From IMG/VR virus record IMGVR_UViG_3300010222_000173, positions 1 to 37,350 of that record: DNA of 37,350 bases. One strand, given 5' to 3'. Position numbers and translations under genes: made by a program. The notes below the pieces were generated by a model, which saw only the letters and a list, made by a program, of their open reading frames with translations, had not been told where the DNA came from and did not search any database. Shown piece by piece: positions 1-37,350 of this stretch; within the stretch, counting starts at the first letter, position 1, and each line of letters starts with the position of its first letter. This DNA is from a virus (taxonomy: Duplodnaviria; Caudoviricetes).

Positions 1-300
1 TTACTTCCCATTTTGGGTGATCTGATCCGGGAGTTCTTCAACTCTGTAGAGGTTCTGTCGGCCTGGGTACTCGATTGACGTTATGCCCCAGTTGCGCACC
101 GTTTCTGCGGTGACATCGTAGAGGGCACAGATGTCCTGTAGCGTGATCAGCCCGGCCTCAACGCGGGCAGCTCGGTCTAGGTCGCTCAGGTGATTCATCG
201 TCTCCTCAGCAAAGTGACGAGCCCCCTCAGCCGCGGCGTCTTTCAACCGCTCGTCGAGCTCTTCAGGCGTCAGTTTGATGTAGCGCTCTTCAGTGGCCAT
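1..300 (-). CDS. Excisionase-like / MerR-type HTH DNA-binding protein
   Basis: ITLQDICALYDVTAETVRNWG winged-HTH signature; last gene of the early operon; would precede the integrase on circularisation. Confidence 0.65.
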   Translation of the reverse strand: MATEERYIKLTPEELDERLKDAAAEGARHFAEETMNHLSDLDRAARVEAGLITLQDICALYDVTAETVRNWGITSIEYPGRQNLYRVEELPDQITQNGK

Positions 301-372
301 TACTGGGTCGGGTCGGTGTGAGTGTGTAGTGGTCAGTCGTTTTGCCAGCCTCTACGAACTGAGTTTTTGATG

Positions 373-897
373 TTATCTCGCACTCACATGCCGAGGCGGC
401 CTGGCGATGCTGAGGTCAAGGTTTCCCGGAGCTCCAGCGTAATACTGCCCTTCGAGGTACTCCTCAATCGTTGCTTTGGCGGCGTCAAAACTACGCTCAA
501 CAGCGATAGCCCACCCCTTCGATTGAAAACGTCTCAGCCACCATGCTTGCTCGGCGCGCAGACGACCTCCAGAGCTCTTGAGTTCAAGGGCGATACCAAG
601 GTATTTGATCAGGTCTACCCCATCTTTCTTCTCACACCACATTGGGTATGGCAAAAGCAAGTCCGGCACGCCTTGACGCGTGCCCATCTCCTTCAGCTTC
701 TTCGCCTCCGCGCCGTGACGACTACCTCCATTCGGCACATGGAATAGCAGCTCCAGCGCGGGCTTTGTCACGGACTGCCGATCGGCCCACTCAATAACAG
801 CCTTGTGGATATCTTCTTCAGTCTGGCGGTCGGCGCGGTACTCTTCAGTGCTCATGCTCTTGTTGGCTGTGTCCTGCTCCGCTTGCTGTTCGCTCAT
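373..897 (-). CDS. VRR-NUC domain nuclease (PD-(D/E)xK), Holliday junction resolvase-like
   Basis: TEEDIH...FHVPNGG...GVPDLLL...LELKS..GRLRAEQ motifs. Confidence 0.9.
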   Translation of the reverse strand: MSEQQAEQDTANKSMSTEEYRADRQTEEDIHKAVIEWADRQSVTKPALELLFHVPNGGSRHGAEAKKLKEMGTRQGVPDLLLPYPMWCEKKDGVDLIKYLGIALELKSSGGRLRAEQAWWLRRFQSKGWAIAVERSFDAAKATIEEYLEGQYYAGAPGNLDLSIARPPRHVSAR

Positions 898-967
898 AGC
901 TAATCAGTGCTTTTGGATGATAAAGACGGTGTTTTGTGTACTAACTGTACACGAGGTTGGGGATAAG

Positions 968-1270
968 CTATAGCTTTTCTCGACGGTACTCCTTCGCCCG
1001 CTCTCGGAGGTCTTTGCGCAGAGACTGAGCAACCTCGTCGTCGACCCCGGACTTTGAAACGAGGGCTTGGGCATCGCTCTCGATACCTTTGATAACACCA
1101 GTGACGTAAGCGTGCCGAACAAGGCTTGCCACCTTCTCCCGGAACGATGGAAACTGATCGTCAAGCGCTCGGCTCATCACCTCGTGGATATCTTCATCCT
1201 CAGAGGAGATGTAGGTCGGAAGATCAAGGTCTTCGAGCTGCTCTAAGTTCGGAATTGCTCTTTTGCTCAT
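968..1270 (-). CDS. Hypothetical protein
   Basis: ATG 1270 overlaps the upstream stop (ATGA); acidic composition. Confidence 0.65.
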   Translation of the reverse strand: MSKRAIPNLEQLEDLDLPTYISSEDEDIHEVMSRALDDQFPSFREKVASLVRHAYVTGVIKGIESDAQALVSKSGVDDEVAQSLRKDLRERAKEYRREKL

Positions 1271-2010
1271 CGGCTCGTATCGTTGATTCGAGAGAATTCG
1301 ATCACCCAAACCCAGTCGTTACGCTCCCACGCGCCCTCGCCGTGGATGCTATTCCAAAGCCGCATAAACGCAGTCTGGGCCCCGAAGCAAAAACTATCGC
1401 CACTGGAAAGCACATCCTCATAGGCCGAAGCCATTCCGGGCACGTCTACTCCTTTCACCTCCCGTACTCCCTCTGAAACTGCATCTTCGCGACTTATGCT
1501 CTGCACTCGCTCCACCCGCACATCTTCAACGCGGAGCCGCAGGCGACACAGTTCACGCGGCATGTGGATGCTCGGGCGTTTGCGGCCTGCTGTTTCTTCA
1601 GTAAGCGGACCTTCTCCAGGAGTCGCCTCATACTGAACGTCCTCACGCCCCAGCGTGGGGTGCTTCTCTGATCGAACCAAATCAGCCGGAGCATACTCGT
1701 CGAATGCCTTTTCAAATCGAAATACTTCTCGCACGTACAGCACATCCCCAGGCTTGCCGTATGGGCAGGTCCACATACAGGAGCCTTCGTCACCATATTC
1801 CTCACCGCTGTGAACCTTATCTTGGTACGTCCATGCGCACCACTCAGGCCCTCCTGCGTAGGCATCAAGGTAAGAGTCTTCTGGCATGGTTTCGGGCGGC
1901 TGCGGCTTCATGATTCGCCGCGTCTGGGTCTTTCGTCCACTGAGGATGCCCCTTATCGACCATCCGTTGAAGATGATGGGGTGCTCTTTCGCTTCTGCAG
2001 TCGTGGTCAT
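1267..2010 (-). CDS. ASCH/PUA-like domain phage protein
   Basis: PIIFN..SIRGILSGRKTQTRR, CPYGKPGDVLYVRE, PSIHMPR, VRVERVQSIS, W..NDWVWVIEF family motifs. Confidence 0.85.
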   Translation of the reverse strand: MTTTAEAKEHPIIFNGWSIRGILSGRKTQTRRIMKPQPPETMPEDSYLDAYAGGPEWCAWTYQDKVHSGEEYGDEGSCMWTCPYGKPGDVLYVREVFRFEKAFDEYAPADLVRSEKHPTLGREDVQYEATPGEGPLTEETAGRKRPSIHMPRELCRLRLRVEDVRVERVQSISREDAVSEGVREVKGVDVPGMASAYEDVLSSGDSFCFGAQTAFMRLWNSIHGEGAWERNDWVWVIEFSRINDTSR

Positions 2011-2012
2011 GG

Positions 2013-2342
2013 CTAGTCAGTAAGCTTAGGATTGAGTTTGAAGGTTGTCTTTCCCATCCGATGCCCGTGGCGCGTCACGATCTCGGACGCCCGGTTCAGT
2101 TTCTCCCGCGTCTCAGTAATGCTGTCCACTGTGATGTCTTCCCTCCGACTTTCCGGCAAACACGCCGCCGCCTCCCAGTCGCTCAGGGCCTCCTCTTTCT
2201 GGGTCTCCTTTCGCATACCAACAGGATACTCCTTCACGGCCGCTTTGCGAAGCAGCTGAACGTACCGGTGGGCGAGGGAGTCCTTGTCCTCTAAGTAGGC
2301 CAGCAGGTCACTAGCGGACTGTATCGGGGCAGTCTTAGGCAT
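2013..2342 (-). CDS. Hypothetical protein
   Basis: Tightly packed in the operon; overlaps the MTase stop. Confidence 0.65.
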   Translation of the reverse strand: MPKTAPIQSASDLLAYLEDKDSLAHRYVQLLRKAAVKEYPVGMRKETQKEEALSDWEAAACLPESRREDITVDSITETREKLNRASEIVTRHGHRMGKTTFKLNPKLTD

Positions 2343-2991
2343 AGTCGAATCGTGGCTGCTTAGCTTCTTGGCGAAGCGCTCTTGCGGCTGTCTCGCAGTG
2401 CTCCTCTTTGACTTCGATCAAAACGCACTCTCGATCCCACCTCATCGCCGCCAATCCCGTCGTCCCGCTGCCAGCAAAGGGATCGATGATCGTGTCATCA
2501 GGCGCCGACCACCACTTGACGAGCCACTCGACGTGGCCGAGTTTTCGCGGTGTTGGGTGGTCTCGTTGCTGTCCGTTTGGATCGGGATCGATATACCGAC
2601 CTGGAATCACGTGATGGCCTTCTCGTGAAGGGGGCGGCTTACCGAAGAGGTACGCCACATCACCGGTATGCAAAAGACGCCCGCGATACCCCTTACGCGG
2701 TAGCTCCAACCACGCGACTCGAAAAAGATCCCACCAGTCCGGTACAGCATCCAGAAAACGCGGGTCGGTGTCACAACCTAGCTGAATCGCGATTCTCTCT
2801 GTCTGCGGCGAAACCTGTTGCAGGGTTGACCGAAGCAGGCGCTCAGGATCCTCGCGGCCTTCGAGCGGAACGTCAGCACCCGGCCATACCGGATCAGTGA
2901 CGACTGTATCAGCGGGCAGGTGCGGCAAAATGTCTCGGCAGTCGGCGTGGTAAAGCATGATGTCGCCGACCGTGGCGTATGGGTCAGTCAT
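2335..2991 (-). CDS. Orphan beta-class N6-A/N4-C DNA methyltransferase
   Basis: Motif IV variant TDPVW precedes HPTPRK and motif I DPFAGSGTT; AGGAG RBS before ATG 2991 (ORF track starts at 3030). Confidence 0.88.
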   Translation of the reverse strand: MTDPYATVGDIMLYHADCRDILPHLPADTVVTDPVWPGADVPLEGREDPERLLRSTLQQVSPQTERIAIQLGCDTDPRFLDAVPDWWDLFRVAWLELPRKGYRGRLLHTGDVAYLFGKPPPSREGHHVIPGRYIDPDPNGQQRDHPTPRKLGHVEWLVKWWSAPDDTIIDPFAGSGTTGLAAMRWDRECVLIEVKEEHCETAARALRQEAKQPRFDYA

Positions 2992-3262
2992 GGCTCCTAA
3001 AGTTGCGTCGTGCAGTTTCGTGTTCGTCATGGTCGTTTAGGTTCTCCCCGCACTCTGGGCACCAGTGCAGATGTCCATTCCCGTCGCACCGCCTGCACTT
3101 CCGATACTTCTCCCCAAACCCGTATGGGTGCATGACCGCGTTCTCTCGATAGAGGTCAATCCACCCTCTCTCGCACTTGAGTCGTGGACAAGTTCGAGTG
3201 TGAGTAGGGTGATGCCCACACGCGGGGCAAAGGCAGTCGCTGTATCTGGCTTGAGGGTCCAT
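2984..3262 (-). CDS. Cys-rich zinc-finger protein (DnaJ-type CxxCxG repeats)
   Basis: CPACG, CPRLKC, CRRCDGNG, CPECG. Confidence 0.75.
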   Translation of the reverse strand: MDPQARYSDCLCPACGHHPTHTRTCPRLKCERGWIDLYRENAVMHPYGFGEKYRKCRRCDGNGHLHWCPECGENLNDHDEHETARRNFRSHD

Positions 3263-3266
3263 GGCT

Positions 3267-3686
3267 CTATTGTTGTTTCAGAATCCGAATCGCAGTGCGG
3301 CACTCTTCAGCGGTCAGCATTCCGACATGGCGACGATGCTCAGCGAGGCCCAACATCTGGCCGAAAAAGAAATCGTACGCCTTTTGCCGATCAGTGCCAT
3401 TTTCTCGCCACATCGGGTCGAACAGGTCGTGCACCTCCGAGCGCAGATCCCTCAACTCAGCGTCAGCAAGGAGACCAAGCGGCGCCTCGTCTGAGTGACT
3501 GGTCTCTGCGCCATGCACACCGACTCGTGCATGGCAACTGGTGCACACGTAGAGCTTCCCGCCGCCGTCGTAGGACTGGCCGTAGAACTCTTCGTGCGTC
3601 ACGAGGTCGACCTCCGATCCGCAGTAGCGGCAGTCGTCTGGCGGAGGTGGGGGATAGGTGTCTGGTAGGGGCTTTGTCTTTGGCAT
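3267..3686 (-). CDS. DUF3268-like zinc-finger protein
   Basis: CRYCG...YVCTSCHARVGVH...PLGLLADAELRDLR..VH.LFDPMW...HVGM pattern. Confidence 0.8.
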   Translation of the reverse strand: MPKTKPLPDTYPPPPPDDCRYCGSEVDLVTHEEFYGQSYDGGGKLYVCTSCHARVGVHGAETSHSDEAPLGLLADAELRDLRSEVHDLFDPMWRENGTDRQKAYDFFFGQMLGLAEHRRHVGMLTAEECRTAIRILKQQ

Positions 3687-3708
3687 GGCGTCTCGCAGTT
3701 GTGAGAAG

Positions 3709-3954
3709 TCAGTGAGAAGAAAGTCGCTGGTGTATCTGCGTTGGGTCAAGGCCTTGCTGTCGGAGCTCCTCTTCGAGCTCGTTGTGGCGCTCCATCAGGT
3801 CGGGGCTCACGCTTTGGTCTCGCTCTTGGCGAGCCTCGATCTTGGCGTGTGCGTAAGCGTATCGGCACTGTGTGCGGAGCGGGTCCTCTAGCCGGCCAAA
3901 AAGTTTCTGAGCGGCCTCGTTTATGGCCGTGCTCATCGACGTCGAGTCAGGCAT
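3709..3954 (-). CDS. Hypothetical protein
   Basis: Co-oriented; fills operon space. Confidence 0.55.
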   Translation of the reverse strand: MPDSTSMSTAINEAAQKLFGRLEDPLRTQCRYAYAHAKIEARQERDQSVSPDLMERHNELEEELRQQGLDPTQIHQRLSSH

Positions 3955-4036
3955 TTCGGCTCATCGGGTCTTGGTCGAGAGGCTTTCTGGCAAAGATCGT
4001 GGAGCGGATGGCGTAGATGTCGGGAACGTCAAGCAT
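3947..4036 (-). CDS. Small 29-aa ORF (MLDVPDIYAIRSTIFARKPLDQDPMSRNA), below ORF-track cutoff
   Basis: 8-nt overlaps with both neighbouring genes, consistent with translational coupling. Confidence 0.45.
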   Translation of the reverse strand: MLDVPDIYAIRSTIFARKPLDQDPMSRNA

Positions 4037-4589
4037 TGGTTTTGAGGCGCTCGCGAGCCTTAATTTTCAGAATGAATCGTCGCTCATTCTCTTCAGGACG
4101 GCAGATGCCAAAGTCGTCTCGCTCTAAGGCTGGCACCGTCTTCACGGCACCCCACACCTCCTCCTCAGTCAGCACCTTGCCCTGCTTGAGCCGCCGCCGC
4201 GTTTCTCGCATTGGCTCGATCACCCGCCTAAAGTCCGCAGCGGAAAGATCGCCACCGTACCGCAGTTTATCGTCCAACTCCGGGTCATCGGCCAGCCGGT
4301 CCACCGCGTACAAGATTTCCCCCTTTGTATACTCGCGCTTTTCGAGCCGCTGTCGAAGAGCTTTTTGCCGAAGGGGTTGCTCGCGAATGTCGGGCTGCAC
4401 CTCCAAGGCAAGCCGAGTGAGGGCGCCAGTGAGCTCACCACTCGAAACCGGAGAGCTCCACTTCTTGCTCGTCAGGGATGGAGTCGCCGGTAGATCCGGC
4501 AGGCCTGGGTTCTCCTGAGTCCCGTTCGCTCGGGGCGAATCCATCTCGGATCGCTTCGGGGTCGGTACGCTGCTTGTGTCGTTGCTCAT
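4029..4589 (-). CDS. Hypothetical protein, possible helicase-loader-type partner of the initiator
   Basis: Directly downstream of and overlapping the replication initiator (lambda O-P position); start uncertain. Confidence 0.5.
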   Translation of the reverse strand: MSNDTSSVPTPKRSEMDSPRANGTQENPGLPDLPATPSLTSKKWSSPVSSGELTGALTRLALEVQPDIREQPLRQKALRQRLEKREYTKGEILYAVDRLADDPELDDKLRYGGDLSAADFRRVIEPMRETRRRLKQGKVLTEEEVWGAVKTVPALERDDFGICRPEENERRFILKIKARERLKTNA

Positions 4590-5448
4590 AGTCGGCAAGA
4601 GCAGATTGGAGAATCTTGTCGAACTTTGTCGTGCCATCCTCGTCAGACTTTCGAAGGCTGCCGAGACTCTGAATTGTGCGGTTTGACTTCCACCAGTTGT
4701 CGGTCTTCAAGAGCCAGCCGAGAGTGATGCGTACGTCGTCTCGGCTGTAGCCGTCGAGGTTGACCACCTTCCGCAGAACATCTGCCCACTCGGAAGCGAT
4801 CTTCCCTCGTCGCTCCGACTTCAGTCGGCGGCGGTAGTGGCTGCTGAGCATCTCGTTGCGCTCCATCTGACCGAGTACCCATTCAGCGGCTACCCATCGC
4901 CAATCGTCTGGTAGATAGTCCCAGCGAACGGGGTGATCCTCGGGTAAGGGTTGAGCCTTCCAAGCGTCTCTAAAAACTGCGCTCTGCAGACGGTCGGGGA
5001 GCGTCGCATCAGCGGCGCTCACCCCTTTAGCACCTTCAAGGGGATTACCTTCAAGGGGATTACCTTTACTGGGGTACCCAAAATCTTGGGGGGGGTGGTA
5101 CCCAACTTTTTGGGTACCTAACTTTTTGGGGTCCCCAAAATCTTGGGGGGGGTCTTCCGTCTCTTCTTCCTCTTTGAGCGCGGTCAAATTCCAAGTGCTT
5201 GGTGGCGTTGTGCGATGTATATTTGTAGTGCCAGGGCGCCTCTCTCGCTTAACCATCGACGCGGATCGGAGGCTCTTTAGTGACTTCCTCAGCGTGGGCT
5301 CACTGACGCTTGTGTCGTCGCACATCTTCTCCAAAGACGCTGTGCATTCCCCTCGTCTTGAAATATGGCAAAACACGCGGAACTCATGCGGACTCAGGTC
5401 TGCATCGTCAAGTTTTGCCGGGATAAAAGGGGTGGGTGTGCTACTCAT
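4435..5448 (-). CDS. Phage replication initiator (N-terminal winged HTH)
   Basis: LSPHEFRVFCHI...SLEKMCDDTSVSEPTLRKSLKSL HTH; internal iteron cluster; C-terminal WW...IQSLGSLRK helical domain. Confidence 0.8.
   Translation of the reverse strand: MSSTPTPFIPAKLDDADLSPHEFRVFCHISRRGECTASLEKMCDDTSVSEPTLRKSLKSLRSASMVKRERRPGTTNIHRTTPPSTWNLTALKEEEETEDPPQDFGDPKKLGTQKVGYHPPQDFGYPSKGNPLEGNPLEGAKGVSAADATLPDRLQSAVFRDAWKAQPLPEDHPVRWDYLPDDWRWVAAEWVLGQMERNEMLSSHYRRRLKSERRGKIASEWADVLRKVVNLDGYSRDDVRITLGWLLKTDNWWKSNRTIQSLGSLRKSDEDGTTKFDKILQSALADYEQRHKQRTDPEAIRDGFAPSERDSGEPRPAGSTGDSIPDEQEVELSGFEW
5032..5153. repeat. Iteron cluster, putative replication origin
   Basis: ACCTTCAAGGGGATT x2 (5032-5061); CCCAAAATCTTGGGGGGGGT x2 (5077, 5134); GTACC(C/T)AACTTTTTGG x2 (5098-5129), all inside the initiator gene. 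Confidence 0.8.
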
Positions 5449-5491
5449 CAGAAAGATTCTCAACAGTGTTCAAGTCGCGTATGAGCTGTGG

Positions 5492-6379
5492 CTAAAAGGG
5501 AAGTGCCTCATCGTCCTCGAACGCCTCGTCGTTGGCCTCTCCGGATGCGGTGTCCACGTTCTCAGCCGCTTCCTTCACGTCGTCAGGGTCAACCTTCTGC
5601 GCTTCTTCCTCTGCCCCTTCTGCTTCTTGCTGGACGCGGTCGGCCTCGGCCGTTTTGAGGCGCTCAATCGTTTCCTCAGCCCACTCCTCAGGCCATTCAT
5701 CAAGGGGGTGATCCGAGGGCACCTTGCCTGCGTTCGATATGATGTCGGCGGCATCCGTGCCGTCCTGGACCTTTTGGACAAGCCAGTCGGACGCTTGCTG
5801 GTACCAGCCATCCGGCTTTCGCTGGATGACCTCACCGGTCTCGTAATCCACTTCTACCGATTGGGTGGCGCTGTTTGGGATGTCTTGTACCTCCGTCTCA
5901 TCAAGCCACCCAAGTCCAGCGAGGGAGAGGGTCACGCGCCGCTTCGCCTTCGTCTCGGCCTTCATGATGTCGTTGGCAAGATCTTGCCCGCTGGACCGGG
6001 ACGTATCCACAGCACCAGTCGCGACGTCCGTGCGGCCGTGTTCTGTCTTTGCGTAGGCCCGCACGACTAGGATGTCATCGCGCCATGTCTCTTCCATGTC
6101 TGTGATGGATATCCCATGGACGGACCGGAGCTGCTCCGCCGCGTCGCGCTTGGCGTACAGGGTGAGCTGGCCGTTGAGACGGATGTACTCGAATGGCTTC
6201 GTAAGAGGGTTCAGCCCGACCGACTCGCACACCTTGCGGTAGTAGTCAAGGCGCTGCTGAGGCGTGAGGTTGGACAAGTCCCCGTCTAGTAGCGCGTCCT
6301 CAACGCCCTCCACATCAGGGCGCTGCATCATTTCCCCGTTGCCTACGGCCTTCGCTGGTAGGGTCTCTGGATCTTCCAT
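5492..6379 (-). CDS. Bet/RecT-like single-strand annealing recombinase
   Basis: CESVGLNPLTKPFEYI and MKAETKAKRRVTLSLAGL motifs; acidic tail ending DDEALPF. Confidence 0.75.
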   Translation of the reverse strand: MEDPETLPAKAVGNGEMMQRPDVEGVEDALLDGDLSNLTPQQRLDYYRKVCESVGLNPLTKPFEYIRLNGQLTLYAKRDAAEQLRSVHGISITDMEETWRDDILVVRAYAKTEHGRTDVATGAVDTSRSSGQDLANDIMKAETKAKRRVTLSLAGLGWLDETEVQDIPNSATQSVEVDYETGEVIQRKPDGWYQQASDWLVQKVQDGTDAADIISNAGKVPSDHPLDEWPEEWAEETIERLKTAEADRVQQEAEGAEEEAQKVDPDDVKEAAENVDTASGEANDEAFEDDEALPF

Positions 6380-6401
6380 GTCACATGTGCGTGTCTATGA
6401 T

Positions 6402-6492
6402 CGAGAACACGAGTGAATGCCGACGCCACCGCTCCTCTCGGTGACGTTTCGCGGTCTCTCTCGCCGCTCATCAGGGCTCATCAGGGCCACTC
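6402..6492 (-). ncRNA. Hammerhead ribozyme, type I topology
   Basis: Minus strand reads GCC-CUGAUGA-GCGG(loop)CCGC-GAAA-CGUCACCG(loop)CGGUGGCG-UC-GGC; complete core, three stems, GUC cleavage triplet. Confidence 0.9.
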
Positions 6493-6958
6493 AGGCACGG
6501 ATCGGTTTTCCGTCTACCCCGAGCATATATGACCCATCACGCTCATAGGCGCGGTTGGCGCGGCGTGCCTCACGCCCGCGCGCCTCCCTAAGTAGCTCTT
6601 TCACCTCAGGGCAAGGGTGCTCAACTACATCGAGGGACATCTCACAACGACCGGTCCGCCGGAGCAGGTGGAGCCGCAGGCACCAATCTTCTAACCCCGC
6701 TAGGCTAGGCAGCAGGTGGTACCCGATCTCCTCGTAGGTGCCGAAGTGCGGCTTTCGCCTCCAGCCCTTGATGAGGTTACCGCTGTCATCCATGATGTAC
6801 ATCTCATAGGGGTAAGCCAGATCGCGGGCCCGCACTTGCCAGGCGGCGTAGTGAAGACCAAATGCGCGCCCTGTCTTGGCTGGGCTCCCAGGGCGCTTTT
6901 GCGTCACCTTGTCGATAGGAGCGAGAGTCGCCCCGGGCGTGTCTAGTGCGTCAGTCAT
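6491..6958 (-). CDS. Hypothetical protein
   Basis: Co-oriented; overlaps the upstream stop. Confidence 0.65.
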   Translation of the reverse strand: MTDALDTPGATLAPIDKVTQKRPGSPAKTGRAFGLHYAAWQVRARDLAYPYEMYIMDDSGNLIKGWRRKPHFGTYEEIGYHLLPSLAGLEDWCLRLHLLRRTGRCEMSLDVVEHPCPEVKELLREARGREARRANRAYERDGSYMLGVDGKPIRA

Positions 6959-7253
6959 GACAAATCACCTCGTGATGATCGGGTGTGATGTCGGTTTCAG
7001 CTAGTCGTTCTTTTGCGTCTTGGGCGGCCCAGTGCAGATGCTGACCGTTCTCACGAAGCCGCCTCGCCGCCTGATAGACCCGACCTACGTCCTTCACCTG
7101 AGGCTGCCCGTCTAGCACGCTAAGACGCTTGGCGCCCTTGATCGCGTGCGGGCTGAAAGCCCTGCGCCGGGGCAGAAGGACCCGGATCGCGAGGCAGGTA
7201 CTGCCAGCGAGAAGCCCGGCAAGGATAGGCGAGAGGTACCAGATCCAAGTCAT
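6951..7253 (-). CDS. Hypothetical protein with N-terminal TM helix
   Basis: WIWYLSPILAGLLAGSTCLAIRVLL; ATGA overlap. Confidence 0.6.
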   Translation of the reverse strand: MTWIWYLSPILAGLLAGSTCLAIRVLLPRRRAFSPHAIKGAKRLSVLDGQPQVKDVGRVYQAARRLRENGQHLHWAAQDAKERLAETDITPDHHEVICHD

Positions 7254-7426
7254 GGCCGCCGCTCCTCCCAGCCATAGGGCTGATCAGGTTGGCCAGGTCG
7301 CTCTTGCCGGGGCTCGCCTTTAGCAATGTCGTGCCCCAGCCCAATCACCCACGCAAAGATCGAGGCGATCATCAGGGGGGCACAGGCGGCCAAGATGAGC
7401 ACTTGGAGGGGGGTTAGGTTACTCAT
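7250..7426 (-). CDS. Small membrane protein
   Basis: LQVLILAACAPLMIASIFAWVIGLG; GGAGG RBS upstream. Confidence 0.55.
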   Translation of the reverse strand: MSNLTPLQVLILAACAPLMIASIFAWVIGLGHDIAKGEPRQERPGQPDQPYGWEERRP

Positions 7427-7700
7427 TGTCATCACCTCCCTTATCCTTGCTCCTCCAGTCAGCGTGATATCTGTGACCGTTCGCTTTTTCATATTCCTTG
7501 AAAAGATGGCGTATATCCGGCGCAGTCATATCACGCTTAGCATTCATCACCTTCGCGAGCATGCGGGCACGATACGACGCGTCCTCGTCTTGCTCATCTT
7601 CACGAGCGACGACATGGGCGAACGCCTTGCCTTTGTAGAGAACTGTCCAAACTCTTTCCTTTGAAAGCACAGCTTTGTAAAGGTCAGGGAGGTCATTCAT
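7419..7700 (-). CDS. Hypothetical protein
   Basis: ATG 7700 in ATGA overlap with GGAGG RBS. Confidence 0.6.
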   Translation of the reverse strand: MNDLPDLYKAVLSKERVWTVLYKGKAFAHVVAREDEQDEDASYRARMLAKVMNAKRDMTAPDIRHLFKEYEKANGHRYHADWRSKDKGGDDNE

Positions 7701-8104
7701 GCCGACACCTCCGCGCCCTGGCGGCGCGTCTTCTGGCGGATCTGAGCAAGCACGAGCTGCACGCCCTGCACGTTGTCGCGGCACCACGCCTCCCAGGCCG
7801 CATCTCCCCACTCCTCCGGCGGATCAATCGGCTGGGTGCGCTCCTTGAGCTTTGAGAAGAATTGGTGCTGCGTCATGCGTTGGCTGAGCGACTCGGTGAT
7901 GACCGTGATCTCGTACCCACTAGTCGAGCCGTGGTCGATGACATACCCCAGCGTCGCGTGCTGGCCGTAGCGGCGCTCCTTCTGGGGGTAGATCAGGCGA
8001 AAACCGCCGTTGCTGCGGTCGGTGCTCATGAGTTGCTCGTAGGTGTGGAGGGAGCCGCTGAATTCCGGCTCCGGAACCTTCGGTGGTGCTTTTGTCGTAG
8101 GCAT
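7697..8104 (-). CDS. Hypothetical protein
   Basis: 135-aa ORF co-oriented with the early operon. Confidence 0.65.
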   Translation of the reverse strand: MPTTKAPPKVPEPEFSGSLHTYEQLMSTDRSNGGFRLIYPQKERRYGQHATLGYVIDHGSTSGYEITVITESLSQRMTQHQFFSKLKERTQPIDPPEEWGDAAWEAWCRDNVQGVQLVLAQIRQKTRRQGAEVSA

Positions 8105-8136
8105 AGGTGCTTGATAGTTGATGAGAGAGCATCGCG

Positions 8137-8168
8137 CCCCGCTTCGGCTGTGACCGAGGCGGGGTTTC
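8137..8168 (+). terminator. GC-rich hairpin, terminator-like on + strand (antisense to early operon)
   Basis: CCCCGCTTCGG-ctgtga-CCGAGGCGGGG followed by TTTC; G-U pair forms only on the + strand. Confidence 0.5.
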
Positions 8169-8437
8169 TGTATGTGTGCCCCGCTTTCATTCGGCGGCGC
8201 GGGGCAGGCCGCCTAACAGTCTCCCGCACTCTGCACACCGATATCGCTTGTCTTGTGTGTAGAATGCGAGTGTAGAGCGCCAGCGCTCGGTCATTCTCGT
8301 CCGACACCGCCGCGAGGAGGCGGCTGGCATGGTGTCGTGTCGGCGCCATGGAGGCCCTTGTCGGCAGGTGGCGCCACACCTGCCCGCGAGTGGCTGGTGT
8401 GGTTGGTGATTGAGTCAGTCGAAAAGCCATGTGGACA

Positions 8438-8893
8438 TCAGCTGCCAGTGGCCGCCATGCGGCGCCCCTCCGCGATAATCTCATCCCCCTCTTGCTTGAT
8501 CTCGCGCCCGATCTCGATCACGATGGATCGGTTGCCCGCCTCGTAGGCGTCCCAGAGGCGAGACTGTAGCTGGTCCAAGTCGCGGTTGTTGTCGGTGATC
8601 GTCCCAGTCACGGGCACCTCGTCGGACACGGGTGCGATGCGGTGGCCCTCGTCGACCGAGAGGCTGGCAAGGCGCGTGTATCCCTCTGAGGCGGCTTGCC
8701 GGGCGAGGCAGATCATCGTTCCGCCATCCGGGGTGCAGTCGCCTCGCTTCCACGCGCCAGCGGTGCTGGGCTTGATGTCTGCCCAGGCGCTGATGACGTA
8801 CCTAGCGCTTCGGCCCTCATCTTCGAGGTCGTGCCAGAGGCGCTGATATGCGTCGCGCCAAGCGGCTATGGGATCGGAGTCAGAAGTTGACAT
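8438..8893 (-). CDS. CII-like phage regulatory protein (HTH)
   Basis: ARYVISAWADIKPSTAGAWKRG HTH-like segment; second gene of the lytic early operon. Confidence 0.55.
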   Translation of the reverse strand: MSTSDSDPIAAWRDAYQRLWHDLEDEGRSARYVISAWADIKPSTAGAWKRGDCTPDGGTMICLARQAASEGYTRLASLSVDEGHRIAPVSDEVPVTGTITDNNRDLDQLQSRLWDAYEAGNRSIVIEIGREIKQEGDEIIAEGRRMAATGS

Positions 8894-8942
8894 AGATGTC
8901 GGAGCAACAGGTGGGTGAGTTGAGCGTGCATATCAGCAGAGC

Positions 8943-9104
8943 TTAGGCGGGGACAGTCTCATCTTCCCCTAGTATCAGCTCTCGGATATACTCGCTCATA
9001 GTCAAGTCCCTCTGAGCAGCTTGCACCCGAAGCTGTGTCTTCTCTTCACTGCTGAGCTTGACGTGTAGGTACTCATCACGCTCCCGCTTGTCAGTGCCTG
9101 GCAT
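8943..9104 (-). CDS. Ribbon-helix-helix DNA-binding protein in the Cro position
   Basis: YLHVKLSSEEKTQLRVQAAQRDLTMSEYIRELI = RHH (MobC/CopG/Arc-like); divergent from the repressor. Confidence 0.8.
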   Translation of the reverse strand: MPGTDKRERDEYLHVKLSSEEKTQLRVQAAQRDLTMSEYIRELILGEDETVPA

Positions 9105-9214
9105 GGCAGTTATGTTGCCTGTGATTACTGTCAACAATGCGTCTACGTACACACACTGTCTACAGAGTTGGTCCCTACTGTGTGTGTAGATAAAGTTAAT
9201 AACACACTGTTTGT
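9105..9214. promoter_or_regulatory. Divergent lysis/lysogeny switch region with operator-like repeats
   Basis: TACACACACTGT (9148-9159) inverted to ACTGTGTGTGTA (9177-9188), 11/12 match; ACACACTGT again at 9202-9210; AT-rich. Confidence 0.7.
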
Positions 9215-9892
9215 ATGACTGACACCATCCAGCGAAGTCCGGTTCAGGACGAAATCATAGAACTGGTTAGGAAGTCGGATGAGCCAGTCCAACCGAAAGA
9301 GATGGAAAACCAGCTCAATCGCTCGCGCAACAGCATCAATAGTGCTCTGCGCAAACTAAAAGACGTCGGGGATTTGAAGCAGCCCGGATACGGTCTTTAC
9401 GACCTACCGGAGCGGGTCGAAGACCAAGACAAACCAAAGGGGCAGCAGGAAAAATCTACCGAAAACGGCCCCGAAACTCTTCCATTACTTAATACGGAGG
9501 CCCACGCTTCGGAGAGCGGCGGGGCTTGGGAGATTGAGGTAGAAAGTTACATGAGCGTTGATCGAGACATTCTTCGGGCACAGTCCGGCGGGAATCCCGA
9601 CCAAATGGCGATCATGACGGTCCCTGGCAACCAGATGAAGGGCACGATCAACCCTGGCGACCAGATTATCATCATTCGTCACCAGGAAGGGGATCGAATT
9701 TTGCAGGGTGGTGTCTACGTGTGGCTAAACGAGCAGAGGGGCGTGCTGATTTACCGCGCAGTCTGGCAAGACGATGGGAGCCTCACGCTACGTCCAGACA
9801 ACGACGACTGCCCCAAGATCAACATCAACGAAATTGAGGCCCCCGCTTGGAGGCCAATCGGACGCGTTTTCAGAGTAATGAGAGCCCTGTGA
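9215..9892 (+). CDS. CI-like repressor: N-terminal winged HTH plus degenerate S24 peptidase-like domain
   Basis: VQPKEMENQLNRSRNSINSALRKL wHTH; VPGNQM..INPGD...LRPDN...IGRV S24 fold; catalytic Ser and Lys positions are Q and Y. Confidence 0.8.
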   Translation: MTDTIQRSPVQDEIIELVRKSDEPVQPKEMENQLNRSRNSINSALRKLKDVGDLKQPGYGLYDLPERVEDQDKPKGQQEKSTENGPETLPLLNTEAHASESGGAWEIEVESYMSVDRDILRAQSGGNPDQMAIMTVPGNQMKGTINPGDQIIIIRHQEGDRILQGGVYVWLNEQRGVLIYRAVWQDDGSLTLRPDNDDCPKININEIEAPAWRPIGRVFRVMRAL

Positions 9893-10341
9893 TGGAGACG
9901 GATGTGCAGACGGATATACAGAAGGAACTCCCGCTTCTCGATGAAAATGAGCTCGCAAAAGTTGCGGAGGGCAAGACGCCTCTTCCGCAGAGCGTAGATG
10001 AGCACATAGCGGTCGACAACAAGCTCATAGACACCATCGACGAAAGCCGACAGCAGGCCATTGCCCGCGTGCCGGGTGACTCGATGGCAGGAACCATTGC
10101 CGCAGAAGACCGCGTAGTGATAGAGATAGAAGAGGGGTGTCAGATCATGCAGGGAGCGGTCTACATGTGGGCCAATGGCCAGGGTGGCGTAATCATCATG
10201 CGAGCGCACTGGGTGGATGCGCGGACTGTGCGCCTCGTGCCTGACAATGACGACTATCCAGTCATTGAGCTAGAGGGGGATCGCGACAGCTGGGCGTGGA
10301 CCTGCATTGCCCGCGTGACGCAGGTGTTGAGCGGGGTATGA
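9892..10341 (+). CDS. Stand-alone S24-like domain protein, paralog of the repressor C-terminal domain
   Basis: TGATG overlap; VPGDSM...LVPDNDDYP...IARV; Lys position is M; no HTH. Confidence 0.8.
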   Translation: METDVQTDIQKELPLLDENELAKVAEGKTPLPQSVDEHIAVDNKLIDTIDESRQQAIARVPGDSMAGTIAAEDRVVIEIEEGCQIMQGAVYMWANGQGGVIIMRAHWVDARTVRLVPDNDDYPVIELEGDRDSWAWTCIARVTQVLSGV

Positions 10342-10463
10342 CTCGCGCCGGGCATTTGGAACGGCTGCCAGTATTGCCGTTGAGGCATTCGGTCGAGACC
10401 GGATCTCGTTTGAGGAAAGTAGTCCTGTCTTTGCACTCAAAACCCCACTTCTAGACTACTGGC

Positions 10464-10967
10464 ATGACCTTTCTTCTCATTGCCGCTTTCTTTTGGCTGG
10501 GCTTCTCGTTCCTGCTCGGTTTGGCAGCTGCTGGCTTCAACCGGAGCGGGATACTGTTCTTTGTGATCTCGCTAGTCGTTAGCCCGGTACTTGCTGGACT
10601 GTTGCTGCTTGCCTTGGGTAAGAAAGATAAAGACGGCCAGACGGTTCGGGTTCGGTGTCCGGAATGTGGTGCGACGACGAAAGAAGGAGGACGGTACTGC
10701 TCAGGGTGTGGACGTGAGTTCCCGGCCTCACAACAGACAGCTCAACCGCAAGCGTCGGAAAAAGGCGCTGAAAAGGCACATCTCTCGACGGTGGGAGTCC
10801 TGCTCATGTTGGCGATCAGCTTCCTTTTCGCGCTTAGCGGCGCATACATGGGGACTCACCTTGAAGCGGTTCACCGAGCAGTGGGGCTGGTTGGGGGTAG
10901 TGGGATTGGCTTCTTACTTGGCTATAGCACGAAGTGGGTCTTTCCAAGTCAAATGACAACTGCTTGA
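10464..10967 (+). CDS. Membrane protein with double zinc ribbon
   Basis: Four hydrophobic segments flanking CPECG...CSGCG. Confidence 0.8.
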   Translation: MTFLLIAAFFWLGFSFLLGLAAAGFNRSGILFFVISLVVSPVLAGLLLLALGKKDKDGQTVRVRCPECGATTKEGGRYCSGCGREFPASQQTAQPQASEKGAEKAHLSTVGVLLMLAISFLFALSGAYMGTHLEAVHRAVGLVGGSGIGFLLGYSTKWVFPSQMTTA

Positions 10968-11039
10968 TTATTCACCCACCTCAGTTCCGGGTCGCCTCGT
11001 CGCCGCAGAGCCCGATGTTGATCGTGGCGTAGGTTCTTC

Positions 11040-11105
11040 TGTGAAGAAAGAATAAACCTCCATGGCCAATGAAACCCTATTAGTTTCGTATAGTGTAATG
11101 GGGTG
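11040..11105 (+). promoter_or_regulatory. Promoter/operator copy A
   Basis: TGTGAAG...GAAACCCTATTAGTTTC palindrome (11071-11087), 3 nt, then TAGTGTAATGGGGTG; near-identical copy 1000 bp downstream. Confidence 0.7.
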
Positions 11106-11166
11106 CACAAACGGAGAGGAGGCGCGCCCCGACACGTTCGCTACCAACGAGAAACCACACAGAAAC

Positions 11167-11631
11167 ATGACTGATACTCAAGTTTCCCATGTCCCTTCGA
11201 TTCCGAGTGCTCGTGAGATTCGCGAGAAAGTGCGGGAAGTGCAGTTGAATTGTCGAAAACGCCTTTTGGACGAATGGCAGTTCGAGCGCGCCTATGCTTG
11301 CTTGCAGGTCTTGAAGAGCCATGCGGATCATGAGGCTGTGAGAGATGCTCGTGTTCGCCTTTATCCTGATGGCGAAGAGCGTGGCGGATATAGCTACGAC
11401 GGCACGCACTGCATCATTCGTTTACGTGACGGCGAGTGGAAAATTGACACCTATCGTAGTGGCACGCATGATCGGATGACAAAAGATGTAGCTGCGATCC
11501 TTGAGGTGCCTGTCTCTGACTCTGAAGATCCTGAGGCGGCCCGTGAGCTTCGAGAACACCTCAAGTCCGAGGGATGGGCAAAAGGTTCTGGATCAGAAAT
11601 GCGGATCTACACTGGCGACATGAGCCAGTAA
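11167..11631 (+). CDS. Hypothetical protein (cassette A cargo)
   Basis: 154-aa ORF from ATG 11167, downstream of promoter A. Confidence 0.7.
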   Translation: MTDTQVSHVPSIPSAREIREKVREVQLNCRKRLLDEWQFERAYACLQVLKSHADHEAVRDARVRLYPDGEERGGYSYDGTHCIIRLRDGEWKIDTYRSGTHDRMTKDVAAILEVPVSDSEDPEAARELREHLKSEGWAKGSGSEMRIYTGDMSQ

Positions 11632-11632
11632 C

Positions 11633-11683
11633 GAAAAACGCCCCGCACCGACCTGTCAGCGCAGGTGCGGGCGGGGCATTTTC
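11633..11683. terminator. Bidirectional terminator-like hairpin
   Basis: AAAAACGCCCCGC...GCGGGGCATTTT. Confidence 0.65.
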
Positions 11684-11714
11684 ATCGCTACCAACGACAT
11701 AAACTCCAAAAGCC

Positions 11715-12026
11715 ATGAAAAAATATTGGTCCATAGAGAGGCTCCAAGAGACTGCGACAACCCTTTACGAGAAGACAGCTGACCAAGAGGGCACACAGAA
11801 ACTCGTGGTTGAGACCATCAACGACAATCGCGAAAGCATCGGCCTTGACCGCGTGACAAGGCAGGCCGTACAGAAGGCAGTGCGTGAAGGGGGGCGATCC
11901 AACGTGCGTCTCCTCTGCGATATCGTAGATGCGCTTTGGCCTCAGATGCAGAGCGTGAAGCGAAATGGCGTGCAGCCTGTTCTGCACGTAGAAGTTTCTG
12001 ACCCTCAGGATCACACGGAGTCATAA
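11715..12026 (+). CDS. Putative HTH protein (last gene of cassette A)
   Basis: TQKLVVETIN...VTRQAVQKAVREG..NVRLLCDIVDAL resembles an XRE-type HTH with an extended turn. Confidence 0.55.
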   Translation: MKKYWSIERLQETATTLYEKTADQEGTQKLVVETINDNRESIGLDRVTRQAVQKAVREGGRSNVRLLCDIVDALWPQMQSVKRNGVQPVLHVEVSDPQDHTES

Positions 12027-12040
12027 ACCCGATCCCTCTT

Positions 12041-12105
12041 TGTGAAGGAATGTGAAGATGCTCACTACACGAAACCAATAGGGTTTCTTTTAGTGTAATG
12101 GAGTG
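12041..12105 (+). promoter_or_regulatory. Promoter/operator copy B
   Basis: TGTGAAG x2, GAAACCAATAGGGTTTC palindrome (12071-12087), 3 nt, then TAGTGTAATGGAGTG. Confidence 0.7.
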
Positions 12106-12181
12106 AAGAAGAGGGAGGGGGCGAGACGGGGCAGACGGCGAAAGCCACTCACTGACTCCTCATTCAGAGATACACAGAGCC

Positions 12182-12691
12182 ATGAGACGCGCCGACACCT
12201 CAGACCTCAAGTGGTACGACGAAGGCGGCTTCAACGTGAGCCGCATCATGACGGAGGCTCACATGCTGGCCTCTACAAACGCCGAGTTCGGACGCGCGGA
12301 CTACGCTGAGTACCTCAGTGAAGCGCTCCAGCAGCAGTGGGAAATGGCGAAAGAGTCCCGTGATGCCGTGAAGCGAGCCGGCGGCCCTGACGCGGTCCGC
12401 GACAAGGAAGAGCGCCGTCAGCAGAAGAAGAAGCAGAATGAAGCCAAGAAGGCGGCCGAAAAGTACGGTAACAAGAAGCGCCGCCTGGTGCTCTACGACG
12501 ACCGCAAGGCCGCGAAGGACGCGCTGGACGGGGACCAGGTCTTCGACGGCTTCGGCAAGACATGGCGCGCCGACGCGGACACGCCTTCGCTCCACGGCTC
12601 GCAGTGGCTAGGCTACGAGGGCCGAAAGGTGTGCTACATGTACTACTACAAGGTGGACGATGCCGCACTGGACGAGATGGCTGCTGCGTAG
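12182..12691 (+). CDS. Hypothetical protein (cassette B cargo 1)
   Basis: Strong G/C-ending codon bias; N-terminal 'NVSRIMTEAH...EALQQQWEMAK' helical module. Confidence 0.8.
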   Translation: MRRADTSDLKWYDEGGFNVSRIMTEAHMLASTNAEFGRADYAEYLSEALQQQWEMAKESRDAVKRAGGPDAVRDKEERRQQKKKQNEAKKAAEKYGNKKRRLVLYDDRKAAKDALDGDQVFDGFGKTWRADADTPSLHGSQWLGYEGRKVCYMYYYKVDDAALDEMAAA

Positions 12692-12765
12692 TATCGTCGA
12701 AACGACAGCTTACCAACGTAAGGGGCGGGGCTCCTCATCAGCATACACTCAACCCCTACAGACCT

Positions 12766-13179
12766 ATGACTGACGAAAGCACTCTTCAGAAGCTCGACGC
12801 AAGCACGGACTCCCTCTACATCGACGCCGTCCGGGAGCGGTGCAAACTCATCGCCACTTACGACGCGCCGGCTGGCTTGCTCCAGAAGGATGAGCAGGAG
12901 GTCGAGGTCTACGCTCATCCCTCTGAGGAAAAGGCCTACGTGATCCACGAGGCGGGTGGTCTGATGGAAGAAGAAGTGCTTCTTATCCCATCCAGCCGCA
13001 TCACCTGGATCGAGCCGCTAATGGATGAGCTCGGCGTGGAGGACGATCACGCCACGCGCAACGAGAGCCCTGATGAGGCCCTGAGCGCCTCCAGTAAGGT
13101 AGCCGGAGGGCTTATGCGCGAGTCGATTGAGCAAAGCGGCCTCAAGGCTGATGTCCTGGAGGCCTGGTCCGACGAGTAG
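12766..13179 (+). CDS. Acidic hypothetical protein (cassette B cargo 2)
   Basis: ATG 12766; 137 aa, D/E-rich. Confidence 0.7.
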   Translation: MTDESTLQKLDASTDSLYIDAVRERCKLIATYDAPAGLLQKDEQEVEVYAHPSEEKAYVIHEAGGLMEEEVLLIPSSRITWIEPLMDELGVEDDHATRNESPDEALSASSKVAGGLMRESIEQSGLKADVLEAWSDE

Positions 13180-13218
13180 TGCCCTGCATCTGCAGGGATA
13201 GGCCGCACGGGTGGCGAC

Positions 13219-13265
13219 AAAAAGCCCCGCCTGCCCTGGCGGAATGCCAGGGTGGGTCGGGGCTT
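13219..13265. terminator. Long hairpin before HTH gene
   Basis: AAGCCCCGCCTGCCCTGGC-ggaat-GCCAGGGTGGGTCGGGGCTT. Confidence 0.65.
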
Positions 13266-13298
13266 ACTGACTCCTCATCAGCAAAGACCTATACCTCC

Positions 13299-13523
13299 AT
13301 GTCCGAAATACGATCCCGGATCAAGCTCCGTGAGCTTTCGACCGAGCTGGAAAAGGCTCTGGGCGATGCTGACCTCTCCCAGCGCGACCTGGCGGCGCGC
13401 CTCGACGTCACACCCCGCCACCTGCGGCGTGCCCGAAAGGGCGGTTATCCTGAGATGGCCGCGAGGGCACTTCGTGAGCTGGGGTACGAGGTAGAGCTGT
13501 ATGCCGAGGTAGAGGCGCCGTAA
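13299..13523 (+). CDS. XRE-family HTH protein (last gene of cassette B)
   Basis: LSQRDLAARLDVTPRHLRRARKG....ARALRELGYEVEL. Confidence 0.85.
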   Translation: MSEIRSRIKLRELSTELEKALGDADLSQRDLAARLDVTPRHLRRARKGGYPEMAARALRELGYEVELYAEVEAP

Positions 13524-13610
13524 TCCCTTAGGTGATATCTTGTGAACATCTACCCTTGCGAACATCCATCTTATGTGGTAGTATGTGTAGTGGCTGGTGC
13601 TATTACATAG

Positions 13611-13766
13611 ATGACAGAGTTATTTGAGCGCGTACGGCACCACCTTCGTCGGCTTTGGGGCGCGGAGATAGACGAGATTCGGATCGAGCGAAAGCCGAGC
13701 GGAAAGATCCACATTGTAACGACGACTGAAGAAAGCCACGAGGCGCACGAGGCGCGTCGTGGGTGA
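13611..13766 (+). CDS. 51-aa leader ORF of the late/lysis operon
   Basis: MTELFERVRHHLRRLWGAEIDEIRIERKPSGKIHIVTTTEESHEAHEARRG, read directly; followed by a terminator. Confidence 0.6.
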   Translation: MTELFERVRHHLRRLWGAEIDEIRIERKPSGKIHIVTTTEESHEAHEARRG

Positions 13767-13794
13767 GGGCACATATGACCTTGACCAGCGCATG

Positions 13795-13842
13795 AGGCGC
13801 CTGGACCCGACACCTGCTCGGGGCTGGGCGCCTTTTCTTTTT
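13795..13842 (+). terminator. Rho-independent terminator upstream of endolysin
   Basis: AGGCGCCTGG..CCGA-loop-TCGGG..CTGGGCGCCT followed by TTTCTTTTT. Confidence 0.8.
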
Positions 13843-13876
13843 GCTTAAATTTGCATCGACTTACGCTTACACAGAC

Positions 13877-14443
13877 ATGGATGTCGCCATTGTAATCGGC
13901 CATCACCCGGATGCGCCCGGAGCATCGATGCGGATGGGGTGCCATGAAATACATGAACACGGCTTTTGGCGACCTTTCGCTCACGAATTGGCTACAAGCG
14001 TCGTGGCGCGGGATCTGACGCCTCACGTGATTGAGCGCCCAAACGAAGACCCTGATGAGGCGCTGGCTCAAAAAGTCAACGAAACCGGTGCCGACGCAGC
14101 GATTGAACTTCATTTTAACGCCGCTGGCCGATCTGCAAGGGGTGGCACAGAGATGATACACTACCCAGGATCAGAGGGGGGGGAGGCACTAGCTGAGCAG
14201 ATGCAGAGCCGAACGGTGGATGCTCTTGGCCTAGAAAATCGCGGATTGATCACAAGGAGGTGGCCCTTCCTTAAGCTTACAGAGATGCCAGCAGTTATCG
14301 CTGAGCCGTTTTTCGGGTCAAATGAAGAGGACGTCGCGCGAGCGCTCCCCCGACTGCCATCGCTTCAGAAAGCCTACAGGCATGCCTTGGCTACCTTTTG
14401 CGACTTGCACCGAGCTGGCGCTGAATGGGCAGGAGGGGTGTAG
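13877..14443 (+). CDS. Endolysin, N-acetylmuramoyl-L-alanine amidase (Amidase_3)
   Basis: VIGHH, E, IELHFNA, MPAVIAEPFF zinc-amidase motifs. Confidence 0.92.
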   Translation: MDVAIVIGHHPDAPGASMRMGCHEIHEHGFWRPFAHELATSVVARDLTPHVIERPNEDPDEALAQKVNETGADAAIELHFNAAGRSARGGTEMIHYPGSEGGEALAEQMQSRTVDALGLENRGLITRRWPFLKLTEMPAVIAEPFFGSNEEDVARALPRLPSLQKAYRHALATFCDLHRAGAEWAGGV

Positions 14444-14444
14444 T

Positions 14445-14684
14445 ATGGAGCGACAACCACCAAAAATCGGAGTGCCGATTCTGGATAACTTGCTTGCGGC
14501 GACATGGGCAGCCTTAGCGGCCGCAAATTTTTGGGTGACACCGTCGGTTTTTGCGAACATCTCAGTCGGGATCGGCGCCTTGGCAACGCTGCTTCTCACC
14601 CTCCTGAGGGTGTACGAGCACCTGGTGGGGGAGACGGTTAGCGAGACGCTTTCGACCGATTCTAGCACAGGTCGTAACCTATGA
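14445..14684 (+). CDS. Putative holin
   Basis: Two TM helices; directly after the endolysin. Confidence 0.6.
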   Translation: MERQPPKIGVPILDNLLAATWAALAAANFWVTPSVFANISVGIGALATLLLTLLRVYEHLVGETVSETLSTDSSTGRNL

Positions 14685-14905
14685 AAAAGCAAGTGCCAAA
14701 TGTCATCGAGTACCTACGCGAGCGCAGGTGGATAGGTGAGGCTGGCGTTGGGTTTTTGGTGGCCGTTTTGGTCGGCTTCCCGATTCAGATCACCGCTCCG
14801 GCCGCTTCGGTATGGGAGGTGCCCCTTTCGCTTGTCTGGGGCGCTGGGGCTGGGCTGGGGGCTTTCCTGATCAGTGCCAGTCTTCAGCTAATCCAAAAAC
14901 GATGA
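14681..14905 (+). CDS. Putative holin/antiholin membrane protein
   Basis: Two TM helices; ATGA overlaps on both sides. Confidence 0.6.
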   Translation: MKKQVPNVIEYLRERRWIGEAGVGFLVAVLVGFPIQITAPAASVWEVPLSLVWGAGAGLGAFLISASLQLIQKR

Positions 14906-16350
14906 ATTCAGCCTTAAACTACGTCGCTGAGCTGGAGGAGGAGACGATCCGTGAGGTGCATTCCGGGGAGATTGCTAGAACTGTTCTTTCAAATACTGCC
15001 CAAGAGAGAGGCTTCCCGAAAAAAGCCGGGGAGCTTGCTCATCGCCTCATCCGAGCCCACGAGAATATCGAGGCGTTCATCGCCTTCTACTATGATGGCG
15101 TGAGCCACGCGATGGACGCGTCTGATAGCCCTGAGGTCGACGGCAATGTCGCTGATGTGACGGTCAAGTATCCGCATGGCCGGCCGGTTCGGGGGTTGAG
15201 TCGCCTCATGCGCGACCATGACGAGGATCCGGGAGAGTGGGAGGTGGAATCTCTGGAGGTCAATGAGTGGCCCACAACGATCGGCGCGGAGGAGGGCGTG
15301 ATCTACGTCAACAACTTCCAAGCAAAAGCCCGCCTCTCACGTAAGACTCGGGAGCCTCAGTACGAGCGCGTACGGCCAGTCGAGGTGGACGCGCCACCGA
15401 CGCCCGACATTGAGACGGCTGAACGCCACCGGCCAGAAGGGTGGAAGACAGGCCTCATCATCATGGATCGCCAGACCGGCCACCGCCGAGGTGAGCAATC
15501 GTGGACCTATGACACGATTCACGACCGCGAAGCGATTGACCTTGCTGTGCAGGTGGCCGCAAAAGCCAAGCCCGAAGTGATCGTAGATGTGGGTGACATT
15601 TTGGATTTTGCGGGAGTGAGCTCATACGTCGGGACGCCTGACCTCAAGCGCTCCCTCCAACCTGCGATCTGCGAGGCGGCTTACGATAACGCGAGGCTCG
15701 CGAGCGCCGCCCAGCCGGAGGAGTTCCATATACTGGAGGGCAACCACGACCAAAGGCTAAATGAGAAGCTTTTGGAGGACGCGCGGGAGATGTATCAACT
15801 GCGCGAGGCGGAGGCGCAAATGAACGGCGGCCCGCCTGCGATGTCGGTGCCTGCTCTGCTCAACTTGTCGGACGCCGGCATTGAATGGCATGCTGGGTAT
15901 CCAGATAACGAACTGCTGCTCAACGATGGCCTTGCGATCGAGCACGGCGACACGGCGAAAAGTGAGAGCGGTGGCACGGTGCGGTACCTCCACAAGTACG
16001 AGATATCAGACTATAGCCGCATTTTCGGGCACATCCACCGGCACGAGCTCGCGTGGACGACCAAATGGAAGGGCTCCGAGAGCCGCGAGCTCTGCGCTGC
16101 GTCCGGTGGGTGCCTGTGCCGGGTGGATAAGGGTGCCGTGCCCGGCAAAAAGGGACGGCAGAACTGGCAGCAAGGCTTGATCCTCTGCCACTACGACCCT
16201 CAGGGGTGGGAGCACGTCATTGAGCCAGTGCGGATTCGACCGGACACCCGCTCTGGCGCGAGTGAGTGCTGGTTCCGAGGCGAGCGTTTGCGGGCGGATC
16301 CGCCGACTGCCCAAGAGCTGAGCCACGCAACTGGATTTAACTTTACATAA
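14902..16350 (+). CDS. Calcineurin-like metallophosphoesterase with N-terminal extension
   Basis: DRQ, VGDILD, EGNHD, EHG, FGHIH motifs. Confidence 0.88.
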   Translation: MNSALNYVAELEEETIREVHSGEIARTVLSNTAQERGFPKKAGELAHRLIRAHENIEAFIAFYYDGVSHAMDASDSPEVDGNVADVTVKYPHGRPVRGLSRLMRDHDEDPGEWEVESLEVNEWPTTIGAEEGVIYVNNFQAKARLSRKTREPQYERVRPVEVDAPPTPDIETAERHRPEGWKTGLIIMDRQTGHRRGEQSWTYDTIHDREAIDLAVQVAAKAKPEVIVDVGDILDFAGVSSYVGTPDLKRSLQPAICEAAYDNARLASAAQPEEFHILEGNHDQRLNEKLLEDAREMYQLREAEAQMNGGPPAMSVPALLNLSDAGIEWHAGYPDNELLLNDGLAIEHGDTAKSESGGTVRYLHKYEISDYSRIFGHIHRHELAWTTKWKGSESRELCAASGGCLCRVDKGAVPGKKGRQNWQQGLILCHYDPQGWEHVIEPVRIRPDTRSGASECWFRGERLRADPPTAQELSHATGFNFT

Positions 16351-16355
16351 CCGAA

Positions 16356-16913
16356 ATGACTAGCTGGGTCGAGTCACTTACTCAGGGCGCCGCTTGGCTC
16401 GGTGCGGGGGTGTTGCTACTGGCAGCGCTTGTGCTCGGCTATCAAGCAGGTCAGTGGACAGCGACGGAGAGCCCCCCCGAGGCCCGCATCGATACGGTGG
16501 AGGTGGGGCGCACCATCACGAGGCAAGACACATTGACGGAAACGGTACCGCGCACGGTGGTCAGATATGATACGGTGCGGAAGGTGGATACAGTCCGGCT
16601 TGCCGTGCCGACCAGCATAGACATCAAGGGCGTACTCCCGCCCTTGCCAATCGACATAGGCGATGAGGTGACGCTCACCTACTACGATACCCAAGCCCAA
16701 CGGTGGACTCAGAACCGATACGACATTCCGCAGGACGACTGGCACTTTTGGCCGAGCGTATCCGCGGTCACAACGCCAATCGGTCTCCAAGCGACGGCCG
16801 CGGTCAACCTGCACTGGAAGAAGGTGACACTGAGCGCAGGGTACATGCAAGCGGTTGACCGCCGGGGGCTGGCGGTGAGGATTGAGCTTCGACCTTTCAC
16901 ACTGAGCTGGTAG
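16356..16913 (+). CDS. Putative spanin-like membrane-anchored protein
   Basis: N-terminal TM, DTV-rich stalk, C-terminal beta-rich segment; end of lysis module. Confidence 0.5.
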   Translation: MTSWVESLTQGAAWLGAGVLLLAALVLGYQAGQWTATESPPEARIDTVEVGRTITRQDTLTETVPRTVVRYDTVRKVDTVRLAVPTSIDIKGVLPPLPIDIGDEVTLTYYDTQAQRWTQNRYDIPQDDWHFWPSVSAVTTPIGLQATAAVNLHWKKVTLSAGYMQAVDRRGLAVRIELRPFTLSW

Positions 16914-16916
16914 CAC

Positions 16917-17360
16917 ATGACGTACCTCGATCTCTTTACGCAAGTCCAACAGGGTCTCGCTGCTCTTTCCGGTGTAGTCTCGCATGACAGTTGGGACGGC
17001 GCCGAGACGACGCCCGTCCGCTACGCGATCGTCAAAGACGAGCGGCGCCTGAACGACGCGCTCCAGGGTGCCGACATGGTCGACGGCTATGTGGACGAGA
17101 TCAAGGCCATCGTGGAAGAACACATGGACGCCGCCCCACAGGAGGCAGTGGGCCGACTCCAAGAGTGGGCGCGTGCCGAGCTCTTCCGTGATGTGGACAC
17201 GGACGTAGAGCTTCCCGATGACACGGCCGAGGCGGTGCGGAAGGTGCTGGATACGGATGCGCCCTTTGAGCCCTACACCGTGACGGAGGAGCACATTAAG
17301 GCCGAGCCGCGTGTGCCGATTTGGGTCCTTTCGCTGGTAGAAGATTGGATGGTGGAATAG
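16917..17360 (+). CDS. Acidic hypothetical protein
   Basis: 147 aa, strong codon bias, co-oriented. Confidence 0.7.
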   Translation: MTYLDLFTQVQQGLAALSGVVSHDSWDGAETTPVRYAIVKDERRLNDALQGADMVDGYVDEIKAIVEEHMDAAPQEAVGRLQEWARAELFRDVDTDVELPDDTAEAVRKVLDTDAPFEPYTVTEEHIKAEPRVPIWVLSLVEDWMVE

Positions 17361-17395
17361 AGACGCAATCTCGCTAATGCAAAGCCGCTAACAGA

Positions 17396-18037
17396 ATGCC
17401 GATTGAGCCGCCGATATTTGGGGAGGTCCCGCTACAGGAGAAGAAGGAGGGGCCAGACGCCACCAGTGCCCTCACTGAGTACCGTAATCTGCACACGTCG
17501 CTGATCGGCTCAGCCGATGCGCTGCGGCGGCTTCCTCAGCCGGGAGAGGCGATGGTTCTGTTGTCCGAATCGGATTTGAACGCGTACACGCTGCTCTGCT
17601 GGGCGATAGAGCAAGTCGGGCCGCTCTCCGACCTCTTCCTCACGAGCTATAATGTTAACCAAGACATCATCCGCGCCTTCGGCGGCCTGCTTGACGACGG
17701 GCATACCGAGCGCCTATCCCTCGCCATCAGCCAAAGCGTAGAGAGCCGCCTGCCGGGCCGCGTGGCCGAGCTCCGGCAAATGTGGGCGTCTCATGCCGAC
17801 CGGATGCGTGTGGCCCTGGCCTGGAATCACAGCAAGGCGGCGCTTCTGGAGCCAAGCGGAGGGGAGGCGCCCGTAGTGATCACAGGCAGTGGGAACTACA
17901 GCTATAACGCCAACACCGAGCAGTACGTCGTGCTGCGCGACAGGGATTTGCATGAGTGGATGCGTGAGGATCTGGAGCGTCGCTTCTACGAGACTCGCAT
18001 GAACGACCGGCACAAAGTATGGGGCAGCGATGAGTAG
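17396..18037 (+). CDS. Phospholipase D-like (single HKD-variant) protein, probable nuclease
   Basis: TSYN upstream motif; NHSKAALLE...ITGSGNYS..NTE. Confidence 0.8.
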   Translation: MPIEPPIFGEVPLQEKKEGPDATSALTEYRNLHTSLIGSADALRRLPQPGEAMVLLSESDLNAYTLLCWAIEQVGPLSDLFLTSYNVNQDIIRAFGGLLDDGHTERLSLAISQSVESRLPGRVAELRQMWASHADRMRVALAWNHSKAALLEPSGGEAPVVITGSGNYSYNANTEQYVVLRDRDLHEWMREDLERRFYETRMNDRHKVWGSDE

Positions 18038-18473
18038 ACCGCAGGAAGAACTCATAGAGACCGCCAAGCGACGTCGCTACGCGCTTCGGTGCCGCCAGCA
18101 GGGCGCGACGTATAAGGAGGTGGCGAATGCCTGCATCGAGAAGTGGGGGAAAGAACAGCTTCCAAGCGGCTACGATGAGCGCTACGCTTGGCAAGACATC
18201 CATCGCGCACTCGAAAAGGTGCAAGAAGATGTGGCCGAAGAGGCCGAAACCGTACTTCGCCTCGAAATCCGCCGACTCGACGAAATGCAAAGCCGCCTTT
18301 ACCCGGTGGCGCTGGGGGACGAGACCACGCCCCCCGACCCCAGGGCAGTCGACCGCATTCTGCGCATTATGAAGCGCCGCGCCAAGCTGCTCGGCTTAGA
18401 CGAGCCGGATGAGGTAGAGCACAGCGGCGATGCGTTCAGCGTGACCATCACCCCGCCTGAGACCGATGATTGA
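18030..18473 (+). CDS. terS: Terminase small subunit (HTH)
   Basis: ALRCRQQGATYKEVA HTH; LE..RLD, RRAKLLGLD motifs; precedes terL. Confidence 0.8.
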   Translation: MSRPQEELIETAKRRRYALRCRQQGATYKEVANACIEKWGKEQLPSGYDERYAWQDIHRALEKVQEDVAEEAETVLRLEIRRLDEMQSRLYPVALGDETTPPDPRAVDRILRIMKRRAKLLGLDEPDEVEHSGDAFSVTITPPETDD

Positions 18474-19611
18474 AATTGAGGCCACAAGCCCCCAATATAG
18501 TTTCTTGCGGTCGCCTGCTCGCTACCGAGCGTTTATCGCGGGGGTCGGCTCTGGTAAGACGTACGCGGGTGTTCTGGCATCTTTGCTGGCGTGCCAGCGG
18601 GCCGAGCGGGGTGCTGTTGTGGCACCGACCTACCCCATGTTGAAGGATGTCGTACTCCCGACTTTTCGCGAGCTGGCTGACGAAGGCATTGACACGCTCA
18701 ATAAAGCTGACCTGTACGCCGATATGAAAAACGGCTCTCGGGTACTTTTCCGGTCCGCGGATAAGCCTGATCGGCTTCGGGGGATGAATCTAGGGTGGGC
18801 GTGGGTTGATGAAGCCGCGATCATTGACGAGGAGACGTGGGACATCTTGCTCGGCCGGCTTCGCCTTGACCCGGGCCGCGCGTGGCTTACGACTACGCCC
18901 AAAGGTCACAACTGGGTCTACGACCGCTTCGTCGAGAGCCCTGGCGGGGAGCACGAGACAGTGCGCGCCTCCACGCGTGATAACCCGCACCTCCCTGAGG
19001 ACTACATCCAGAGCCTAAAAGAGCAGTACACCGAGCGCTTTCGGCGGCAGGAACTGGGAGGGGAGTTTATCGAGGCGCAGGGGGCACTTTGGAGCTGGGA
19101 TCACATCCAGCGGGCGAAAAGCGTCCCCCAAATGGACCGTATCGTGGTCGGCGTGGACCCGGCTGGTGGCGGGCTGGATGAGGTTGGGATTGTAGCCGTG
19201 GGCAGAGCTGGAGATCGCGCCTTTGTTCTGGGAGACCACTCAATGCAGGGCTCCCCTAATGCCTGGGCCGACGCGGTTGTCAGCGCGTACCACGAGCACG
19301 AGGCCGACCGGGTGGTGGCCGAGAAGAACTTTGGCGGCGAGATGGTGGAGTCTACCTTGCGCACGGCTGACCAAGATGTGCCTGTCAAAATGGTCAATGC
19401 CAGCCGCGGGAAGCAGCAGCGGGCCGAACCAACCGCCGCGCTCTATGAACAAGGGAAGGTGAGCCACCGCGGGCGCTTAGAGAACTTGGAAACCCAGATG
19501 ACCACGTGGAACCCGCAGGAGGATGATAGCCCCGACCGCGTCGACGCCCTCGTATGGGCGCTGACCGAGCTTATGCTTGAGAACTCACAGCCAGGATTTG
19601 TCATCGCATGA
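18466..19611 (+). CDS. terL: Terminase large subunit
   Basis: Walker A AGVGSGKT, Walker B WVDEAA, TTTP motif III, GVDP and DRVDA nuclease motifs. Confidence 0.96.
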   Translation: MIEIEATSPQYSFLRSPARYRAFIAGVGSGKTYAGVLASLLACQRAERGAVVAPTYPMLKDVVLPTFRELADEGIDTLNKADLYADMKNGSRVLFRSADKPDRLRGMNLGWAWVDEAAIIDEETWDILLGRLRLDPGRAWLTTTPKGHNWVYDRFVESPGGEHETVRASTRDNPHLPEDYIQSLKEQYTERFRRQELGGEFIEAQGALWSWDHIQRAKSVPQMDRIVVGVDPAGGGLDEVGIVAVGRAGDRAFVLGDHSMQGSPNAWADAVVSAYHEHEADRVVAEKNFGGEMVESTLRTADQDVPVKMVNASRGKQQRAEPTAALYEQGKVSHRGRLENLETQMTTWNPQEDDSPDRVDALVWALTELMLENSQPGFVIA

Positions 19612-19769
19612 TCGTGTTGCTTTGGATGCTGTTATATCCGCTGGTGGCCGTGCTTGACACTGCCCTCCGTGTGATCTACACCGATACCGACATTGGTCGC
19701 CACAATCGGGGTCACGCTGCTGTCTACTTCGTTGGGACGCTCATCATGATTACCCTGCACTATGTTTGA
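19608..19769 (+). CDS. Small membrane protein between terL and portal (53 aa, not in ORF track)
   Basis: MIVLLWMLLYPLVAVLDTALRVIY...AAVYFVGTLIMITLHYV; overlaps both neighbours. Confidence 0.6.
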   Translation: MIVLLWMLLYPLVAVLDTALRVIYTDTDIGRHNRGHAAVYFVGTLIMITLHYV

Positions 19770-21039
19770 CTTCAGCGCCTCCCAAAGGGCAGACGGAAAT
19801 GTCGTTGCCCCGACCACAGACGTAACCCTATCCAGCGCCTTTGGGCTTCTAGACCGCAACCGTCCTAGCGAACGGCAAATCCGGCGGCAGCTACGAGGCA
19901 CGCTAGACGCTTGCCTTCGAGCACGAGCGAAGCTATTCGCCCGAGCCGCACTTCCTGGCATGGACAGCGAGGGATTCAAGGTGAAGCGTGTCACAGGGGA
20001 CGGGATGGAAGATGTGGAGGAAAGTCATCCGTGGATGCGTCTTATCCGCCAGCCCAACGAATACAGATCGGCGTACGATACGTGGTACTGGTCGCGAATG
20101 GCGGCGGATGTGCAAGGAACGGCCCCATTCATCGTTCGGGACGATGGCGTAGGACGGCCGAGCGCGCTTTTAGAGGTTTTCCCCTCCTTCGGGCAGATGC
20201 GGGAGCGGCTCAACCGAGAGGGGGGAGTAACTGGCTACGTCTACCACCGGTCAGACGGGAACGATATCCGACTCAGCGCCGAGGACGTAGTCACGATCAA
20301 GCGGACAGACCCGACGGTGCCACACGGCACGATATCAATTCTTGAGAGCCTCGTGTATGAGGTATCCAGCGACCAAGCAGCTGCCGCATACCGTCAGAAG
20401 ACGTACAGCGAAGGGCGGCCGCCCCTGCTCTATATGAGCACTGAGCAGTCAATAGGGCCGAAGAAGGCGCGTGAGCAGGGACAGCGATTCAAAAACGAGT
20501 ATATGCAGCCGGGCGGCGAGGTCAAGGGCGTACCCGTAATGTATTCCGGCATGGAACTCCAATCCCTAGGGCTTGACCCGGATGCTTTCCAGATGCTTGA
20601 AAGCCAAGAGCTTGACCATGACGTAATCTTCCGCGTAACCGGAATAAACAGCGCGTATCTGGATCAGGGCTCCAATCGGGCGGAGGCCGAGCAGGCCGAG
20701 CGATCAATTCTGAAGGGAACTATTCAACCCCTCCTTACTCAAACGGCGTATCAGTTGACGCTGAGTTTAAAGCAGGCGTTCGGGGCAGACGAGGGCGCCC
20801 TTCGCGTCGTGCCGCCAGATGTGCGGCCGCAGGACCCTAAGCAGACCGAAGAGGTCAATCGCAAGCGGTTGGAGCGAGGCGTGACGCCCGCCCAGATTAT
20901 GCGGGAGCGGGGCGAAGAAGTGCCAGCGGAGCATGAAGAGATGCTTGATCAACCTTTTCTCCCGAAAGGGATCGTCCCAGCCGGGCAGTCGCAAAGCCCA
21001 CTTGCGCCGCGTGACGGGAATGCGGGGGATTTTCTGTAG
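19762..21039 (+). CDS. Portal protein, HK97 family
   Basis: HPWMRLIRQPN, DAFQMLESQEL, IFRVTGI, TIQPLL motifs; position after terL. Confidence 0.92.
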   Translation: MFDFSASQRADGNVVAPTTDVTLSSAFGLLDRNRPSERQIRRQLRGTLDACLRARAKLFARAALPGMDSEGFKVKRVTGDGMEDVEESHPWMRLIRQPNEYRSAYDTWYWSRMAADVQGTAPFIVRDDGVGRPSALLEVFPSFGQMRERLNREGGVTGYVYHRSDGNDIRLSAEDVVTIKRTDPTVPHGTISILESLVYEVSSDQAAAAYRQKTYSEGRPPLLYMSTEQSIGPKKAREQGQRFKNEYMQPGGEVKGVPVMYSGMELQSLGLDPDAFQMLESQELDHDVIFRVTGINSAYLDQGSNRAEAEQAERSILKGTIQPLLTQTAYQLTLSLKQAFGADEGALRVVPPDVRPQDPKQTEEVNRKRLERGVTPAQIMRERGEEVPAEHEEMLDQPFLPKGIVPAGQSQSPLAPRDGNAGDFL

Positions 21040-21077
21040 GCTCGGATGCTGGCGACATCCGAGCCGCAACACGCCGG

Positions 21078-21968
21078 ATGCTTCGGGATGAGGCGCCGAC
21101 CCTTCAGGAACTAACTGAGGAGTGGCAAGCCATCGACCAGCGGCGCCGGCAAGTCGCGGGGCCGCTGTTCTGGGATCTTCGCCAATACTTCCGTATGCTC
21201 GCCGACAGAGCCGAGGGGCGGATTCGTGAGGGAACCTTCCAGCTGCAAGGGAGCATCGCCATACGCGAAGGCGCGCTTGCCGCGGAGAAAATCCTTCCGA
21301 TTCAAGAGATTCTTGCGGACTTGCAAGAGGTATTTGGTGAGCATACAGCAAGCCTTGTGCGCCATGGCGTAGAGGCGGCTTCCCAAAGGGTGGACGCCAA
21401 CCCCGACTTCGACCCCACTGACCCCAGCGTTCAAGAAGTCCTTGAGGCGCTGAATCGACAGGCGAGGGGTATCAGCCGCACGACGCAACGCGATATCAAC
21501 GAGGAGATCCAAGAGGCGGCCACCGAAAACGAAACGCTTTCAGAGGCAGCAGACCGCGTCGCACGCCGCCTCCGCCGGATGGCAGACGGGGACAAAGACA
21601 CAAGCACGGATATTAGCCAGAGCCGTGCCCGCCGTATCGCGCAGACCTCAACCACTACAGCGTTCGAACGGGGTCAGCAGACCGCATTTAAGGACTTGGA
21701 CATGTACGGGATGCGCTGGCTTTCCCAGCGCGATGGCCGCGTTCGAAGAGGGCACCTTGAGGCGGACGGGCAGCAAGTCAGAATGGGACAGCCGTTCCGG
21801 ATCGCCCCTGATCCGGCGACCCCTGACGAAAACCTTCGCTTCCCCGGCGACCCAAAGGGAAGCCCGGCCAATATTATCAACTGCCGGTGCACGGCACTCC
21901 CAATCCGTGACCGCGAGACCTTTGAGGAGAAGCAGGAGCAGAAACCCGACCTATCAAACTTGTCCTAG
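21078..21968 (+). CDS. Minor head protein (Mu gpF / SPP1 gp7 family)
   Basis: WLSQRDGRVR..H..ADGQ, FPGDP, NIINCRC. Confidence 0.92.
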   Translation: MLRDEAPTLQELTEEWQAIDQRRRQVAGPLFWDLRQYFRMLADRAEGRIREGTFQLQGSIAIREGALAAEKILPIQEILADLQEVFGEHTASLVRHGVEAASQRVDANPDFDPTDPSVQEVLEALNRQARGISRTTQRDINEEIQEAATENETLSEAADRVARRLRRMADGDKDTSTDISQSRARRIAQTSTTTAFERGQQTAFKDLDMYGMRWLSQRDGRVRRGHLEADGQQVRMGQPFRIAPDPATPDENLRFPGDPKGSPANIINCRCTALPIRDRETFEEKQEQKPDLSNLS

Positions 21969-21970
21969 CC

Positions 21971-22174
21971 ATGGCTGAACTCCTACCTGTTCCAGAAAAG
22001 GCGAGCGATAAGGACCGACAGCGGATTGAGCAAGTGAACCGCAATCTCAAGATTCGCGAACAGTACCCACGTCTACGTGAAGAACATGGCTGGCAACGCG
22101 CGCAGTCAGTGCTTGCAGATAGGCATCACTGCTCTACACACACGATCCAAAAGGTTCTTGAGGAGCGCCGATAG
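21971..22174 (+). CDS. Small Mor-like HTH protein
   Basis: RNLKIREQY...LADRHHCSTHTIQKVL. Confidence 0.6.
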   Translation: MAELLPVPEKASDKDRQRIEQVNRNLKIREQYPRLREEHGWQRAQSVLADRHHCSTHTIQKVLEERR

Positions 22175-22340
22175 AGATCAATAGACTGTAGTTATATCCC
22201 TATCTCTACTCCTCTACGCACATACTGTGCGCAACCATCGTCGTATCTCGCAGCATATGAGATATGAGGTGTCCTTCTATTTTCGCATGCCCCTCACGTA
22301 ACAGCATCTGAGGGTTTACGATCAACCATATACCCGATCC

Positions 22341-23381
22341 ATGATACGTGCTGACGTCGAAGATTTAAGTGAAGGGGATATGGTCACTTGGGACTCCGCT
22401 GGTGGGGCGGCCTATGGCATGATTGATACAGTTGCAATGGGGGAAACTGTCAGTGGGAGCCTAGAGCCGGGCGACACCGAACACAACACGTCAGAGGATA
22501 ATCCCGGGCTGGTCATCGAGCTTGTAGAGCGAGATGAGGACGGAGAAATCGCTGGAACGGGCGATACAGTGTTCCACCGACCGGATACCGTTTCGGTGGC
22601 CGATAAGGGCGATGTGCCGCAAAGGTCCGTTCATGATGGCGAAAGTTCTTACGATGGCGGGAGTTATCGAGCCGTTCTCCCAGACGCGAACATCCGACAG
22701 ACTGCCGATGAGGATACTGTGACCGTGCAGTTCATGACGGAAGGCGTCGCACGAGATGGGATGGTCCTTGACGCGGACGGCATTGACACGGATGCATTCG
22801 AGCAGAATCCGGTCGTCCTCTGGTCGCACGGCACCGATCCCCGACGCGGAGACGAGCCGATCGCGAAGGCCTCCAACCTCCGCAGGAACGGCGATGGGTT
22901 ACTTGCCGATGTGACGTTTGCCGAAGATGAGTTTGCGCAACGTATTCGCGAGAAGGTTCGGAACGGTTTCGTGAACGCTGTGAGCATCGGCTGGCGGACT
23001 GAAGACATGAATCAAAGTGGGGACGTGCCAACCGTCACGCGTGCCGACATGACCGAGTTCAGCTTCGTTGCTGTGCCTGCTGACACGGACGCACTCGTGC
23101 AGGAGCGGACGGCTGTCAGCGAAGTGCAGCACAAGATGGAACGACTGGAACGTAAGATTCAAGACTTAACTAAACGGGCAGAGGCCACGGCCACGTCGCC
23201 GCAAACTGACTCCGGCAGTGAGGGTACGCCCTCACCGTCCGATGATGAGAGCCGCGACGCCGCCCAAGACCAGGCGCGATACGTGCGCCTTAGCACACTC
23301 CGCAAACTTAAGCGGGAGCAGAAAAAGGAGAGACGGCAACTCATTCGCACTGAACTCAAAAAAGCACTTGGGATGGCATAA
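22341..23381 (+). CDS. HK97-family prohead protease with acidic N-terminal extra domain
   Basis: NPVVLWSH, AVSIGW, EFSFVAVPAD motifs. Confidence 0.92.
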   Translation: MIRADVEDLSEGDMVTWDSAGGAAYGMIDTVAMGETVSGSLEPGDTEHNTSEDNPGLVIELVERDEDGEIAGTGDTVFHRPDTVSVADKGDVPQRSVHDGESSYDGGSYRAVLPDANIRQTADEDTVTVQFMTEGVARDGMVLDADGIDTDAFEQNPVVLWSHGTDPRRGDEPIAKASNLRRNGDGLLADVTFAEDEFAQRIREKVRNGFVNAVSIGWRTEDMNQSGDVPTVTRADMTEFSFVAVPADTDALVQERTAVSEVQHKMERLERKIQDLTKRAEATATSPQTDSGSEGTPSPSDDESRDAAQDQARYVRLSTLRKLKREQKKERRQLIRTELKKALGMA

Positions 23382-24700
23382 TGGCCGATTCTACCAACAC
23401 CGACGAACCCGACACCAACGAGCAGGACCCTGTTGTTGACGAAGAAACGGCGCGGGAGCTGCTCAACGACGACGACACCGACATGAGCGAGACCGTTCGC
23501 GAAGAACTTGAGGACCTGATCAGCGAGCGGTCTGAGGAATCTCAGCAGGAGCGAGACATCGCCCCGAGTGGCGGTAACGTTCGCGTGACGCGGGACTATA
23601 ATGAGCAGGAAGCCGTGATGGCCCGTGAGACGCTCGGGCTCATTGTCAACGCCCGAAACCCTCGCCAGGCGCAGGACCACGCCGAGCGCCTTATCCGCGG
23701 CGGGCACTACGGCCGCGACGTGACAGAGCAGGCGCGCGCGAGCGGTGATTTTTACTCTACTGTCGTGGATGCAGATGGTGGTCTGCTTCTGCCTACGCAA
23801 GTCCGGGATCAGATTGAGGAGATTGCTGATCAGGTAGGGGTTGCACGTGAGATCGTTGACACATTCGAACAGATCGAGGGCACCATCCGTGTTCCAGCCG
23901 CCACCGGCGTTGAGGATCAGGCCGACTTCGTGGCGGAAGGTGGCACGATTACCTCGAACAAGCGAGCGTTCCAAAGCGTCGAGCTAAATCCGCAAAAGGT
24001 GGCTCAGATTGTGCCTTGGACCTATGAGGCGCAGGTTGAGCTCGCTCCGCAGATCTTAAGCGACGTACAGCGAGCCATTGCCCGTTCCTTCGCTCGGGCT
24101 GAAGACGACGCGCTTTTGAATGGTGACGGCTCGTCGAGTTACAACAGCATCGATGGGTTGTTTTCCTCCAACAAGAGCGTACCGACATTCACGATTGGCT
24201 CCGGCGCAGACACGGCCGAGGACCCCGCCAACATCACGCCGGAGGAGCTGATCTTGGCACGGAATGAGGTTGACCCTGGGGCTCGTATGCTGCCGGATCT
24301 CTACTATGTCTTCCACCCCGACATGCGCAACGTCTTCCTTACCAAGAAAGACGATAACGGTGACTTTCTTTTCGAGGAAGACTTCCGCGAGGGCGGAGAC
24401 GACGCCGATCAGATCCGAAGCGTGGAGGTGCTCTTTACCGAGGTGCTCCCACAGCCGGGGAGCTCTCAGCCATCTACGAAGTTTGGCACACTGGTAAACG
24501 GGATGTACGTCAAGATGGCGACCGGTCAGGGCATCAGTACGGAGGAGCTTCGCACCGGCACCGTGCAGGACGCTGACACAGGTGCCGACATCAACCTCGC
24601 CACCCAAGACCTTCGGGCCCTCAAAGCGCGGCGGTTCTTCGACTTGGACTTCAACTTCGACCAGGCGGCGGTAAACTTTGAGACATCGACCACCACCTAA
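23381..24700 (+). CDS. Major capsid protein, HK97 fold
   Basis: DGGLLLP, FVAEG, ARAEDDALLNGDG motifs; follows the protease. Confidence 0.95.
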   Translation: MADSTNTDEPDTNEQDPVVDEETARELLNDDDTDMSETVREELEDLISERSEESQQERDIAPSGGNVRVTRDYNEQEAVMARETLGLIVNARNPRQAQDHAERLIRGGHYGRDVTEQARASGDFYSTVVDADGGLLLPTQVRDQIEEIADQVGVAREIVDTFEQIEGTIRVPAATGVEDQADFVAEGGTITSNKRAFQSVELNPQKVAQIVPWTYEAQVELAPQILSDVQRAIARSFARAEDDALLNGDGSSSYNSIDGLFSSNKSVPTFTIGSGADTAEDPANITPEELILARNEVDPGARMLPDLYYVFHPDMRNVFLTKKDDNGDFLFEEDFREGGDDADQIRSVEVLFTEVLPQPGSSQPSTKFGTLVNGMYVKMATGQGISTEELRTGTVQDADTGADINLATQDLRALKARRFFDLDFNFDQAAVNFETSTTT

Positions 24701-24724
24701 TCGAAGTAATGCAACCCTAGTGGT

Positions 24725-24749
24725 AGCGGCAGGGGGTGCCCCTGCCGCT
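24725..24749 (+). terminator. Hairpin after capsid gene
   Basis: AGCGGCAGGGG-gtg-CCCCTGCCGCT perfect 11-bp stem; weak U tract. Confidence 0.6.
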
Positions 24750-24770
24750 GTCATTATCCCAAGACTTAAC

Positions 24771-25079
24771 ATGGTATACGAGATGCAACGTAACGGCGGT
24801 TGTACAGGCGCAGAGACGGGACAGGTACGCTCATTCAGAAAGGGAGAAAAGATTCAGGCGCCCAAGGGGGAGTTTGCTCATCTCCCAGACTCTGCGACTC
24901 GCGCCCTTGAGTACGAGGATCGGCAGGTGAACGCCAAGCCTCGATATGTCGTCGAGGACGGGGGAAAGGGATGGTATAAGGTTCGCGATACCCAGAGCGG
25001 CGAGTACGTCGGCGGTGAGTCAGCGCGGGACCGTTCAGAAGCTGATGCAAACGCTAAGAGGCTAAACGATGCCGACTGA
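24771..25079 (+). CDS. Hypothetical head-associated protein
   Basis: ATG 24771; position after the capsid gene. Confidence 0.65.
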   Translation: MVYEMQRNGGCTGAETGQVRSFRKGEKIQAPKGEFAHLPDSATRALEYEDRQVNAKPRYVVEDGGKGWYKVRDTQSGEYVGGESARDRSEADANAKRLNDAD

Positions 25080-25686
25080 GCCGACCGATTTGCTTACCGT
25101 GTTGGAGGTTCAGGCCACCGCACAGGGCGCGAGCGACGATGTAACGGACAACCCCGACGAGGTGGTTGAGTCTGCAATCCGTGACGTCCAAGGCATGGTT
25201 GAAAGCTACTTAGATATGCCGCTGCTTGCTCACAAGCGCACCGAGCGACTAGAACGTCACAACTGGACCCGCGACCAAACGGCGGGCGGGCAAGAATGGC
25301 TTGCGTGGGCGGACCATCAGCCGATCATTGAGGTCGTGAGCCCTGAGGGTGTAGGCCAACTTGCAGGACGCCGGTTCGTGAACGGGCGCCCTGAGGCGTG
25401 CCGCATTCGATACTTTGCCGGTTACCGCCGAAGCGACCAAACGAGCGGCGAGCAGCAAGGACGCTTTACGGACCTGAACACTGAGCCCCAACAGTTGCCG
25501 AGCGACATCCGCCGAGCAGCAATGGAACTCGTGATCTTCGTGATCGAGCGCGCGGGGCAAGTGCCGGGAATCAGAGACCGAGAGATTACCTTTGGTGGCG
25601 GGCAGCAAATTCGAACGAGCGGCGTGGATACCGGATTCGTTGGTCGCGTGCTCAGCCGCCTTGACAATTACAAAGTGATGTTGTAG
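25069..25686 (+). CDS. Head-tail adaptor/connector
   Basis: VESYL, IRYFAGY, LPSDIRRAAMELV, LDNYK motifs typical of gp6/gp15-like adaptors. Confidence 0.8.
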   Translation: MPTEPTDLLTVLEVQATAQGASDDVTDNPDEVVESAIRDVQGMVESYLDMPLLAHKRTERLERHNWTRDQTAGGQEWLAWADHQPIIEVVSPEGVGQLAGRRFVNGRPEACRIRYFAGYRRSDQTSGEQQGRFTDLNTEPQQLPSDIRRAAMELVIFVIERAGQVPGIRDREITFGGGQQIRTSGVDTGFVGRVLSRLDNYKVML

Positions 25687-25688
25687 CG

Positions 25689-26255
25689 ATGGCCCTGACT
25701 TCTAAACAGGCCGCCGACCAACTTCGAGAGGCGAAAAACTTTAAGCCTTTCGTTGAGGATGTGCTTCGGCGGGGCGGTCGCCTGATCGGGGAGCGCACGG
25801 TTAACCGCTTCATGCGGGACACCGGCCCAGTCGATGAGAAAAATCCCTTAGGCGGGCGCGGAAGCCTGAGGCAGCAGACGGGGCGGCTTGCCCGATCGTA
25901 TTTGCAGGCAAGGGGGCGAGTTGCAGACACGGACGGTGCTGGAGAATCCATCGTAGACATCGAAGCGGGCGAGCTCGGTGGTGTCCTTGTGAAGGGTTCG
26001 GGCGTGCCCTACGCTGGCGTTCATGAGCGCGGGTTTCAAGGCGTGCAGAGGGTGTCAGCGCACACCCGACGGATTGAGCAGGCATTTGGCGAGCCCATTT
26101 ATCCGACAACGGTTCAGGTATCATCACACAACCGACCGATGCAGATTCAGGCACGACCGGCTTTAGGGCCTGGGTTGAACGCCGCCAGCTCAGATGTAGC
26201 CGAGTTTAGTCGGCAGCGACTCCTTGAGTTAGTTGATGAGGCTTTCAGTGGCTGA
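25689..26255 (+). CDS. Neck/tail-completion protein (HK97 gp10 / Mu gpG-like)
   Basis: TGRLARS, VPYAGVHERG, IQARPAL.P motifs. Confidence 0.8.
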   Translation: MALTSKQAADQLREAKNFKPFVEDVLRRGGRLIGERTVNRFMRDTGPVDEKNPLGGRGSLRQQTGRLARSYLQARGRVADTDGAGESIVDIEAGELGGVLVKGSGVPYAGVHERGFQGVQRVSAHTRRIEQAFGEPIYPTTVQVSSHNRPMQIQARPALGPGLNAASSDVAEFSRQRLLELVDEAFSG

Positions 26256-26739
26256 TACAGACGATAAACTTACCGCTTTGGCTGGGCACCTTGAGGGCGG
26301 CCTGAACGCGGAAAGAAGCGGCGTCACCACCCAGACTCGGTATCGGCGTGCCAGCGAAACGGGCCGCAATCGGGGCGACCAGCGAGACCTGCTAGGCAAC
26401 CCAGTATATTACTTGGAGGTTTTGCCTTCGCGGGCTACCCGCGAAGAGCGCGACCCGAGTGGGACAACAGTGCGACGAGAGCACACGTTTCAAGTTGTGT
26501 TTATGCTTGAATATGAGGACGGGGACCCCCGAGCGGGATCGTCGCAGCCAGAGTACAATGACCTTTTCGACGCCCTCTATCAAGCGGCAGGGCAGGGATA
26601 TTTGGACACGAGTGCAGGTCCGCAGATCATGCGGGAGGGGGGTGCGGAGCACGGGTTCACCGCATTGGGTAGCCGCGGCGAAGTCATTGTCCACGAGGCT
26701 ACTTTCGATGTTACTCTACAAGACATGAATCAGCAGTAA
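26248..26739 (+). CDS. Putative tail terminator
   Basis: Size and position before the tail tube gene; GTG start overlaps the upstream stop. Confidence 0.55.
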   Translation: MADTDDKLTALAGHLEGGLNAERSGVTTQTRYRRASETGRNRGDQRDLLGNPVYYLEVLPSRATREERDPSGTTVRREHTFQVVFMLEYEDGDPRAGSSQPEYNDLFDALYQAAGQGYLDTSAGPQIMREGGAEHGFTALGSRGEVIVHEATFDVTLQDMNQQ

Positions 26740-26742
26740 GCC

Positions 26743-27225
26743 ATGCCGAACGTACGAGATGTAATTACTGAGGTGGAGTTCCTGATTGGCACAAATCCGT
26801 TTGAGGCTAGCAGCGATCCATTTGATGGGACGAACGCTGTGAAGGCCGCCCGCTTGAATGAAGGCGATCGCCCGACCGATGAGGCCGAGACCGCCACGAA
26901 CATTGATGGGCGCGAGACAGCCGCGGGGCACACGTCCTCAGTTACATATGCAATCAAGAAAAAGACTGGCACCGAGGCGATTATCGATGCCCTGATCAAT
27001 GCTGAGGACGACAACGAACAGGTGTGGGTGAAAGAGACATACCGCCCGCAAGGGAGTGGCGGCACAGAGTACACCCAAATCTTCGGTGATAAAAACACTG
27101 GCGCAAGCGTGATGATCGAGGAGTCTGGCGAGGGCTTTGGCGGCTTTCAGTTGTACAATGTGCAGCTGCAGTCCAGCTCCGCCCGCGCCGGTCAGTTGAT
27201 CAATGACGAGCCGACCTACTCCTAG
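26743..27225 (+). CDS. Putative major tail (tube) protein
   Basis: Position before the chaperone pair and tape measure; acidic and beta-rich. Confidence 0.6.
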   Translation: MPNVRDVITEVEFLIGTNPFEASSDPFDGTNAVKAARLNEGDRPTDEAETATNIDGRETAAGHTSSVTYAIKKKTGTEAIIDALINAEDDNEQVWVKETYRPQGSGGTEYTQIFGDKNTGASVMIEESGEGFGGFQLYNVQLQSSSARAGQLINDEPTYS

Positions 27226-27238
27226 CAGATAGTAAACT

Positions 27239-27547
27239 ATGAGTTGGCGTGAGCAGGATGGCAGTCTAGAGCTTGATCCACCCTTGGAGCTGATTGAGCC
27301 AACTGATGTGACGCTCGACAAGCTAACAAATGGTTGTTACCTGCTTGGGGTTGACCCTGACGATGTGCTCGCAGGCAAGCCGGTAGAGCTTCCAGAGCAC
27401 CCGCCCTTGGCGACAGCCGACCAGTTCTTGCGCTTGACAGTCAAGAACTATGATCAGTACGACTTTTGGGAAATGCAGTATGGGCGAGCCCGAGCGATCC
27501 TCGGTGTTGCGGCGGACCATTTTATCAAAGCACCCGCCAAGAAGTAG
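27239..27547 (+). CDS. Tail assembly chaperone (gpG-like)
   Basis: Between tail tube and TMP; overlapped by a -1 frame ORF. Confidence 0.65.
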   Translation: MSWREQDGSLELDPPLELIEPTDVTLDKLTNGCYLLGVDPDDVLAGKPVELPEHPPLATADQFLRLTVKNYDQYDFWEMQYGRARAILGVAADHFIKAPAKK

Positions 27548-27771
27548 AGGCGGCGGGTGCGCTCGTAGGCGGCTTCTCTGATCTCCTAGAGGGATGGTAT
27601 CCGGAGAAAAAGCGAGCGAAACAGCTCATCGCTGGAATGCGGGCAGTGCTCGCCAAGCGCTGCGACCCAGCCGATTACGACTACATGACGTCGTGGCGCC
27701 TACGGCGGCTCATAGTGTACCTAGAAGAGACCCGCGTCCAATCACGATTCGACGACCTACACGATGGCTAA
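27517..27771 (+). CDS. Tail assembly chaperone -1 frameshift extension (gpGT-like)
   Basis: Open -1 frame 27466-27771; candidate slip site C CAT TTT at 27517-27523. Confidence 0.55.
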   Translation, partial: PFYQSTRQEVEAAGALVGGFSDLLEGWYPEKKRAKQLIAGMRAVLAKRCDPADYDYMTSWRLRRLIVYLEETRVQSRFDDLHDG

Positions 27772-29620
27772 GACAGTATCTGTACGTTTGGAGCTTGATT
27801 CAGCAGGCGCAATTGACCGCATCGAGTCAGCCGGCCAAGAGTTCGAACAGCTTGCTGAGAGCGAAGATGAGGCCGCCAAGGCTGCGGAGCGCTATGATGA
27901 AGCAGCATCCGACTCGGCGCAGGCAGCCGAACAGCAGGCTCAAGCGAATCAAGATGCCGCCCAAGCCGCCGAGCGAAGCTCGCAAGCCCAACGTGAGGCG
28001 GCGCAGTCCGCCCAGCGATACGCCGCCGCCACAGATCGGGTAGCGAGCAGCTCTGGCAACGCATCGCAGGTTATTTTCTCAACGGGCGACGCCATTCAGG
28101 ACGTACAGTTTGGCATGGCGGGAGCCGCGAACAATATCGCTTTTGTTGCCGAGAGCTTCGCGGAAATGCAACAGCAGGCAGGTGGGGCACGGGCAGCGCT
28201 TTCTGGCGTATTTGCAGCCCTCAAGGGGCCTGCAGGCATCATTCTGGGGCTTCAAGCGCTGCTGGCGCTCGGTCCTCAGATCGCAGACTTCTTCCAGTCG
28301 TGGATTGAGGGGGCTGAGGAGACAACGGAGAAGCAGAAAGAGCTCAAGGAGGAAACGAGGGGGACCGTGGAAGCCTTTTTGGATCGCCTGCGGGACGACC
28401 CAAAGCAAGCAGCTGCGGCGATTGACGTGCTGACCACAGCGATAGATGAGCTGGAGCAGCAAACGGCTGAGGCGTTTCGTCAGGGGGCGACTGACTCAAT
28501 CAAGGACACGAGCGACACCTTGAAGACGCTTCGGGCGACACTTGAGGCCGTGCGAGGACGAAGTCAGGAGACGGAGGAGGCGTTCTTGGCGCTCACGGAG
28601 CTGGGAATTCCGCCGCAAACGGCCGAAAAGCTCATTGACATTGCCAACGCATCCAGTGAAGCAGAAGAGGAAACGAGGGACCTAGTCAGCGCGAGTGAAC
28701 TGTTGCAGCGTGCAGTCCGGCAGATGAGTAGTCTTCCCGATGATGCACTTGTGCCCCAAAACATTCCGGACCTCAACCAAGAGTTGAATCTCCCAGCGCT
28801 CGCGTCGGATCTACAGGACGTTCAGGATCTCTTAGGCGCTGGAATGCTCAACTCCGTCGGTAGCGTCACGGCTGCGCTAGGGAGCTTGGATCGGATGTTT
28901 AATCAAGCGACCTCCGACCAGAAGAGGCGTCAGATTGAGGAGCTCCGTCAGGTATTGCGTGGGATGCGGGAGGATATGTCCGACCTAGAACAAAAGACAG
29001 TTCAGGTCGGGCAGATGCTAGAGGGGTTTTTAGCAAGTGCAGTAGACGAGCTTACGACGGCTCTCATTGAGGGAGAGAATCCGATGATTGCTTTTGCGCA
29101 ACTGATTGGACAGTTATTTCAGCGAATGGGCAAAGCCTTTATCGCTGCTGGCGTTGCTCAGAGGTCAATCGGCGTTCCTGGTGCAGCAATCGCCTCAGGA
29201 GCTGCATTAGTCACTGCCGGGGCGGCCATTCAATCAATTGCAGGAGGTGTGGGGAGCGGAAGTAGTGGTAGCCCACGCAGGGGAGGGTCAACAACTGGTT
29301 CAGGGAATTCCTTAGCAACTGGTGGAGAAGTCGAACGAGGACTTGACGTTCCCGGGCGTCGTCGAGGCGGTCCTGTTCGCGGCGGGCAGGTGTACCGGAC
29401 TCACGGACTCGGGAATCGAGAATTTTTCGTCCCCAATACAGACGGTGAGATCATGACGCAGGGGGCGCTCAACGCAACTGCACCGACACGATCCCCCTCT
29501 AGTCAGAGAGTGAATGTGCAGACAGAAAATAATCTGAACGTTGACGTGAGCGAACCAGACTTGTTTGAGTTGCGAGCTCAACTCAATGAAATAGAAAATG
29601 AGGTATCTCAGTTAAGATGA
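27764..29620 (+). CDS. Tape measure protein
   Basis: 618 aa, Ala/Gln-rich helical; C-terminal R.GGPVRGG...EFFVPNTDGEI motif. Confidence 0.9.
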   Translation: MAKTVSVRLELDSAGAIDRIESAGQEFEQLAESEDEAAKAAERYDEAASDSAQAAEQQAQANQDAAQAAERSSQAQREAAQSAQRYAAATDRVASSSGNASQVIFSTGDAIQDVQFGMAGAANNIAFVAESFAEMQQQAGGARAALSGVFAALKGPAGIILGLQALLALGPQIADFFQSWIEGAEETTEKQKELKEETRGTVEAFLDRLRDDPKQAAAAIDVLTTAIDELEQQTAEAFRQGATDSIKDTSDTLKTLRATLEAVRGRSQETEEAFLALTELGIPPQTAEKLIDIANASSEAEEETRDLVSASELLQRAVRQMSSLPDDALVPQNIPDLNQELNLPALASDLQDVQDLLGAGMLNSVGSVTAALGSLDRMFNQATSDQKRRQIEELRQVLRGMREDMSDLEQKTVQVGQMLEGFLASAVDELTTALIEGENPMIAFAQLIGQLFQRMGKAFIAAGVAQRSIGVPGAAIASGAALVTAGAAIQSIAGGVGSGSSGSPRRGGSTTGSGNSLATGGEVERGLDVPGRRRGGPVRGGQVYRTHGLGNREFFVPNTDGEIMTQGALNATAPTRSPSSQRVNVQTENNLNVDVSEPDLFELRAQLNEIENEVSQLR

Positions 29621-29625
29621 TTGTA

Positions 29626-30114
29626 TTACTTATAGGTTACATCTCCCATCTCTAGGGAGCTGGCAATATCCACAAGTACACTATAAGCCCTCTTCGGGCG
29701 ACCAGTCGTCCATTTTGCTTCATTCGTCGCATCGCCACTGAATGAACTACCTGTGCCTGCACTAATACCTGCTGCCATTGAGCTTGCGACTCCCCATGAC
29801 CCGGTCAGCCTCGCAGTTGCGGTGCCTTGTCTTTCTTCGATAAACACTTGAATCGCCAATGTTGTCTCTTGACCGATCCCCTTTGTTGTTGTAGTAATTG
29901 AGATTGGGCGATTACTTGATTGAAATCCATAACCGCGCCGCCCTAATTGCTGATAGATGTTTTGATAGAGAGAGTCAGCCTGCACGTTTGATTCGACTAA
30001 TACCTTTGATGCTTTGCTTGGTATCGAGCTTTTCTGCTGGGATGTTAGGCTTTCAGATGCTGACACACAACCAGTCAGCAAAGTAGCGATCACCAGATAA
30101 CCTAAATATCTCAT
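29626..30114 (-). CDS. Antisense lipoprotein moron, possible superinfection exclusion
   Basis: MRYLGYLVIATLLTG-C lipobox; opposite strand inside the tail operon; visibly AT-richer. Confidence 0.75.
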   Translation of the reverse strand: MRYLGYLVIATLLTGCVSASESLTSQQKSSIPSKASKVLVESNVQADSLYQNIYQQLGRRGYGFQSSNRPISITTTTKGIGQETTLAIQVFIEERQGTATARLTGSWGVASSMAAGISAGTGSSFSGDATNEAKWTTGRPKRAYSVLVDIASSLEMGDVTYK

Positions 30115-30157
30115 ACCGCAATTGGGGCTAGATTTCGAAAAGTCAATTTGGGCTTTC

Positions 30158-31921
30158 ATGAGCCAGCTCATCTACAAGTCACCAATACAAACGGCGAGGG
30201 GGCCCGCTGAGGTTCGCATCACCGACACAGCGCCGAGCCCACAGACACCGAGTCTTTCTGAGCGGCCGGCACTCGGTGGGATTGAACTCAAGATGGGGGA
30301 TGAAGGCTCGACAGCGCAGGGGTTCCCGACAACACTCGGGTCATCCTTTGAACTGCGTATTCCCGACCCTAGATACCACTTTCAGGACCTTTTTCTTGCA
30401 GTCTTCGACGATCGTAGATTCGAGGTCGAGTTAGAGATTCCTCAAACCGGCACTTGGAAGGGGTATGTAAAAAGCACTTTACAAACGCGGCGGGCCTCTC
30501 GGAAAACAGCGAAGGGCATCACGACGATCAAGTGCTTCGATGGGATCGCGTTACTGGGAGAAGATAGTACGGCCATAAACGCCCGCGCCACTGATGTACT
30601 GACGTTTCTGGAAGAGGCGTTCGCCGTCGCGAATCCGGATCTACCGATTCTCTTTTACAGCGACTTGAAGGCAACGACGATAGAAGGAAGCGATATTGGA
30701 TTTGCTAGCCTGCGACCAATCGCTAAAAACGCTCGCTCCTACGAACCCCCTGAACCAAACGGACCGAGCGGCGAGCAACTAGAAGACGGGATTGAGGGGG
30801 ACACTCTGAGAGAGCAGCTTGACACTCTTGCCGAAAAGATCACGGCCGTCGCGTACCAAGACATTCGACAAGGCGCATGGGCCTTCATCGATGTCGCCGC
30901 AGTCGGTGCGAACGTTACAGGCAAGCGATACAACGGAGGCGATTGGTCATCATACACGCTGCCGGAGCAGACTCTTTACATCGATGCTCAGGCTGTAGCG
31001 CTGGAAGATGAGCAGGAGGCGTTGAAAACTGAAGAGTCGGTTCGTGCGGTTTGCATAAACTTGCGGAATTGGCTCACTGATCCTGGCTTCGAGGCCAGCC
31101 TAAATGGAACAGACCTTGAGTTTTGGAAGCAAACGCAAGTCGAGAGGAACAGTGATGGGTACTTGATCGACACGAGCAGCGATTCTTCTACGGTTGAGGG
31201 CGTGCAGGTCGTTGACTTTAGCGAAGTGGATATTTACGGCAGGGTCGACGTCTTTCGGTTGCTCGTGACTGACACACGAAATCACGTCTTGGAGTTCAAG
31301 ATCACTTACGGGAATGGTGATACATCCACAGCGAGACGAAATGTGGCAGATGATCGATTGTATTCAGAAATTGATCCAGACGGGGGGCACTCTGAGGTTG
31401 AATCTGTGCGGGTGAGCCTGAACCCAAATTCCTCCGACCCACTTCAGACTGCTTCTTTTGAGCTGCTTCAAAAACTCACCAACAATGCAGTTAGTAGCGC
31501 AGGAACTAACAATAAATACCGAGTCGTCGATACAGTTTGCTACAAAGCCTCCGACGAGTCTGGGCGCTCGACAATTGAGCCGGAAGCTGGTGGACTATTG
31601 ACCGTTTTGGCTGACAATAGCGAATCGCCAGTGGAAAAATGGAAGTCTTCGCGCTACGACTCTAGCCCATACGACCGCCTTGGCCGCTGGCGCGCAGTCA
31701 ATCTTCTCTCCCTTCGGCCGCCGCCGTACGAACGGCTCCGCACCAGTCTCATCGGCGAATGGGTACCTCTTGGAACGCGGCTTAAAATGGAGAAGCCCGA
31801 TGAAGATCGACAAAACGTGTTCATACCACTAAAGGGACGCACGCTGACAATCAGCCAGAGTCGCGCTGAGACGAGCCTTGAAGACGTAGAGCTCCCACGA
31901 GCAGTCACGGACAAAATTTGA
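30158..31921 (+). CDS. Tail tip/hub protein
   Basis: After TMP; WKGYV...TIKCFDGIALL segment like Bacteroidota-phage tail proteins. Confidence 0.65.
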   Translation: MSQLIYKSPIQTARGPAEVRITDTAPSPQTPSLSERPALGGIELKMGDEGSTAQGFPTTLGSSFELRIPDPRYHFQDLFLAVFDDRRFEVELEIPQTGTWKGYVKSTLQTRRASRKTAKGITTIKCFDGIALLGEDSTAINARATDVLTFLEEAFAVANPDLPILFYSDLKATTIEGSDIGFASLRPIAKNARSYEPPEPNGPSGEQLEDGIEGDTLREQLDTLAEKITAVAYQDIRQGAWAFIDVAAVGANVTGKRYNGGDWSSYTLPEQTLYIDAQAVALEDEQEALKTEESVRAVCINLRNWLTDPGFEASLNGTDLEFWKQTQVERNSDGYLIDTSSDSSTVEGVQVVDFSEVDIYGRVDVFRLLVTDTRNHVLEFKITYGNGDTSTARRNVADDRLYSEIDPDGGHSEVESVRVSLNPNSSDPLQTASFELLQKLTNNAVSSAGTNNKYRVVDTVCYKASDESGRSTIEPEAGGLLTVLADNSESPVEKWKSSRYDSSPYDRLGRWRAVNLLSLRPPPYERLRTSLIGEWVPLGTRLKMEKPDEDRQNVFIPLKGRTLTISQSRAETSLEDVELPRAVTDKI

Positions 31922-31923
31922 TT

Positions 31924-34900
31924 ATGCCAACGTTTAGGCGACGACATTTTCAGCGTATCGTGTTTTGGCAGGAAGCCGTCGGGAATGTGCTCGACTTGCC
32001 GCCTCGCTATTGCCGGGCAGCGGCCGGACCATCTGTTGAGCAAGATAGCACCATAAACGCCGCTGGTGGGGAGACAGCAACGAGCCGCACCCACATCATT
32101 GAGGTGCCCTTAATGGAAGATGAGTCGACAGAGCTAGCTGAGATCATATCGGAGCTTTCGGCTCTGTATCGTCATCGCGTTGGTGCCATCCTGCTTGGTA
32201 GTGATGGCAGCCAACACCTTAGTTGGGCACAGCCGAGTTCGATCACGACAGCCCCTGAGGAGAACAACTTCTTCGGGATGGCTTCAGCGGTCGTGCGGCT
32301 GCAAACAAATGTATTTCACTCGCCAGTCGGGGAGTCGAAGAACATCATTAACCAAATTCCTTGGGAGGGGACGAGCACACCCGGTAGCCCAGATACCGTG
32401 AAAGCCGTTACATTTCTTGATGATGAGCGCCTTGTGGCTCACAACCCAAATACTTCATCTATCTTCTTGTACGGGGCATGGGATAGTTCAACATTAAGGC
32501 GTTTCCAGACGCCCTCCAACCTCAGCACTAGAGAAATTTCCTCCTATAACGCCCCGCCCGAGGAACTTTTAGCACGTGACCCGGCAAACGGGGAAATTGT
32601 TCGGTTTGACCTCGACGGTAATGAGCTCGGCCGCATTGACCCGAAGGATGAGTTTGCAAACGATATCGACATTGGTGGAATTACGGTTGCGGATGGTGAT
32701 CTTACGGTCCTCGACGTAAATGATAACCTGCATAGATACAGTGGAATTCCCTCAGGGTCTTCTTCCGCAGGAAAGTCAGTGAGTGTCTCAACTGATGAGG
32801 GAGAAGAGATAGTTTACGATGGGGAGTCAAGGGATATCTTCACTGTGAAAGTTTCTGGTTCGACAGTCACTCTCCGACGACATGATGGGGTGAGTGCCAC
32901 TGTAACTGATAGCACCTTCATAATCAGAGATGAGATCGCAATCAGTGACGGGGAGCTATTTTTCAGAGATGACAACAAAATCGAAAATGATGGCCGCATT
33001 CCAGCTACCGGGTTTCCAGACTCAAGCAAGGGGTCAGCCGAGCTGAATAGAAAAATGCCGCTTCGGGTTCGGGATAGCACTACAGGCCGTTCAGAGCGTG
33101 GCTATTACGGCCCGACTTGGATGGCCGGACATGAAACGAGCGTAGATATAACAGGCATTCCGTCTGTTGTCTCATCCAGCCAACCGATTATTTTGGATAT
33201 CACACTGCCGATCGGCTCAGCAGAACTCCGGCTGCAAGGCGTTACGGGGGAGCTCGATGGACTAGACTTCGGTGGCACAGCGCTAAATGTAAATGATAGC
33301 AGTCGGATCGGCAGCCCGCCAGAGATACTGCTTGAAGGCGGTAAATACAGCGGGTTAGGCATTGACTCCCTTTCTGTTTGGGCGCTTAGGAATCGGGTCG
33401 AGGATGCTGTAGAGCGACCACAACTCGTGCTTCTAAGCGGAGGAACGCCAAGAGGGCCGCTTCGGGGCGGTTACTCCGAAGATCCTGTGTCCAGCCCGCA
33501 GTGGGCAGCCGAGGCAGTTACGGCAGTCGCGTTTGATGTCGATGCAAACGCAGGAGACGAGCTTTCTATTTCGGTCACACAAGCGCCTGGCACCAGCAAC
33601 TACACAGGACAAATCTCAGGGGACGGCGAGTCAGTGAAGGGGACATCTGCCACCTTCACCTACGAAAATGCTGGCATATATACGCCAGAGATGGTCGCCC
33701 AGCCGGACTTTGAGGGCCTAACGGAGGTGAGGTATAGCGGCCCGATCGACATCGCGACGCACGACGGACATGCGGACTTTAAAGACTTAGTGTCCATATT
33801 TATTGGCGCTGCTCAGGGTGGTGGTGGAGAGAACGACACTGCCACCCCTTTCGGCACGCCGGATGACGCATTTTTTGACCATGCAACCGAAATCAGGACA
33901 AAAAGCACAAACGCACTCGCGTTTTCTCCGGACTTGTCACAAGTTCCAGACCGGTATGAAATTATTCGACTTCCGGTCACAGACTTATCCGGCACCCTCA
34001 GCAAGAACCCAGCTTCAGCAAAGGAAATCTCCTATGAGCGCACGAATGTGACAGGGATAGCAGATGCCTCGACTACTCCGTCTGGATTGGAAGTTTACAT
34101 TCTACGTCTACAAGGAAAGATCGACCTTTACCATAAGGGCGTTTCGGAGGTTACCCAAAACCAGCTAACACACGTCAACTTCAGACAAAATGAAAAACAA
34201 GATGACCCCAGGTATCTGGCTCTCGGTCAAAGAAATCTAGAAAATTGGTACGATAGATTCACCAAAGGAAGTTTCAATAGCACATCGGATCTGTCGGGGA
34301 ATGTAACCTCGTCGGAGGCATCGGGTTGGGGTCTTACACAAGGGGACCCTATACTGCCTCCAGCGCTACAGAGACTACGTATGCAGCGCACACAGATGGA
34401 CAAGGCGCCGACGGATTTCTCGCAGTCGTCTGCCCTTACGTACTTTGGCGCTAATCGTCGTGTGCATGATGGTAACGAATGGCCATCTGGCCATTTAGAT
34501 GTTGTCTTCACTGCACTCTACAATGACCGATCTGTCCCTTCAAGCCTCACGCTCAATTTAGACGAAAGGTATTTTGACGGCACTGTAGATCCGGCCCTTA
34601 GTGAGCCTGCATCGTCTTTGAGCCAAGATACGCTCGACAAGATTGTTGGGGTTGGCTCCTATTCCCTGGATGGTCTGATCGACTACTTTGACTCGATAAA
34701 GCACGGTACCCTATGGTCTTACAGCAGGGTCTCCGTCGATCCGTCAGCCGATCAGGTCCGGGTTTCCGGCGACCAGACTACCCTCCTCTACTACACGAAG
34801 GACTCAAATGGCTCTTGGGTCGAGGAGACGAAAGACCGCTTTGAGGTAGGGGCAGAGCTTCGCCTGATCGACGTATCTGACGCAGGCGTCTACACCATCG

Positions 34901-35019
34901 CGTCATCGAGCTACGACTCGGACGCCGACGAAACCGTAATTGCAGTGGACGAGGACCTTACCGACACAGACGCAGGCGGCTACTTGGTCGGTGCGACCTT
35001 CATTCCAAACTACACCTAA
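31924..35019 (+). CDS. Large tail tip / receptor-binding protein
   Basis: ~1030 aa, S/T/D/G-rich; propeller-like blades, PKD-like TFTYENAGIYT, LRR-like repeats. Confidence 0.65.
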   Translation: MPTFRRRHFQRIVFWQEAVGNVLDLPPRYCRAAAGPSVEQDSTINAAGGETATSRTHIIEVPLMEDESTELAEIISELSALYRHRVGAILLGSDGSQHLSWAQPSSITTAPEENNFFGMASAVVRLQTNVFHSPVGESKNIINQIPWEGTSTPGSPDTVKAVTFLDDERLVAHNPNTSSIFLYGAWDSSTLRRFQTPSNLSTREISSYNAPPEELLARDPANGEIVRFDLDGNELGRIDPKDEFANDIDIGGITVADGDLTVLDVNDNLHRYSGIPSGSSSAGKSVSVSTDEGEEIVYDGESRDIFTVKVSGSTVTLRRHDGVSATVTDSTFIIRDEIAISDGELFFRDDNKIENDGRIPATGFPDSSKGSAELNRKMPLRVRDSTTGRSERGYYGPTWMAGHETSVDITGIPSVVSSSQPIILDITLPIGSAELRLQGVTGELDGLDFGGTALNVNDSSRIGSPPEILLEGGKYSGLGIDSLSVWALRNRVEDAVERPQLVLLSGGTPRGPLRGGYSEDPVSSPQWAAEAVTAVAFDVDANAGDELSISVTQAPGTSNYTGQISGDGESVKGTSATFTYENAGIYTPEMVAQPDFEGLTEVRYSGPIDIATHDGHADFKDLVSIFIGAAQGGGGENDTATPFGTPDDAFFDHATEIRTKSTNALAFSPDLSQVPDRYEIIRLPVTDLSGTLSKNPASAKEISYERTNVTGIADASTTPSGLEVYILRLQGKIDLYHKGVSEVTQNQLTHVNFRQNEKQDDPRYLALGQRNLENWYDRFTKGSFNSTSDLSGNVTSSEASGWGLTQGDPILPPALQRLRMQRTQMDKAPTDFSQSSALTYFGANRRVHDGNEWPSGHLDVVFTALYNDRSVPSSLTLNLDERYFDGTVDPALSEPASSLSQDTLDKIVGVGSYSLDGLIDYFDSIKHGTLWSYSRVSVDPSADQVRVSGDQTTLLYYTKDSNGSWVEETKDRFEVGAELRLIDVSDAGVYTIASSSYDSDADETVIAVDEDLTDTDAGGYLVGATFIPNYT

Positions 35020-35025
35020 ATTGTT

Positions 35026-35730
35026 ATGGGTACGACTATTCAGTACAAGGATACCCTTCCGGAAAGCGCGTCCCATCTCGACGACGGGGAAGGTGGATAC
35101 TCAGAGATCTGGGCACGTACGGAAGACCGTGTGGCACGCCTACAAGAGGGCACAGGCATTTCGCTGCGCGACGAGCAGGCCCCAGGGGCGCCAATGAAAG
35201 TCTTAGAGCGGCGCGGGTGGGACGTCATCCCTGCAGAGGGCCTTCCAGCCGATGGCGCGATCGTTACGCCGAGCGACACCTACCATCGCCGACACAGCCA
35301 AATCTGGCGCTACTGGATCACAGCGCCGAAGAACCTGATCGGGGGCGTGCGTCAGTTTGTGGCCGCTGCTGAGTCAGGAGGGCTGCCTGAAGGATGGACT
35401 GAGAAGACTGCTGAGGACGCTCATAAGGACCAGTATGTGCTGTGCTCCTTCTCGCTTGGCATGGATGGGGCGCGTAGCTTAGGAGCTGAACAACAAGCTC
35501 TAGGCTCGCTAGCGAGCCTGCCAGACGACGTGCATTTCTTTCAACGCTTGGCCGACCTCGATGGCTTCACTGGCATTGAAAAGCAGTCGAGGCAGCCAAC
35601 TGCGCTTTCAAAGCAGCTCTACGCCCCAAGAGATCTTTTTCAAGCCTCCCATCCCGATGCAAGCGACATGAGGGGCAGTTCGGTCACGGAGTCTGATGTT
35701 CTCTCACTTACTGGCCTGAGCCTTACATGA
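35026..35730 (+). CDS. Hypothetical tail-associated protein
   Basis: Co-oriented, 6 nt after the RBP gene. Confidence 0.6.
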   Translation: MGTTIQYKDTLPESASHLDDGEGGYSEIWARTEDRVARLQEGTGISLRDEQAPGAPMKVLERRGWDVIPAEGLPADGAIVTPSDTYHRRHSQIWRYWITAPKNLIGGVRQFVAAAESGGLPEGWTEKTAEDAHKDQYVLCSFSLGMDGARSLGAEQQALGSLASLPDDVHFFQRLADLDGFTGIEKQSRQPTALSKQLYAPRDLFQASHPDASDMRGSSVTESDVLSLTGLSLT

Positions 35731-36053
35731 CTCTTTTCCCAGCGATTCGTCAAGATGGTGCGGGCGAGACTTGGTGTCTCCAGGAGCGGTGGGAGGGTGC
35801 TGGGCTACGCCTCCCGAATGGCTTTTGCTTCCGCCCTTCTATCCCGAGACCTATCTGGCCACTCGTCTCGCCTCTAGAGACGCTTACCGCCTCCGCGCCG
35901 CATGATTATTTATATCGGCACAGGCAAGGCACGAGGCAACGGGCAGATCGGCTGTTTGCGCTGATCATGCGCAAGCAGGGGCAGTCAGAGTGGCGTGTCG
36001 TGCTCGCCTACTATACCGTACGGCTCTTCGGGTGGGCATGGTGGTATACTTGA
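35727..36053 (+). CDS. DUF1353-like protein
   Basis: P.GF...SIPR.IW, HDYLY, ADRLF..IM, Y..VRLFG. Confidence 0.85.
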   Translation: MTLFPAIRQDGAGETWCLQERWEGAGLRLPNGFCFRPSIPRPIWPLVSPLETLTASAPHDYLYRHRQGTRQRADRLFALIMRKQGQSEWRVVLAYYTVRLFGWAWWYT

Positions 36054-36087
36054 TTGTTATTCAAGGTGCTCTGATCTAGGGTACACC

Positions 36088-37350
36088 CTAGAAAAGATCC
36101 TCGTGCTGCTCGTCCAGCTCTTCGTCTCGGATTGAGCGGAGGTAGTGTTCTGTTGTCGACAGGTCTTTGTGATCAAGCGCCGCATTGATCTCTTGGATCG
36201 ACCAGCCCGCATCCAGCATCCGCTGGGCAGCCGAGTGCCTCGCCACGTGCGTCGAGAGCTTGACGTCGAGGCCTGCCGCTTTCTGTATCTCCTTCAGCTC
36301 TTGATTAACGCGACGGTTCGTCTTCCGAATCGCAGATCCAATCCCAGCCTTGGTATTCCAATCTTCCTCGCGGGCATATAGCCGGAAGAACGGAAAGACA
36401 AAGCGCGTGTCCGGAGGGCGGTAATAGTCAAGAATATCAGCAGCCTTGGGCACGATTTTCAGGTCTTTCTGTGCACCTGTCTTCCGCATCTGATACTTGA
36501 TCCTACCGACCCTAGCCTGATCCCATTCGAGGCTAGAGACATCAGACCAACGCATTCCAAGCATGTAGAGGGCCAAGAGCCACGCCCGCAAGGCGTGAGA
36601 CGGAAGCCCCCCATCCACGAACCGAGATTCGCCTGCCTCGATCTGCTCTCGTAGTTCTTCGAGCCTGCTTATTCCGCTGGCTCCAAGCGGCGTCTTGCCT
36701 GTCCGCTCGCGGCGGAGCGTCACATCGTCGAAGGGATACTCTGCTTTTGGGAAGAGGTTGTCCCGGATCGCCATGTTGACCACGCGCCTCACCACGCGCA
36801 TCGTCTTGTGGATGGTGTTGATCGAGTTGCCTCGCTCTTCTGACTCCCATGTCATGTACTCCTCTAAAAGCGAAGGAGTAACTTGCAGTGGCGAGAGTTC
36901 AATGTCCTCTACCCCACGGGTTTGCCCCAAAAACTCCCTCCACTTGGACACGGCTGTCATGTGACTGCGACGGGTGCCAGCGTTATCGTACTCTGTCTGG
37001 ATGCGGTCCTCGGCGTAGTCCAAGAGGCCCTCCTTTCCTACAGGATCGTCGCCCGGAGCGAGTTCATCCTCAACCGCCGCCTTGAGGCGGTCAGCAGTGA
37101 TGCGCCGGGGGCTGGCCCTCAAGGAGGTGAGGGCGTCTTGCGCCTTCGACTCAATCCGGCGCAGGGCGCTGTTGATCTCTCCGTGTTTGCGGTGTCCACG
37201 CGTCACCGAGTCCCCACGCCAGTAGTTTCTGTCTACTTTGAGGTCGGTGGTCAGGAACCTCTGCTCAGATTTGTGTTCAATACGGATGCGCACTTTGCTT
37301 AGGCCGTCCGTGTCGGTGCGCTTTCGGCACTGGAGTGATACGGATGCCAT
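36088..37350 (-). CDS. int: Tyrosine integrase (arm-binding + SAM-like + catalytic domains)
   Basis: GMRWSD (R), RKTG (K), HVARHS (HxxR), LDH...TTEHY (H, Y). Confidence 0.96.
   Translation of the reverse strand: MASVSLQCRKRTDTDGLSKVRIRIEHKSEQRFLTTDLKVDRNYWRGDSVTRGHRKHGEINSALRRIESKAQDALTSLRASPRRITADRLKAAVEDELAPGDDPVGKEGLLDYAEDRIQTEYDNAGTRRSHMTAVSKWREFLGQTRGVEDIELSPLQVTPSLLEEYMTWESEERGNSINTIHKTMRVVRRVVNMAIRDNLFPKAEYPFDDVTLRRERTGKTPLGASGISRLEELREQIEAGESRFVDGGLPSHALRAWLLALYMLGMRWSDVSSLEWDQARVGRIKYQMRKTGAQKDLKIVPKAADILDYYRPPDTRFVFPFFRLYAREEDWNTKAGIGSAIRKTNRRVNQELKEIQKAAGLDVKLSTHVARHSAAQRMLDAGWSIQEINAALDHKDLSTTEHYLRSIRDEELDEQHEDLF

What the first reader, a model, noticed from the sequence alone, without database searches (positions are those of the whole stretch)
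6402..6492. Hammerhead ribozyme in the early operon, just upstream of the Bet/RecT-like gene
Seen in sequence (minus strand, sense to the operon): GCC CUGAUGA (6474-6468), stem II GCGG/CCGC, GAAA, 9-bp stem III ACGUCACCG/CGGUGGCGU with a G-U pair, then GUC and GGC closing stem I. All hammerhead core nucleotides are present. Predicted cleavage falls between 6422 and 6421, leaving a 42-nt 5'-OH leader on the recombinase/replication mRNA. Loop II (CGAGAG) can pair with UUCUCG (6407-6402), a possible activating pseudoknot. Established: hammerheads occur in phage intergenic regions, mostly with unknown function. Inference: it splits the early transcript and changes the stability or translation of the recombination/replication part.
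Basis: partly seen in the sequence, partly recalled or inferred. Interest (0 to 1): 0.85.

Follow-up and report, generated by a model that had tools for sequence, protein, structure and literature searches.

The report
Hammerhead ribozyme guarding phage recombination slot
A complete self-cutting hammerhead RNA motif, a kind already known from phages, sits just ahead of a predicted DNA-annealing gene in this phage and at the same spot in related phages even where the neighbouring genes have been swapped, and it likely cuts the early transcript to give that gene its own short-leader mRNA.

Summary
Confirmed: a complete type I hammerhead (minus strand, core 6474-6468, predicted cut 6422|6421), matched by 0 of 300 shuffles but below every Rfam cut-off. 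Seven related records carry one at the same operon position. Cores are intact (one has the known U13a insertion), stems covary, and the cut lies 38-42 nt before the start codon. The downstream gene is not always the same: a Rad52/Redbeta-fold protein with no family model here, RecT in one lineage, unrelated families in others. Upstream genes also differ. The window's copy looks like a hybrid of two subtypes joined at a shared 12-nt block. The proposed pseudoknot is no better than shuffled leaders (85 of 1000). The likely host family has RNase E/G (5 of 5) and no detected RNase J (0 of 58), so the 5'-OH product is more likely stabilised than destroyed. Two prophage-type relatives lack the motif, and there are no RNA data. 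Intergenic phage hammerheads are known and common, so this is a new member of a known kind with an unusually fixed, testable context.

The parts
6491..6958 (-). Upstream ORF, 155 aa, unknown function; stop TGA at 6493-6491
   Evidence: no PHROG or Pfam hit; no relative in viral contigs; relatives in runs X3 and X4
6473..6484 (-). First CUGAUGA plus GCCCU: 12-nt block shared by both hammerhead subtypes; inferred crossover point and relic of the other subtype's core; unlikely to be the working core
   Evidence: sequence; run X4 contig follows the window to 6473 and then continues into its own stem II and GAAAC; 5' flank 25 of 28 nt like L431 allowing one gap (read); constrained fold P about 1e-8 or lower against 1e-6 to 2e-3 for the second core
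6475..6477 (-). Stem I 5' strand GCC
   Evidence: covaries in L431
6468..6474 (-). Catalytic core CUGAUGA (C3-A9)
   Evidence: CUGAYGA in all 7 records tabulated
6451..6467 (-). Stem II GCGG/CCGC with 9-nt loop CGAGAGAGA
   Evidence: identical in L430 and L432, replaced by GCCC/GGGC in L431, L433, L434, L320
6447..6450 (-). Core GAAA (G12, A13, A14, A15.1)
   Evidence: GAUAA (U13a insertion) in L438 and L496
6423..6447 (-). Stem III, 9 bp with a 7-nt loop, closed by A15.1-U16.1
   Evidence: different sequences, all paired, in relatives
6421..6424 (-). GUC triplet; predicted cleavage between 6422 and 6421
   Evidence: hammerhead consensus; GUC in 5 and GUU in 2 of the 7 records tabulated
6380..6421 (-). 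Predicted 42-nt 5'-OH leader: stem I 3' strand GGC, a pyrimidine tract and an ACAGACAC-like motif
   Evidence: leaders of relatives are 38-41 nt
5492..6379 (-). 295-aa protein with a predicted Rad52/Redbeta-superfamily annealing fold and an acidic C-terminal tail; no family model
   Evidence: model pLDDT 86.8; Foldseek best RAD52 E 2.1e-4, Redbeta E 3.3e-3; VIA best RAD52 Z 7.5, rmsd 4.0, 109 aligned; at least 6756 homologs, 68% identical to a Salinibacter ruber protein
4435..5463 (-). Replication initiator-like gene following the slot
   Evidence: PHROG 270 E 1.1e-8; 47% identical over 197 aa to the gene at the same position in L432

Best explanation
A complete type I hammerhead motif lies between two early genes of this phage, and it likely cuts the long early transcript 42 nt ahead of a predicted single-strand-annealing gene, giving that gene and the replication genes behind it their own mRNA. 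Shown: the motif, its covariation, and its fixed position ahead of this gene slot in related phages. Inferred: the genes from 8893 down past 4435 are co-transcribed on the minus strand; stems I-III fold as the RNA is made and the RNA is cut after C6422. The upstream piece would keep stems II and III and a 2',3'-cyclic phosphate at its 3' end. The downstream piece would begin with a 5'-OH and a standard leader of about 40 nt. In a host with RNase E/G and no RNase J, a 5'-OH end would be a poor substrate for 5'-end-dependent decay. The predicted net effect is to insulate and modestly stabilise the recombination/replication mRNA and make it independent of whichever variable gene lies upstream.
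For: Motif beyond chance. Eight records (seven independent, since L433 and L434 are near-identical) carry it at the same slot. In the 7 tabulated, positions I.1-3, II.1-4 and III.1-8 are all paired except one III.8 mismatch shared by L433 and L434, with double changes at I.1, I.3, II.3, II.4 and stem III. L001/L431 and L438 were found through the protein, not the RNA, so their pairing is not circular. The cut-to-ATG distance is 42, 39, 39, 41, 39, 39, 39 and 38 (counted), whereas only 4 of 91 other phage type I hits fall at 38-42 nt. Downstream genes belong to unrelated families (RecT PF03837 in L433/L434; no BLAST match between the window's family and the L430/L432 family), and upstream genes show no similarity apart from L433/L434 and the two PD-(D/E)XK nucleases of L320 and L438. 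RNase E/G found in 5 of 5 and RNase J in 0 of 58 family genomes. RNase E prefers 5'-monophosphate over 5'-OH (PMC2631609, passages), while decay after glmS cleavage needs RNase J1 (PMC3997798, passages). Prophage hammerheads cleave in vitro and in E. coli, and a halovirus early-transcript 5' end maps within 3 nt of its hammerhead site (PMC3088659).
Against: No cleavage or transcript data. Stem I is only 3 bp (10 of 104 other phage hits are that short). The hammerhead is not the minimum-energy fold, and its computed ensemble share is 2e-4 to 9e-3, although L431 scores as low and the program ignores tertiary contacts. The motif is dispensable in the wider family: not found before the same gene family in a Salinivenus contig (L174/L429) or before the L430-type gene in L437. 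Only 1 of 240 protein-first loci of the window's family has it directly upstream, and that one is the L001 contig again (some loci have little upstream DNA). It is not exclusive to the slot: G002 has a second one before a 98-aa unknown gene. The shared leader length may be common descent of a 5' module rather than selection. The host is inferred, most family genomes may be incomplete, and the RNase logic comes from E. coli and B. subtilis.
Confidence: 0.6

Rival explanations
1. Conditional switch: the leader pairs with loop II or the core, either as an activating pseudoknot or as an inhibitory fold, so cleavage depends on salt, Mg, transcription speed or ribosome traffic and times the expression of the recombination/replication genes.
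For: Loop II is identical in three otherwise diverged copies, all with a short stem I (3-4 bp), and each leader can pair with it over 6-8 nt. In L430 the full leader drops the hammerhead share from 0.03-0.05 to 5e-10. Pseudoknots occur in about 40% of hammerheads, and salt-dependent variants exist in halophiles (PMC3088659). In 61 of 104 other phage hits the upstream stop codon is the core UGA or lies 4-7 nt before the core, so a terminating ribosome could block folding.
Against: Pairing is no better than shuffled leaders (85, 320 and 416 of 1000), the register differs, and the best partner belongs to L431, whose loop II is different. The window's core is canonical, not a saltern-type insertion variant. 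Its stop codon lies 16 nt before the working core.
Confidence: 0.17
2. Cleavage lowers downstream expression: it opens the recombination/replication mRNA to decay, glmS-style, limiting a costly annealing protein or silencing read-through in the lysogen.
For: glmS cleavage leaves a 5'-OH that is degraded by RNase J1 (PMC3997798). A fresh end only about 40 nt from the start codon gives little protection.
Against: RNase J was not detected in 0 of 58 family genomes, while the control rang in 10 of 14 reference genomes; RNase E/G is present in 5 of 5 and disfavours 5'-OH ends.
Confidence: 0.12
3. This copy is slow or inactive and is kept mainly as a conserved DNA junction between exchangeable gene modules.
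For: 3-bp stem I and a low computed fold share. The window shares 41 identical nt with L430 while both flanking genes are unrelated. The 5' flank is of the other subtype. Redbeta needs only 23-27 bp of identity (PMC3945230, passages).
Against: Compensatory changes keep the RNA structure while removing DNA identity between subtypes (longest shared blocks 11-14 nt), which is selection on RNA and not on homology. All core nucleotides are intact.
Confidence: 0.1
4. Chance match to the hammerhead consensus.
For: No Rfam hit at the gathering score; PMC3088659 warns that consensus matches arise by chance.
Against: 0 of 300 shuffles; position and structure conserved with covariation, including in protein-first loci.
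Confidence: 0.01

Closest known systems
Type I hammerhead ribozyme (Rfam RF00163, accession recalled; clan CL00010 as shown for RF00008)
   Same: Full core CUGANGA / GAAA / NUH, G10.1-C11.1 pair, closed stems II and III, open stem I.
   Different: Scores below all Rfam cut-offs. Stem I is only 3 bp, and a second CUGAUGA lies 10 nt upstream. The stem I-loop II tertiary contact is not identified.
Intergenic prophage and phage hammerheads of Perreault et al. 2011 (PMC3088659; sections 6, 8, 9 and part 1 of 11 read)
   Same: Intergenic, in a (pro)phage polycistronic region, proposed to process long transcripts; U13a variant seen in relatives.
   Different: There the ribozymes come in clusters around genes whose identities are not constant. 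Here there is one per window, held at one functional slot ahead of the replication initiator with a 38-42-nt leader.
HHphage of haloviruses HF1/HF2 (PMC3088659)
   Same: Halophile virus, early region, just upstream of a DNA-metabolism gene.
   Different: HHphage has an insertion near C3 and a 13-nt leader and infects archaea; this one has a canonical core, a 42-nt leader and a likely bacterial host.
glmS ribozyme (PMC3997798 and PMC6765202, passages)
   Same: Self-cleavage upstream of a coding sequence leaves a 5'-OH mRNA.
   Different: Different fold, needs a metabolite, and relies on RNase J1, which was not detected in the likely host family.
Synthetic ribozyme insulators (RiboJ type) and T7 early RNase III sites
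   Same: Cut a polycistronic or variable 5' region to give a standard leader.
   Different: Engineered, or dependent on a host enzyme; this one is natural and would need no enzyme.

Membership tests
Hammerhead ribozyme, type I | Core C3-U4-G5-A6-N7-G8-A9 | tested here: met
   CUGAUGA 6474-6468; CUGAYGA in 7 of 7 tabulated records
Hammerhead ribozyme, type I | G12-A13-A14 and A15.1-U16.1 pair, NUH cleavage triplet | tested here: met
   GAAA 6450-6447, U6423, GUC
Hammerhead ribozyme, type I | Three helices round the core, stems II and III closed by loops, stem I open | tested here: met
   3, 4 and 9 bp; covariation in relatives
Hammerhead ribozyme, type I | Tertiary contact between stem I and loop II for fast cleavage | tested here: inconclusive
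   Loop II conserved in 3 records, but no pairing above chance
Hammerhead ribozyme, type I | Self-cleavage after H17 | not testable with these tools
   Needs an in vitro assay or RNA end mapping
Rfam hammerhead models (score-defined membership) | Bit score at or above the gathering cut-off | tested here: not met
   0 hits; Hammerhead_3 14.1 bits against 48.5. This bars filing under an Rfam model by score, not the structural class.
Pseudoknot-stabilised hammerheads (Perreault 2011) | Conserved or covarying base pairs between loop II and a strand flanking stem I, in fixed register | tested here: inconclusive
   6-8 nt pairings are possible in 3 of 3 records with this loop, but registers differ and shuffled leaders do as well in 85, 320 and 416 of 1000
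Saltern core-insertion variants (HHmeta, HHphage) | Short insertion near C3 and stem I | tested here: not met
   Stem I abuts C3 directly; the feature is described
RecT/Bet family (PF03837) for the downstream protein | Profile match above cut-off | tested here: not met
   No Pfam, PHROG or relevant NCBIfam hit; hhalign to the L375 RecT 3.9%
Rad52/Redbeta single-strand-annealing superfamily for the downstream protein | Shared annealing-domain fold | tested here: inconclusive
   Best Foldseek rows RAD52 (E 2.1e-4, TM 0.37), Mgm101, Redbeta (TM 0.42); VIA RAD52 Z 7.5, rmsd 4.0, 109 aligned, but dsRBD domains score within 1 Z. Gene position and acidic tail agree.
Rad52/Redbeta single-strand-annealing superfamily for the downstream protein | ssDNA annealing activity | not testable with these tools
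   Needs a biochemical or recombineering assay

The most novel reading that the evidence does not exclude
In phages of Salinibacter-like hosts the hammerhead is a natural insulator and module boundary. It gives the ssDNA-handling/replication module a standard 5'-OH leader whatever gene lies upstream, and its conserved core also serves as the DNA crossover point at which upstream genes and ribozyme halves are reshuffled, possibly by the annealing protein it precedes. The window's doubled CUGAUGA would be the scar of such a crossover.
Probability: 0.25. Interest if true: 0.65.

Novelty: new member of a known kind. Interest (0 to 1): 0.4.

Why it matters
The role of self-cleaving ribozymes in phages is still open (PMC6765202, passages). 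Most cases sit in arrays around small unknown genes, so there is no obvious read-out. Here one ribozyme is held ahead of one functional slot (annealing or ssDNA-binding protein, then replication initiator) through several gene replacements, with a prophage copy beside a protein listed from Salinibacter ruber. This gives a direct test with measurable outputs: mRNA half-life, recombination frequency and burst size. If it also marks exchange points, it would link RNA processing to phage genome mosaicism.

Tried and rejected
Rfam at gathering score: nothing. Pseudoknot: not above shuffled leaders. First CUGAUGA as an alternative core: fold share about 1e-8 or lower, stem II only 2 bp. Assembly artefact for the doubled motif: rejected by run X2. 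Other hammerheads in the window (types I-III, GAUAA and C3U allowed): three loose cores printed, only 6474 is complete. Promoter and terminator scan of 3900-9400: no minus-strand site, so co-transcription rests on gene order. No RNA holder listed in the run search. A closer look at base differences of relatives in runs X1-X4 could not be obtained, so substitutions inside the X3 and X1 copies are unseen (one search showed 40 of 143 rows). Annotated phage collection: no DNA relative; three distant protein relatives. Upstream ORF: no relative in viral contigs. The first genome-collection scan found none. Pattern: 33 stretches, only the L006 contig is a hammerhead. Pattern scan of 58 family genomes: 35 matches, 30 fetched, 1 passed the descriptor. 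Sequence-only model R1: 2 of 58 genomes at E below 1e-3, one of them in the training set. General link between this protein family and hammerheads: rejected outside this lineage. RecT genes of 3 of 58 family genomes and 12 loci matching only the C-terminal part of the L430-type protein: no hammerhead. Fold of the L430/L432 family: only weak OB-fold rows (Foldseek best E 0.03; VIA best Z 5.3, most rows Z 3-4); the atlas gave unnamed clusters and nothing usable for L320. Paper searches (listings only) showed no title or abstract on hammerheads in Salinibacter phages or linked to annealing genes. The supplements of PMC3088659 (Dataset S1) were not opened and may list related sequences.

Full report
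Observation. On the minus strand the region 6477-6419 reads as a complete type I hammerhead: stem I GCC/GGC, core CUGAUGA, stem II GCGG/CCGC with loop CGAGAGAGA, GAAA, a 9-bp stem III with one G-U pair, and GUC, predicting a cut between 6422 and 6421, 42 nt before the ATG at 6379. A descriptor search finds only this site in the window; 1 of 300 dinucleotide shuffles gave any loose hit and 0 of 300 gave equal stems. A relaxed search for types I-III and core variants added no complete motif. Rfam misses it at the gathering score and gives only Hammerhead_3 at 14.1 bits. The unconstrained minimum-energy fold keeps stem III but not the junction.

Setting. The window is a whole virus record with CI-like repressor genes, a minus-strand early operon, terminase, portal, capsid and tail-like genes, and an integrase-like gene (the late-gene and integrase labels are my reading of the translations). 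The downstream protein is 68% identical to a Salinibacter ruber protein, so a Salinibacter-like host is inferred. It has at least 6756 homologs but no Pfam, PHROG, relevant NCBIfam or PDB-sequence match. Its N-terminal model (pLDDT 86.8) is closest to RAD52, with Mgm101, Redbeta, Sak and RecT lower; dsRBD domains score within 1 Z, so the fold call is likely but not clean. A replication-initiator-like gene follows.

Relatives. The only close protein-first hit in viral contigs, L001, has a hammerhead at the same place with different stems. RNA-first pattern scans added L006, L320, L368 and L375 and L432 (this pattern included a leader motif). A protein-first scan with the L006 gene gave L438, with the U13a insertion, a natural variant described in PMC3088659 (section 8). 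In the 7 tabulated records all cells of I.1-3, II.1-4 and III.1-7 are paired, with double changes in all three stems; this is circular for RNA-first hits but not for L001 and L438. The cut lies 38-42 nt before the start codon in all 8 records, against 4 of 91 other phage type I hits (66 of 91 lie at 13-36 nt). Assigning hits to this lineage was my judgement from G+C content, gene order and protein ends.

The slot. In all 8 records the next gene encodes a 295-348-aa protein with an acidic tail ending in LPF or MPF, followed by an HTH-type or initiator-like gene where this was checked. The core domains differ: the Rad52-like family (window, L431), RecT (L433/L434, PF03837), an unnamed family with at most weak OB-fold resemblance (L430, L432, L438) and a fourth N-terminal domain (L320). 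The RecT and the L431 protein share their N-terminal and C-terminal ends, so domain swaps appear to happen inside the gene, leaving ribozyme, leader and first codons as one inherited 5' module. Upstream genes are unrelated except for L433/L434 and the two PD-(D/E)XK nucleases.

Limits of the association. L174/L429 (same protein family, Salinivenus contig) and L437 have no hammerhead. Of 240 protein-first loci of the window's family from many phyla, 8 show a core-like pattern anywhere and only the L001 contig has a full motif directly upstream (some loci hold little upstream DNA). G002 carries a second, U13a-type hammerhead before a small unknown gene. Type I hammerheads are very common in phage intergenic gaps: 100 distinct ones among the loci held, many in arrays; in 61 of 104 non-lineage hits the upstream stop is the core UGA or lies 4-7 nt before the core.

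The doubled core. The window has CUGAUGA twice, 10 nt apart. A contig from another study is identical across it and two more diverged contigs align without a gap. From 6485 to 6445 the window shares 41 identical nt with L430, whose flanking genes are both unrelated. Its 5' flank instead resembles L431, and a contig in run X4 that shares the window's upstream gene follows it to 6473 and then continues into a GCCCU/AGGGC stem II and GAAAC, using the first CUGAUGA as its core (30-letter loose end). The two subtypes overlap in a 12-nt block, so the window's copy is most simply a hybrid joined there (inference). A simpler reading exists for L430, where the first copy is just the stop codon followed by the stem I strand. 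The first copy is a poor alternative core in the window. Twelve nt is below the 23-27 bp quoted for Redbeta (PMC3945230, passages), which weighs against the simplest version of the crossover idea.

Pseudoknot. Loop II is identical in the window, L430 and L432, all with short stems I, which hints at a constraint. But its pairing with their leaders is matched by 85, 320 and 416 of 1000 shuffled leaders, the register differs, and the best partner is the L431 leader (0 of 1000), whose own loop II is different. The same pairing can extend into folds that disrupt the ribozyme. The computed share of the hammerhead fold is low for the window (2e-4 to 9e-3) and for L431, and high for L432-L434 in some contexts. 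The contact is unresolved.

Mechanism. Shown: motif, covariation and position. Inferred: co-transcription, cleavage and its effect. Cleavage would leave hairpins on the upstream piece and a 5'-OH leader on the downstream piece. RNase E/G was found in 5 of 5 family genomes tested and RNase J in 0 of 58 (genomes may be incomplete). RNase E disfavours 5'-OH ends (PMC2631609, passages), while glmS decay needs RNase J1 (PMC3997798, passages). Insulation with modest stabilisation of the recombination/replication mRNA is therefore the best reading (0.6); a conditional switch (0.17), decay (0.12) and an inactive junction (0.10) remain.

What is known. PMC3088659 (passages and sections 6, 8, 9, 11 part 1; supplements not opened) reports prophage hammerheads flanking variable genes, shows cleavage in vitro and in E. 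coli, and proposes transcript processing. PMC6765202 (passages) calls the purpose unresolved. Eight paper searches (listings only) showed nothing on this lineage or on a link to annealing genes. Earlier notes of this scan report similar elements in other phages, one before an erf gene; these are unchecked leads. Verdict: a real hammerhead, a new member of a known kind, made more useful by its fixed slot and apparent hybrid origin. Interest 0.40.

Noticed in passing
window 5492-6379 (-): The downstream protein belongs to a large family (at least 6756 homologs, many phyla) with a predicted Rad52/Redbeta-like fold and no Pfam, PHROG or NCBIfam model: a possibly undescribed annealing-protein family.
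   Followed up: partly
window 6386-6381 (-): A start-stop AUG-UGA sits 1 nt before the real start codon; none of the other seven slot leaders has it.
   Followed up: no
L496:1501 on the minus strand (G002:C1:24501-24529): Second hammerhead in the L001 prophage, with the U13a insertion and a leader of about 61 nt before a 98-aa unknown gene.
   Followed up: partly
L431, L433/L434, L430, L432, L320 slot genes: Unrelated core domains share an MSDP-type start and an acidic LPF-type tail, suggesting domain swaps inside the gene.
   Followed up: partly
L440-L451 (12 family genomes): A conserved gene starting MPTGHF shares only the C-terminal domain of the L430-type slot protein and has no hammerhead; several copies lie among housekeeping-looking genes.
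   Followed up: no
L325, L326, L327, L354-L357, L383, L399, L436: Arrays of 3-8 type I hammerheads between small genes; in many the core UGA is the upstream stop codon.
   Followed up: partly
L432:2486-2507: This copy also has a partial direct repeat of the stem I strand and core start 15 nt upstream, with a broken first core.
   Followed up: no
window 9215-10341 (+): Two tandem CI-like genes; the second matches only the C-terminal part of the repressor profiles.
   Followed up: no
run X1, records 2 and 3: A second element in the same run carries an L430-type hammerhead with a different upstream flank and a downstream gene starting MSDP.
   Followed up: partly

Follow-up and report, generated by a model that had tools for sequence, protein, structure and literature searches.

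Two short operons that lie side by side in the genome of a salt-rock phage raise the question of what is fixed in them, what is exchanged, and which protein acts on the promoter palindrome that they share. The window, that is, the whole stretch of 37,350 nucleotides analysed here (a Caudoviricetes virus, IMG/VR record IMGVR_UViG_3300010222_000173), had been described in a first-pass annotation as carrying twin units of palindrome, small cargo genes, hairpin and helix-turn-helix (HTH) gene. Every part was found in place, and the sizes given for the three cargo ORFs (154, 169 and 137 aa) are borne out. The units are probably portable expression cassettes with a constant frame and exchangeable small cargo, in which the regulator H1 likely binds both palindromes and is predicted to shut expression off early, as Aca proteins do. 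As expression slots they are likely self-repressing, in the manner of anti-CRISPR (acr-aca) operons.

Layout of the twin cassettes

11040–11046, + strand: promoter 1 upstream element TGTGAAG, 54 bp before the -10-like hexamer
11071–11087, unstranded: palindrome 1, GAAAC-N7-GTTTC, with its left arm at -35; likely the operator of H1
11094–11099, + strand: promoter 1 predicted -10-like hexamer TGTAAT, 17 bp after GAAACC
11139–11150, + strand: cassette-1 leader repeat CGCTACCAACGA, before cargo 1; second copy at 11686–11697
11167–11631, + strand: cargo 1, 154 aa, no family; GC3 0.51, lowest among the 32 window ORFs measured
11640–11677, unstranded: GC-rich hairpin before H1, with an A-run on its 5' side
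11715–12026, + strand: H1, 103 aa, likely autorepressor with a predicted four-helix HTH of lambda-repressor type
12041–12057, + strand: promoter 2 upstream elements, TGTGAAG twice (12041 and 12051), 10 bp apart
12071–12087, unstranded: palindrome 2; outer arms CACTA/TAGTG extend the palindrome to 12063–12095
12094–12099, + strand: promoter 2 predicted -10-like hexamer TGTAAT
12151–12167, + strand: cassette-2 leader repeat ACTGACTCCTCAT(T)CAG; more copies at 12731–12741 and 13266–13281
12182–12691, + strand: cargo 2, 169 aa; one relative (42%) and a weak lead to Phage_Gp111-like viral proteins
12766–13179, + strand: cargo 3, 137 aa, acidic (pI 4.2), no family
13222–13265, unstranded: GC-rich hairpin before H2
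13299–13523, + strand: H2, 74 aa XRE-type HTH (Pfam HTH_3 at E 6e-4, under the curated cut-off)

The likeness of the two promoters extends over 31-mer blocks identical at 23/31 letters, the runner-up place in the window reaching 18, and TAGTGTAATGG stands at both 11091 and 12091. Allowing up to one mismatch, GAAAC-N7-GTTTC has just two matches in the window, palindromes 1 and 2, and an equally alike same-arm pair arose in 0/2,000 shuffles of 10901–13700 and in 0/200 of the whole window. The one shared architecture proposed for the units holds for this frame and fails for copies of one unit, as H1 and H2 have no detectable kinship (hhalign probability 0.45%) and the leader repeats differ. These repeats, like the inverse relation of palindromes 1 and 2, are absent from the first-pass annotation.

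Both hairpins fold better than expected (z -4.6 for 11640–11677 and -4.4 for 13222–13265), with none as good in 200 shuffles. The one before H1 is terminator-like on the minus strand and likely acts as an attenuator on the plus strand. Examined for a structured 5' UTR motif of the kind used in Aca2/Aca1-type dual DNA-RNA control, leader sequences of the window folded at the level of shuffles (z -0.97 and 0.46), in a set too small for covariation; a reading of the CTCCTCATCAG leaders as a reverse-strand hammerhead was dropped, its core not being completed. A blastn search of phage records with window 8400–14500 gave no match. Scans for the promoter DNA pattern gave 11 + 111 viral and 11 metagenome matches, which context marks as chance except for L015/L016, a viral locus described below.

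The H1 family and the exchange of cargo

Both small genes had been called HTH genes. For H2 this stands by its weak HTH_3 match, while for H1 it stands by predicted fold and not by family search, since Pfam, PHROGs and NCBIfam yielded no HTH match. The H1 model (pLDDT 78) matches YdaT (Z 6.9, rmsd 2.4 over 72), MuB-NTD (Z 5.9) and POU domains and, among Aca folds, Aca7 (Z 5.0, rmsd 3.0 over 69) and Aca11 (Z 4.8), scores (Z 5-7) in a range usual for small helical proteins; Foldseek with this model returned nothing at E 0.001. The H2 model (pLDDT 83) matches XRE folds at Z 6-7.7 and Aca10 at Z 5.6 (rmsd 2.5 over 54). Neither regulator matched PDB sequences, solved Acas included, under E 0.09.

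H1 has 11 close and four further plausible relatives, a repeat protein (P0021) having been left out of six further candidates as unrelated. None of 360 candidates in metagenome contigs was confirmed. By its sequence, H1 is a small unclassified family. Five relatives of H2 were found, at 81-92%; searches for H2 relatives with genomic context found none, one 21-residue match being left unused, and variation upstream of H2 was seen in contig fragments. Genome contigs gave one weak partial match to H1, in a Gaiellales bin, which was also left unused.

H1 homologs close operons of co-oriented small unknown genes in three further lineages of salt-habitat viruses: two are tailed phages, unrelated, and the third is SSIP-1 (Salisaeta icosahedral phage 1, NC_017983), which is tailless. 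At L016/L015 the homolog (69%) has two cargo genes in front, and the cassette lies between head-morphogenesis-like and scaffold-like genes, both named by eye. The whole promoter and leader are kept in L016 (73% over 142 nt), with the H1-type hairpin again preceding the homolog, and a CGCTACCAACGA-type leader repeat occurs in three near-identical copies, one before each gene. At L013/L012 the homolog (50%) ends a series of four cargo genes, and the operon converges on a portal-like gene. SSIP-1 ORF20 (YP_006383713.1; 32%, E 2e-4), the sole named relative of H1 and annotated as hypothetical, lies downstream of ORFs 16-19 and is followed by one more HTH gene. A small terminal HTH gene behind varying genes was found in 4/4 independent H1 lineages with context. 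The guilt-by-association check suggested with the first-pass annotation came out in favor of exchange, with unrelated cargo before the H1 homolog in four independent lineages. Window cargo had no match at the relatives' loci by tblastn or blastp; two cargo genes of L013 were absent from the blastp set and one gene of L014 was misframed in it, and tblastn with the window cargo covers both loci.

In halite contigs, too, the frame is kept and the cargo changed. In one of them hairpin, leader and H1 align (215 nt, 29 differences) downstream of 522 nt of other sequence; in a second, the site-1 flank is joined to the cassette-2 leader via 42 other letters. A 29.6-kb contig carries the cassette-2 leader and the start of H2 with 2,539 other letters between them, the short side of this joint being 28 letters, below our bar of 30. 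A contig matching 11905–12133 with four differences has the 3' end of H1 contiguous with palindrome 2. The H1-type hairpin recurs in halite contigs, in one case without H1 directly behind it, and the H2 hairpin is conserved in a second contig, flanked by other genes on both sides. That the cargo genes had no cover in two halite runs was given no weight.

L016 and SSIP-1 have predicted type I hammerhead-like ribozymes in the gaps between their cargo genes; the window also has a match (6415–6481), outside the cassettes, both of which are without one. Our self-made descriptor had three matches in 108,595 bases and none in 60 shuffles. Its matches have the conserved core and three stems of the type I hammerhead, and Rfam reported no hammerhead at E 1 and nothing else credible.

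The palindrome and its likely binder

Sites homologous to palindrome 1 occur in L016 (5012) and in L013 (2741); in the latter the 5-bp arms are imperfect and the -10 is only weakly matched (TGTAGG). The 17-bp spacing from GAAACC to the hexamer is kept in 5/5 aligned promoters, and TGTGAAG lies 53-54 bp upstream also at site 2, in L016 and in SSIP-1, being degenerate in L013. Within the 17-bp spacer of four promoters, right-arm columns are invariant at 4/5 compared with 1/12 elsewhere, a difference whose Fisher p of 0.01 is indicative only because the four promoter sequences are related.

GAAAC-N7-GTTKC occurs once per record, at the operon promoter, in 2/2 searched records with the H1 helix RQAVQKA and in 0/2 others, a cI-sharing relative without detected H1 and SSIP-1. 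In SSIP-1 the predicted recognition helix reads QPSVALA, and a perfect palindrome, TATAGCC-N5-GGCTATA, runs across spacer and -10; nearby HTH genes ORF15 and ORF21 could own it. At the sequence level the palindrome goes with the predicted recognition helix of H1, in a link drawn from three of only four independent H1 loci and from kin promoters that share letters by descent. As a binder, cI was set aside: the relative that shares it (61%) is without the motif in 43 kb (record 55% complete).

We found no support for a palindrome copy reserved for each HTH: the phage fragments L016 and L013 show the palindrome together with H1 and without H2, so that both window sites are likely bound by H1. Similarly, H1 likely represses both window promoters, because the palindrome tracks the helix, SSIP-1 alters both, and halite contigs keep the frame. 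H2 is part of the second frame and likely binds another site.

The conserved frame consists of upstream element, promoter, leader repeats, hairpin and terminal HTH gene. Under this scenario, host RNA polymerase would fire the promoter on naked incoming DNA, so that cargo is made first and read-through past the hairpin yields less H1. After this early burst an H1 dimer would cover -35 and spacer, and the short leader repeats may be the crossover points at which cargo is exchanged.

The same parts could instead serve as lysogen-expressed morons, with steady, H1-tuned prophage expression of cargo that either benefits the host or shields the lysogen by superinfection exclusion or defence. This is unlikely, though several observations agree with it. 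The window phage is temperate, with integrase and cI found, and cI, S24 and a membrane gene precede its cassettes on the same strand; in L014 other accessory genes, of lysogen type, occupy the slot. A relative of one L013 cargo sits between lysin and integrase of a Lactobacillus phage, and SSIP-1 has an integrase. However, L016 has the same frame among its head genes and L013 has it next to a portal-like gene, none of the three window cargo proteins was matched by PADLOC and all look soluble on inspection by eye, and a repressor site on the core promoter suits shut-off better than steady expression.

We consider it improbable that the palindrome is mainly a promoter signal, its left arm being the -35 of a host ECF sigma and its symmetry serving a host regulator or H2. 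AAC at -35 is described as a mark of ECF promoters in PMC6767563; here G-n-AAC is invariant at -35 in 5/5 promoters, SSIP-1 included, 17 bp before T-n-TA, and a sigma-70 scan picked up neither window promoter. Cassette 2, moreover, ends in H2 but carries the same palindrome. What such a signal leaves unexplained is the selectively conserved right arm, lost exactly where the H1 helix changes, and the L016 and L013 fragments have palindrome and H1 with no H2. The left arm may nonetheless be an ECF-sigma element, a use compatible with H1 binding.

Toxin-antitoxin pairs in toxin-first order, which is HigBA-like, would make each cargo a toxin and each HTH an antitoxin and repressor. The top folds of H2 do include antitoxins, HicB3 (Z 7.7, rmsd 2.5, 62 aligned), HipB of a HipT system and other HipB proteins, but phage repressors tie with these generic XRE folds. 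As H1 is kept while the preceding gene changes completely, there is no fixed partner; a hairpin stands between cargo and HTH, and no cargo matched a toxin or defence family, making this account very improbable.

Inversion of the 1-kb segment with cargo 1 and H1 between palindromes acting as recombination sites is scarcely credible. Read on the opposite strand, site 2 does repeat site 1, its 7-bp spacer included, within an inverted repeat of 28 nt (89%). But the one site of L016 has a spacer that is itself symmetric, so descent from a longer palindrome explains the match, both promoters point the same way, and the integrase, some 23 kb onward in the contig, was the sole recombinase found. Contigs of three runs showed no strand-change joint, contigs being prone to drop rare forms.

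Candidate cargo and known systems

On the favored reading of self-repressing slots with exchangeable cargo, the host is the most likely target of the cargo, at an early stage of infection. Window 10653–10687 and 10064–10096 are matched by contigs whose flanks resemble CRISPR repeats, and host CRISPR spacers appear to target this phage group. A counter-defence role is our leading guess, tentatively held, and a plausible one supported only by the layout and the host spacers against the phage group; that the cargo is Acr in the strict sense is unlikely. The claim that no cargo is recognisable as a known Acr agrees with our searches, in which the three window proteins matched no known Acr in Pfam, PHROGs, NCBIfam or PDB sequences. 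Likewise, Pfam, PHROGs and NCBIfam placed none of the 10 cargo proteins of H1-bearing relatives in a known family of Acr or anti-defence proteins. Neither cargo 1 nor cargo 2 obtained a usable fold from Atlas searches, the latter scoring 0.86-0.88, below the 0.9 bar. Cargo 2 and its relative were not found in phage records, and 0/6 candidates for cargo 3 in viral contigs were confirmed. A DNA-mimic reading of cargo 3 was rejected because the capsid and other window proteins are equally acidic.

The 104-aa cargo of L013 has relatives in three phage and seven plasmid records, all hypothetical, and known acr genes were absent from the three contexts examined.

Like acr-aca operons (Aca1-Aca14; PMC9410906, PMC8633003, PMC13551039), as those sources describe them, the cassettes combine small variable genes with a terminal HTH gene and an inverted repeat conserved within the core promoter, here a predicted one; known Acas are reported in PMC9410906 to have such a repeat. 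Acas can control neighbouring operons according to PMC13551039, and here one regulator plausibly covers the neighbouring one. Unlike in them, the regulator H1 resembles solved Acas by a generic fold match and not by sequence, no known acr is linked to H1 cassettes, the promoter is not of sigma-70 consensus, a leader repeat precedes every gene, and relatives carry hammerhead-like ribozymes. The Pseudomonas acr-aca1 locus also lies between head-morphogenesis-like and scaffold-like genes, as the L016 copy does.

In the PeSL cassettes of T4-type phages, repeated regulatory sequences likewise bracket non-essential genes and may drive shuffling (PMC2839356). As presented there, PeSLs occur in many copies, each a composite of promoter and terminator, and include no repressor gene, whereas the window has two promoters, a hairpin before the regulator and leader repeats of 12-17 nt; a many-copy composite of sigma-70 promoter and terminator was not found in it. 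Also comparable are the anti-defence genes of archaeal viruses defined by regulatory sequences, in whose account (PMC11065993) a conserved promoter marks candidates for early anti-defence genes and Aca-like regulators; promoters and hosts are archaeal there and the cargo validated, whereas ours is candidate cargo. Hammerheads between genes of polycistronic RNA are described for phage and mobile-element operons, one set flanking the anti-restriction gene ardA, and saltern examples are included (PMC3088659); those of L016 and SSIP-1 differ from the ones described in lying inside putatively H1-regulated cassettes, and the window cassettes have none. SSIP-1 ORF20 shares operon layout and upstream element spacing with the window and differs in recognition helix, palindrome, cargo and its tailless virus.

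Given the above, the window pair may be viewed as an acr-aca-like cassette variant, and H1 with its operator should be a usable marker for Salinibacter-type viruses; we found no such Aca-type marker described in the literature for Salinibacter/Salisaeta-type hosts. Most anti-CRISPRs were found by guilt-by-association with Aca proteins. A bolder and doubtful proposal would make H1 the founding regulator, Aca-like in kind, of a family of counter-defence cassettes in tailed and tailless viruses of Salinibacter/Salisaeta-type hosts. These cassettes would be fired by a host ECF sigma, exchange cargo at leader repeats and, in some members, have their RNA cut by hammerheads into single-gene pieces, and among their dozen unrelated cargo proteins would be the first salt-adapted bacterial anti-CRISPR or other anti-defence proteins. 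As a search handle, H1 with its operator and a promoter of TGTGAAG, 54 bp and -10 already names 13 candidate cargo in four virus lineages, among which SSIP-1 on Salisaeta offers a cultured virus with a cultured host.

Conserved frame, variable cargo

The first-pass annotation described the two cassettes at 11040..13523 as twin units of one architecture, and the element positions that it gave are all confirmed in the sequence. The shared promoter type stands. The twin 31-mer promoter blocks are identical at 23/31 positions, a match reached by none of 2,000 local or 200 whole-window shuffles, and the palindrome of cassette 2 (site 2, 12071-12087) is the reverse complement of that of cassette 1 (site 1, 11071-11087), spacer included. 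Both cassette hairpins fold better than 200/200 shuffles. The units are not copies of each other: the regulators ending the cassettes, H1 (103 aa, 11715..12026) and H2 (74 aa, 13299..13523), are unrelated and the leaders differ, CGCTACCAACGA preceding both genes of cassette 1 and (ACTGA)CTCCTCAT(T)CAG all three genes of cassette 2. The cassettes are therefore two different frames sharing one promoter type.

Outside the window, H1 is found in the viral records L016/L015 (99.8% alike) and L013/L012 (92% alike), each pair counted as one lineage, and in the tailless Salisaeta icosahedral phage 1 (SSIP-1). The head genes of L016, an unrelated phage, contain an inserted, complete cassette: the same promoter (73% over 142 nt), cargo of 81 and 156 aa, the hairpin, the H1 homolog and a terminator-like hairpin, with the leader repeat ahead of each of the three genes. 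A related promoter in L013 is followed by genes of 75, 104, 179 and 332 aa with H1 at the end. In SSIP-1, ORFs 16-19 precede ORF20, the H1 homolog, and the promoter ahead of them repeats the upstream element of the window, 54 bp in front of TATAAT. The cargo variation that the first-pass annotation proposed to look for beside both HTH genes is present beside H1: the cargo of L016, L013 and SSIP-1 bears no resemblance to that of the window. Comparison of these loci shows a conserved frame with variable cargo.

Halite contigs from two other studies, all fragments, show further arrangements. One keeps the hairpin, leader and H1 behind different cargo; one links the site-1 flank to the cassette-2 leader via a different 42-letter core; one has the hairpin with no H1 behind it. 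In a 29.6-kb contig, 2,539 letters separate the cassette-2 leader from the H2 start, a weaker joint with one side of 28 letters. In the equivalent slot, L014, a closer relative of the window phage sharing cI, S24 and terminase, has a different XRE protein and a different palindrome along with other genes:

L014 11590-15467, promoter-cargo-XRE unit plus further unknown genes, own palindrome near 12460

Upstream of the H1 operon, L013 also carries a perfect TTGACA-17-TATAAT promoter (822-844) ahead of another run of small unknown genes. Its 104-aa cargo (3184-3499) belongs to a family carried by mobile elements from Bacillota, Alphaproteobacteria, Campylobacterota and archaea; all relatives found are hypothetical proteins with no annotated function.

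H1 and its putative operator

Searches of Pfam, PHROGs and NCBIfam assign H1 to no family. Eleven proteins are close relatives (64-81%). When 1.84 billion representatives were searched with a profile, six rows came back, five apparently real; the sixth, a repeat protein, was dropped. Its model has four helices (pLDDT 78; residues 80-103 poor). Foldseek gave no match at E 0.001. Most of the top structural matches are HTH domains of the lambda-repressor type, among them YdaT (Z 6.9), POU domains (5.3-6.0), the MuB N-domain (5.9) and Aca7 (5.0). H1 is thus predicted to be a lambda-repressor-type HTH protein, the Z scores being middling and the support lying in the agreement of fold class. H2 has an ordinary XRE fold and five close relatives.

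Five promoters aligned on the left arm share G-n-AAC-n, 17 bp and T-n-TA. The four promoters from the three genomes in which H1 carries the helix RQAVQKA retain the right arm, GTT(T/G)C; invariant columns number 4/5 in this arm against 1/12 in the rest of the spacer, which is indicative, the sequences being related. Each of the two related records with this helix contains the motif once; two other records have none, and SSIP-1 differs in both helix and palindrome. Helix and palindrome thus co-vary, in few cases. Binding of both window sites by H1 would be the simplest reading, and it fits the precedent of one Aca controlling a neighbouring operon (PMC13551039). Site 2 has extra symmetry (12051-12066 and 12063-12095) that, speculatively, could serve H2. 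AAC at -35 is a mark of ECF promoters (PMC6767563), so the invariant AAC suggests, as a lead, use of an ECF sigma factor; the perfect TATAAT of SSIP-1 fits sigma-70 equally.

A regulatory reading of the cassettes, with H1 as their repressor, is fairly probable. The promoter would drive an early burst of expression, the hairpin ahead of H1 would allow partial read-through, and an H1 dimer would then repress, by analogy with the Aca1 and Aca2 dimers acting on inverted repeats (PMC8633003). The leader repeats may be cargo exchange points like PeSLs (PMC2839356). The cassettes would work like acr-aca operons, which also have an inverted repeat within the core promoter (PMC9410906), and are not classed with them because no acr is recognisable. 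A literature search covering few subscription papers found no description of such cassettes for Salinibacter-type hosts. Salinibacter, Rhodotherm-, halophil- and Bacteroid- are absent from eight AcaFinder supplement files and from the main text of PMC13551039, whose supplements may bear on the point; judged by titles, nothing addresses SSIP-1 hammerheads or ORF20. New here are the H1 family, its putative operator, the host group, the spread over tailed and tailless viruses and the predicted ribozymes.

Cargo and a possible counter-defence role

Searches of Pfam, PHROGs, NCBIfam, PADLOC and PDB sequences place none of cargo 1-3 (154, 169 and 137 aa) in a family, and across these the earlier statement that none is recognisable as a known Acr holds. 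Cargo 2 has one relative and a sub-threshold Atlas match to Gp111-like viral proteins; the acidity of cargo 3 is normal for this phage. In L016 and SSIP-1, hammerhead-like RNAs lie between cargo genes, and the window has one away from its cassettes:

SSIP-1 3443-3508, hammerhead-like RNA, stem II mismatch, fails descriptor
SSIP-1 3866-3926, hammerhead-like RNA, passes descriptor
L016 5351-5406, hammerhead-like RNA, passes descriptor
Window 6415-6481, - strand, early leftward arm, type I hammerhead-like ribozyme, predicted to cut after 6422

The last lies upstream of a 295-aa ORF (5492-6379) and was not reported by an Rfam search; L014 retains its core and stem II near 5460. Contigs in two runs (X1 and X3), one possibly the source of the window, carry 33-35 nt matches to the phage with repeats on both sides that resemble type I-E CRISPR repeats:

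Window 10653-10687 and 10064-10096, apparent CRISPR spacer matches, two different repeats

A counter-defence role for the cargo is a tentative reading, somewhat short of an even chance. It is indirectly suggested by the acr-aca-like layout, by these spacer-like matches and by the hammerhead-like RNAs between cargo genes, which recall the hammerheads around ardA (PMC3088659).

The phage and its probable host

The whole 37,350-base record is a temperate tailed phage with a leftward early arm. The membrane protein gene directly precedes the cassettes, and amidase, terminase, portal, capsid and tail genes follow them:

8943, RHH gene
9215, cI-like repressor
9847, free S24 domain
10464, membrane protein gene
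36088-37350, integrase

We infer a host of the Salinibacter/Salisaeta kind because the best-ranked integrase matches are in Bacteroidota elements, the majority of window proteins are acidic, halite runs contain related DNA and a Salisaeta virus holds the sole named relative of H1.

The tandem of cI-like repressor and stand-alone paralogous S24 domain (9215-10341) is kept in L014 (61% and 77%). Two 27-nt direct repeats (96%; 5070-5096 and 5127-5153) within the replication initiator gene are likely origin iterons. Two adjoining GCCCCGC hairpins in the early arm (8136-8205) have stems similar to those of the cassette hairpins. Finally, a third TTGTGAA-type element with an 11-bp direct repeat (13540-13766), where halite variants carry TTTGTGAAG, lies ahead of a conserved 51-aa ORF and the lysis genes and is possibly a late or accessory promoter, or an H2 target.
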